DNA from: Neodothiora populina
Taxonomy: Eukaryota
DNA: 64,000 nucleotides
Assembly: GCF_041146345.1 (NCBI RefSeq)
Contig: NW_027191409.1
Span: forward strand, 1,240,001-1,304,000
Direction: 5' to 3'
The notes under the pieces are model-generated. The model saw nothing but the letters and a program-made list of their open reading frames with translations. It did no database searches and was not told the origin of the DNA. This document shows, piece by piece, positions 1 through 64,000 of this stretch (its first letter is position 1; each line of letters starts with the position of its first letter). The position numbers and the translations under genes were made by a program.

Positions 1-1
1 C

Positions 2-247
2 ACCACCGCAAGTCATCACAAGAAGAGGGGTGACGCGGAGAATTGGGTGCTGGCTGACCCGGATGGATTCGAGGATGAATTGTGCAACGAAAGAGTGACG
101 GTTGTCACGAACGGCGACAAGCAAATTTTGAGAATAGAAAAGAACGGTGGCGGGTTTACGAGCAAAGACACGATGGGAGGGATTGTCTCGAGAGCACAGG
201 ATAGGTGGGCTGAGTGGAAATCGGTCCTTACACAAGGTGGCAAGTGA
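2..247 (+). CDS. RRP43: 3' end of exosome complex component Rrp43-like RNase PH protein (partial, runs off window start)
   Basis: Frame open from position 2 to TGA at 245-247. The C-terminus WVLADPDGFEDELCNERVTVV...ILRIEKNGG...RWAEW resembles fungal Rrp43 C-termini (recalled, not searched). Confidence 0.7.
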   Translation, partial: TTASHHKKRGDAENWVLADPDGFEDELCNERVTVVTNGDKQILRIEKNGGGFTSKDTMGGIVSRAQDRWAEWKSVLTQGGK

Positions 248-845
248 AGCTCTTCCGCTGCCTATGGAGGATTACCAACAACAATCGGCAAGATCCAGCC
301 TCTATCAATGGAAAAATCCATGAGTTCACTTCTGCTGTGCTCTGTCTAGGAGGAGCTCAATGCCTCGGCGGCATTCTCGATCGCACATGCGCGCTTATGC
401 TTGCTTCTCACATAGAAATGTGTTGCATGTTTCGAGGCAGTCCACCACGAGACCCTCGACCATAGTCCGACAGTCACAGGTATCAGAGGCGTGGCCGTAC
501 GAGACACATGTCGACATTCCATCGAGTTATGGTCGACCGTGGAGACACCCATATAAGCTCGAAACGACCGATGGTTCGAGGCTAGAAGGATAGAACACAA
601 CAAAGAGAACCAGAAGCAAGAGCATGACTTCGTAGATACTGCCATTTCGCATCGCTGTAATGGTATATATAACAAATAACAAACAAGCCAAAAAGAACAA
701 AGACTCAGCACCTTTTTACGCCAGTAATGCATTTCTGCTCACAGAAATAAAAGAACTCTCTCTCATCTTCTGGCCGCTACTATTCTTAAATTGATATCCG
801 TCTAGGGATTCCTTTTCTCCAAATCAATTTTTCAACGATTGTGCT

Positions 846-1612
846 CTACAAAGCGATAATACCAGCCAAGACACCCATTGCACCAATGGCGTATCCAGCG
901 ATGGTGGGCAGGGCAGCGGCACCGGCAGCACTAGTGGAAGAAGCGACAGCGGCGCTCGAGGCACCGCTCGAGGCTGCGCTTGTTGCACTGCTGCTGGGAG
1001 AGGCGTCGCTTGAAGAGCCATTCGCGTTACCTGCGTTTGTGAGAGCCGATGCAGTGACGCCCGTGCTGTTGGCGCAATTTGAGTTGTATTGCTCTGTTGA
1101 CAAAGATGCCTGCGTGAAAGTGATGTCTGCGCACTGATCGGGGCGAAAAGCGTCAGAAGAAGGTTCTAGTTTGCCGTCATAGGAAGGAGATTACTCACGT
1201 TGTAGAGTCCACCGCTCGGATCACCGTTGGTAATGACCTGGATAGTGGCATTTGTTCCCTCGGAGATCATACTCTTGACATCATCCGGGATGTGAATGGT
1301 GTTTCCGTTGATGCAGAAGTTCTCGGGCCCTTGTTCCTGGAAGGTAGGCACGAGAGTGATGTTGAAGTTCGAGCCGGGATCGTTGCCGAGTCCGAGCAAG
1401 ACCTGGACTTTGGCTGATGTGTGGCCCATGAGCAGCTGGATGGGGGCACCGCTCATGGGGAACTGTGTTCGGTTCGACGATACGGCGTCTTGACCGCCGC
1501 AGGGGAAGGTGCTCAGGATGTCCTCGTCGAAGCCGCGCGCGGCTGGGTAGACGAGCTTGAAATGCGCGGATGCTAGAGGCAGCAGAGCCGAGAAGAGGAG
1601 TTGGGAACGCAT
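846..1612 (-). CDS. BIM1: GPI-anchored copper acquisition factor, Bim1/Cbi1-like (X325, LPMO-like His-brace family); exons 1612-1199, 1133-846; ~233 aa
   Basis: Signal peptide MRSQLLFSALLPLASA is followed by N-terminal His (HFKLVYPAARGFDED..PCGG). A second His lies at mature position 48 (LMGH), and NATIQ..GDPSGGLYN|CADI is joined across a 65-nt GT-AG intron. The Ser/Ala-rich stalk and hydrophobic C-terminus fit a GPI signal. Confidence 0.88.
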
Positions 1613-2909
1613 GCTTGCTGTATGCGTCTTGACTGTGATTCAATTGACTCGTGTCTTAAGTATGATGACTTATTAGAAGTGATAGTCGGACAATTCTGAA
1701 CAGGCACAAGATGATCAACGGGGCAGAAGAGAGTGGGTGAATGAAAATACAAAAAAACCTACCACATGGACGTGGAAACAATCGAGATATATACTTCACC
1801 AGACCCCCCTCAGCGCCCTCTACAGCCCTCCGAAACCCTCCCACTTACCTTACCTTGATCATGGCTAGACCTACCTACCTTACTGACATAGTAAAACGTC
1901 CCCATCTATAGCCTACCGTAGGCTAAGCTCCCGAAAAGCATTGATCCTCCTTCGCGTGCGCGCCTGCGCTCAAAGTAGGTAGGCAAGGTAAAGTACGGCA
2001 GGTACTAGACAGCACCTTAGCTAATGGGTATCCACCAACCTTAGGCATTACTGACACAATGAGAAACACACACACAGGCAAGAAAGACAGCGCGATACCA
2101 AACGGGTGGGCCGGGCTGCACGGCAACATCAAGCCAGCAGAGTGCACGCTACAACCAAATCGCTTGCAGGCAAGCAGTGCAATAAACAAAGTAAGCAAGA
2201 AAGAGGTGGTTTGTCCCACCCAATCAGTGGGTACCTACCTTAGTGAAATCCCGCGCCCGGCTATGAAGCCTGGCTGAGGTAGCGCATCTGATGATCCAAT
2301 AAACCAAGGGGCCACACGAGAGTGAGAATGAGTTAGTTTTCCATGCGCCCTTTTGAGTTAGATGCGGGGCGAACGTGCACGCCCTACCGACTAAGCAATC
2401 CACCACCGCCTATTCATCTCCAGAATCTCCGTCATCGCTACAGTAGAAGAGACTTGGGCTCGAGGCTCTTAGCTTCGCTTCATCCCTACTGTATTTGTTC
2501 GGAAGACTCGGTGCTCGCGTGCGGGCGTGTTTGGGATGCACTATGGGTCGCTCGCATTGAGCCTTTGGCCACCTGCGCTCCCTCACCAGCCCGGTTCAGG
2601 TGTTCGTTCGTATGTTTAGGGGTTCAGACCCAGGTACGAGGCCACGATACGGAAACATCAAGATAAAGGTACTGTGTATCTAGGTTGGCCCTGACGAAGG
2701 GCTGGCCCGCACCATGCAAGTGTGGCTTGTCTGGATCCGTAGTGGGCATGAGTCTGGTCACTCGGAGGCGATACAAGGCTGTGTTTCAGATGCGACACTG
2801 GACTGTAGTGTCACTACTGTCGCGGAATCGCATAGCACTATGGAAGAGAGATTTTGTGTTCATCGGAGATTTCATGATTGCATGACTACACCACATCGCT
2901 GCAGTGCGA

Positions 2910-3602
2910 TTAATGGTGATCATCCTCAATGTGAGTATATCTGCCCAATAACAACTCCCCAACAAATAGACCTGCCAACACAGAGAGAAAATAACCGACA
3001 TTCAGCGTCATGACAGCAAGCATGCTATGATCGGGTTAGCCTCAGTGGAACGCCAAGGATGAAGGTGAGTGCGATTCTTACAGTAGATAGCCAACTCCAG
3101 CCTGTACAGTGTAGATGCATGCTCGGGGGAGGTCCACAGTGAGTCTGAATGCTTTGCGCTCGTTGCGCCTTGCGCTGTGCTTCACGATGCGCACTCTTTC
3201 GTCGAGACCTCTGACGGTAAGGACTGCCTCGTCGCTCTTCTCGGGGTTCGCAAGTCGCTCATCAGAGAATGGTGCTTCACCCTCTGGCGGAGCGACGACA
3301 ACATATCGGCGATTCACGGCTCTGTCATGCCATCGCATCTCCAGCGTCACTCTCCATGCTTGCAGACATCTGGCAATGATGGCTAAAACAATCAGGAATA
3401 TGCATGTCCCCGCGTACGCCCCTGTCGAGGTAGGCGTCCATGCTGTCGAGTAAAGCGGCGTAGAGTGATCTGTAGTAAACACCATGGACATGGAGCCCAT
3501 GGAAGACATGCCAGACATGGAAGATCCAGTGGACATTGACATGGCTGACGAGGTCGTGGACGGGGATGACATGTCCATGGACGACATATCCATGTGGTCC
3601 AT
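2910..3602 (-). CDS. Ctr family high-affinity copper transporter; exons 3602-3082, 3024-2910; ~211 aa
   Basis: N-terminal Met-rich motifs (MDHMDMSSMDM...MSGMSSMGSMSMVF), TPLYS..WTP..G.YAGTCIFL, MxxxM (MLAVM) in TM2, GxxxG (GLFVG) in TM3 and C-terminal DDHH. GTAAG...TAG intron. Confidence 0.95.
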
Positions 3603-3928
3603 TATGGCTAATGAAATCTGTATTCTGAAGGCAAAAAGCAGCAATGCGACGCCAGCCAGTTGATATGTGTTGAGTGTCAACACGCTGTAACTCGAGATGT
3701 AGTCAAAATGCGATAGTCGTTATTAGGGCTTGCGAGATGAGTCTTTCGCAAGGAGTGAGTTTGCGCGAGATATCAAAAGACAATGTAAGGTATGAACGTC
3801 GCTGAATGCAAGATGACGAAGATAATGTATGCCAATTGTCAGAAGTGGTGGTTGGGCCACAAACCCTCTGCTGACGGTTGTACTTCATACTGCTAGACCA
3901 TGAATCGGTGTGGAGTAGGTACGGTAAA

Positions 3929-3948
3929 TGTGCTCAAACTTGAGCAAG
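3929..3948. promoter_or_regulatory. Palindromic Mac1/Cuf1-type copper-response element TGTGCTCA-AACT-TGAGCAAG in the ctr/fre divergent promoter
   Basis: TGCTCA-N4-TGAGCA is seen directly. TGTGCTCA matches the reported Aspergillus Mac1 site and resembles the yeast CuRE TTTGCTCA. Confidence 0.7.
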
Positions 3949-4411
3949 TTATCGGCTCCCTTACCGAAATGCGGCTGTCTTTGATAAAGACTCTCCCGCC
4001 AAAACGCACTAGCGCACAGCCTGGCCGCGTCCCTTTCCTCGATTTAGCTTTACAGAGCCCGATGTTGAGACAATGGATATTGACCTTTATACAATTAGCG
4101 GGTGGACTTGAGTCTGTTTGAGCGCGCTTGGCTCATGGACAAGGTTGTGATTATGTTACAGTAAGTGGCCAAGTGATTCGGACTTGTACTACAGTTCCTA
4201 CTGTAGGTGTTTACTGCATCTCACTCTTTTACCTTCAATCTTCCTTGCTAAAACGTCTTTGACTTCTGTATCAATGTCATTTTCGACCTAATACACCTTT
4301 TTCCTTATTTTGTGTCGCTTGAGTCGACTATTCTACTATCGCGCCTGTAACCAAGATTGCCTGGCTGGGCTTTCCGCTTCTCCGCCGCGAGTGACAGCGA
4401 CGACCGACAAG

Positions 4412-6651
4412 ATGGATATGGACCAGGGCGGCATGGATATGTCCATGGGGAGCATGTCCTCGGGCAAGGGAGTGCCGAGTTATTTCGCCATGGAGCAGAT
4501 GTATTGGGCTGTAGTAGGGGCAGCAATTGGCGCATTCACACTCACCAATGTCTATGGCTGGTTACTGTACATGCAAAGGTTTGGTATACGCGCAGCTCTG
4601 TGTGAATAATTCTAATGACCCTCTGCAGGATTCGCGCAATAGACCAAACGCCTGCGAAGCCAAAGTCACTTCCATTCGTGGCTATGGCATCTGCGACTGC
4701 CATCCTCAGAGAGTTGGGCAATGTGTCACTGCCTCTTTTGTCTATCAAGTCTTGGAGAATCCCTTCACCCACGTTAGGCCGAACTTCAATTGTACTCGGC
4801 AATCTCATCACTCTTTTAGTGCTGTCTTTCTACAAGCTTGACATCAGCGACCGCTGGTCCTATGAATCGATCGGATATCGCACGGGGTTCATCAATGTCT
4901 GCCAGCTTCCCTTACTGTTCCTGCTTGCCGGAAAGCGCAACATAATCGGCTACTTGACTGGAACATCCTATGAGCGCATCAATTGGCTGCATCGCTGGGC
5001 TTCGCGTTGTCTGTTGTTAACAGCGACAATCCACATGGGCTACTGGTTCGCTGACTGGGCTCCATTTGACTACATTGGAACGAAAATCCGAACGGACGAC
5101 ATCACAAAGCATGGTGTGGCTGCGTGGGCGATACTAGTATGGATCGTTTTCAGCTCTATGACACCAATACGGGGCTGGTGCTATGAGTTTTTCGTCTTCC
5201 AGCACATCGTTTCATTCGCAGCTTTTATCGGTATGGTTTATCTTCATGTCCCTATCGAAGTTCGCTACTGGATCTGGATATGTGTTGGCTTTTTCTTCTT
5301 CGATCGTTTCGTACGAGGATGCTTTTACCTCTACAACAACTTATCCTTGCTACATCCTAAGCAGAGGAGGGAGGGCACTATGGGCAGCTTCTGGGCACTT
5401 AAGGCAGAATTTACAGCATTGTCTAACGATGTCGTGAAGGTGAACATCAGAGACCCGCCTATTTCTTGGACTCCTGGTCAACATGTCTTCCTAACATGTC
5501 AGGCCTTGGCTCCCCTACAAGCTCATCCTTTCACAATTGCATCATTGCCTGTCGACGGTCAGATGAGCTTCCTGATACAAGCGAAGGGTGGTAGCACGAA
5601 GAAGCTTTTGCGCCATGCTGGCAGAGTTGAGCTCAGTCTACCGCAATCGAATCGTGATATCGCACGACAGTCGGCGAAGAGCGTCGCGATCGAGGGACCT
5701 TATGGGCGCATCAGGCCCCTCAAGCAATTTGACAGTGTTGTGCTTCTGGCTGGCAGTACTGGAGCCAGTTTCACGATGCCACTAGTCCGAGATTTGATCG
5801 AGTCCTGGAAAACTTGGTCAAAGGCAAGCAAAAGTAGCCGAAACAGAGTAGTAACGCGACGCATCAGATATGTATGGATCGTCAAGTCGGGGAAGCAACT
5901 GGACTGGTTTGCCCAAGAGCTAAGACAAGTCATCGAAGATGTGCAGACTCTGCAATCAGAGGGCCACGATATCGAGGTAGAGATCAGCGCCTACATCACA
6001 TGTGACGAAACATTCACGACCGAACAAAAAAGCATACTCGAAGCTCTACACTCATCATCATCACCAAAGGCTCCCGCGCAGCGCGAACACGGCAGTATAG
6101 ACGTATTACCAACGCCAGAGGAGACCGAGTATCCCAACGACAACAAAAAGGATCTCTACAAAAAAGACATGATCGAAGAACGCGAAGTCTACGAACCAAG
6201 CATCAACTCCGACGCCAACGCCGGGCCTTCAAACCCATCATGTGGACCCAACGGCACATGTTGCTGTACCGCCACCATCGAAGACGAAGACGCAGACGAC
6301 GCCATCCGACCAGCATGCACATGCAATTGCGGCGCCGGCGCAGGGCCTTCGACAACAGAGAGCTCAGCAGCCTCGAGCATCATCAGCTTTGACGAGAAGT
6401 CCAAACCAAAACCCAAGCAGCCGCTTCTGCATTCAGCCATAAACATCTTCTCCGGTCGACCGGCGTGCAGAAACCTGATCCGGAAGTCTCTGGAACAAGC
6501 GCATGGCGAGAGCGCTGTAGTGGTATGTGGCCCTGCGGGCTTGGTCGACGATGTCAGAGTCAGCACTGTGTCGCTGAGCGACGAGAGAGCTGTGCACAAG
6601 GGCACTGGTGCTCAAGGAATCTGGTTGCATACTGAAGCATTTGGTTATTAG
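4412..6651 (+). CDS. Ferric/cupric reductase transmembrane component (FRE family); exons 4412-4578, 4629-6651; ~729 aa
   Basis: Heme-ligand histidines (LHRW..ATIH; FQH..YLH), FAD motif HPFTIAS, NADPH motifs EGPYG and AGSTGASF, VVVCGP, and C-terminal LHTEAFGY. Confidence 0.95.
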
Positions 6652-7006
6652 TGAAGAGCAAAATAGATACCCCCCTTTATTCGTCGGTCGGCATGACAGT
6701 GTGGGAAACTCATAAATGCCGGGTCATGATATGATTGTTAATGATGAATTTATGAAACTACTATCTCCTCTTACTCGTCAACAAAGCACGCTCATTTTGT
6801 GATCCACAATATAACACGTAACGAATTAGATGACAGTGGTACAAAAAGAAGGAACATGGACGTTGGCAAATGTTGCAACGAGATCAAGCATGTGAGTTAC
6901 ACGGCACTCTCACAACTCTAGCTCAGATACACGGCGACCCTGTCCCCTCCATAAGAACAAAACCAATCCACCTCAAACAGCATACACGGCCCAACAAGTC
7001 ATCCAC

Positions 7007-8664
7007 TCAAGCACTGTTATCAGCGCACGAGAACGAGCTATGATTACCTTCCTTCTTCGAGAGACTGACAGCACTGCCGTAGACGCCCGCAACGCACTAG
7101 ATAACATCAGAATCAGTATATCTGCCACATGAAAAAGTAACAAGTAGGTCCAAACTCACCACAGTGCAGCATAGGAGCAAAACGACCGAGTTCAGCGCAA
7201 AGAGACAGCTCTTCCTCCACCCATTGAACCAATTGCCTTTATTCATCTGAAACCAGAAGATGGTCGGAAGGCCGAGGCTGAACCACGAGTAGAACAAAGC
7301 GCCGAGCAGACCGAGCAGGTCAGTGAAGACCGGGATTGCTGACGCGATGATCCATGCAAGGATCCAGGAGGCGGCGCACAGCGCGATCCAGCTGCTCCAG
7401 GATCGCATACTCTTCTCCGTGATGACGGCGCGGTTGTGCTTCCAGTCCCGCCAGATGCGGACATACATGTTCTTAACTACGATAGCGGCGTTGACGACGC
7501 CAGCTATGATAATTGTTGGCATGGCGATGCCCCAGGCGACCTTGGCCATGCCTGGACTAGCGGAAGTGAGAGCGGGCGAGGCTACGTCGTAGCCGACATA
7601 ACGGTAGATGACGACCGCGACAGTGATGTAAAATGAGATGGCTACGCTCTGTAACAGGCAGAGGGCCTTGGGGAAGTCAGTTGGAGTCTTCATCTCTGAA
7701 ATGAACCCAAAGAAAGCTACGTGGCCAGCATAGGCGACAACGATGTTCGAGACGCTGGTGGCGCCCTGCTGGAAGGTAGTCTTGGTTGATGGCGTTACAG
7801 CGTATGTCTCAGGATTGGCTGGGTGTTTGGTACCGACGCTGATCATGGTGATCAGGACAGCAACTGTGATTGAGATGCAAGCTACAATGAAGATTAGTCA
7901 GTGACCAGATGCTAGACAATATAGACTTGATGTCAAGAGTATACGTACAGACTACGGACAAAGCCGAAATGTTCTTGAAGGTCCGAGGGAGAGTCAGTAC
8001 AAAGGACACAACAGTGCCGATGATTCCAAAGACAATAGTACACATGGCGTGATGTGTGAGGACATTCATCTCGACGGTGAAGGTCAAGATATGTGCAGCC
8101 ATAATGAAGATGAGTATCAAGACCTGCATAACCTCGACGACCTCACGTGCGATTGGACCCGCAATACGCTCTGCAGCGTTTGCAAAGCTGTGCATGCCCA
8201 TGTGCTTCATCTTGAACTGATAGACGACGCACCCGGTATACGTTGCCATCAGACCAATGCCAGCGATGAGAAGGACACCAGGGACAAACCCGACAGTTGC
8301 GACTACATTGGGTAGTGACAAAATGCCCAGGGAGATGGTCTCTGCGATGAGCAGAGCACCACACCTCCACCACGAAAGATTCTTGTAGTCTGTACCTCCA
8401 TTCGAGTTGTCACCGAAAGGATCTTCCTGTGTGGAGTTCAGCAGGAGTTCAGAACGTATGCTACAGGACCATACTCACAAGATCTCCTTCGGTAGTTGTA
8501 TCTGCTCTACTTTCAGCTTTCTCCAGCGCTTTGATACTTTCTTGCTCGACAGATCTAGCACGATCGTAGTCTGAAGCAGTAGTGGATCTTGAGCCAACAC
8601 GGATTGTAGCCTGTTCTTTATCAAGGTGTTCCGAAGATGTATTGTTATGCTCGTCCTTTTGCAT
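7007..8664 (-). CDS. Neutral amino acid permease (Mtr-like, Aa_trans/AAAP family); exons 8664-8479, 8426-7949, 7881-7160, 7096-7007; ~491 aa
   Basis: LSWW..GALLIAETISLGILSLP, AYAGHVAFFGFISEMKTP.DFPKAL, AIPVF.DLLGL, C-terminal FSCADNS. The exon sum is a multiple of 3. Confidence 0.92.
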
Positions 8665-9848
8665 GGCAACCCCGGCCCTTCCGCAAAACGCTCTTGCAAT
8701 TCCAAATGACTGCATAGCTGCGTAATTACATTGATCCAGTTTTTCATGCACAGAGAATGAGATTCGTACGTATGGAGAGGGGGGAAACCACAGCGGACAC
8801 TGGAGTATTTATTGGTAACGTCCTCATGCGGGCCTCCGCATTGTAGGAAAGCTAGAAGGTAATTAGGTAAGTCAATTGAAGATGGTTCTGCCTTCGAAAC
8901 TATCTCCGAAGATAGAGAGCTATTGTGGCATAGCACGGGAGGTCGTAATCAATGTGAGCCTGTGACAACATGGCTGAAGGTAATCAGAATCGGGAACCAG
9001 AACCTAGAATCACATCTGGCACGAAGCAGAGACCGGGATTGGTTGATAGATAATTAAATGGTATCGAATCGTAATAGGCTTTTCTTGAGAGACATATCTC
9101 CAGTTTTCCCGTGATAAGTTGAGTTGGGCATCGACGTGCTAGTAACTTTTCTCCCTCCTACTCGAAGACTGGAGGGTCAAGTTCGAGGCGCCATGGAGCG
9201 GCACAACGACTTTTCCGCTTCCAGGATCTCACTCATCGGTTTTCTACTCTTCGTCATCATTGCATATCCGTATATTCCCCATATTACAGGGAGATCCGAA
9301 GATCTGATAGGCGCATGGGGATGACGATCATTCGAGCCACACTGAGGATATTCAGAGGACAACGAATTGAGGTTGAGCCACTCAGAGTGGGAGTGGGGTC
9401 ATGATCACACAAGCATTTGCTCATGGTTGTCAGTGTTCTGACCGGACTCCAGTTCCCCGTATACCCTTGGGCTCTACTTGTTCGTGACATGTCGTTGAAA
9501 AGGCACAGACTAAGTTCGGCGCAGAGACGATCACTGCCGCTGGTTGCGCCACATGCAGGGACGAAGCTTTCCAACGAGGAACCGCCTGCCGGCGCGAGCT
9601 CAAGCTTTCCCCAGATTGCGACGACCATTAACGTCTCGAGTAAACACCCCGATTCCTTCGACTTTCCCCTCTTCTTGACTTCAGTGAATCTAAGCGCCGG
9701 CTTCTCACCTTCTTCGGACAGTATTTCTGAGTTGCAAAACTTGTCTGGATACTCACACAGAAATCATCCGAAAGACCTGAGTTCTCGAGCCTTAGCTTGA
9801 TTGACATCGTACTCATACTGTTTGCTCGTGACTATCACAAAAGACATA

Positions 9849-10914
9849 ATGGTTCAGCTACGCAAGCGCAAAACTCCCCCTCCTGCGCCTGAGCCAAAGC
9901 CAAAGAAGGAGCGCAAGACGAAGGCCAAAGCACCTGCGAACGGCGATTCGGAAGCTGCTCCGGCAGAGCCGGTAGCTGAGGCATCCTCTACCACTGCGCC
10001 CGAGGCCCCCGTTGAGGAAGAAGCAAAGCCGGCTGACGACAAGCCGGAGGAGAAGCCAGAGGAGAAGGCAGAAGGAAAGCCCGAGGGGAAGACCAATGGA
10101 AAGTCCAACGACAAGCCTGGTGCGAAGGCCAAAAGTGGACCTCCCAAGGCCGGCGACAAGATCGACTTTGAAGGCTTTGGTGGCGAGATCGAAACGCAGG
10201 ACGGGAAGAAAGTGACACTGAAGTCATTGGTCGAGGAGAGCGAAGCCGGTGTTGTGTTGTTCACGTATCCGAAGGCCAGCACTCCTGGATGTAAGTTGAT
10301 TATTTTCCTTGTGATGCCCAAATATCATACACTTCACTTCGGTCCCATCATCGTTCAGATGTGAGACACATTGGCAGACGTCTGCATGTCCAGGGAATCG
10401 GGTCGACCTGCGCATGGCAGTAACAGATTTATGAGCCAGTCGACTGCTCGGTGAATCTGTAGCGACGTATCGACATTCCCATTACATCTTCTATTACCTC
10501 GCCTGAAGTACATGATCAACGAGCCCATGCTGACAAACACTCGAAGGCACAACTCAAGTCTGCCTTTTCCGCGACAGCTATGATCCCCTCACAGCTACCG
10601 GGCTGTCCATCTATGGTCTCAGCTCCGACAGTCCCAAAGCCAACACAACATTCAAGACCAAGCAATCACTTCCCTACCCACTTCTCTGTGACCCCTCAGC
10701 GACGCTGATCGCAGCTATCGGCCTCAAAAAGTCGCCCAAGGGAACCCAGCGGGGTGTTTTTGTTGTGACCAAGGACGGTGAAGTGCTCGCTGCCGAGCCA
10801 GGTGGTCCTGCACCTACGGTCGAGGCTGTCAAGAAGGTGGTCGCCAAGATGGGAGGCGACAAGGATGCAAACGGACTGGTGAAGGCCAAGGAGACGGCTG
10901 AGAAGGCCAAGTGA
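9849..10914 (+). CDS. DOT5: Nuclear BCP/PrxQ-type peroxiredoxin (Dot5-like); exons 9849-10290, 10547-10914; ~269 aa
   Basis: FTYPKASTPG|CTTQVCLFRD active-site motif across the intron, GLSSDS, LPYPLLCDP. The N-terminus is basic and NLS-like (LRKRK). Confidence 0.92.
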
Positions 10915-11965
10915 AGACGAGAGAGCTGAGTAAAAGAAGCTGTTTGTGATCTTTGCTAGCTTGCTTGTGCAATGGGGAGGGGCAGTATTTTCGGCTGTGA
11001 TGAAAGTGGACAAGATAGTTGAAGAGGTACTGATCAATGTTTTGTACGTAGTTGTATTAATCCAAGCATGTCTTTTGTTGAGTGTATCTTCCACTGTCGT
11101 GCATGTTGTTTCGAGCATGTAGATGGATAGCAATGAGACCTCAGGCTCGAAGTCAGGCATGGCCTGATATGTACACTGCTATGGTTTCCGTATCAGCAAT
11201 CAGATAACTCCCAGCGATAAAGCAAGAGCCTATCTCCTCTCACCCGGCCCGACTCTTATCGATAGCTTCTTGCCCTCACTTTCCTCAGTCATCCAACTCA
11301 TGTCTTCGTATTCGTATTCGTACCTTTCGGCACTCCATGAAAGTCCGACCCTGACAAATCCGTACACCAGTTGACCTTCACTCAGCACCCCGTGCAGACA
11401 CTGTTCTGCCGATTCCGAACGGTATTCGTGTAAGTAAGGTATGCTGCCTGCCTGCCCGCCTGCTAGTTGTGCGCAGAGTGAGTGTCCTGCTGTGACGAGG
11501 CTCACTGACATCATGACTGCCCGCGGCTTTTGATTCCCCACACTAAGGTACCTTACCTTACGAAGGTGGAGATATTGTGGAGACGAGGGGCACGCAGTTA
11601 GTGTAAGCATGCATACGACCTGATAGAGATAGTGGTGAGCGGGACGAGGTACCCGGAGAGGAATTCACTTAGTGGTGCTGCAGTACCGTCATCGTCACAT
11701 CTAACAATAGCTTCGGTAGCTTAGCGAGACCTCCCGCTGAGAGGTCGACTTTCGGTGCTTTCGGTCTTCGAATGCTTTGTAACTACCTTTCTCATTTCAC
11801 AAGCTGCATGTTATTGAAGCAAGAATATCGGACATAGAGAATATAAACACGGCCTGCTCTCCAAGGTGTAGAAACGCAAAACAACCAGCATATCTATCCA
11901 CTCTCACCACCCTCCCCCTAAGCGTCCAAACCAACCCCCACCCAATCCCCAATCCCAGCACGAAA

Positions 11966-12540
11966 ATGACAAAAGGAACAACCCTCTACCTCGCCTACAC
12001 AGCGCCCATAAACCCGCCCTCGGCAACGCCAGTCCTGACCCTCGCACAATGCTGGTCCGGGCTGCAGCTGAAGATCCGCGACGCGCCAGTCTTCGTGGGC
12101 GCCATTGCGTCGTGCGACGTGCTCGAGGACAGCGACGACGAGCGCTTCGGGACCGTTGTGCGCGAGGTCGTGTTCAAGAGTGATGCCAGTAAGAGCATCA
12201 AGGAGACGTGTGTCAGTTGTTGGCCGTGTAAGGTTCGTTTGTTTGCCTTGCTTACTTTTCCTACTGAGGAAGGGGATGAGTGAGGTGGTCGCTGATGCAC
12301 ATACAGGTCGACTTTCACCAACCCGACGGCTCCACGGTGACGAACACCATTTCACAGGGCCCGACGGGCCAGCCGGATGATTTGTGCATGACGTATTCGT
12401 TTCAGTGGTTGCTGCCGGACGTGGAGGCTGGAAGTAAGAAGGAGGATGAGGCGAGGACTCAGTACTCGGGCATGGCGAAGATGGCCGTGGATAAGAGTAT
12501 TGAGGCTATTAGACGACTGGTTGGGGAGGGGAAACTTTAG
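11966..12540 (+). CDS. DUF1857/AtaL-like START/SRPBCC-fold protein; exons 11966-12232, 12307-12540; ~166 aa
   Basis: LAYTAPINP..PVLT..Q.WSGLQLKIR..FV.AI..C.V, VVREVVF, |VDFHQPDGS.VTN.IS, MTYSFQW, MAKMAVDKSI..IR. Confidence 0.85.
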
Positions 12541-12941
12541 GAATTGAAGAGATGGTAGTTATTGGGAGGGGACATGGAGAATAATTAGTTGTTTACGGGT
12601 CACGCTGGTTTGGGTTCGAATCTTGGATATAAGTCGAATTGATTCAGATGAGTGTCAAAAAAGAGTTGCTTTTGTTCCTGCTTCATGCATTCATCGATCT
12701 ACTAAGTAGTGGTATCTTGAGTTTTAATCTTCTCCCATGCCGATCCTATGCCCGTGTCCATGTCCTGTGAAAGATGATGAATAGAACTTGTTGACAAATG
12801 GTAGTGATGGGATGAATCTGGGATGCGGGTAGCAGTGCAAGAACTAAAGCAAAATGTGGAGTTGTCATGTGCAATGTATCAATGTTTTGTGGACATCCTG
12901 GCTACGGAGTTTGAGTCCCAGGAGGCGAAAGACCTTGCTTC

Positions 12942-14470
12942 TTAGAAGAGATCTTCGGCCCGTCTACGCGGCTTTCCCTTCAACTTGTCCGCGAAGAGAT
13001 CCTCTCGTCCAGTGTTTCCTGCTCCAAGCTTGGAAGGGAAGAGCTCCTTGACCACAGGGTTGACTTCGCGAGAGGCGCCACGGATGGAGAAACCCGGGGA
13101 CTCGACTGCGCTACCTTTGATACTGAAGCCGTTTGGCGCTGCTGCTCGAGTATCGGCATTTGGACCTCCTGTTATGCGATCAGCAAGGCTACCTGCAGAT
13201 GTGTCAGTAATATGTCTGTCAATTGTAACGAAGAAGCGGCGAGTAGACCTACGTCTCGCGCGATTCGTCTCCTCGGAATCGAGAGCATCACTGCGACGGT
13301 GGTTGCTATGCGAGGTCTTGTTGGGGAACAATTCCCTGTTGCGCTTTGGAGGTGACACCAATTCGGGGACTGATTCGACGGTAGAGCCGTTGTTTGCCGG
13401 TAGACTGCCTTCGAGTGCGGATGATTTGGATGCCTTCGCTGGGAACAGTTCCTTCGGTGCGGTGTTGCCGCCTCTGTCGGCTATGAGGTCGCGTTGACGC
13501 GCCGGCGGGTCATTGCTCCTGCGACGGGCGGTCCTACGCATAGGTTGATCCTCGTCGAAGCCGAAACGACCGTCGCCATCTCTCACCGGTGAAGCGCTAC
13601 GGTCTCGCAATCTTCCTTGCGAGTTGCTGGCGAACAGATCCTCCTCTTCCGAACGCCTGCGTCCACCTCTTCCACCCTGATCCCGCGACGCGTAGCTGTC
13701 TCTGTCTCTTGGAACATAGCCTTCTCGTCCTCGACGAGCTCTGGGTTCGACCTCTGCTGCACCCTCGCCAGCATCGTCATCGTACATGCTGACATCGAAT
13801 TTCTGCTGCGGCTCTTCTCTCCGTCGTCTTTCGGGTCTCCTGCCATTTCCTCTCCTGCCGCGATCATCATAGTCTCTTCTCCTCTCTCGGGGGTCGTGGT
13901 CAGGGTTCATGAGGTAGAAGCGACTGCGCTCGTGGGCGCGCGGAGCCTTGACATCTCCAACAGTGGCCAGTCTGACTTCGAGTTCGGTCTCGGGATGTGT
14001 AGATAGCGACTTTGCTTTTCGCGACTGCAGAGGCGAGAGTTGCTCCGGGATGGACTCGGAGAGGTCTGAGAAAGCTCTGAGTGCTTCCTCGGCAGCTGCT
14101 TCGGTGTTGTAAACAATGTTGGCTGATGTGTCGTCGATCCACTCGACGCGCTGTTGTAGTTCGGCCGTCGAGTAGTGCTCCGAGGCGAACTGCCGGATAT
14201 CTTGAGTGGTGAAGTTGTCCAGGCCGCGGACGTTGACTTTGGTAGGCACGGGTCGCGACTTGTCTTCCTCGACGGGCATCTCATCATCGATAGAAGTGTT
14301 TTGCGGTGGAGGTGCCGCAGCAAGTGCTTGCTGAAAACATGTCAATTCCAGTGGTCGCAACAGGTCGTGTAGATACTACACACAATCTTCAGAGCCTCGG
14401 CCTCCAGGGCTGCGATCTCTGGGTCGACGGTGAGGTCGATGTCCATATCGACATCCATGTTATCAGCCAT
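12942..14470 (-). CDS. NCBP3: Nuclear cap-binding protein subunit 3 (NCBP3/DUF2414)-like; exons 14470-14384, 14330-13253, 13192-12942
   Basis: KVNVRGLDNFTTQDI..RVEWIDDTSANIVY..VRLAT.GDVK...ERSRFYLMNP, an RS/R-rich tail and RRRAEDLF. Confidence 0.88.
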
Positions 14471-15711
14471 GATGGTGGCTGCCGAGGTATACAGTATCGC
14501 GCAGGTGTGTTGTCGGAGGGCAAGCACTCGTCGCGCTCTCGAATGATTTGCCTTGTATTCAAAAGTGACTATGTGATGTTGTCAAAGAACAAAGGTGGCG
14601 ATAGGTATAGCAAAGTAAGGTAATCAGTAAATAAAAGAGTCAGATGGAAAGAGACAATCAGCGTCGAGGAAGCTCAGCTGAGTCGCGAGTCATGCTTAGC
14701 ATATCAGATGGCTGTGTACGGAGCAGGTAAGATAGGCAGCACATATCAAACGATTATTCGAGTGAATACAAGGCTACAACCACTCCTGTTTTTGTACTGC
14801 ACATCCGGCGTGAAACATCAGTACCGGATGTGGTATCATCAAGACACATCTGCTAGACCTGCTGTCAAGTTGCCTTTGCGTGCAACAAGACTGCAATTCA
14901 CGCTTGCCCTCGGCGAATGTGCCACTGCACTCACAGGCATATAAAGCTCTTACAGCATGACATGGTGTCGACTACCTTACGAAACAATACTACGCGAAGC
15001 GAGTAGATTGTATTTATGGTGCGCTCCACGTCCTCCAGAGGGAGGCAACGCACTCAACATTGACTACTTCGAGGGAGTATTCGAGTGCATACAGAGCAGC
15101 CATTTCGAGTGCAAGTCGAGCAAGGTAGCATTGACACTGTAGACGAATTCACAAGATAATAGAAGCAAAGAAAAGTATGTAACCAAGCTGATTCCCGAAA
15201 TATCCTGATGATCGGAACGATCTTTCCACTCGGGCGCCCAGCAAAAAAGGTTGTCTCATCTACGCCAGCGCGAAAACAAAATTGCCAGAGAAAGGCAAGA
15301 ATGTCGATAGTAATGTGTTTTATTATGAAGCTGGCGGGTGTTTTAGTGGAGAGAAAGAGGAAAAAGCAGTGAATCCAGTCGAGTTTTGTACAATCGGTGT
15401 ATGGGTGGCCCGTGCGATGCCAAGATGTGATTGGCTTGTCCAGAACAGAACCAGGCAGCCAGGCAGAGATGGGGTTGGCAGAAATAGGCCTTACGTCTCC
15501 AGAAACAGAGGGAGAGCGACTTGAGGAGCTTCCGATCAAGGGTTCTAGATTGAAGCCAGTTGTATCATAACAACACACCACCACTTCTTGATACCTTGAC
15601 CTCTATTCGCGCCCGCAGCAGCCAGCAGAGCTAGTCGACGCCCTTTCTGTGACATACGCGACAACAACTGATCCGCGGGTGAGGGACCACTCAGATTTGG
15701 ATATAGATATA

Positions 15712-15735
15712 TACATACATACATACATACACACA
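15712..15735 (+). repeat. (TACA)n microsatellite in the SEC23 5' leader
   Basis: tacatacatacatacatacacaca, ending about 12 nt before the ATG at 15748. Confidence 0.8.
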
Positions 15736-15747
15736 GACAACACCAAC

Positions 15748-18374
<2,627 letters not shown>

Positions 18375-19482
18375 GCCCTTTTTTTCCCCCCTTCCTTGTC
18401 ACGCTGAGATTGTGGTGGCTGGGTCCTGGGTTTTTCTTGTCGCTGTACAGAACAGAGAAGAGAGACGCGAAAGACAAGAGAGGGAGAGAAGGCTGTGTCT
18501 CGAGTATGGAAGAGAAAAGTGCCAAAGTAGGCTGCTGCTGAATGAATGGGGACCGGGTTCGAGAGCAGCGCATTCCACATCACTACTGTTGCAAATACTA
18601 CACTACTACCACCACTGCTAAAGAAATGAGATATCGCAAGTTTTTGGAAAATCGAATCGAGAGAGTCTGGAACCAAGGCTGTCTTTTTCTTCTTTTCTTC
18701 CTTCCCGTGCAACGACGTGAGGTAATCAGTGACTCGTACACAATCGGCATGAACTCGGCACTGTATGAGAAGACATAAAACCGGTATGACATGAACCAGT
18801 ACGCAAGACCCAAGGGATACCATAGCATAGCAAGGCCCTCAAATACCATAAAACACGACGTGAAAAAGCACATGGCAAACAAGAGATAGGTAAGAGGCAA
18901 CAATAGTACATATGACATGAAACAGTGTGGAAAAAAAAGAGGCAGGTAAAGTGGTATCTATATAAACCCCCATGCCATCATCAAAAATCGAAAAGACATG
19001 CATAGGAAAAAAAAAAGAGAAAAGGAGGACCAACAAGAACAGCCTAGGTAGGTAGCTTCATCTTGACCTCGTGTCGACTTTGATCTTGTCCACATCTCAC
19101 ATCCAATGTTCCAAGAGTGAATCCGCAGAAGAAACAAGTAGCTCGGACGGTACAGCCGGGAATATAAGCAGACGTACTTCGATGTGCATGATGAAAGAGA
19201 AGAAAGCAAAAAGGAGTAATGGCCGTGGCATATACTAGCAAAGGAAAAGAAAAAAAGAAGAAAAAAGCCGCTCTTTCTCGGTTTGGGGGATGCGAAAAGA
19301 ACGCCCCCGGGGGATATCGAACTAAACAAGAAAGGAAAAAAAAAAGAAAAACACAGAAAAGGGGCGTCTAGACTTCCGTTGAACCCGCCCACCCACAAAA
19401 CAGACTTCTGGCAGAGCTCAAACAAACCCATCAACAAAAAAAAGCCATTGCTGCAGCGCGCATGTTCACAGGAAAAGAGATA

Positions 19483-21898
19483 CTATCGGCCATCAAAGTC
19501 GCTCAGGTAATCGCCCGACCCAACCCACCCTCCATTGTTGCCATTGCCGTTAACGCCCATACCCAGTCCCTGTACTGCGCCGCCGTTCGTTTGCGTCGGC
19601 ATGGGTGAAGGCACACCGAAAGAGCCCATTTCGTTCTCGCTCAGCGCGTCCCACTCGCCGCCGCTGCTGGTGGCATCGAAACTGCTGCGGCCGCTGAAGT
19701 CCATCTCTTCCGGGATGGGCGCCGAGTTGGCGGGCGCGCTCCAGTCGAAACTGGCCAGTTCGGGATAAGTCTGTAACAGAGCGGCTGGCAGAAGAGGGTG
19801 GAATTGCGGCTGCTGCATGGTCATTGGCGTCACAGCGAATCCGGCCTGCTCGTTCTGCATTTGTTGTTGCTGGTGTTGGGCCTGTTCTTGCTGCCACTGC
19901 CGTTGACGCTCAGCCGCTTCTTCGTCTAGTAATGGTCGGATGCATATGCGACCGGCTTCGGAGCGGAAGTGACGACCCAGAGCATCGGCGCGTGCGAAGC
20001 GCCGCCCGCATCCCCATTGCTCGCCTGTGGAAAGAGCGCCTTTGCAGACAAACTTCTTCTCGCCAGAATGGAGGCCTTCATGGCGCTTGCGATCGTGCTG
20101 TCGAGCAAAAGCCTTGCCGCAAATTGTGCAAACAAAGGGCCGTTCGTCGGTGTGGGTGCGCAGATGCGATCGCAGGTTGTATGCTCGCGTGAACCTCTTG
20201 TCGCAGAGTGTACAGGCGAAATTGGCAGGATGCTTCTGCACACGCTTCGGATCGTGCCCGTTCTCGCCGGCGCGTTCAGGATTCGCAAGATCGAGATAGT
20301 ATTTGCGCGGTGCCGAAGAGGCCGATGAAGCCCGTGATCGGTTGCCGCTGATTGACGAAGACGGCGAGGGAGACCTTGATGATGGGTGTCGATTGTCATG
20401 TGGTGAGAGCGAGTCCTTGTCATGCTTGTAGGGCTGCAATGAGGGCGATCGACCACGTCCAGCGAAGCCTGGAGTCGACGGTCGTGTCAAGGGGTTGGCA
20501 AAAGAATCAGATTTCGCGCGTTCTCTGTTCCGACTTGGACCTGATAATGTCTTGTTAGCAGAGAGCGACCGAGGAACAGCTCGGAATGAGCAACTTACTC
20601 CTGTCGGGTGGACTGAGGGTATCTTCTTGTTTCACGACAGCAATATTAGGCTCAAAGCTGGCTTGTCTCGAGGGAGGTGCGAATTCGATGTTGATCTCAG
20701 GAGGCGACATGACATCGGCTTGTCCAAAGTCGCCAGGGCTGTTGTGCCCGCTCAGTTGAGGGAACGGCTCAGACCCACTGTTCTGGTAGAGGTCGGATGC
20801 ACCTCCGTTCTGCTGGCTCATGTCCGGGGAGAATCCGAAATTGTTCAGGCTCGTATATTCGGGCAGAGCTTGCTGCGGCGACAGTTGCGGCATGAGGTGT
20901 GGCGAGACGTGAGGGCTAGGCCCAGGGCTTATATGAGCTTGTCCGAGCTGGGGGTCTGACAGAGTGAACTGACCCAGACCAAGACCGTCTGAGAACAGAG
21001 GGTGGTCTTGTGCGTTCAACATAGGCGATGCGTCAAAGTCATCGGCAGCTCCCAGATAAGGGGAGGCCTGGTTCGAGTGTGTTGAGATTTCAGAATAAGT
21101 GTCCGAGGGAGCACGTCTGTGGCCTTGAAAGGCTCGGCCGTTGGCCCAATCATTGCCGTGGTAGCCTATAGGCGGGAACGCTGCGCTGGCAGGGTCGAGT
21201 GACTCGGACCTGGGACGGTTGTCGTTGAAAGGCGGCTGCTGGAAGCCGGGTGAAGCGTGAGGACTCGGGCTCTGAGAGGTGTTGCGCACCCCAGTATGCA
21301 GGAGGTGAGGCGGGGTGGGGCTGTGATGGGTCGCCGCAGCAGCAGCCATGGCGTCCAGAGATAGTGATGATGTGTCAAAGGTTTGCTGTAGTATTTGATT
21401 GTTGCTGCTGTTGTTGCCGTTGCTGTATAGCAGGGTTGGGTCTAGTGCCAGGTTGGACGCTTCGATATCAAAGTTTGGGAAGCTGGATGCTTCACTCGAG
21501 TTACTGTAGGGCGAAGGGACATTCAAGTTGACAGAACTTGAGCCTGGCGAGAAGCTGTCGTTGTTCTGCTGATTGTAGTTCGGTTGAACGTACGACGTGT
21601 TCTGGAGTGATTGCGGCAACGGACTGGTCTGAGCCTGGAGGAAGGTGTGCTGCGTGATGTCGCCCGCTTGGCCTGGTGCTTGGAACTGTTGCTCAAAGTC
21701 TAGCAGAGTGGCTTGAGGGTTGAGGAACTGCGCGTCCTGTTGTTGTTGGAAGGCTGAAGAGTATTGCTGACCGAATTGTTGCTGGTATGACTGATCAAGC
21801 GAGGGGTGAGGGTGAGGCGACACGGAGGCAGAGCTGGTTAAATGTGGATTATGGGCAGCAGACAGCGATCTGCCGCGACTGTGATCGTTGTTCATCAT
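19483..21898 (-). CDS. CRZ1: Calcineurin-responsive C2H2 zinc-finger transcription factor Crz1/CrzA; exons 21898-20599, 20540-19483; ~785 aa
   Basis: HRRAPSD, calcineurin-docking-like [41 protein letters not shown] and [26 protein letters not shown]. Confidence 0.96.
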
Positions 21899-22844
21899 GC
21901 GCCGAGTATGCTTGGTATACAGTAAGAAAGTCAACGATGGTGCGCTGAGACCATAGCACGGGGAAGGTTGAGGCTGATGTCGAGGTGCTGCGGCGCGATG
22001 ATGCGATGATGCGATGCACAAATGTACGGTATAGGATGATGGGGGGGCCAGGGAAGGAAGGAAGGCAGATCGAGTCAAGGCTTGACTTGTTCGCGCTCTC
22101 AGGTACGGCTACGACGTGTGGGTGAATCGAGGCGGAGTAATACAGATTGCGCAGAAGGAGCAGGAACGGGGACAGGGGATATCTAAACTGTACCGGGGGT
22201 GGAGAGCGCAGCAAGAAGCAGAAATAGGTGATATGATTGGATTGGACAAGAAGCAGTGCAGTGAATTGTGAACAAGATATCAAAATAAGGTATCTGGAGC
22301 GTGATACCCGAGCAAGGCAGCAACACTTCCCGTCTTCCGTCACTGTTCTATCGAGGGTCGGCCACGGTCCGGAAAAGTAGAAAAAGAGGGAGATCAGGAA
22401 GTGATTAGCCCCTCAGCGCCGGTGGGACTTTGCTCAGCCTTGACCGGTCTTGAACAGCACTTTACAAGACAATTGGTTTGGGAGGGGGGTCCCTTGGGCT
22501 GTGCTCATGCTTCCTTCACTACTTGGGGCCTAACCTACCTACCTAAGATAACCTACCTGACCTTACTGTACCTATCTAAGCGTACCTTGAGCTTGCTTTC
22601 ACTCACTGTTCCCCACATTCCAAAGCTGCCCTTTGCTCACCTCTCGTCAGTTTCCCCGAGCCTATGTTCAAGCCTAAGCCAAGCTCAGGCACACTAAGTA
22701 CTGCACAAGCATCTGTCCTCCAAACCGTGGACACGCCTGTGAGACATTTCGCATGCCGCTATCGATATGTACACGCTGCGCCCACGAGGACGAGAAGTAT
22801 GGTCAATGTTCTCTGAACTTTATCAGCTGTATGGGTTCCTCAGG

Positions 22845-23322
22845 CCACAGCCAGCGCCTGCAGCTTCCCTGTCTGTTGGAGACACGAAAGACAGAAAGTC
22901 TGTTCGCGCTTGCGCCCACGCTCGCGCGCGTGGCTTTCCCAATTGGTTGGTCGACCAGCATTGCGAACATGACTGGGAAGGTTTCTATTCTTGGATCAAG
23001 CCCAGCGCCAATCTTCAAAATAACCAACGTGTGTGCTACAAGTACAGTACTCGGCCAAGTGACTAGAGTAGACCTGCATCTGATGTGCGACGCTTCCATG
23101 TATTTTCTTTCCTTCTTTCTATAGCGTGAAATCCGCGATACGAGTTACCAGCTGTAGAAACCGGGGCAGACCTACGTGTTTCACGCTTCCATATGACGGC
23201 ATGACATGTGCGACACGAGTAATGAATTTCCTGCGGCCAAGGTGCGCTTTAGGTACTTCCCGTGACACTGCGCTACAGGGAATGGATCCTCCATGCTGTA
23301 CCTTGACGTCTCCACAGCCAGC
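22845..23322. promoter_or_regulatory. Two copies of CCACAGCCAGC (22845-22855, 23312-23322) upstream of crz1; candidate Crz1-binding sites
   Basis: An identical 11-mer occurs twice and contains CAC[A/T]GCC, the motif reported for Crz1 in filamentous fungi. Confidence 0.45.
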
Positions 23323-24114
23323 ATAGCCCGCCCCGGACGGTATGCAAGTAGCTTCCTGCCTAAAAACGGCCCAGCACTGCCACTCTTACATACCGTAAAT
23401 ATCATACTTTGACAACGTGCAAACATGCATGTTCCATGAACGGTTCCCACCGAAAGTCAATCCCAAGACAAAGGTCCGTCGTGCGTTCTATGACATTGCG
23501 GTGAGCAAAGGAAATCTATCATGCGCGCGTCGAGGCTATAAACGTCATACAATCATTTGCATGTGTTTTCCCACCTCGTCACAAAAATCGAGGCATTGGT
23601 GATGGTCAGACCACATGTGCAGGCGTGCAATCAGCTGTACTGTTTTTATATCCGTATTTCTAAATATGCTGGTGGATTCTCAAATCACTCTTGCGCATCT
23701 GCTCGCTTTGTCAGGCGTCTTTAAATACACCTTCTGCAGGATCTGGTCAACATTGGTACCGTAGCTGATGCAGCGTACTCCGACTGCTTTTCGTATGGTC
23801 CTCTTGTCCTATACTGACCAACCGATGGCATTTGTGTGTGTTCTGAACGATGCCAATATCATTGCACTGAGATTGCAATCATAGCGTGGTGCGCTGATAC
23901 AGACTTGCGCCGTGAAGAAGTCTGGGTCTTCTCCGGTAAGGCTCACATGCCGAATGGTGGTCGGGGCTGCGTGATCTTGCACCAGTACCAGTTTGGCGTG
24001 ACAAGACTTGTATTGAATCTCGACTATTGGCTCGACCACATCCGAGTATGGGACGAAACATGTTTTTGTTTAGTCTACGGTCTATTATACCGTAGTGCTT
24101 ATTGGTCTGCATCA

Positions 24115-25253
24115 TCATGAGAGCCTGGTGAGCCACCACATGAAGCCGAGCTGGACAACGTAGGCGTACACAGCGAGGAATCGGATTCTTCGGTTGCGTT
24201 GCGGTTTGGCGACCGCCTGAGCATTCGTTGTGTTGTCAGGCAATAGAACATACTTGAGGGATCTTAGCTGCACTTATGTCAGTCAATCGAAAAGAACAAA
24301 AACCTCTAACGATGCTCACCAAGAAAAAGGCAATGGCCATGTAGGTGTACACGAAGACGGACCAGCCGACCCAGCCGCCGGTACTCTTGCCGCCTGACGT
24401 GATGGAGCTGATGGCGACTGTAGCAATGATGCCGACGAACTTGTAGCCAGAGTATGCAACCAGATCTAATAGCTGAGATTCGTTGGAGATGTTAAGGAGA
24501 TAGGTTCCAAGTTTGAGCAACATGATCTCGATGACAACGGTGAGGAAGGCATTCGTTGCAGTCAGACCCAGTAGTTCCGGACGGAATGCGCCCCGAATAC
24601 CCGCAAGGAGAGTCGAAAGAAGAACGTAGGTGACAAAGGCCATGACTAGATATGTTCAGCATGGGGATTTTCTCGGTTGACAATGCTGGGGCTGACCTGG
24701 GATATACATGTCAGGGCTGTTGATGTCCTCCCTCGGGGGTAGGAAGTATGGTCCCTGGCCATTCGATGACATGGGCTGCTGCTGGCGCGACCAAGGTCTG
24801 TGACGCCATGGAAATAGAACGAGGCAGAGCTTGTTGACAACATAAGAGTTGGAGACATTGAAATAGTGCTTGAGACGGCCGACATTGACATAGCGATTGA
24901 ACTGAAATAGAGAGTCAGCGCTGACCATGGAGAAATCATGACTACAGTCTCGAGACCACATACGTTTTGTTCCATGTATTGCTGTCCGGCATCGAAGGCG
25001 GTCTTGCCAACCTGTAGACCCATCTGAGCAGTAGGATCGTTTATGAAGCCGCCGAACGGAGCCTGTCCATAGCCTGCTCCCATGCCGGCTTGCGGACCGC
25101 CGTATCCATAGCCGCCCTGCTGTTGCTGTTGCGCAGCCATCATGGAAGGAGGAGGAGGGGATCGTAATTGAGGTACTGTTGATACGTGTTGCGGAACAGG
25201 GTGATGGAGAGGGGGGACTGGGCAGGCCCCATGCCGTAAGCTGGACGCTGCAT
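24115..25253 (-). CDS. YIF1: ER-to-Golgi transport protein Yif1; exons 25253-24964, 24901-24697, 24645-24320, 24267-24115, with an apparent 1-nt frameshift at 25211-25216 (alternative start 25143)
   Basis: LKHYFNVSNSYVVNKL.LVLFPWRH.PWSR, PPREDINSPDMYIP, LLDLVAYSGYKFVG, FFL|LRSLKY. Confidence 0.93.
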
Positions 25254-26347
25254 AGCTTGGAACTGGTCAAGGAGAGTGGCAGATAAGGGAATGTGGTGGA
25301 CCAACGAAAGGTATAATATGCAATCGTGAACACCTTAGTCCTCGATATTAGACTGCTATCTTACCTATTATAACACAGACTAAGGGTAAGATACAGGTGC
25401 CTTCCTATGATGAATCCTGGGGGCTACGTAGCGTCGGGAGCTTGGCAAAACAACATTGATGCGTGCAAACATCGTCTTCGCTCGTCCACTACTCGTGCGG
25501 CGTCTTGTCCGCTTCCATGCATGACTCGACCGAGAAGAGCCGAGTTCAAGCATCGATTATGAGCGACCACTAGAAAGACCTCACTTCGACCTAATTAACG
25601 AACCCTTCACGTTGCACCCATTCTCCATTCGATTCAGATGAACACAATCGCTGCCCGAACTTCTGGCTCTGCCGGTCTACGAGTCTTTCTCTCGCGATTG
25701 TAGACTTTAGTCGTCCGAAGAAACCAAGGACCTTCCTACCAATCCCTAACGCCTCTATCATCGTCAACACCATTACCCTTGACATCTAGTAATCCTTTTG
25801 TACGATAATCAAATCCACGCCGCAGACTCGACAGCTTACTTACTATTCCCTAGCGTGACCAGTACATAGCTGCCAACAATGAAATGTGCACTGTCAATCT
25901 TGCACTTATGTTACATTTCTAAGCTTTTAACTGAGCAAATAACTTGCTCAGTAACAGAGCAAGTATTTGCTTTACATGATTGGCGAACCGAACTTGTCTA
26001 TTCCATGTATCTCTATGCTTGACCTTGTTCATCTTGAAATAATAATGGTGGGTGAAGTTCTGAATCTATTGTCACACGAATCGCAAGAGTCTCATTTATA
26101 ATCTGGGTATTGATATATTTCATTTGTGTAAACTTTGCCTATGTAGCAAGAGTATATAAAACCCCAAAGCAAAGTATAAATAACGCCGGGTTGTATGAAC
26201 AGTTTGAAAAAAAAGATTCCATCTGCGTATCGACAGGGAAACATCGCTAACATGACTTTGCAAGACGTGGTGGGGGGATATCCAGTTTCCACCAAATTTT
26301 CCTCGTACTGAAGTTCATCAGTTCTTCTTTTTCGTCGACACAGCTGC

Positions 26348-27277
26348 TTAAGCAGTGGAAGGGGTGGGATCGCCCTTGGCGGGCTGGTCCTTGGGAGCAA
26401 GAGAGAGGTCGAGCTCGAGCTTCCTGACAGCCTTGCCGTCCTCGAAAGGAACAAAGTCGACAACGAGGTCGTCCTTGACGGCGAAGACAGTGTCGGTGGC
26501 GATGTAAGGGTCATCCTTGGGGAAGATCTGGGTGACGCAGCCCTTGTAGTTGTCTGCGGTGATCATAAGGTGAATGTGGGCAGGACGGAAGGGGTGGCGG
26601 TCGAGGAGCTTGAAGATGGCACCGGCGGGGCCATCGGTGGGCAGAGAGTAGGCGGTAGGACGGAGGCAGTAGAACCAGTAATCGCCATTCTCGTTGGTTC
26701 TGAACTTGCCACGGAGATTGTTGTCCTCCTGGTTGTCGGGGTCCTGGAAGTCGTACTTTCCGTTTGAGGAAGCTTGCCAGATGTCGACAACGGCGTTGAC
26801 GATGGGCTTCTTGGTGACAGAGTCGAGGACCTTGCCCTTCATGAGGGTGACAAGACCCTCGTGGGGGGATCTGATGATAGTGTCGCCGTTGTCACGGAAA
26901 GGAGCGCGGGGGCTCCAGAAGGGGCCGAGAATGGCGGAGGAGGTGGGGATGTCACCGGCCTCGGACATCTGAGCGTGGGCCATCTCGTCGACCAACGACT
27001 CGAGACCGAGAACATCAGACATACGGTGGGCCTCGTTACGCTGAGGAGTGCTGATCTGACCGATCCAGTTGACAAACTTAACACCGGCCATCCACTCCTC
27101 GGTGGTGAGCTCGACCTCACGGGCAAAGTCGTGGAGATGAGTGATCAAAGAGGAAAAGATCTCTCTGGTTCTGTCATCACACTTGGGGCCAATGGCATTG
27201 ATGACATTCTGGGTGAAGTTGGGGTCGAATCGCGAAGTCTTCTTGGACTCGTTGGCATTCTTGGTGGTGTCAGACAT
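26348..27277 (-). CDS. prcA: Intradiol ring-cleavage dioxygenase, protocatechuate 3,4-dioxygenase PrcA-like; intronless
   Basis: [41 protein letters not shown] (Fe ligands). The substrate is inferred from the N-terminal signature and the neighbouring genes. Confidence 0.75.
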
Positions 27278-27886
27278 GATGGAGATTGATATTGGGGTAA
27301 AAATGATCAATTGGACAAAGTCAATGGAGTAAAAGGAAGAGAGAGAGATGGATGAGAGAATAGTTTCCAAGCCATGGCAGGCGAACAGGCTCTACTTATT
27401 TCTTCGACAAGACTGTACTGACACAGTTAGCAACTGCCCCTCGAGCCCTCATGATCGGACGGCAATACACTCGGCTTGTCCAGGCGGGGCAAAATGCCTG
27501 CCGTCTCGACACTCCGGAGAGCCTGGGGAAGTACTTTATGCTCTCTTGGCGCTTTTGAGCCAATCACCGTCCGAACGATTATTGCGGCACTCCGCAAAAC
27601 CCTCTCTAGCGTCAGGGTCGGGACCGCGACCGATCCACACCTCACTTGCCTTGAACCGAAGCCGAGTGTCATCATGTCAAATTAGCTGCGACACTGGCCC
27701 GCGAGCCGCAAAGCTGTCTTGTCATGTAGTGTCTGGATATCCACGGGAGCTCGTACTCTGCTCATGTGCCCATCTTCGATCATCACAGCAGGCAGGTCTG
27801 TCCGCGTGTTTCATTTCAGACGTCTGCTGTCTTGCCGTGAACCGCTCTTACCCCGCCGCTTCTTCTCTCAGTCACATTCCAGAAAC

Positions 27887-29038
27887 ATGCTTCATCATTT
27901 GATGGTGGGGACCTGGACTCCTCCAGGAGCCATCTTCACTTTGCAATTCGATGACGAGAAATTGACTTTGAAACTGATCAAGAGAACGGAGATTCCCAAG
28001 GATGAACCAATCTCGTGGATGACCTTTGATGTAAGTAGATGTCGGTAAACTTGCAATGTAGTCTTCCATCTCTAAGAGTCCCTTTCCGTTCAGCATGCAA
28101 AGAAAAACATATATGGTGCGGGAATGAAGAAGTGGAACTGCTTCAGTGTGAAGAGCCCGATCGAGATCGTACATCAATCTTCTCATCCATTGGGCGGTCA
28201 TCCTAAGGCCAATGATGCAGACACGAAGACTCGAGCTATATTTGTATTGGCGGCGAAAAAGCCCCCATACAATGTCTATGGCAACCCCTTTTACGATTAC
28301 GCCGGCTATGGAAACGTGTTCTCGGTAGACGAAGAGGGCGGTCTCAAGGAGAACACCCAAAACTACGAGTACTGCCCTGAAACCGCAATCCACGGCATGG
28401 TGTTCGATCCTACCGAGAGCTACATCTACTCTGCAGACATGTGGGCCAACAGAGTTTGGTGTCACAAGAAAGACCCGAAGACCGGCCACCTCGAGACCGT
28501 TGGAAGTGTCGAGGCACCCGGAAAGGGGGACCACCCCCGCTGGGTGGCGATGCATCCAACAGGAAACTATCTCTATGCACTGATGGAGGGCGGGAACCGC
28601 CTCGCAGAGTATGTGATAGATCACCAAACGCACATGCCAGTCCCTACGCACAAGATCTATCCGCTCGTGCCCCCGGGTCACCAGGAAATCTATCCGAAAA
28701 TGTACCGCTCAGATGTCTGTTTCCTCTCAAACAGTGGGAAATATCTGTTTGCCACATCGCGGTCCAACTCCCCAAGTCTCACAGGCTACATCGCCGCATT
28801 CAAGCTCACCGAGACTGGCAGCATCGAGAAGCAGATCTGCCTGAACCCGACACCAACCAGTGGTGGTCACGCCAATGCCATCAGTCCGTGTGACTGGAGC
28901 GATGAATGGCTGGCATTGACAGACGACGAAAAGGGATTCGTGGAGATTTACAGGTGGAACGAGGAGTTCCTTGGTCGCGTGGCTCACTGCGATATCCCTG
29001 AGCCTGGGTTTGGCATGAACGCCATCTGGTACGACTGA
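27887..29038 (+). CDS. cmcA: 3-carboxy-cis,cis-muconate lactonizing enzyme (CMLE, EC 5.5.1.5, beta-propeller); exons 27887-28030, 28094-29038; ~362 aa
   Basis: LHHLMVGTWTPPGAIFT.QFDDEKLT.KLIKRTEIP.DEPISWMTFD|H closely matches Neurospora CMLE as I recall it. Also IHGMVFDP, HPRW and GFGMNAIWYD. Confidence 0.93.
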
Positions 29039-30344
29039 GCTTTTAAGATAGATCTTAGCTGTAGAAACAAACGAACAAACGCAACCCCAAAAGTCGTTCT
29101 CTAGCCATCGCCACTGCCGCTGCCTTGACCATATCTCATCACACCTCTTCGTCTATCGCGCCCGCTGCATCGCATCTACACTTTTTTTTCTCACGCAGAC
29201 CCGCACTTACAGCACGTAGCATCGTCATTTCCACCTATCCCGAATCTTGATCTACTGTACGTACCCACCCAGATACCAGACCACAGTGTCTCCGTGCAAA
29301 CGAACGCTCGGATGCACCACCGATGACCTACATCCATCCATCTAACGCGTGCGGGCCCCAGGCGGACGGAGGTGCACTCCTTCTTCCCCGCCGACACCGC
29401 TGCGCCTCCTCCGCCCATCGCTACCGGACCGGGGGCCGGGAAGAGATCAAACCAAGCAAGGCGCAGCGATGATGCAACACGCAATTACCAAGAAAAAAGA
29501 AAGGATATAAGACCACACCGGACCGTCCGATCCAAATTTCTTGGGAACTAATTACTCTGTGGTGATCCCGTTACCGCACAGCAGCGCAAACAATTGCGGG
29601 CGCCCGCTAGCTCTCTGCCGACCTTAACCTCCGAGGCCGATGCGAAGTGAGGGGCAGTTAATCGGCATGCATGCTGTGCACGGACGCTTAAGGTAGGGCA
29701 ACGGACTCGGGGCTTTAGTGGGGCAAACGTGTAGTGGGAATGTCTGCGGCATGCTGGAGCGCGCGTGGGGTAGTTCTTTGGAGGATTGGGTCATTATGGG
29801 CATATTTCTTTGGCAGTGGGGGTTTTCTTGGACAAGGGAGGAAGACAAGTGAGGTCAGTGAGAGTAAGGTGGGTAGGTAGGCAGTAGGCAAGCTCCGAGG
29901 AATATACCGCAGCAGCCGCTCGCGTGGGGTGCCGCTGTCCATACCCGCGTTTTTGGGAGGAATATCATTTTGTTTTGAGCTGTTGGCTGGCTGTCGGCAG
30001 CTTGTGACGGTAGGTGAGGGGTGAGTATGTGAGGTATGTGCGTTGGGTCGTTTCGAAGTACTGTACCATCGGTCACTCTTTGATGACATTTGCGATTTTC
30101 TTGTGTTTCTACAGAGTGCTTTGCTATCTTGAAGCTTTTGTGTATCTGTCGTTGAATTGATATTCACTTTACAATAGTCGTCCATACACACCTTTTCCTT
30201 CCACAGCTTTGGATCATCTCTCTTGTGATTGAACTACTTGTGTTGTTGCATCCCATACATCAGCTTTACGAACAGCTGAGCTCAGGACCGTGAGATATAT
30301 ACCATCTATAAGACTCAAGTCTACGCTACATCACAAACAACAAA

Positions 30345-32024
30345 ATGGCGCAGACACCGGGCATCCTGTACGTGACGATGCAGCCTTCGTCGTCTCTTCC
30401 GGCGGCAGAGTTCCACGATTGGTACAACAACGAGCATGGACCCAATCGGCTGCGTCTGCCCTTCATCAAGAACGGCTTCCGCTACCGAGCCATTGACCTC
30501 AATGGCAGCTCCGGAAGCGACGCACAGCCAGAATGGATGGCAATCTACGACACGCCGTCGATGGACGAGTTCAACAGCGAAGCCTATCTCGCGCTGCGGG
30601 GATCCCCGGTGCAAAGCCAGCGAGAGCGGGATATCAGACCGTCCGTCAAGATCGACAGACGCAGCTACGATCTGATTTCGACTCGCTCTTCTCCTGCCTT
30701 CAAGCCACTTGAGAACATCGAGAATGCCTCCGAGGGCAACATCGTGCTCTCTGCGCTGCTGACGCCTCACCCTGACAAAGACGCCGGGCAGATCTCCAAG
30801 TGGTACGAAGAGGAGCACACGGACATGATCACCAAGGTCCCCGGATGGCTGCGCACGAGGCGATTCGTGACGGCCAAGATCGACGGCAAGGACACAGTCG
30901 ACTATCTCGCCCTGCACGAGTTCTCGCCGTCACAATGGAAGGGCCTCGACATCCCCGAGTTCAAGGCTGCGACCACAACCCCGTGGGCCAAAGACATCAT
31001 GACCAACGTCATCAAAGACCGGACCATGCGCATCTACGAGCTCTTCTACAACTTCGGTGCCGCGCCCCGCGACATTGGCAGTTTCATCTCTGCAGGCCGT
31101 AAGCCGTGGGACAACCCGCCGACCAAGACCCGCACGATCCCTTCCGGAAGCAACGGCGGAGCAGTAGAGTCGTACATCACGACAAAAGACGGTGTCGACA
31201 TCCCTTACCGAATCGAAAGCAACACGACCGACCCCAACGCGCCCCTGATCGTGCTCTGCAACTCCATCCTCGTGGAATGGGGCATTTGGGACAAATTCGT
31301 CGACTCCTTCCTGAGCAAGAGCAAGTCCGGCTTTCGTGTGCTGCGCTACCATACGCGCGGCCGCTACAACAACCTCAGCAAGACGCCCGTGACGGTCGAC
31401 CTGCTGGCGTCGGACATCATCGCGCTGCTCGACGAGCTCAAAGTGCCAAAGGCCGCACTCGCAATGGGCGTCAGTCTCGGCGGCGCCACCGTGCTCAACG
31501 CCGCACTGAACTACCCCGACCGCATCGGCGCTTTTGCCTCGTGCGACACGAACGACAAGAGCCCCGCGGGCAACAGCAAGGCGTGGACGGACCGCATCGC
31601 GATTGCGGAAAAGGAAAACGCCAGCGCCGCCGACGACAGCAACACGAAGATTGTGGGAGACGAGCTGGCAGAGGTCACGGTCAGACGATGGTTCGTCAAG
31701 GAGAGCTACGACGGGGCGGAGATGGAAAAGGAGTGCGAGCGCGTCAAGGACATGGTTGTCAGGAACAGCCTCGAGGGATTCAAGGGCAGCGTGCGCGCGT
31801 TGTGGGAATACGACATGCAGCCGCTCATGAAAGGGGCCAAGGTCAAGGGTCTATTCGTCGCTGGAAGCGGAGACGGCGTTCTGCCAAAGACTATGAAGGA
31901 CATGGCGGAGAGATATGGCAGCAGTGGCACCGAGTGCGTCATCATCGAGGGTGCTGGTCATCTGCCCATGGTGGAAAAGCCTGAAGACGTCGCCGCTGTT
32001 GCGATCAAGGCTCTCGCGTTGTGA
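30345..32024 (+). CDS. chdA: Carboxymuconolactone hydrolase/decarboxylase-like protein: two N-terminal EthD/Dabb-like repeats plus a 3-oxoadipate enol-lactonase-like alpha/beta hydrolase; 559 aa
   Basis: WYNNEH and WYEEEH repeats, GVSLGG nucleophile elbow, GSGDG and GAGHLPMVE. It lies next to the prcA-like and CMLE genes. Confidence 0.75.
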   Translation: MAQTPGILYVTMQPSSSLPAAEFHDWYNNEHGPNRLRLPFIKNGFRYRAIDLNGSSGSDAQPEWMAIYDTPSMDEFNSEAYLALRGSPVQSQRERDIRPSVKIDRRSYDLISTRSSPAFKPLENIENASEGNIVLSALLTPHPDKDAGQISKWYEEEHTDMITKVPGWLRTRRFVTAKIDGKDTVDYLALHEFSPSQWKGLDIPEFKAATTTPWAKDIMTNVIKDRTMRIYELFYNFGAAPRDIGSFISAGRKPWDNPPTKTRTIPSGSNGGAVESYITTKDGVDIPYRIESNTTDPNAPLIVLCNSILVEWGIWDKFVDSFLSKSKSGFRVLRYHTRGRYNNLSKTPVTVDLLASDIIALLDELKVPKAALAMGVSLGGATVLNAALNYPDRIGAFASCDTNDKSPAGNSKAWTDRIAIAEKENASAADDSNTKIVGDELAEVTVRRWFVKESYDGAEMEKECERVKDMVVRNSLEGFKGSVRALWEYDMQPLMKGAKVKGLFVAGSGDGVLPKTMKDMAERYGSSGTECVIIEGAGHLPMVEKPEDVAAVAIKALAL

Positions 32025-32516
32025 ACTGCTACAGGATCTCCTCATGAAAACAGAAACAAGAAATGTGGGAAGTGGATAAGGTTGGCTTTATGAAGTCCCT
32101 CTTTTCTTTTTCTCTCGATATGCAGAATATAGATAGACCTTCCACAATGAGCCTTATCCTATGGTTTCTTGCTATCCATCGATGGCTTCAGAGTGGGGGA
32201 AAAGGAGATTTTTCTTCCCTCGTATCAGCGGGTCCCGCTCGCTCGTGTCTGACGAAAGGCAGTCAGAGACCAGCAGTCAATACCTCTGTGCCGGTACTGT
32301 CGTGTTCAGCCGATGAGTTGTACGCCTTGGACGTCGTGATTTGATCGTGTCTTGAGCGATCTTGTATTTAAGTTCCTCAAAGGGAAGGATATGGCCGTGA
32401 TTCGTGTCATGAGCTGGGCAAACACTCGACTGTCTATGTGTTGCGGCAGACGAAAGTCCCTTGTGTATGCGCGGGGTATACAATGTCAGCAGTGAGCAGC
32501 TCCTCCCTTGCCGTGT

Positions 32517-33178
32517 CTAGGGAGCTGGGTTATCCCGGACGACCTGTCTGATTTTCTTGTCGTAAGCAGTGCGATCCTTCTTGAAAAGGTTGTATGCATC
32601 TGCCTGGGCGGGAGAGTCGGGATTCGGCTCGTTGAGTAGTGACTGGATGCCTAATAGGATTTCCTTGATGGTAATGGCAGGCTTCCAGCCTTCTTCTTCG
32701 TTGAGAATGGACAGGCAGACGGTGCCGGAAGGGTAGACGTTGGGGTGGAAGAGTGGGGGCACGAATTTGCCTGTCCGTGGTCATTAGCGCGCGCCAGACG
32801 CATGAGATGTCTAGTAGGAGTCGGCGCTTTGCATACACTTTGGGGGCTTTGTTGGGTACTCTGTGTAAATGGCATGTCAGCGGCTGATCTCATGTGTGTG
32901 ACAGTGGTGTGAGATGGGTTTCTGCATACCATCGGGAAACGAGACTTCCAGCTTGAAGAGACCCCCTTCCCATAACGTCTTGTCTTTTCCAGGAATCGAG
33001 CACTCCCACTTCTTCAGGTCAAGAGTGCCTTGGGGGCCTTTGACTGGTTTTGCGACGAAGCCGAATGGGTGGTCTTTGCGCCATTGCTTCCTATGGCAGC
33101 TTTCAGTCGCTGGACGACAAGCGTAAGTGGCACAGCTGCTTACCTCTCTTCTGAGAGACGATTTTGACACAGAGACAT
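32517..33178 (-). CDS. UBC9: SUMO-conjugating enzyme Ubc9; exons 33178-33144, 33090-32930, 32860-32837, 32770-32517; 157 aa
   Basis: [45 protein letters not shown]. Confidence 0.98.
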
Positions 33179-34031
33179 GGCTCAGGAGTCTAGTGAACGC
33201 TTTGTGATGGGGTGCTTGTCAAGTAGATATTCAGCGGAATGCAGGAATCGCGGCAGATGTCTTGCTGGTGTGATGGAAAGTGCAAGTCGAGGGTGAGAGC
33301 GGAATGACAGAGGGATACTGCCAATAACACACGAGGAAAGAAAGTTGTGTTGGTCGTGGCGAGCCTTACTGTAGGAAAGGAAAGACGAACTTCCAAACAT
33401 CAATGTCCTGTCCCGCCGGCATCACAATGCGGCACATCAAACAATGCAAACAATGTCCACCGCCCGGCATTCTGATTTTCTTGATCATCTTGTATCACTG
33501 CTGTGCTTGCACACTACGGCAATGATTGGGATTAGTGACCGTCGTCCTCCAAGAGCTGGGGAACCAGGGCCATGGACAGAACAACAGTAAAGTTTGCCTG
33601 AAGCGGCTAAACGCTCCCTCGCAGTGGATCGTCCAAATAAGGTCTTGTTGTTGTATCATACAGTACAGTGAGGCAGCCACTGTCGATTTGCCTTTTATTA
33701 TTAATGTCTACTGATTACTGGTGTGTGTCTGACGTGGCTACTACTGTATACCTAGGTACCTTACCTCGTTAGTGCAACTTTCTAGACTGACTCTGATAAT
33801 TGCAGCACCAGCGAGGCTCGGAGTAACGCGAGATACTGGTACAACATTCACCTCGGCCCTTGGCAGTTGTGCCTCAGTAGCAGCATTGCCTTGTTTCCTC
33901 TATCAAGCAAACACTTCCGTTCACTCTAACCCGTCACCTGTGACCTTTTTTCGTACATATTGTATAATATCCTGGTCTGATTACTCAGTTCACTCACAAC
34001 CAACCTGTTTCCCGAAGAAGTGAGATCGATC

Positions 34032-35073
34032 ATGGCCGACAAGCAGACAGCCGAGCAGCGTTTCAACCCGGAAACCGCTCCTGACCCAGATGAAGATGAC
34101 CTGTCCGATCTTGATGGTATTGAATCTGATGTAATTCACAGACAATGCAATGACTAATTCGTCCAAGATATGCTCGACGACTTCTCAACAACGACATTAA
34201 AAGACACAAAACCCACGAACCCCGCACCGGCGACAGCTGCCCCTCCAAAGCCTGCTTCTGCGCCTCAGGCATCCACAGAGGATGATGACTTTGCAAAGGA
34301 ACTCCAGGCCGGTATGGCTAGTTTACTGGGTCAGTTCGACCAGAACCCGGACATGCAGAAGCAGTTCGAGGAGATGATGAAAGAATTGAGCACGGCTGCC
34401 GCTGCTGCCGAGGAGCCCAATGCGACTCCGGCCACCACTGTTCCACCGCCAGCGACCACCAAAGCTGCTCAACCAAGTGCCTCGTCGAGTACCAAGAAAC
34501 CTGCCGAGTCTTCCTTCCAAGACACAATCCGCAAGACCATGGAGCGCATGCAGAACTCGGGAGAGACGGCTTCAGCAGCCGCTGCCGGCGCCGGTAGCGA
34601 AGAAGACATGCTGGCTCAGATGCTCAAGGAGATGGAGGGTGGAGGCTTCGGCGGCGGCAGCGAAGAGGATCTCAACAAGATGCTCATGGGCATGATGGAG
34701 CAGTTGACCAACAAGGACATCCTGTACGACCCTATGAAGGAACTACACGATAAGTTCCCCGCCTGGCTCAGCAGCAACAAAGACAAGTGCTCGAAAGAGG
34801 ACCTGGCTCGCTACGAGGAACAGAAAAAGGTGGTCGACGAGATAGTCGCGAGATTCGAGAGGAAGGAGTACAGTGACGAGAGCACCGAAGACAGGGAGTA
34901 CATTGTCGAGAGGATGCAAAAGGTGTGTTTACTCTTCGTGCATCCATACTGCATTCACTGACCTCGCCAATTAGATGCAAGCCGCTGGATCGCCGCCTCC
35001 CGATCTAGTAGGGGACATGAGCGCTGCCCAGGAAGCCCTCGGAGACCTCGACGCCGGCTGCCAACAGCAGTAG
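34032..35073 (+). CDS. PEX19: Peroxisomal import receptor/chaperone Pex19; exons 34032-34116, 34168-34922, 34975-35073; ~312 aa
   Basis: DEDDLSDLD|DMLDDF, FQDTIRKTMERM, MMEQLTNKDILYDPMKEL, MQ|AAGSPPPDL and the C-terminal CaaX CQQQ. Confidence 0.96.
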
Positions 35074-35840
35074 ACGGACCCGTTCTGAGTATCACTGAAG
35101 GTCACTGGCCGCACCTCCACATTCCCACTTCAGCGAGCCACATGGATTTCGTATCTGTGTCCTCCCCAAGAATATCGCAAACCAGGGCACCACCACGCCT
35201 CTTGCTTGTCCTGTCTGGTCGACTTTAGATGATTCCGTGCTCACGCGCATGTAGACATGAGAAGGCCGTCACCAGAACGACCTAGCGCGGAGTAAGTGGG
35301 CAGACTGACATCAGTCATCCAAGATGACAACATCCCTCGGAATCGCTGCTACCCCTATCACTATATCCATGCTTTCGACCTTGTTGTTCGCCAACGAGAA
35401 CTTCAACAAGCCACCAATCATCCGCTGCTGATGGAAATCGTATGGCCAAGTGATGGATGGCGAATGCTCTGCCTCGGAGCACATCTGCAGCTGGAGGAGC
35501 CATGGCCGTGCCCTGGGTCGTATAGGTCAAGACGTATACCTACGCAAGGGATGGTGGTAGTCGAGTGCAACGAGATCTGCATATATTTCCTCTAGGAGGG
35601 GAGGATAGATGCGCTAGTGGGAAATAAAACACGAATGACACGAGTAACGCAGACAATATGGCTTTTTAGCTAGATATACAAGTCACCTTGAATTGAAGAG
35701 AAACAAGAACAGAGCGCAGCATATACGAGCACCGCACTCACTGCATCCATGTTCTGTTCTTCTCCTGCCGAGTTTCTTCTTCCTGCTCTTTTTGATTCTC
35801 CCAAAAGCCGCAGCGAGAAAAGCTCGAAGAGAAAAGAAAC

Positions 35841-37802
35841 TCAACCAACAGTGATGTTGATCATCTTGACATCCTCCTGCGGCTTCTCCTTGTACGTCTT
35901 GACGTTCTCAATGCGATGCACAACATCCATGCCCTTGACCACGCGTCCGAAAACCGTATGTTTGTCATCCAACCACGGCGTCTTCTCCGTCGTGATGAAG
36001 AATTGACTGCCATTGGTGTTCTTTCCCGCGTTGGCCATACTGACCGTATACGGCTTGTCATGGCGCAGCGCAGGCGAGAACTCGTCGCCGAACTCGCGCT
36101 CCCAGATGGACGTGCCGCCTGTTCCGTCCCCTAGCGGGTCGCCGGTTTGGATCATGAACTTGCGGATCACGCGGTGGAAGATGATGTTGTTGTAGTAGCC
36201 GTTGCGCGCGTGCGTGACGAAGTTCTCGACCGCGAGGGGTGCGTGCTGAGGGTATAGACGGATCTGGATGTCGCCGAGGGTGGTGTGGATTGTGGCTGTG
36301 GAGCTGCTCTCGGCGGCTTTTTTCTCTTCGAGCTGGTTTTGCGCGGACAAAAGGTTCTTGGGCTTTTCGTTGTGCACGTCGCGGGATTTGAGACCGCTCG
36401 TGTCGATGCTCTCGTTGGTGAACATGTAGAAGCGCACTTTGCCTGGTCCTGTCGCGACGAGCATGGCATCGCGCGCTTCGGCTTCTTGAAGTAAGGGATT
36501 GTCGCTCGCTGCCATTTGCACTGTCACTACGCCTTTTTTGTCGGGTTGGCCTTGGTATAAAGCGAGGTTCAGAGGTCGGAAGGCTTCTTCTTTGCCGTAG
36601 AGTTTCATCACGCGGTTCGTCAGCGTGTTGACGACTTTTGTTCCTAGTAAAGACCCGTAGAGCAGGAAGTTGCCCGTCTCGTCGAATATGGCGTTCATGC
36701 GAGACTTGACGGATGCGTGTTGCTCGATTTCTCTCTCGACGGCCATGCGGCGTCCGAATTCTACGTCGTCTAGTTTCTCTATCGCCGTGCCTGCTTGTTG
36801 CATTTCTGTGATTGTCTTGATGGACTCGTCGTAGGTCCTGTACAGCTTTCCTGTCGGGAAGTCAAAGATACGGATCTTGCGATCCGGGAAAGATATCGTC
36901 GCGAATTGTTGGCAGGTCGGAGACATTGTGATTGACGTAGGTACGGATTTAGCCTTTTTGAACTCGAAGAGGTTGGTAGAGCTTTTCATTGCAAAGACAT
37001 TGTCGGGTTTTTCGTAGGCGTTGCTTGGACTCCAGTACTCGACCATGCCTCCTTCGTCGACCGACACGACACAGTCATATTGCGGGTTGTAAGCCATGAG
37101 AGACACGGGCGACCTGTGTAGCTTGTCCAGCTTTTGCAGCGGCGTAGTGTTCTCGCCTCGTCCATCATAGATGCTGACGAGGTTATTTGTGTCGTTCGAG
37201 ACAGCCAGCAGCGGGAAAGACGCGCCTCTTCCGTGAACGTAACAGACGCATCTCGGCACAATGTCTGGGTGCAGCATGGCGAGCAGATCAAAAGTAATGA
37301 CATCGAATATCTTGACAGAGCCATCGGCACCAGCTGTGGCAAAGCTCCTGCCGTCGGCGCTGACAGAGACACTCTTGATCTCGCCTGTATGGGCGCGGAA
37401 CTCCTTGACGAACTCAATCTCGCCAGAGACCTTCTTCCAGAACTTGACATAGCCGTCGACGGCGCTGGTGATGAGAAAATCGGTATGGGGGGTGAAAGTG
37501 ACGAAGCTGAGCTGGTCTTTGTGCATCAATGACTTGGAATAGCGAGTCGCGGTAGGCAGAGCGGCGATGTAGAGCTTCTCGTAGGGCAGTCTTCGCCGTT
37601 TCTTCTTGGGCGCAGTCGAGGGCAGAGAGGGGCCGAAGTCGTCGTCTTCGTCGGAGGACGTGTCTTCAGCGCCGTCCTGTTGCGCGTTTGTCCCATTGCC
37701 ATTGCTGTTGCCATTGGCGCTGTTCGCTGCCGTCTCTTCTGCTTCTACATCTGAGCGGGTGCGTTTGGTGCCCTGGGGCGAGGTGAATCCATCGTCCGAC
37801 AT
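35841..37802 (-). CDS. CYP15: WD40-repeat peptidyl-prolyl isomerase Cyp15/PPWD1; 653 aa
   Basis: YSKSLMH WD40 region, FHRVIRKFMIQTGDPLGDGTGG, SMANAGKNTNGSQFFITT and WLDDKHTVFGRV. Confidence 0.96.
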   Translation of the reverse strand: MSDDGFTSPQGTKRTRSDVEAEETAANSANGNSNGNGTNAQQDGAEDTSSDEDDDFGPSLPSTAPKKKRRRLPYEKLYIAALPTATRYSKSLMHKDQLSFVTFTPHTDFLITSAVDGYVKFWKKVSGEIEFVKEFRAHTGEIKSVSVSADGRSFATAGADGSVKIFDVITFDLLAMLHPDIVPRCVCYVHGRGASFPLLAVSNDTNNLVSIYDGRGENTTPLQKLDKLHRSPVSLMAYNPQYDCVVSVDEGGMVEYWSPSNAYEKPDNVFAMKSSTNLFEFKKAKSVPTSITMSPTCQQFATISFPDRKIRIFDFPTGKLYRTYDESIKTITEMQQAGTAIEKLDDVEFGRRMAVEREIEQHASVKSRMNAIFDETGNFLLYGSLLGTKVVNTLTNRVMKLYGKEEAFRPLNLALYQGQPDKKGVVTVQMAASDNPLLQEAEARDAMLVATGPGKVRFYMFTNESIDTSGLKSRDVHNEKPKNLLSAQNQLEEKKAAESSSTATIHTTLGDIQIRLYPQHAPLAVENFVTHARNGYYNNIIFHRVIRKFMIQTGDPLGDGTGGTSIWEREFGDEFSPALRHDKPYTVSMANAGKNTNGSQFFITTEKTPWLDDKHTVFGRVVKGMDVVHRIENVKTYKEKPQEDVKMINITVG

Positions 37803-38553
37803 TTGACGGCGCGCAATCGGTCCGGCGCTGCTGTGAGACGCCTTGGCGGATTCTGCACAGGGGAGGACTCACACTGTGTAAGGGACGGAGATGTGTCGAG
37901 ATGTAGCCGTGAGTCACAGACGGATGTAGAAGGAGGTTACTAGGTAAATCACTAGATGAACATCTCTGTCCTCTGTCTCCTTTACAAGTACGAGAAACAC
38001 AGGGAAGGTGCAGCTACAATTACCGGTGGATCGGCAATCCCGCAGTCCGCAACGACGCTAACCACGGGCGGGAGTGAGTCAGACATCTTCAAGCTTCCAA
38101 CTCAGGGCAGTCACTCACTCCGTCACAGCGTCATCTCCAGTGGTGGGGCATGTGCCTTCCCCATCGACCTTTCTTACAATTGTTCGCCAGTGACCCTGTC
38201 CTGAGTAGGTAATCATCATGTGCTGAACACCAAGAGTAAATAAAACTAGATTTACACGCTGCCCACTTCGCCACCACCTTCTCACTTCTCAAGAACAGTA
38301 TCTTGTCTTCTAGTAAGCGTGGTCCCCTGTACTCTGCAAGCCTTGCAAAAAGTCACCTTGTCAGACATTCAATTGTTTTATCAGGCCGCATATTATTTGA
38401 GCCTGCTTTTCTTTCTTGTGCTTGCCACTCTTGCTGTTCCTCAGTCCAACGCAACTTCCTGTTGTGGCGCGACTCGCTCTTGCTACTCAGACACACACGA
38501 GAGAGACACTTGAGTCTATTTCCTGTTGTCTGCATCCCCAAGATATAGCAGCC

Positions 38554-41500
38554 ATGTCTGCTGTAGACGCAGTCCCGTTACCGCAAGCCGACCCTTCCCG
38601 TGGCGGAGCAGCATCCAGAGGACGACGACCACGCAGACCGCGAGGGGAAAGATCGCCGAACACCAACACCCAGGAGTCCGCGTTACACCCCGAAACCCAG
38701 AGCCAGCCGTCACAGAGTCACACTGGCAGAAGGAGAGGCGTTGGCGCACGTGGACGCGGTGCAAGAGACGGACCTCTCGCCATGAGACCATCAAGCATCA
38801 CTCCCGCATCCACCGACCCATCCAGTGCTGACATCTCCTCTACTGAGACACCCAACCCAAACGCGAGACAGAGACAAGCAAGAGGTGGCCGAGGCGGAAG
38901 AGGTGGCAATACTAGAAACCGGGAACCCAGAGCAGAAAATCGGACGGTGAATGGAAGAGCGTTTGGTGGCCAACTCACCCAGGAATCTGCCTCGTCGACC
39001 GCCGCCGACCTGCAAGGAGACGCCGACGTCTTCGTGCCCGGTCAGTCACACTCGTCACAAGCATCCGCACACGTCCAACGTTCGCAAAGGAGAAGGTTAT
39101 CCAAGTCCACCGCCCCAGACATTGCCTCCCGCACACATCACGACATTGACAACGGCCACTACGAGTGCGCCATCTGCACTAACGAAGTACTACGTAACTC
39201 CAAAGTTTGGTCATGCAAGACATGCTGGACAGTCTTCCACTTGAGTTGTATCAAAAAGTGGTCTTCAAACGAGGGCTCTGCTGCTGCACGCCAGCAAAAT
39301 CTAGAGAGCGGTGACATTCCACCGCCGAGGCAGTGGAGGTGCCCAGGATGCAATTTGCCAAAAGATGTCCTGCCCAAGACCTACACTTGCTGGTGTGAGA
39401 AAGAGATCGAGCCTCGCTCCCTTGCCGGTCTGCCGCCCCATTCGTGCGGAAACTCCTGCGGAAAGGAACGAGTCCGGAAGTGTCCACACCCCTGCCAGCT
39501 TACCTGTCACGCCGGTCCGTGTCCGCCATGCACCCACATGGGGCCTACCCAGATGTGTTTCTGTGGCAAGCATGAGACAATAAGGAGGTGTCTTGACACG
39601 GATTACGAAAGTGGATGGAGCTGCGGAGAGGTTTGCGGCGATGCAATGCCTTGCGGCGAGCATACCTGTCCGAAGCCTTGTCACGAAGGCTTGTGCGGCG
39701 CCTGTGAAGTTCGAGTCGATGCTCGATGCTACTGCGGTCAAGTCGAGAAAGCTATCCTGTGCGCGGATCGCGGCGACGAGAAGCCCAGCGAGGTTCTCCA
39801 CAGTTCAGATGACGGCAAAGATGTCGTCGAGGAGTGGACAGGTCTATTCGAGTGCACAAACGCCTGCGAGCGTGCCTTCGATTGCATCATCCATCGATGT
39901 GGAAGGAAATGCCACCCTCAGGATGCCCAACCCAGCCACTGTCCTCGATCTCCCGACACCGTCACCCATTGTCCCTGCGGAAAGACCGCCTTATCTGACT
40001 TCTCTGAACAAGTACGGTCGTCCTGCGAAGATCCAATTCCCAACTGCAAAAGGCCTTGCTTGAAGCAATTATCATGTGGCCATGCGTGCGAGCAGCTATG
40101 TCACTCCGGCGAATGCAGGCCATGTTTGAAGCAGGTGCCTATCAAGTGCCGTTGCGGGAGAACTACGTCTATGACCATCTGTCACCAAGGTGTCGAGGAA
40201 CTACCGCAGTGCATGCGCATCTGCCGCGTTACCCTAAACTGCGGTCGCCATGCTTGCGATGAGAGATGCTGTACGGGCGAGCGCAAAGCCGCGGACCGTC
40301 TAGCCATAAAACGAAAGGGTCGGCCCATCGATGCTGCTCCACGGGCTATCGATGATGGCTTTGAAGCAGAGCATATCTGTACGCGCCCATGTGGTCGTCC
40401 ACTAAAGTGTGGAAACCACTTCTGCGAAGATTTGTGCCATAAAGGTCCTTGCGGTACATGCCGAGAAGCTATCTTCGACGAGCTTGCTTGCCACTGTGGC
40501 CGCACTGTGCTGCAGCCTCCTCTGCCATGTGGCACAAAACCGCCACCGTGTCGCTACCAGTGCAACCGGCCAAAGTCCTGCGGGCACCCGCAGGTCCAAC
40601 ATAATTGCCATTTGGACGATGAGAATTGTCCCAAGTGCCCGTTCTTGGTCGAGAAGAGATGCATGTGCGGGAAAAAGAACCTGAAGAACGTGCAATGCTG
40701 GTTGGAGAACGCCAGCTGCGGACAGGTCTGTGGCCAGAAGCTGAAGTGTGGTTCGCACTTCTGTCAGAAAATGTGCCATCGACCGGGAGAATGTGAAGAC
40801 GCAGCAGGACGACCCTGCCAGCAGCCTTGTGGCAAGCCCAAGACTGTTTGTGGTCACCCGGACGAGAACACTTGCCATGCTCCCTTCACTTGCAAAGAGG
40901 ATAAACCCTGTCCTCACAAGGTCATCATCACTTGCCCCTGTCAAGCACAGAAGCAGGAGATGAAATGCTATGCCTCGAAGACCAGCGAAGGGAATTTGTC
41001 AAAGTCTCTTTCGTGCAATGAAGAATGCGCAAGACTCGAGCGCAACAGGAAACTCGCCCTGGCTCTGAACATCGACAAATCAACGCATGTGGATGGAGGC
41101 GATCACATCCCGTACTCCGCCGAGACGCTTGCATTGTTTCAGGCACACCCCAAATGGGCTCAGAAGCAGGAACGTGAATTCCGTGTCTTTGCAGCAGCCG
41201 ATGACGAGAAGAGACTGCGCTTCAAGCCGATGAAGGCCAGTGAACGTCAGTTCATTCACCTCCTGGCAGAAGATTTTGGTTTCGATTCCGAAAGTATGGA
41301 TCCAGAGCCGCACCGCCACGTCCTCGTCTTCAAATCACCTCGCTTTGTCAGCGCACCGAACAAGATCATATCAGAATGTGTGCGCATCCGGGCTGCTCAG
41401 CAAGCTGCAGCTGGTAAAATCGCTGCAACCGAGAACGAAGCTACGAACAAGACCCGTGGCGCGAACGAAGTTGGCGAGCCTTACAACAGTTACATCATCA

Positions 41501-42219
41501 GTCGACCTCGATTTGGTTTGATGGTTGAAGAAATTAGAGGCGAGATGATGAAGGTCATCCCACACAATTCGCCTGTTCAGTTTGACATTGAGTTCTTACC
41601 GAACGAAGAGATCATATTGAAGGCTATGACGCGCGCGCTTGATCCTCAGGCTTTGGAGCAGTCGCTCCGGGAGTACAAGGCACCTCTCGCCACTGCTATC
41701 GCAGGCAAATTACTCGGCAGCCTCCAGCTCTGTCATACCGACACTTCTCTCAATGTCACCCGCCGAGAATCCGACAGTGGCCCTGGTGATGGCTGGTCGC
41801 GAGTCGCCGCAAAGGGCGCTGCTCCCAAGCGGCTCATACCTCAATCGAACCTGGTAGGTAGGAACACTTTCTCAGCCTTGGGAGGAGAGTCAGGAAAAGT
41901 CACTTTCAGTGCCAAGAAGAAGAAGCCTGTCAAGGTTGTGGAGCCCGTCGCCGACGACTGGGAAGCTGCCGAGATCGAGGAGGAGGAGAAAGAGAAGGTT
42001 GCCAGTGGTGCCGCCAGCGGCGCCGAGGACGACTCTAGACCAAGTGAAGCTGCCGTTCCCTCTGAGATGGAGGCTGAAGTAGAGAGTGCTCCTACGGAAG
42101 CGCAAGCTTCTGTAGTCAGTGACGAGGGTGAACACTCCGGTAGCCATGTTCCTCCGACTGTCGATCCAGCTAATGTGGCCGAGGGTGCTGTTGTGGAGCC
42201 AGCTACCTTGGCAGAGTAG
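38554..42219 (+). CDS. FAP1: NF-X1-type zinc finger / R3H protein (Fap1-like)
   Basis: RING/PHD region (YECAIC...WSCKTCWTVFHLSCIKKW...WRCPGC), many NF-X1 repeats (C.H.C...CH.GPC.PC) and an R3H domain (FKPM..ERQFIH.LAEDFG). Start placed at GCCATG 38554. Confidence 0.93.
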   Translation: MSAVDAVPLPQADPSRGGAASRGRRPRRPRGERSPNTNTQESALHPETQSQPSQSHTGRRRGVGARGRGARDGPLAMRPSSITPASTDPSSADISSTETPNPNARQRQARGGRGGRGGNTRNREPRAENRTVNGRAFGGQLTQESASSTAADLQGDADVFVPGQSHSSQASAHVQRSQRRRLSKSTAPDIASRTHHDIDNGHYECAICTNEVLRNSKVWSCKTCWTVFHLSCIKKWSSNEGSAAARQQNLESGDIPPPRQWRCPGCNLPKDVLPKTYTCWCEKEIEPRSLAGLPPHSCGNSCGKERVRKCPHPCQLTCHAGPCPPCTHMGPTQMCFCGKHETIRRCLDTDYESGWSCGEVCGDAMPCGEHTCPKPCHEGLCGACEVRVDARCYCGQVEKAILCADRGDEKPSEVLHSSDDGKDVVEEWTGLFECTNACERAFDCIIHRCGRKCHPQDAQPSHCPRSPDTVTHCPCGKTALSDFSEQVRSSCEDPIPNCKRPCLKQLSCGHACEQLCHSGECRPCLKQVPIKCRCGRTTSMTICHQGVEELPQCMRICRVTLNCGRHACDERCCTGERKAADRLAIKRKGRPIDAAPRAIDDGFEAEHICTRPCGRPLKCGNHFCEDLCHKGPCGTCREAIFDELACHCGRTVLQPPLPCGTKPPPCRYQCNRPKSCGHPQVQHNCHLDDENCPKCPFLVEKRCMCGKKNLKNVQCWLENASCGQVCGQKLKCGSHFCQKMCHRPGECEDAAGRPCQQPCGKPKTVCGHPDENTCHAPFTCKEDKPCPHKVIITCPCQAQKQEMKCYASKTSEGNLSKSLSCNEECARLERNRKLALALNIDKSTHVDGGDHIPYSAETLALFQAHPKWAQKQEREFRVFAAADDEKRLRFKPMKASERQFIHLLAEDFGFDSESMDPEPHRHVLVFKSPRFVSAPNKIISECVRIRAAQQAAAGKIAATENEATNKTRGANEVGEPYNSYIISRPRFGLMVEEIRGEMMKVIPHNSPVQFDIEFLPNEEIILKAMTRALDPQALEQSLREYKAPLATAIAGKLLGSLQLCHTDTSLNVTRRESDSGPGDGWSRVAAKGAAPKRLIPQSNLVGRNTFSALGGESGKVTFSAKKKKPVKVVEPVADDWEAAEIEEEEKEKVASGAASGAEDDSRPSEAAVPSEMEAEVESAPTEAQASVVSDEGEHSGSHVPPTVDPANVAEGAVVEPATLAE

Positions 42220-42639
42220 TAGTGTTACTCGAAGTAGTCTAGAGCTCGTATGTATCAAAACCAAGGTGTCGTCTCCACGAACCGCACAAGATTCCTACAT
42301 CTCGCAGGTCATATCCAGCATACATCTGACCAAAAGGTATCATCAGCTAAGGTATAAATAAGCAGCCCACTTCAATTCAGATCAAATCAACCGAAGCATA
42401 AAAAGCAGAGTCCGTGACTACCTGACCCGTAATCTCAGGAGGTGAGGTTCTACCTTGCACGTTAGAATCCCGCTCCTTCCCTTTTGTAAGAACACGCAAC
42501 TTCACAGCTCGAATCCTCACCCAAAGCACCTACCTTCCAAAACAGAGAGAAAGAGCGGAGCAAAGATGCCTCCCTGCTCTAATCACCTGAAATATCTTGC
42601 GATCCTCAACCTTGCAACGCATTCCATTTCAAAACCATA

Positions 42640-45600
42640 ATGACCTCTCAACAACACACTGTCGTTTCCTTACACGGCAGATCATCCCAGATGATCTCAG
42701 CCATAGAGTGCAGTGATCGACCGACGCCGCCACGGCACCCTTTCTCTCCCTTCCCTCGCTCGGAAAATCAGAACTCGGTCTCGGTCGCCCAGCAGCCCGT
42801 CCTAGTCTCTGTTCCGCGCTCTCAGTCTCATGCTTCTGTTTCTGTTGTTGAGGACTCTATGAGGGGTGTTGAGGCTTCGCCTGAGCTGGGAGAGAATGGT
42901 GCTGGTGAGAGGAGGGAGGGGTTTGAGACTGTTGTTGACGTGGTGGGAGTGGATGAAAAAGTATCGAGGGTGGAAAAGGGGACTGTCTGTGGGAATACTG
43001 GTGCTGCTGAGGGTGGAGAAGGGATCGCTGATGCTGATTTGAGGGGGAAAAGTGTTTCCTTCGATCTTGCCGAGGAAGTCGCTACTGATGCAAATACGAA
43101 GGGGAAAAGTGTTTCTATCGCTCGTGCCAGGGTTGCACGCTCGCCGAAGTTGTCTTCTGCTCGCAGGCTCCAGCAGAGTCGGGACGCGAGAGCGGCAGCA
43201 GCATGGAAAGCAGTCGTTGAGCAGGGCATTTGTACGCCTGTGCGGACGTCCGAAGCCGTGAAAATGAGGACAGTAGATGTCACAGATCGTCACGAGAACA
43301 AAACTGTCATCAACGATGCTGACAGGAGTGGAACTACTCAACCGCCTAGATTGGCCTTGCGACGTTCTATGAAGGGTGGACCTAGGCTTCAAAAAGACAC
43401 CACAGAAACAGCCACTGATCAACCAGTCTGGGATGTTCCTGTTAGTCCTCAGGGGGTTCTTGGTCGATCACCAGTGATCAGCCATACTAAAACTCAGCAT
43501 GCAGTCGTAAAACGCAAAGGGGCCATCAAGAGCAAAAAGAAACACGTGGTTCATAAGACCGATTCAGATGACGAAGACGATATTGACACAAATTATCACC
43601 ACAAGGCCACCATAACGCCCATCGCTAGCGGAAGAACTACTCGTGCCTCTCGCAACCCAGGGATATTGCTTGAATTGAGCCACTCCAAGAGAAAGGGCGC
43701 GCAGCAACAGATACGACCCCAGTCAGTCCGTGACTTTGAATCAGTTGTTTCCGAACAAGTACCGTACCAAGTCCCACTTGTCGTTGCCGACGAAAAAGCG
43801 TTGACATCTGTCGAGGCCAGACAGCCGCCGGACAACGAGATCGAAGTTGAGCCTAAGCATGCGGACAATGACAAGGGAAGATTGGAGCAACCAGTTTCGG
43901 ACCCAGGAGTGACCCAAGACAATCCTGTGGTTTTGGGTGGCAGTAGAAGCTCCTCAAGTACTCCAAGTAGTGTTTCGTCAAGAGGTGCTGGCGAAGACAC
44001 AGGGTACACAGCTCAAGAACCAGACTCGGCGGCCTTACGACAGGATCCTACCATACCACATCCAGATATTGATCCAGCAGCGCGAAAAGCGGTTGACAAC
44101 CAACCAAGCAACACTTACACAGTAGAGGATATCCGTGGAGCGGAGCGTGAGATACACATGAACAAGGCTCATCTGATCCATTTTAGTCAAGGTGGCGCTC
44201 GGAATCAAGGTGTTGTGCGGCCGGAAGCAACTGTTGCACCTATTCCCGAAGATTCTGATGCGTATGGAGGTGAGGGGGAGCTCGAAAGGCCAGATTTGCA
44301 GCCTGCACGAGCCTGTAGCAATGCTACGGAGGCGATGATGCAGCTCTTGAACAGCAGCGTAAAGCGCCGTCGTGCCGTACTTCCTCGAGTACATCCTGCG
44401 GTCGTGAATCACCGTACCGATGCACTCCCTGTGTTCGATCATGAAACAACCGCCGTTGAAGATGCTGCAGCGGCGCAATCTTCAATCTCCCTCGAGATTC
44501 CTGCGACGCCACCTGTATCAAAATCAGTAGACCGGCCAGCAGCTGCTGTAAAGATGTTCTCAATGGAGTCTGATTCATCACCTCAGCAATGGACCCCTGC
44601 AGAAAGGAAAGAGGTGGATTCGACTTCAAACCACTCAGAGACGAAGGCAACAACCAAGCTCCACGCAATAGCGCGAGAGACGCCAGTTACTCCGTCTAAA
44701 AACTGCGGTGCGATGAATACGCAAGCCGAGCCTGGTTCAAGAACCAATCGAAGAGCATCTCAACATCAGGATGAATCTCCCAACTCAGTAATCATGGCAG
44801 AACTCCCCGAAAACAATGTCTTCGCACCACGATCATCAGGGCTCATCGACATTGTCGTTCACCAGCCAAGCCCTAGACAAAACATCCCCACTTCCGCAGG
44901 AAAGACAAAAACATCACCTGATGGAGAAGAGGCTAATAAAGAGCAAGAGATCAATTTAGCAAAAGTGATAGCTCCTCATTTCTCAGAGGTTGTCTCGACT
45001 TCTGATATCCCTGCTGGAAAAGTGCTAGATGTCGCAAAGCAAAGCCCGAATGAGCGGGACGGCGACGATCCCGAAGTCGAAGAGGTCCGAGACGCATCTG
45101 TCAGCGAATCTTCACCAGTCAATGACGATCGCCTAGTAGCTGCTCATCTTCCGAGAGAGATTGCCACGGATGCAGAAGTTGGCCACAAGCGGCACAACAA
45201 CAGCACTGAGACCTCACCAGCGAAGCGCTTGAAGCGTGGTCCGGACCGAGCTATGGGTCCACACACATTCCAGGCCGCCGTGGATCGCAAGGCCAGATCT
45301 GCGCGGTCACCGAGGCGCCGAGTAACCGAAGGCGGCTCACCTATTAGTCACACGCCAAAAGATGCGTTTGTACCATTCGAACTTGATGCCAGAGACGAAA
45401 ACTTGGCTATAAGGTCGCCCCAAATCTCGAGCACATACTTTCCCATAAGAAGAAAGTCCCGAGCTTCGCCAATTGGTTTGACGAACAGCACTGTGGATAA
45501 CGGCAATCCTTCACTGATAGGCGGCAAAGGTGTAGATGCCATAGAGCTGCCTTCTCAGATTCATCGAAGCCCTAGCGCCATTACTCATCGTGAGTTGCAT

Positions 45601-46260
45601 GACGAGGTTGGTGACAAGGATCGAAACCAGCAGCCAGCTGAGTTACAACTTGGAAGTGCCAAAGCTCAAGGAAAATTGTGCCCCGCTCATATTTCAGATG
45701 GTGTTCCAACCACTGTACAAGCGGAATGTGGTGCTGGAGATCATAATCGAACTATGGCTGCGGATGAGGCCAGTGGTGCACTGCGAGGGGGGACCCAAGC
45801 CGAGAACAACGTCGAGGAGTCGACAGCCAGAGACATATCTCAGGAACTTCCAGACAAACAGGCAAAAACAGACTCTCTGGTCAGCAGCTTTGAACAGCGC
45901 ATGCAAGTTGCTGCGTCCCACCAGCGTCCAGTATACGATGTCCTTTTCCGGATGGGACACGAACTTGTGAAGCCTCTCGTCGACGCCGAAACAGCCACCA
46001 GGAAAATGTTCGAGAACTACTATCAGGACTGTACCAGACTCGTCGAAGAAATGGAGGCGTCACGCGAGCGAATGCTGCAGCAATTTGTCAAGGGGACCAC
46101 TGCTTCGAAGAATGAACTGGAAGTGGGCTACAAGCAAACTGTAGAGCGGCTGGGAAATGACATGAAGAACGTCGAGCTTAGTCGAATCGATTATAGGAAA
46201 GAGATGCGACAACGAGCTGACGTACCGACTAAGCTTGCTTTCCTACAGGACTTTCTATGA
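42640..46260 (+). CDS. Hypothetical 1206-aa largely disordered protein with a predicted C-terminal coiled coil
   Basis: 3.6-kb uninterrupted ORF, S/P/E-rich, with a helical-looking final ~130 aa. I recognise no catalytic motif. Confidence 0.75.
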   Translation: MTSQQHTVVSLHGRSSQMISAIECSDRPTPPRHPFSPFPRSENQNSVSVAQQPVLVSVPRSQSHASVSVVEDSMRGVEASPELGENGAGERREGFETVVDVVGVDEKVSRVEKGTVCGNTGAAEGGEGIADADLRGKSVSFDLAEEVATDANTKGKSVSIARARVARSPKLSSARRLQQSRDARAAAAWKAVVEQGICTPVRTSEAVKMRTVDVTDRHENKTVINDADRSGTTQPPRLALRRSMKGGPRLQKDTTETATDQPVWDVPVSPQGVLGRSPVISHTKTQHAVVKRKGAIKSKKKHVVHKTDSDDEDDIDTNYHHKATITPIASGRTTRASRNPGILLELSHSKRKGAQQQIRPQSVRDFESVVSEQVPYQVPLVVADEKALTSVEARQPPDNEIEVEPKHADNDKGRLEQPVSDPGVTQDNPVVLGGSRSSSSTPSSVSSRGAGEDTGYTAQEPDSAALRQDPTIPHPDIDPAARKAVDNQPSNTYTVEDIRGAEREIHMNKAHLIHFSQGGARNQGVVRPEATVAPIPEDSDAYGGEGELERPDLQPARACSNATEAMMQLLNSSVKRRRAVLPRVHPAVVNHRTDALPVFDHETTAVEDAAAAQSSISLEIPATPPVSKSVDRPAAAVKMFSMESDSSPQQWTPAERKEVDSTSNHSETKATTKLHAIARETPVTPSKNCGAMNTQAEPGSRTNRRASQHQDESPNSVIMAELPENNVFAPRSSGLIDIVVHQPSPRQNIPTSAGKTKTSPDGEEANKEQEINLAKVIAPHFSEVVSTSDIPAGKVLDVAKQSPNERDGDDPEVEEVRDASVSESSPVNDDRLVAAHLPREIATDAEVGHKRHNNSTETSPAKRLKRGPDRAMGPHTFQAAVDRKARSARSPRRRVTEGGSPISHTPKDAFVPFELDARDENLAIRSPQISSTYFPIRRKSRASPIGLTNSTVDNGNPSLIGGKGVDAIELPSQIHRSPSAITHRELHDEVGDKDRNQQPAELQLGSAKAQGKLCPAHISDGVPTTVQAECGAGDHNRTMAADEASGALRGGTQAENNVEESTARDISQELPDKQAKTDSLVSSFEQRMQVAASHQRPVYDVLFRMGHELVKPLVDAETATRKMFENYYQDCTRLVEEMEASRERMLQQFVKGTTASKNELEVGYKQTVERLGNDMKNVELSRIDYRKEMRQRADVPTKLAFLQDFL

Positions 46261-46817
46261 GTAGCAACGATGGTATGATTGTGTATCTTCACTTCCTGCT
46301 CATTGCGAGCCATACATGTTATGACCAGCTTTGGTCTTCGACGCCTGCTTCATGTTCCTTTATATATAATTTATCATTGTCGATCAGCGACAAGCATAGA
46401 CAAGCATGTATCGGACTCGTCTCGCGTTGCACATTGTAATTACTGTAGTTCTCATATGAAACTCTCCACATCCAATTGGCGGAGTGAAGCAAGGACCCCG
46501 TCTGTTCTACAGATCAAGAGCCGATCCCCCCACGTCAATTGTGGACCCTTGAAACACGTCACCTATCGGGGCCGGAGCGCGGTTTATGTGTGCTTGTTCT
46601 GGAGCGCCATCGAGGCGCCTTGGTTGATGTGTTGAGTTCATTCTTACAGACTCGTCTTTTCTTTATTACTTACCTACATACCTCAAGTCCTCAACTATAA
46701 AAGGTAGTCGCGCAACTTGATACACGAAACACAGGGTCGTAATATCGACACCACCACAGCCAATCCATTCTCAATCTCAACCTCCGAACACGACGTCATC
46801 TGCAGAACACTACAAGG

Positions 46818-48139
46818 ATGTCCTCGGGCTTCCACCCTTTCGGTGGACGTGTCAGCCGAAGATTCGGCGCTGAGGTACGCGACGAGAATGAGTTGTGCTT
46901 GCATTCGAGAAGAGAGACTCGGTAGTCTATCCCAATGGCTACTTTGGTCGATTTACCATCTCCCGCATGTTTCCGTCTGAAGACTCACGGCCCCTCATCG
47001 ATAATAGCGAACACAGTATACTTGGCGCTAACATGAGGGACCTTCGATAGCTGGCTCCAGACGATGCATATCTCTCCTGTAAGTAGCAAGACTGTTGTCG
47101 AATGAGACGTGGAAGTAGTGCAGATACAAATCGCTGATTGAGTTTACCAGATCATGATATTCGATGTATGTTACGCTAACCCAGCAACGACCCGGGACAA
47201 TGGCTGATGCGCAGGATGCAGTAACAAGAGAAGATATCGATTGTATAAAGAATGATTGGCTTACGGATAATGTACGTACTTTGAGACTCAACCACAACCA
47301 TAGTCCGATTTGGTGGCTACAGTGCAATGGGTTCAATGGATCCCCTTCCAATCTGGCGCTGATAGGTAAATCGCAAAGGCCATCGCATTCTGGGAAGAAT
47401 ACCTCGAGCATGAGAAGCTGTCAAAATTCCCCAAGGCACACATCTGTCTCCTACGTCCGAGTATGGCCTTCCTCTTGCTACAGACGCAAGATCCGCTTTC
47501 CTTGAAATCCGCCCTGCCAGACTTCACATACACCACCCACATCTTCCTTCCGGTCAACGACTGTCGCGCAGTCGATGTAGCAGAAGGTGGCTCTCACTGG
47601 TCACTTTTGCTTGTTTCGATCATCGATGGAGTCGCGTTCCACTATGACAGCTTATTACCGAACAACCTAAACGAAGCCAAGCTGCTGAGTCACCGCATCA
47701 GTCACTTGTTGGGCAAGCCCTTACGATTCATAAACTTGGAAGACTCGCCTCAACAAGAGAACGGTAGCGACTGTGGTGTGTTTGTTTGCCTCCTCATGCA
47801 GCATCTGCTATTAAGCAGGCTGTTGCACGCGAACGCGAATGAAAAGATCAGCATGAGTATGAAAGGAAAGGACATTGACGCTACCGGAGGTCGAAAGGAG
47901 ATGATCCGCGTCATTGAGATGTTCAGAAAAGAGGGTGAAAGACGAAGATCGTGAGTCCAGCCCCCTGCCTCCTACATGTCGACTGTTCTGTTCCTTGACT
48001 TTGACCTTCGAACTTTTCGTTATGCAGTGGTAATAGGCTGAGTAAGAGCTCTGCTAACCAAGTGGTTCGCGCGTGAAGGAATTCTGGACACCGCAAAAGC
48101 ATAGACTCCAAATCACCTCCCCGTATTGGTGATGACTGA
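46818..48139 (+). CDS. DEN1: NEDD8-specific protease Den1/SENP8 (Ulp1 family); exons 46818-46874, 47051-47078, 47151-47165, 47222-47271, 47379-47950, 48079-48139; ~260 aa
   Basis: PDDAYLS|YHDIR|LT...DWLTDN|AIAFWEEYLE, GGSHWSLL, HYDS and QQENGSDCG (catalytic H/D/C). The exon sum is in frame. Confidence 0.92.
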
Positions 48140-49248
48140 TGGACCGACGGCAGTCTTGTCCTTTCCTCAGTTCCCGATCTCTTACAAGGAATGCATGCAA
48201 TCGTGTCATGATTTCCTTCCATCAATATGCAGTCGTAGATGAGGTAAAGACTCCATGGTCTCACGACAAAGAATGAAAAAACAGCCGTATATGAACGCGA
48301 AGCATCGATGCGGCTCTTCATTCAAGCTCCAGTGATTCCTTTGCTAGCAATCTTGTTGACACTGGCAACATCACTGTAAATATTGATTCCAAGCCTGTCT
48401 ATCTCATCTTCGCAAAGATCGCCCTTTTATGCCTCGAACATATAATATTTTACATGTCCCAGAGTCACGGCAATCATTGCAGATGTACTAATTATAAGTA
48501 TCTTCACGAACGATGTTTGTGGAATGCCAATTCGCGGGGTCCTTTCGCGTTCGCAATGACCAAACCATGGATTCGCAGACGCATTCTCTATGAGTAAGGC
48601 TGAGAAGTCTCGACTTGTTTTACACATACATCGCATAGCCACAGTCACGAGGATATCTTACTGTTGACCATCATCCAGGTTGACCCAGCCAACCAGGCGA
48701 GCCAGATCGTACCAACAGCTTGTGTAGAAATGTATGATCTGCGACTTGATACCAGCCCCATACCCCACAGGTACCTGGAGCTTTGGACGAAACCAAGCTC
48801 AAGTAGGATTCGCCCAGAAGAGCTCCAAGTCAATCAACTTCTAACGATCCCTGCGTGTCTCGTCCATCGACGGTCCCTGCTGCACGCATGCTGTCTTGCT
48901 ATGTTGCTTGTATCGTCCAATCCCACATCGCTGCCATGTCTGCCAAGGGAACAGACTTATCACCCCTCACCCATTGGATTCAATGTATCATCCAAAAGGT
49001 GGGCAGGATGCGTTATCTCTGAAGCTGCACTGTATATACATACCTTTTTAGCCTTTGGGCCAGTCACATTCGGATCCATCGCTGCTGACAGGTGACAAGG
49101 TAGGTTGCCGCCTGAATGATGTACAACATCTAGCCAAATTCAGACATGCTGCGGCTCGCCTGACGTCCTGTGCAACTATTTCTCCCCTTCGGTTCCCGAA
49201 CTTATAGTCGTCTGTCATTCTTCTTTTGGGACCTCTTGATAACTGACT

Positions 49249-52200
49249 ATGTCTGAGAAAACGTCATTCCGTGTGATTATTGTTGGGGGAGGTATCGGGG
49301 GTCTTACGCTTGCCAACTGCCTCCAGCATGCTCCTATTGACTATGTACTGCTGGAAGGTCGGGAGGAGATTGCTCCTTATGTTGGAGCTTCCATAGCATT
49401 GGTTTCCAATGGTGCTCGTGTAGGTCATTGAATTCTGCTATCAGAAATGAGTGCAATCTCATGGAAACTTGTGTAGATACTTGACCAGCTCGGTTGCTAC
49501 GATGACATGGCCGAGGAACTCGTACGTATATCCGAATCATGACGTTGTCAACTAGCAGGACATTGCTGATGTCGGGCAGGAAGCGATCTATCATGCGGCC
49601 GACAGGGATAGTTCGGGCAAGTTGATCCATCCGGCATTCGATGGTCCTTCTCTGTCCATCCCCAGGTATGTTATGCAGAAAGCTTTGGCAAACGATGGAG
49701 ACGAATCTTTGCTCATGATATCTGCAGATCTGGATATGCTGTCGAATTTGGCGAACGTCAGCATGTTCTCCAAGTGCTATACAGTAAGATCCAAGACAAA
49801 GGCAAAGTCCTCACTCGCAAACGTCTCGACAGAATCGAAGACGGACCGGACTGTGCCAGGGCTATTTGTACCGATGGCAGCACCTACGAAGGTGATGTGA
49901 TCATCGGCACAGATGGCGTTCACAGCCGAGTCCGTCATGAGATGTGGAGGCTTGCAGATGCAAGTGATTCGGGTCTGATTTCGATTGAAGAGAAGCAATG
50001 TAAGTTCTTTGTCAATCCGTACATTACTAGAGTAAGCGAGTATATGCTCGTGATATCATATTCGGCTATCACTCGATCAGACTGATTGAGAGGACATACT
50101 AAACTATGTCTAGGTATGTCTGCAGAGTACAAGTGCATGTACGGAATCTGCGATCCGGTTCCAGGCTTCACCCTGCGTGGATATGTAAATGTCAACTGCA
50201 TGAAGGATTCAGACGCGATGGTGATTGGCAGCAAAACTAATGGCTTCTATGTTTTCCTCATGGAGAAAATGGACAAGGTATACAAGGCGCCTAACATCCC
50301 GACTTTTACCGATCAGGATGCCATCGACTTTGGCAACAAGTATGCAGATCTCAAGGTTCTTCCAGATTTGCCATTTGGAAAAATGTGGGAAGGCAGACGC
50401 TCACAGAAACTCGTGGCCCTCGAAGAAGCTGACTTCAAGGTAATATTGATCCCCAGTAAGACCCCCAAAAGGACATCAGCTGAACAATAGCAGACATGGA
50501 CATATGGTCGTATAGCTTGCCTCGGCGATAGTATTCACAAGATGACTCCCGACGCAGGACAAGGCGGCAATGCTGCGGTGGAGAGTGCTGCCGCGATAGC
50601 CAATGAACTGAAGAAGCTCGTGGACAACACCACTGGTCGACCGGAGAAGAAAGAGGTCGAGGCAGCTCTGATGAGATATCGGAAGAGCCGCGAGAAGCGC
50701 ATCTCAGCTATACTGAAGGCATGCAATGAACTAACACGGGTCCATGCGCTCAGTAATTGGTCCAATTATATCTTCGTCCATCACCTAGCTCATAGGCTTG
50801 GGGATGAACTGATGGTACTATACCGCGTTTCTCGAAATATTGTGTGCAACACCTATACTAACATGAGTTAGGACTTCCAAGCTCAAATGATCATTGGTGC
50901 TGCCAAGATCGATTACCTGCCAGCACCAAAGAGGTCTCTTGAGGTAAACATGCCGTTCAACCCAAAGATGGGTGAAGGGTACAAGGAAAGCAAGCTATGG
51001 CGCGCTTTCCTCGCTCTGCCCTTCGTTGCCCTGTGGTACTTCGCGAAGTGGTACGCCATGGACCCGACCTCGGCATTTGGACATGCCGAAAAGGTGCTGC
51101 CTACTGGTAAAGTTAAATGGGCTGGGGGTTCGGTTCCTCTTCTGACATCCTTCTATCACATCAAATGGCTAGATGATATGTGAGTCGCCGGTCTGTATAT
51201 GGTGATCGAGTCAACAAGACTGACATGCAGTCACAGTGTGGGCCCAGTGATTCTTTATTTCGCCTCTACCATTTATGGCTATGATCCCGAGACCAGATGG
51301 CAATCAACGACCTTTTTGATCGATATTGCACCTCTACTTGCAATTTTCTATCTTGAGTCGACTCGCCGCTCAAACGCACTCACGCTTGCCCAGATGTATG
51401 TTTTTTATCCGGCTGCTTCACTTTTGGGATAAGTGACAACACTGACAGCACTTACAGACCCATCCACATACTCATCCCTGCACAACTTGCTGGAATTGGC
51501 TCTGTGATACCCTTCTACTGCTACCTGCACTACATATCCAATCCGGTAGCAGCCTTCATGGCAACCGACAAACGCCTGACCAACGTTTCCTATTCTCTCG
51601 CTGTCCTGCCAGCTATTTTCTTGACATACTACCTGCCCACAGCACTGACCATGTTCCACCCTTCGCTCGAAGCTCGTCAATGGTGGAACTGGATCTGGCA
51701 ACTCTTTCCCATCTGGGTTTCTACAGCGACGTGGCTACTCAGCAAGCTTCGTCCATCAACAATGCGTTCCGATCGTCTCTGGGCTCCAACACGCGACTTG
51801 TCTATCATGTACTACACAGTAGGCACCACAGCCGCCATCTCCACGCTCACATGGTGGACGACCCTCTCGCTATCGGGTATCTCCCCCCTCACCCTTTTCT
51901 TTCCCTCTGCGTACGCCTCCGCAGGTACCGACATCGACAGCTTCGTCAACATCTTCCTCAAATGGGACGAACTGCTCATGTTCGCCAACGCCTTCTTGTG
52001 GCTCGCATACATCTTCTGGGACCTGAAAGTCGCAGGTATAATGCAGACGTCCTGGGCCAGAATCGCGGTCTACTCCATCGCGAGTCTGGTCGCTGTCGGT
52101 CCGGGCGCGACGTTGGGTCTGGGTTGGCTGTGGAGGGAAGACAGGATCACGAACGGCAGGCATTGGGCTGCTGTTGTTAGTCCGGAGATTGCGGGCACGC

Positions 52201-52298
52201 CGGCGAATAAAGAGGAGGCGTTTGAGAAGGTCAGGAAGGATAGTGGGACCGAGAGTGGTGTGGTGACTGTTGACGGCGACAAGGTTTTGGTGAATTAG
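49249..52298 (+). CDS. FAD-dependent monooxygenase (PaxM/CtvC-like) with a C-terminal multi-pass membrane domain; exons 49249-49419, 49477-49521, 49580-49665, 49728-49999, 50114-50439, 50494-50814, 50872-51179, 51237-51395, 51458-52298; ~842 aa
   Basis: [20 protein letters not shown] and [17 protein letters not shown] motifs, followed by a hydrophobic C-terminal third. All nine exons join in frame. Confidence 0.88.
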
Positions 52299-52970
52299 CT
52301 GTTTCGTCGTCATCGCGCGAAGGTGCGAGTGGAGAAAACATTCGCTACTCAAGAAAATGAAAGGGGCAATGTCTGCCGTTACATAGATTCAACTCTTCCT
52401 GTCTTGGAGTTCGCTTCGTCGTTGGCATATAGCTAGCACCACGCACATAACATACACTCGGTATAAACTCTCCTGTCCTGACATCTACTATCCCATCAAT
52501 CCAGCATATCTATCGAGTCAAGAATATCCGAACTAGATCATCACAATAAGCTCGAAGCACCATCCAGGGAGAAAAGGACAGGGTCGCCATAGAAACAAGT
52601 CTAAATAACGCCAAAGCGCCAACTAACTGTATCCAATCGATACTCAGATCTATAAACCAAGATATGAAACCAAGATATGAGACTCACTACAGCAAAACGA
52701 AACTTCAAAACCCGTATATCAACGCATGAGACCCGTTGTAGCAGCGACCAGAACAAAGGAAATGCAAACAACGACAAAAGAGAACCTCTGACGGCTTGCC
52801 TATCGTCTTGACCGGCAAGAAGATGTCCATGCCCTGGGTACGAGTGAATGGCTGAGCGAGCGTCTTTGCTCCACTGGAGATTTCGTCTTCTATTTTTTCT
52901 TCCGTAACTTCGTATTTTCTGTTTCTGTTTCTTTTCCATTTCCATAGGGCTCTGTAAGGAGGGTAGCTGG

Positions 52971-53163
52971 GAGACCGGCTCGCCGCTGTGACTGAAGGCT
53001 GTGATCATCGGGGCATGGGTTGAGACCTTGAAGGCGCTCGGGTAGGTAGGCCGGCATGTCTCCTGCAATGAGGGGGTCCTCTTTCATTCTTTTTTCATTC
53101 TTTTTTCATTCTGTTGGGTTGTCCTTGTTGAGTAGGTGGGTGAGAGACCGGCTCGCCGCTGTG
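52971..53163. repeat. Degenerate ~173-bp direct duplication (20-bp core GAGACCGGCTCGCCGCTGTG at 52971-52990 and 53144-53163) enclosing (TTTCATTCTTT)x~3
   Basis: The exact 20-mer is seen twice, with weaker similarity downstream of each copy and an 11-bp tandem repeat at about 53082-53112. Confidence 0.75.
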
Positions 53164-53492
53164 GAGACCGTGACTTTTTGATGGCCATGAGTGGCGCTTA
53201 CGCTCTTGGAGCAAGGCATGAAGGCTGTCCTGGCATGGTCTCTTTTTTTGTGATTGCTGTTTTTTTTGTGATTGAGATGCAAGTCTTGTGGTCTGATGCC
53301 GAGTTCTTGATTGCGGCAAGCATTTGATAGCGTGTTTTCTGGGTTTTTTTCTCTGGGGTTTTTTCGTTTTTGCTGCATCTTGCCTTGTTGCTCTGGCATA
53401 TCCCATTCCAAGCAATTCTTGGAGTCAAGACTTTCATGCGCGCCTCCTCCACGCTTTATACTGCGACTCACTCAAGCAGGTCCACTGTGCCC

Positions 53493-53855
53493 TTAGAGTC
53501 TAGCTAACACAAGCCTGCGATTGATCTTACCCGAGATTCCCGACGTCAAGGCTCTCTTGCCCTCGACAAAAATGCACCCCTCGGATCCTATCCAACCACC
53601 ATACACCTGGAAAGAATCGACGTTGAACCAGTCGCTACGTGTGCAGACGCCTTGGCTCACATGGCGGCCGTCGGGCTGGCAGAAGTAGAATTCGATGCTG
53701 CCGTGGATGATGTAGTGCGTGTTTGCGTCTCTGTGTACGTGGCTGGGCAAGGTGGCGTTTGGTCCGAAACGGTTGTTCGAGACGTAGGGAAACCCGGCAT
53801 TCAGGACTCGGATCTCCTCGCGGGAGGGATAGAAGCAAGTTGTGATTGCGTTCAT
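53493..53855 (-). CDS. Small RmlC-like cupin protein; 120 aa
   Basis: PNATLPSHVH...THYIIHGSI and V..FQVYGGWIGSEGCIFVEG follow the pattern of small fungal cupins. Confidence 0.65.
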   Translation of the reverse strand: MNAITTCFYPSREEIRVLNAGFPYVSNNRFGPNATLPSHVHRDANTHYIIHGSIEFYFCQPDGRHVSQGVCTRSDWFNVDSFQVYGGWIGSEGCIFVEGKRALTSGISGKINRRLVLARL

Positions 53856-56006
53856 GATGGATTGGGATCTTGGTTGTTGATGGTGTTTGAAGAAGTTACG
53901 GAAAGATTATGTCCGAGTCTGTAGATCAGATGACGATATTTTGATTCTCTTGCTTTGATGTTATGCTTGCTGAATGACGCTGCTGTATGCTTCGAACGGC
54001 AGCACATGGTACCTTATATACAAGAGCACACTGCTGACCGGCCGTCTTTGTATACCTATTCCGGAACCGAGATGTCTCTACATCCAAGACTTGGCTGAGA
54101 CCCGAGCGGATTAAATCTACGAATATAGAGATTGAAAAGCGCTCTGACAACGCCATTGTTTTCGTCAAGGAGAGAACTTCGAGATACTGTCCGTGCGAAA
54201 CTGCGCGGGTCTCACGGGATATCCCAAAATAGAGAGCAGGTCAATACCAATGCCCGAGACCTCGCCAGGAACAAAGAGGCAAAAACTCAATTCCAGTCCC
54301 GAGCTTTGGAACATGTGGAATTTAAATGAACTTTGTCGCTTCAAGACTTACACAAGGTGATATAACACCAGACCGTCGAGGCTGAGGGGGTTGCCCGCAG
54401 TGCTCTACTGCCCAGGAACAATGTCGCTCCAGCAAGAAGGAAAGTGAGCGTCGCCAATCATAGGGAACTCTTGAATCATCTCTCAATGCCCACTTACTGT
54501 ATGGGTATGTCCAGATCACAGTCTTTGGTTCATATGGCTCATGTATAGGCGAATTCCGTCAACAAGGCCACCAACATCGCTAGGCTTCACTCTTGCACCA
54601 TAGCTTTCCAAATTGTCTGCAAGATGCTTGTCATCTCGCCTCCTGCAAGGGTCTTCCAAGAAGAAGGCCGTTACAAGACTGAATCAAGTCCGACAGGTGC
54701 TTGCACATAGTCATCTGCAGCCAGGTAGCTGTAAAGAAAGCCTATGATCATCGCCCTCAAAGGTGCTTTCATGTTGCAAGGCGTATCTAAGCAAAGTCGA
54801 TTGTTCGAGTCACCGCTGGTCAGTTCTACGATAGCCAAGCCGGCTCAGATAGCATTGTATTCGTCCTTACTACAGTCCCTGCTTGGTTTAACGTCCACAT
54901 GGAAACGGCAAGCACCGTATGAATAGGTAGCCAGTCTTATTAGTAGCAAACCCCGTAGAAGTGGGAGCCGACTCTGAATGTCTGAGAGTATCCTTTCGAC
55001 TACGATAAGCAATTCCATCCGGCATACTCTGGAAAGCTTCTGTGAGGGAGGCTCCTGTGGCGTCTGTTCATGCTACAGCACGCATGCTCTCAGCCTGCGA
55101 CATGCCAGCTACTGTATGGTGGACATTGGCCGCTCTTTGAACGTATATCTTGATATGCGACAGTATGCGATAACTGTTCTCCGAGATTCCAACAGTGCCA
55201 CATGAAGGTGATGGCCTTGCGGTCTTCTAGATTGTAGGTCGAGAATCAGTGTCAGACAATCAGCATCCGACAAGGAGATCGGTGCCTAGCCATTGTACTG
55301 CGGTGCATCCAGTCCAGCGGAAAACGTCCGAGCGTCATTACGTGCGCGCACGGACCAGCGTCGAGCGTAACTTTCAGCAGCGCAGCGTGCAGCCTGTTCT
55401 CCGCCTGATGTGCTTTGGCAGACAGAGAAGAGAGAGTGAAGTGTGTGCAGGTGCGTGTAGACGACAAACTACTCTCCAAAACACTCTCTCCGAGTGTCAT
55501 CAATCGATCGACACGTTGCGACTCCCTATCGCCGGTGGCTGCCAAACCTTGACTGACCATCTCCTGGTCATTCCATCGACGCATCGCGGTGGGCGGCTGT
55601 GTTGTCGAACGCGACATAATAATCAATAATCGCATCCTCAAGCCCCCTTCCTTTGGCTGTACTTCTGTATACCACACTCACCCTTATGCCATCTTTCTTT
55701 GACAACGTCGAATGATCCTCATCCTGCGCATCTGTATCACAACATCGCAACTGTTTGCGAGGTGATTATCGGATCTGTTGTTGTCGTCCATTCCGCTGAG
55801 CTTTGCCCGGGTTTGCGAAGAAATAAATACATCACTCACAAATCAATAATTTTGGGGCTCCGCGGCCAGCCTGGGTGAGTCCGACAGGCAACAAGCCTTT
55901 CATCCAGTGGCAAGACTAATCCCTCATAGATCAGTGGCGATGATCTCTAGTTGATTTTCTGACTCTGCAAGACGCTTCTTCTTACTTGTCATCTCGGACA
56001 TAAGAA

Positions 56007-59000
56007 ATGTCGCGGTCAAATCCTCGAGGGGCCGAGGCCTCTGTTCATCTGCCTCCCTCCGACTCGGACGCGCGTGACTCCGGCAGTTTGCTTGATGGCA
56101 TGGGCTCTGCGAGCTCGCTTGCCAGCAATTCCTCGTCGGTCTTCAGTGCTAATGCGCAAGCGGTCAGAAGCAATGGCAACCTCTCCAGCGCCACCCCTCT
56201 GACCCATCCTGATTCTTCTCCACTGAAGCCTCTGTCTCCTTATCCTGCCGCTAAATCATCTAGACAGAATCCCCTCGACACTCAATCTCCGCATGCCTTT
56301 GCTGGCACCGAGACGCCTGTTGGTGCTCCAGACCAACTCACCCCTCCGCCAAGTGATCGCCCCCAACCGAGACCACCCCAGGGACAGTCGAAAGGGTACA
56401 GAGCGGTCTATGATCCAGAATTGGATAACAAGCTCAGCAAAGAGGAGAAGAAACGAGGAGGAAGGCTCTACAAGAGTAGAGAATTTGGCACCGAGGTATG
56501 TCTGGACACTTAGATAAATCGTTCGCTGAGCTTGTGACAAAAACATATATCATAAAATTCGTCGAGAGACCGCTCTGTACCTTTTTCGCTGACTGAATGC
56601 GACAGCCGTTCGAACCAGACCCGCCACCAGATCCCAGACTGGTCATGGTCGGCTATACCTCTGGAAACTGTGTGCCCAAGACCGCACAGAGCAAGACAAA
56701 GTTGCGCATCGCTCCTTATGTCCTGAAGCCGTATCCTTTTGATAACAAGCACACCGTCGGCCCAGGACCGGCCAAACAGATTGTTGTGCAGGGCTTCGAC
56801 CCTTTTACCCCGGCCGCTCAATTGAAGGCTTTCTTTTCTAGTTACGGAGAAATCGCAGAGTTGAGGAACCAGACAGATCCGGCGACAGGTAGTTTCTTGG
56901 GTATATGCCTGATCAGATACAGAGACAGCAAGCCGATTCGCGGCCCTTCGATTCCAGGCGCCAGTGCGGCAAAGCGCGCCGAGAAAGAGGCCAATGGCGA
57001 GCGCATTGGCACCAGTCACATCAGAGTCGAGCGCGACCGCGAGGGTCGAAAGTGCAAGCGCCATGTCGAAACCGTGCTGAGACGTCAAAGAAGGGAAATG
57101 GAGATTGAGCAGGCGAAACATGTTCCTCTCCCACCTCCTGTTGTGCCAGTGTCCGAACCAGCACCTTCTTCATTGCCGACTCCCACAGGTGATTCTCCCG
57201 CACCCCCTCCGAATGCCCCAAAGGGACCTGCAGCGAGGGCAGGAGCCAAGCCACCCGATGGCCCCAAGGTCGCGGCACCGCGACCATCCGTTCCCTCGGG
57301 TGTTGAATCAGAGCTAGTCTTAAGTAACATCAAGCGCAAGCCATACCTCTTCATATCGGAGAAAAATGTGCCCGTCCTCAGCACTACGATACCACATCTG
57401 AAGAAGCGTCTCAAGGCCTTCGATTGGCGCGAAGTTCGCGCCGACAAAACCGGTTACTACATCATCTTCGAGGACTCTAAGAGGGGCGAGGATGAGGCTG
57501 TACGGTGTTTCAAAGAGATGAACGGCGGGGCCATGTTCACCTACAAGATGACAATGGAATGCCAGCAGTACGGCAACCCGGATTATGAGCGCAGCCCAAG
57601 CCCCGAAACCCAGGCCAATGAGTCCAAGCGGCGCGAGGAATTTGAGCGGCTCCAGAAGGATGAAGAGCAAGATTATGAGGAAGAGAAGCGACAGAGAGCA
57701 CTTCATCTTGATCCGGTCAGAGGTGCATTGGATCAATTGCGGCTCGAGCTGCGCAACAAGGTCATGGATGATATCAAGAACAAAGTCACCATTCCAACCC
57801 TTTACGATTGTCTCGATCCTGCCCGACACTCCGCCAAGCGCCGCAAGCTTGATTTGCCAGATCCAAGCGACAATGAAAGCAAAGCACCAGCATTGCTCAT
57901 CAACCAAGCCGCGGAGCGTGGCGGACCAAGAGCAAACCGTGGACAGAGAGATCGACCTCTACGACCCCATGATCCCAATTCTCAGCGCGGTCGTCGCGAG
58001 CCTGCGAATGCTTACATTGATGAGCGTCGCGCCAGACGGGCCCCACCAAAGCCTCACGCCAGGCCTTTGCATTTCAAGCTTCAGCAAATGTATGCTGCTG
58101 ATGATGATGATTCCGACGATGAACGCAGAACATCAGTCACTCGCGATACAGAAGACCAGGAAAGTCGACCCCTCAGTCGTGCTAGCCGCACTTCCACTCC
58201 ATTCGGCGATACAGAATCAGTCGCCGAAAGCGTCACACCACGTAACAAGCGCAAGCTTGAGCACAAGGAGAGTGCCTGGGAGGCCCCTGAAGAGGAGCAA
58301 GAGGAGTTCGATGTTTTCCACAAACAATTGCTTGGTGATGTACTTCGTAAGGAGCCAGAAGGAATGGCAAGAGGAGAGTTGGAGCTTGTCATCAGCACAC
58401 TTCCACGTCATTCACGCTTCTCCCAGCGATGCAGGGGCGAGCAGATCCGTCGCATACAGTCGAAGAACAACGATGAGCTCTTCAAGACCAATGGCGAGGA
58501 GACTGACGGCACACCTGCCCCCGCCGTCACAATTACCACTGCGGATGGTTTCAAGGGAGAACAGGACAAGATGGACATCGACAAACCGACCAAAGAGAAG
58601 TCCAAGAAGAAGCGCAAGACGAAGAAGCAGATCTTCGAGGAGCGCGAAGCACTCAAGAAAGCCGCGGAAGCAGTTGCGAACTCGCAAATCATTGAGGATG
58701 AGGCCATCACCCAGATCGAAGAAAGAGAAAAGGAACTGGATGACGTCGAGGAGATTGCCGATGAGCCAGCCAAGCCTCAGGTGGAATGGGCTGTTTCGGC
58801 AGACAAACCACGCCCGACCGTGGAGGATGATCTCGACATGATTCTGGACATTGATGGCTGGCAAGCGCTTTTGAAGGATGACGAAGACTTGCAATGCCTC
58901 CGCAAAGCACTGGAGGGAGCGTCCACAGCAAACATTGGCGATCCAAAGATCTGGGCATGGCAGCAGAAGGAGATCAAGGCACTCAACACGGGTGGAGTGC

Positions 59001-59856
59001 GTGGGCCCGTACACACCGAAGCAGCCAAGGTGCAAGGTTACTATGTACCCAACTCGACCGGCTCTGCCCGTACCGAAGGCGTCAAGAAGATCTTGGAATC
59101 CGAGAAGTCCAAATACCTGCCTCATCGCATCAAGGTCCAGCGTGCGCGCGAGGAACGTGAAGCGCAAGCCAAGGAGAATCCGGTCGTCGCGGCTGAAAAG
59201 GCCAAGCAGGAAGCTGCTGCAAACAAGTTCGCATCCAATGCCACTTCGCGCAGCAACAGAGCCAACAATCGCCGTCTCGTTAATGACATTAATCTTCAGA
59301 AGCAGAATCTTAGCACAACCGGTGTTGAGACGGATGCCATCCGCTTCAATCAGCTTAAGAAGCGCAAGAAGCTTGTCAAATTCGATCGTTCGGCGATTCA
59401 CGGCTGGGGTCTCTATGCAATGGAGAACATTGCTTACAACGACATGATCATCGAATATGTTGGTGAGAAGGTTCGCCAGAAGGTCGCTGACTTGCGCGAA
59501 GAGAAATATGACAAACAAGGCATCGGTAGCAGTTACTTGTTCCGTATGGTGGACGACGAGATTGTCGACGCAACAAAGAAGGGCGGCATTGCGCGCTTCA
59601 TCAACCACAGCTGTGCGCCTAACTGCACCGCCAAGATCATCAAGGTGGAGGGTACACGCAGAATTGTGATCTATGCGATGAAGGACATCGCTAAGAGTAA
59701 GTTTTGGTTTCATTGCGTGAGTTCCCAGCTCTCTTACTGACCCATCTCACAGACGAAGAACTCACATATGATTACAAATTCGAGCGTGAATACGGCAGCA
59801 CAGACCGCATCCCCTGTCTTTGCGGCACCACTGCCTGCAAGGGATTCCTCAATTAA
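56007..59856 (+). CDS. SET1: Histone H3K4 methyltransferase Set1; exons 56007-56495, 56606-59696, 59753-59856; ~1227 aa
   Basis: YDPELD, RRM, n-[49 protein letters not shown] and post-SET CLCGT..CKGFLN. Confidence 0.98.
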
Positions 59857-61126
59857 GAACAGCACGACAACTTGTGCTCGAGGCGCACAACAAGACGAAC
59901 ATTTTACTCATCAGAAGGGCGATGGGCAACAGTGAGTGCTGGTGCATTCCGGTACACAGCAGCGGGAGGCTCGATGAGATTTTGTACAAAAACTACTTCA
60001 ACATGCATGAAATGGGAGGGAAAACTGGCGGAAAGGCGTTTATTTGGGTGAGCTTCAACACACTTGATTGATTTACCTACCGGTCATAAAAGGACGACAA
60101 AGGGCGGGATTGGCCGGGCTGGCAGGCAGGCCCCGTCTCAAATGCATATCAGGGTGAAAGGGGAAAAGGGATGGAACGAGGTATTCTGGACAACATGGGT
60201 CTCGTGGGATGCAGGAGGAGGCTCTGAAAAGCAACATTGTGTGCTTTTCGGTCTGTACGATTAGCTAGGGGAAAGAGAGAGACCCCTTAATTGGGGCTGG
60301 CTCTGGTAGAAACGATAGCCCAAAGTTGGCTCACACTGTCTGTTATGGAGTAGCTACAGAAATGGAAGACCACGGTGATGAAACTAGCTTCCCTCGTTCT
60401 TCTCGTAGCTATACTGTGACAGCAATGATGGGACACGAAGCATTCTGCGCTGGAGCATGACATGTATCAGTAGGTTGAGGTTAGGGTAAGAGCCATGTGG
60501 CTGTCAAGCATCAGGTACCCGGTCAGTGAACCGACAGTCGCGAGCCCGGAACGTCAGGGCAGAGAGGGGGCCAAAGCGCCGCTCGAAGCTTAGCCAGGAG
60601 GGGCATCCAGTTCCTGAGAACAGACGAAATGTGGGGATCGGGTCGAGTCAATCTCTTGGCATAGATACTGTTGCCGATAAGGTAGAGCAAATCGATTACA
60701 ACCCAGGCAGCTTATTGGCATGTGGCACATGCCTTAGCTTACTGTACAAGTATCCACACGGAGTTAACAGCGGGAGGTAGATATCATTCATAAAAGCCCT
60801 AGAAGTATCTACGGATGACAGCCGGAGAGTTAAGGTGCAAGTAAGGTACCAAGATGTACAGGTGGCCTACTGACGAAAGAAAGTGTGAGAACGTCTCCGA
60901 ATTATATTGATATCTGTTTCCTTGAATTCTTCAAAGGTGATTGATTGTCAAGACTTTTTCTTTGATAATCCAAGCGACGATTATCCTTACGCCGCAAGAC
61001 ATTCCGTTCCTTCTTTCTCACCATCTCTTGTGTTTCCTTCCACTACTTTTCCTTGTATACTCCAAAAAGGCCGCCCCCAGATTTTCAAAGTAATTACACC
61101 ATCGGCGCTGGGACTAGAACATCAGG

Positions 61127-64000
61127 ATGGACAACGCCTACGTGCGTTCTGTGCAAGATGTCTTGGGTCACTTTGATGTGACCGAGCAGGCTGGTCTTTC
61201 CGAGGCTCAAGTCACTGCTTCGAGGGAAAAGCATGGTAAAAACGGTATGTTCTCTCCTCCCCTTTCCTCCCTTCTGTTTGTCTGCACTAGACTTTCTATC
61301 ATCGCCGGATGAAAGATGAGTACTGATAAGTCTGCTTTCTATAGCGCTCCCTGAAGACCCGCCGACTCCTCTCTGGGAACTCATCTTTGAGCAATTCAAG
61401 GATCAATTAGTCATAATCCTACTGGCTTCCGCCGCAATCTCCTTCGTCCTCGCGCTGTTTGAAGATGGCGACGACTGGACCGCCTTTGTCGATCCCGTGG
61501 TTGTATGTGTTGAACAGCCGAATATCCAAGCTCGAAGGTGCCAGAGACACTGATGCTTCCTCTAGATCCTAACCATCCTCATCCTCAATGCCGTCGTCGG
61601 CGTGTCGCAAGAATCCTCGGCCGAGAAGGCCATCGCCGCCCTGCAAGAGTACAGCGCCAACGAGGCCAAGGTTCACCGCAATGGAAAGATTCAGCGCGTC
61701 AAGGCAGAAGAGTTGGTTCCCGGAGACGTCATTGTCATCTCCGTTGGTGATCGCATTCCGGCCGACTGCCGCGTCCTCAGCATCCACAGCAACTCCTTCC
61801 GCATCGATCAGTCTATCCTGACTGGCGAGTCCGAGAGTGTTGGCAAAGACGTCGCCCCGATCAAGGACGATGACGCTGTCAAGCAGGATCAGATCAACAT
61901 GCTCTTCTCTGGAACCACTGTCGTTACTGGACACGCCAATGCCATTGTTGTTCTTACCGGTCCCAACACTGCGATCGGTGATATCCACGAGAGCATCACC
62001 GCGCAGATCTCCCAGCCTACGCCTCTCAAGGAGAAGCTCAACGACTTCGGAGACATGCTCGCCAAGGTCATCACCGTCATCTGTATTCTGGTCTGGTTGA
62101 TCAACATCCGTCATTTCAGCGACCCCAGCCACGGCTCTTTCGCCAAGGGCGCCATCTACTACCTCAAGATTGCCGTTTCTCTCGGTGTCGCTGCCATTCC
62201 CGAAGGTCTCGCCGTTGTCATCACTACCTGTCTCGCTCTCGGAACCCGTAAGATGGCCGCCAAAAATGCCGTCGTCCGCAGCTTGCCCTCCGTCGAGACT
62301 CTCGGAAGCTGCAGCGTCATCTGCTCTGACAAGACCGGAACCCTTACCACAAACCAGATGAGCGTGAACAAGGTCGTCTTTGTCAACGAGTCTGGCACTG
62401 GCCTCGAAGAAATGCAGGTTGAAGGTACTAGCTTTGCTCCTGCTGGTGTTGTGTCTCTGAATGGAAAGCATGTCGAGAGCCCCGCTGCTGTTTATCCCAC
62501 TGTCGCACAGATAACCGAAGTCGCCGCACTCTGCAACGATGCCAAAATCTCGTATGATGCCGAGAAGGGCGCTTACACAAATGTTGGCGAGCCTACCGAA
62601 GGTGCTCTCAGAGTCCTGGCCGAGAAGATCGGAACTCGCGATGCAACCCACAACGCGAGCAAGGCCTCTGCTTCTCCCGAACAACTTCTCCACCACTCCA
62701 GCGCACACTACGAAAAGCTTGCCAAGAGATTGTCCACCTATGAATTCTCCCGTGACAGGAAATCCATGTCGGTCTTGGTCGGTGACGGAACTACGCAGAG
62801 GCTACTTGTCAAGGGTGCCCCTGAATCCATCCTTGATCGCTGCACTTACGTCCTCACGGGTACCGGTGGCAAGAGATCCGCAATGACTGAACAAATCGCC
62901 TCGCTCCTCCAAAAGGAAGTTGTTGAATACGGTAGCCGTGGTCTTCGTATCATGGCACTTGCCAGTGTTGACAACGTCTCTACTCCTCTTGCCAAATCCG
63001 CCAAGACCTCCGCCGAATATCTCCAGCTCGAGCAGAACATGACTTTGCTCGGTCTGGTCGCAATGTTGGATCCCCCGAGACCCGAAGTCAAGGACAGCAT
63101 TCGCCTTTGCCGTAACGCCGGTATTCGCGTCATTGTCATCACTGGAGATAACCAAGCAACCGCCGAGACCATCTGTCGCCAGATTGGTGTCTTTGGCGAG
63201 AATGAGGATCTTACTGGCAAGTCTTTCACCGGTCGTCAATTTGATCAGCTTTCCGAGAGCGAGCAGCTTGAGGCAGCAAAGAAAGCATCCCTCTTCTCTC
63301 GCACCGAACCCAGCCACAAGGCCAAGCTCGTTGATCTCCTCCAGTCTACCGGTGAGGTCGTCGCCATGACTGGTGATGGTGTCAACGATGCCCCTGCTCT
63401 CAAGAAGTCTGATATTGGTGTCGCCATGGGCACTGGTACTGATGTTGCCAAGCTCGCCGCCGATATGGTTCTTGCAGATGACAACTTTGCCACGATCGAG
63501 GCCGCCGTCGAGGAAGGTCGCTCCATCTACAACAACACCCAGCAGTTCATCCGTTATCTCATCTCGTCCAACATCGGCGAGGTCGTGTCTATTTTCCTCA
63601 CTGCAGCGCTCGGCATGCCTGAGGCTTTGATTCCCGTGCAACTGCTCTGGGTCAACTTGGTTACCGATGGTCTCCCTGCCACCGCCCTCAGTTTCAACCC
63701 CAAGGATCATGATGTAATGAAGCGTCCCCCAAGAAAGAGAGATGAGCCTCTCGTCAGCGGCTGGTTGTTCTTCAGATACATGGTCATCGGCACTTATGTT
63801 GGTATTGCCACTGTTGGTGGCTACGCATGGTGGTTCATGTACGCAGCTCAGGGACCGCAGATCAGCTTTTACGAGTTGGTGAGTTTTTGTCCCTCCCTAA
63901 TCTTTCACCTACTATCCGTGCCGCACAACAAGATTGCTAACATGTTGGAATAGTCTCATTTCCACTCCTGCAAGAACTTCACCACAGGTCTCGACTGCTC
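61127..64000 (+). CDS. nca-1: SERCA-type P2A Ca2+-ATPase (NCA-1-like), partial; exons 61127-61244, 61345-61502, 61566-63878, 63954->64000
   Basis: [58 protein letters not shown] and [11 protein letters not shown]. Confidence 0.96.

Follow-up and report, generated by a model that had tools for sequence, protein, structure and literature searches.

Cryptococcus neoformans Bim1 requires Ctr1 genetically and interacts with it; Cu(II)-Bim1 is barely reduced by ascorbate, H2O2 makes Bim1 lose its copper, and Cbi1 has cell wall phenotypes that are independent of Ctr1 (bioRxiv 2021.12.14.472543 / PMC7529816). Neither Bim1 nor other X325 proteins are reported to cleave polysaccharides. The divergent gene pairs ctr3/fre9 and ctr1b/fre12 of F. 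oxysporum are Mac1 targets with TGCTCA-core sites that Mac1 binds; a FRE is needed there along with a Ctr, and a mac1 deletion is rescued by ctr3 plus fre9 alone (PMC11563359). A CTR/BLP/MRed (Ctr/Bim1-like/reductase) model was published in 2025 for Pseudogymnoascus destructans, where BCS raises, and surplus copper lowers, expression of CTR1a, FRE and the Bim1-like genes (PMC12113139). BLP2 and one FRE of this fungus carry consecutive locus tags (03095/03096), on which the available portion of that paper does not remark. The A. fumigatus genes Afu6g02800 (a GPI protein), Afu6g02810 (ctrA2) and Afu6g02820 (a metalloreductase) are adjacent and co-induced, and their triple deletion is sensitive to menadione, with no low-copper test noted in the available text (Sugui et al. 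2008, PMC2481287). In Swiss-Prot, P. destructans VC83_07867 matches Afu6g02800 (PMC5810475), and PMC12113139 names VC83_07867 a Bim1-like protein.

The window analysed here, a 64,000-nt stretch of Neodothiora populina DNA, contains three genes in a row between positions 846 and 6651: bim1-like, ctr and fre. The original prediction described three copper-handling neighbours, and profile searches agree, matching PF20238 in the first, PF04145 in the second, and Ferric_reduct (PF01794), FAD_binding_8 (PF08022) and NAD_binding_6 (PF08030) in the third. The ctr gene (2910–3602) lies on the minus strand and fre (4412–6651) on the plus strand, so that the two are transcribed divergently, as had been proposed.

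The bim1/X325-like gene (846–1612, minus strand) has exons at 1199–1612 and 846–1133 separated by a 65-nt GT..AG intron (1134–1198), and the 233-residue model is identical to database protein P0037. Its product matches PF20238 with an E-value of 1.4e-28, exon 1 scoring 100.5 bits against a curated cut-off of 27, and is laid out as a signal peptide (residues 1–16), a His-brace domain (17 to about 170), a Ser/Ala-rich stalk and a hydrophobic C-terminal tail, an arrangement that suggests a putative GPI anchor. With the cleavage site placed from the sequence immediately ahead of His1, the predicted ligands His1, His48 and Asp115 of the mature protein (H17, H64 and D131 of the precursor; minus-strand codons 1562–1564, 1421–1423 and 1220–1222) are all present and invariant in 45/45 aligned relatives. 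Asp115, the candidate third protein ligand, sits in a Gly-rich hairpin loop. An H-H-D/H/E pattern is found in 220 of the 237 full rows, the D131 position being Asp in close relatives and mostly His or Glu in distant ones. We infer that the protein binds Cu(II). PF20238 is its sole profile match, and an atlas look-up returned nothing beyond PF20238 for this protein and no match for the paralogue exon. All four Foldseek matches below 1e-3 (best E 8.2e-11) are chains of LaX325, so that by fold as well as profile the closest family is X325 and not an LPMO (AA9–AA17).

The 211-residue ctr model (exons 3082–3602 and 2910–3024, one intron) is identical to database protein P0157 and matches PF04145 with an E-value of 2.2e-24. 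The Ctr/SLC31 family forms plasma-membrane trimers that import Cu(I). The anticipated motifs are in place: a Met-rich ectodomain with 12 Met among the first 60 residues, Met residues ahead of TM1, MxxxM at 175–179 in TM2 and GxxxG at 192–196 in TM3; Met38 and Met40 are conserved, Met40 in 32/32 aligned rows.

The fre gene encodes a metalloreductase of about 729 residues from exons 4412–4578 and 4629–6651; its intron (4579–4628) is one of four GT..AG choices that fit, and was picked because exon 1 of the orthologues ends alike. Besides its three domains the protein has the four haem-type His residues, HPFT and the NADPH-binding motifs of the FRE family, together with two features that mark the FRE of this trio and are absent from nine paralogues: a Met-rich N-terminal tail (8 Met in 30 residues; 4412–4501) followed by an additional hydrophobic helix, also N-terminal, and a Cys-rich insert (7 Cys in 40 residues; 6241–6330) inside the NADPH-binding domain. 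A tail with 4–10 Met plus His is found in 13 of 14 FRE orthologues and a cluster of at least five Cys in 10 of 14, with at most two Cys per 40 residues in 9/9 scorable paralogues. The linkage, the Mac1-type sites described below and the Met-rich tail point to a reductase that may prefer copper.

The synteny comparison that had been suggested shows the fre<->ctr->bim1 order and orientation kept in 21/23 loci with at least 4 kb of upstream sequence (14/16 informative groups), although these loci were found with search patterns from this clade only and the groups are not independent. With at least 2.5 kb, ctr is upstream of bim1 on the same strand in 25/27 loci (17/19 groups), and bim1 is directly downstream of ctr in 34 of the 35 loci in which a Ctr was seen. 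Neither ctr nor fre lies within 10 kb upstream of bim1 in two of the 16 groups; with these, and with P. destructans CTR1a not beside a Bim1-like gene by locus number yet co-induced, linkage is evidently not required. Past bim1, a common gene occurs within 3 kb in 9/78 locus pairs, and past fre in 1/36 (one mis-cut region, L020, being excluded on the fre side). Other neighbourhood genes recur across lineages in shuffled order, so part of the linkage is inherited; those recurring include NAC-beta-like, FAD oxidoreductase-like and RNase PH-like genes, named by eye or by Pfam. A tree of 38 rows is poorly resolved (9/35 branches starred), and we therefore draw no clade or linkage age from it. Four Ctr-then-BIM1 models among 36 longer matches (two Squamulea records, Arthroderma and Rhizoctonia) were considered as fusion proteins and rejected; because the BIM1 part still has a separate Met, signal peptide and His1, we read them as merged models of adjoining genes.

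The genome contains at least two BIM1-like loci, at least two Ctr genes and at least about 12 FRE loci, and since these are so few the chance adjacency of bim1 and ctr is about 1e-3, a rough, post hoc figure that assumes about 9000 genes. A single copper-fist gene, Mac1 or Ace1, was found in the genome search. As in Aureobasidium, the search turned up a single plasma-membrane-type Ctr, so redundancy should hide less.

The 809-nt promoter shared by ctr and fre contains two Mac1-type sites (P about 9e-4) matching the TGCTCA-core consensus of PMC11563359, one at 3927–3936 on the plus strand and one inverted at 3941–3950, 4 nt away. The paired-site pattern occurs at four places in the genome, the same as a control, so pairing by itself is not distinctive, and a third motif in the window, at 25941, is no more than chance would give (3 found, 3.35 expected). 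Among relatives, TGCTCA is enriched both between fre and ctr (24 against 9.7 expected) and in ctr-bim1 spacers (26 against 14.7), neither count being reached in 200 shuffles. An extended Mac1-type motif, defined post hoc once matches had been seen, is present in 14/15, 14/21 (the bim1 promoters) and 6/6 regions, with fewer than 1.3 expected. De novo 6-mer enrichment puts GTGCTC/TGCTCA at the top for the fre-ctr interval, and outside the top 15 for ctr-bim1 spacers. The Cuf1-type GCTG pattern showed no enrichment.

The window's own ctr-bim1 spacer (1613–2909; the ctr 3' end and bim1 promoter) has no TGCTCA site, the best matrix score of 6.6 being below the shuffled mean of 7.4, and holds just a degenerate match near -360. 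At 1297 nt it is about twice the length of the closest relatives' spacers (540–721 nt); it is single copy in the genome and free of repeats, and alignment and blastn found no block conserved with those relatives. One sequencing run, probably of DNA, gave two short contigs, both confined to the ctr-bim1 spacer, and so speaks neither for nor against expression. Mac1 control is predicted here for ctr and fre from their promoter sites, and induction by low copper would be expected in this species.

We favour the interpretation, at a probability of roughly 0.6, that the trio is an old, vertically kept copper-starvation uptake module of filamentous ascomycetes. When copper is scarce, ctr and fre would be turned on through their shared promoter by a Mac1-type activator, with bim1 switched on from its own promoter in most relatives. 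The GPI-type X325 protein would bind surface Cu(II) at its His-His-Asp site and hold or gather it near the membrane, FRE would use cytosolic NADPH to reduce surface Cu(II) by way of FAD and two haems, either on the X325 protein or after release from it, and Cu(I) would be caught by the Met-rich tails of Ctr, and probably of FRE, before entering through the Ctr trimer. Contact or direct hand-off among the three proteins may also occur. The shared uptake role in the original prediction is thus retained, being supported by order and orientation, Mac1-type sites, the copper-type features of FRE and co-induction of homologues. Its relay, in which Cu(II) would be reduced on the surface protein and passed to Ctr, is conjectural, and Cu(II)-Bim1 is reported to resist ascorbate.

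Several other explanations of the locus were considered. It is possible, though we think it improbable, that the genes are co-regulated with no relay, Ctr and FRE performing uptake while the X325 protein serves at the surface to buffer copper, or as a wall-remodelling or oxidative-stress factor, and belongs to the same low-copper regulon and therefore to the same address. That ctr plus fre suffices in F. oxysporum (PMC11563359) fits this, as do the Ctr1-independent wall phenotypes of Cbi1, the release of copper from Bim1 by H2O2, and menadione sensitivity as the phenotype of the A. fumigatus triple mutant (PMC2481287); menadione sensitivity could, however, also come from a poor copper supply to Cu/Zn-SOD, and the reported dependence of Cryptococcus Bim1 on Ctr1, its interaction with Ctr1 and the near-constant position of bim1 right after ctr count against this reading. 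A different proposal, which we consider quite unlikely, is that bim1 has left the Mac1 regulon in this species, the arrangement being inherited and the third gene no longer copper-regulated here, irrespective of its role in relatives. The long, site-free spacer with no local similarity to those of relatives would be explained, but bim1 still has an uninterrupted reading frame with all three ligands, and the extended motif is missing from six other spacers as well (7/21 in total), leaving other routes such as distant sites, read-through from ctr or degenerate sites.

Passive mesosynteny, with the trio together only through inheritance of the region as one ancestral block, accounts for the flanking genes that recur across lineages; yet these switch side and order, an immediate neighbour is seldom shared, the order and orientation of the trio itself are fixed in most groups, and neither the common motif nor the copper-type features of the proteins would follow from it, making this very unlikely. 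We regard as extremely improbable that the surface protein acts as a genuine LPMO with FRE as membrane electron donor and Ctr supplying copper for maturation: a His brace and an LPMO-like fold (Z 11.0 to an AA15 enzyme, the next family) are compatible with it, but LaX325 is far closer (Z 18.5), with the conserved third ligand in place the site would no longer be open, and Bim1 and its X325 kin show no cleavage. More speculative than the favoured uptake module, and doubtful in our estimation, is a unit dedicated to channelling copper at the surface, which may date back to the ascomycete/basidiomycete split. Its specialised FRE would catch Cu(I) with an outward-facing tail rich in Met and His and would sense copper in the cytosol through the Cys-rich insert. 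This FRE would release Cu(II) from the His-brace protein, itself reluctant to undergo reduction, either by transferring electrons directly at low potential or through a superoxide/H2O2 pulse close by, and would hand Cu(I) on to the neighbouring Ctr. If true, it would explain how copper is unloaded from Bim1-type proteins, and would turn the Coccidioides ELI-1 antigen and the GPI protein of A. fumigatus into copper chaperones.

The trio joins three literatures, on Bim1-assisted uptake in Cryptococcus, on divergent ctr/fre Mac1 targets in moulds, and on an unexplained three-gene deletion in A. fumigatus from 2008. The conserved linkage singles out a specific reductase that may carry out the release step missing for X325/Bim1 proteins, and sets a copper-linked X325 clade apart from the other paralogue of this genome, which is unlinked. 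The finding is only moderately surprising, as every part, and the cluster itself in one instance, had already appeared in print: whether the linkage had been published was raised originally, and the 2008 A. fumigatus report answers it, while the claim of giving ascomycete X325 proteins a first function is too strong given the P. destructans model. What seems new is the breadth and the shared control signal; we found no publication on cross-class synteny of the trio in the literature searched, the two founding X325 papers aside.

The A. fumigatus trio is the nearest match, with the same three kinds of gene in the same order; the likeness is one of locus numbers, not orientation, and the BIM1-like identity of Afu6g02800 comes through PMC5810475 and PMC12113139 alone (other Aspergillus BIM1-like matches show 53% identity). 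The GPI protein was not then known as a copper binder, and the available text of PMC2481287 makes no cross-species comparison. P. destructans, also an ascomycete, shares the capture-reduce-import idea and co-induction under copper withholding, but its evidence is from expression only and CTR1a (VC83_00191) is not beside a Bim1-like gene by locus number (PMC12113139). The F. oxysporum pairs resemble the window in their divergent ctr/fre arrangement with TGCTCA-core sites, whereas no Bim1-like gene is named alongside them (the term is absent from the main text of PMC11563359) and the third gene of the ctr3 cluster encodes a SAM-domain protein. Cryptococcus neoformans Bim1/Cbi1 is likewise a GPI-anchored, low-copper-induced His-brace/Asp copper protein that works with a Ctr1-type importer, although in a basidiomycete yeast that uses Cuf1 rather than Mac1, with no reductase partner or gene linkage mentioned in the available text. 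Finally, Laetisaria arvalis LaX325 (PDB 6IBH/6IBI/6IBJ) has the same fold as the window protein (rmsd 2.1 A over 140 residues, 34% identity), with its His1 and second His aligned to His1 and His48 and its loop Asp 1–2 residues from Asp115 in sequence alignments.

The original prediction of three consecutive genes of copper-handling type is correct: profile searches matched PF20238, the Ctr domain and three FRE Pfam domains, and the gene models and motifs agree. The bim1-like gene (846–1612, minus strand) has two exons and encodes 233 residues (PF20238 E-value 1.4e-28), arranged as a signal peptide, a histidine at mature position 1, the BIM1-like domain, a stalk rich in Ser and Ala, and a hydrophobic tail. 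Upstream of it on the same strand is ctr (2910–3602, two exons, 211 residues), whose product has 12 methionines within its first 60 residues, MxxxM at 175–179 and GxxxG at 192–196. The reductase gene fre (4412–6651, plus strand) is divergent from ctr; its product of about 729 residues contains each of the three FRE Pfam domains as well as four haem-type histidines and an HPFT motif. N. populina database proteins are identical to the bim1-like and ctr models and have consecutive locus tags. The neighbours are ordinary genes encoding RNase PH-like (1–247), amino-acid transporter (7097–8474), peroxiredoxin (AhpC/TSA; 9801–10914) and AtaL-like (11783–12283) proteins, and among them there is no hint of a larger copper cluster. 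The fungal genome that holds the window (24 Mb, 18 contigs) has at least two BIM1-like loci, at least two Ctr genes and about 12 or more FRE loci, all lower bounds. The second Ctr gene (G000:C4:580297-580972) is short, multi-exon and, by eye, vacuolar Ctr2-like; because of this, and within a lower-bound search, the Ctr in the window may be the sole high-affinity importer.

The surface protein had been described as a GPI-anchored His-brace protein, and the His-brace portion of that description holds. His1, His48 and Asp115 (mature numbering) are invariant in an alignment of all 45 close relatives, and the predicted model (mean pLDDT 76.5, with the domain mostly above 90) matches the Laetisaria arvalis X325 structure LaX325 with a Z score of 18.5 and an rmsd of 2.1 Å over 140 residues. 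In sequence alignments Asp115 is displaced by 1–2 residues from the loop Asp of LaX325, and it therefore remains a candidate ligand; the anchor, read off sequence features, is putative. Of 299 aligned rows, 237 have a residue in all three columns, with triads of H-H-D (186), H-H-H (20) and H-H-E (14), so that a metal ligand is kept at the third place in 220 of the 237. Across the family, the third-ligand column (codon 1220–1222) alternates between Asp, His and Glu, which offers a ready-made set of variants for work on the copper site.

Synteny beyond N. populina, raised as a check when the module was proposed, is conserved. A metagenome scan using the alignment of 45 relatives as query gave 64 loci, forming 37 groups at 90% identity; it covers one clade and the groups are not independent. 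Where at least 2.5 kb of upstream sequence is present, ctr lies upstream of bim1 on the same strand at 25/27 loci (17/19 groups), and with at least 4 kb the complete order seen in the window is found at 21/23 loci (14/16 groups); 37 of the 64 loci were too short for scoring, with a partial Ctr visible in 10. One of these 10, L038, is the sole linked locus with a rearrangement out of the 35 in which a Ctr was seen: its Ctr (1385–1768) follows bim1 and is convergent with it. The two exceptions to the order, L027 and L037, are sisters in the tree and have neither ctr nor fre within 10 kb upstream of bim1. Judged by their nearest named proteins (rough labels, 46–91% identity), the loci would belong to Dothideales, Myriangiales, Pleosporales, Botryosphaeriales, Helotiales and lichen-forming groups. 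An independent sign of adjacency is that the locus tags are consecutive in two further annotated genomes, and 4 of the 36 longer database matches (P0027, P0028, P0032 and P0036; two are Squamulea records, one is from Arthroderma and one from the basidiomycete Rhizoctonia) are merged Ctr-then-BIM1 models, which look like annotation errors betraying adjacency, one of them in a basidiomycete. Public models P0015 and P0026 join BIM1 to some other neighbour, and these too look like annotation errors. Among the matches listed (156 rows, including the best 120 of 411 near-length), none of the BIM1-like proteins is from the Mycosphaerellales genera Baudoinia, Pseudocercospora, Fulvia, Dothistroma, Zasmidium and Zymoseptoria, from which Ctr orthologues are listed; judged from these matches, loss of the BIM1-like gene in these genera is possible.

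Regulatory signals were sought with the TGCTCA core, which was fixed from the Fusarium Mac1 ChIP-seq consensus (PMC11563359) before searching. Two Mac1-type sites with this core lie head to head at 3927–3950 in the fre–ctr promoter. In regions from relatives and the window, TGCTCA occurs 24 times between fre and ctr against 9.7 expected (15 regions) and 26 times in ctr–bim1 spacers against 14.7 expected (21 spacers), and 0 of 200 shuffles attained the observed count for either set. An extended motif, A[AT][CT]NTGCTCA, which was defined post hoc from hits already seen, is carried by 14/15 fre–ctr regions, 14/21 ctr–bim1 spacers and 6/6 bim1 upstream regions without a visible ctr; these six include both unlinked loci, each of which retains a site 250–320 nt upstream of bim1. 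Its density is 0.85–1.35 per kb versus 0.02–0.03 in control DNA. The 64 kb contain three extended matches, two of them inside the 809 nt fre–ctr promoter (P ~9e-4); the third (25941–25950), flanked by what by eye are genes of trafficking and dioxygenase-like type, is within chance. One copper-fist transcription factor gene, which may be of Mac1 or Ace1 type, was found at L085 (G000:C8:895060-898140), and a second could be missed. The paralogous BIM1-like gene on contig C13 (L070:6334-7210) shares 32% identity over 137 residues; seven introns follow its His1 codon, and its third-ligand loop carries a His. The extended site is absent from its 1.6 kb upstream, neither Ctr nor FRE is matched within 15 kb, and its product may resemble the HAM-7/IDC2 cell-fusion proteins.

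The first 30 residues of the linked FRE include 8 Met and precede an extra hydrophobic helix, and a tail with 4–10 Met plus His is present in 13 of 14 orthologues, exon 1 of the fourteenth not being recovered. FRE proteins have six core helices and a cytosolic dehydrogenase, and since the additional N-terminal helix is added to this topology, the Met-rich tail would face outside; a plain hydropathy scan detects only four helices. The NADPH-binding domain also contains 7 Cys in 40 residues, a cluster with at least 5 Cys in 10 of 14 orthologues and 4 in one (the other three are partial frames), and at most 2 per cluster window in the 9 scorable of 11 paralogous FRE loci. Two further FRE loci carry upstream extended sites, two at L075 (G000:C14:604000-608600) and one at L081 (G000:C3:2266000-2270700), and for this reason the linked FRE is probably not the sole copper-regulated reductase.

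The trio is real and conserved, and we favor its interpretation as a low-copper module, with a probability of about 0.6. The His-brace protein would gather Cu(II) at the cell surface, FRE would reduce it, and Ctr would import the resulting Cu(I). What the analysis establishes is the identity of the genes, the fold and conserved ligands of the surface protein, the gene order, the motif enrichment and the FRE features; the capture–reduce–import relay originally proposed would further entail copper binding, copper preference, induction and protein contact within the trio, all of which are inferred. The main competing explanation, that the genes share regulation with no hand-off of copper, we consider rather unlikely. 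Less probable still is the boldest reading, a channelling unit in which the linked FRE would unload a redox-shy His-brace copper site. Ascorbate is reported to hardly reduce Cu(II)-Bim1, and H2O2 to free its copper (PMC7529816).

There are three lesser explanations. Decoupling of bim1 from copper regulation in N. populina would fit its spacer, which lacks TGCTCA, has only a degenerate match near -360 and has a best matrix score (6.6) below the shuffled mean (7.4); this counts against the Mac1-type reading for this genome, and six further ctr–bim1 spacers also lack the extended motif. Passive linkage of the three genes would sit with inheritance of the region as a block, but in a control comparison of flanking genes a gene within 3 kb is common to just 9/78 locus pairs on the bim1 side and 1/36 on the fre side (one mis-cut region excluded). 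The wider flanks share genes in shuffled positions, so the trio alone retains its order within a block passed on by descent. A true LPMO would be consistent with the best LPMO match to the predicted model (Z 11.0), which is below that of LaX325, and each of the four Foldseek matches with E <1e-3 is a LaX325 chain.

The low-copper module can be compared with several published systems. In A. fumigatus, the adjacent genes Afu6g02800 (GPI protein), Afu6g02810 (copper transporter, named ctrA2; PMC8425704) and Afu6g02820 (metalloreductase) are co-induced (values 11, 8 and 3), and the triple deletion is described as sensitive to menadione; no sensitivity to H2O2, to low iron or to neutrophils is described (Sugui et al. 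2008, PMC2481287). P. destructans VC83_07867, called a Bim1-like protein (PMC12113139), has Afu6g02800 as its listed match (PMC5810475). In Coccidioides, the locus numbers of the ELI-1 antigen and of a copper transporter differ by five, and both rank with the top spherule genes (PMC8150946); PF20238 is present in database proteins that bear the name ELI antigen. In Cryptococcus, Cbi1/Bim1 interacts with Ctr1 and has separate wall roles too (bioRxiv 2021.12.14.472543), and in F. oxysporum ctr3 requires fre9, with ctr3 and fre9 alone rescuing a mac1 mutant (PMC11563359). We found no report of cross-class trio synteny or of Mac1 sites at bim1 in mostly open literature, which does not establish absence from print. 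In P. destructans, BCS raises and excess copper lowers the expression of two Bim1-like genes, of FRE genes and of CTR1a, and a CTR/BLP/reductase model has been drawn (PMC12113139, 2025); the tags of BLP2 and one FRE are consecutive, and that of CTR1a is not. The parts, the uptake model and one genomic copy of the trio are already known, and what we add is evidence on its breadth, its regulation and the features of its reductase.
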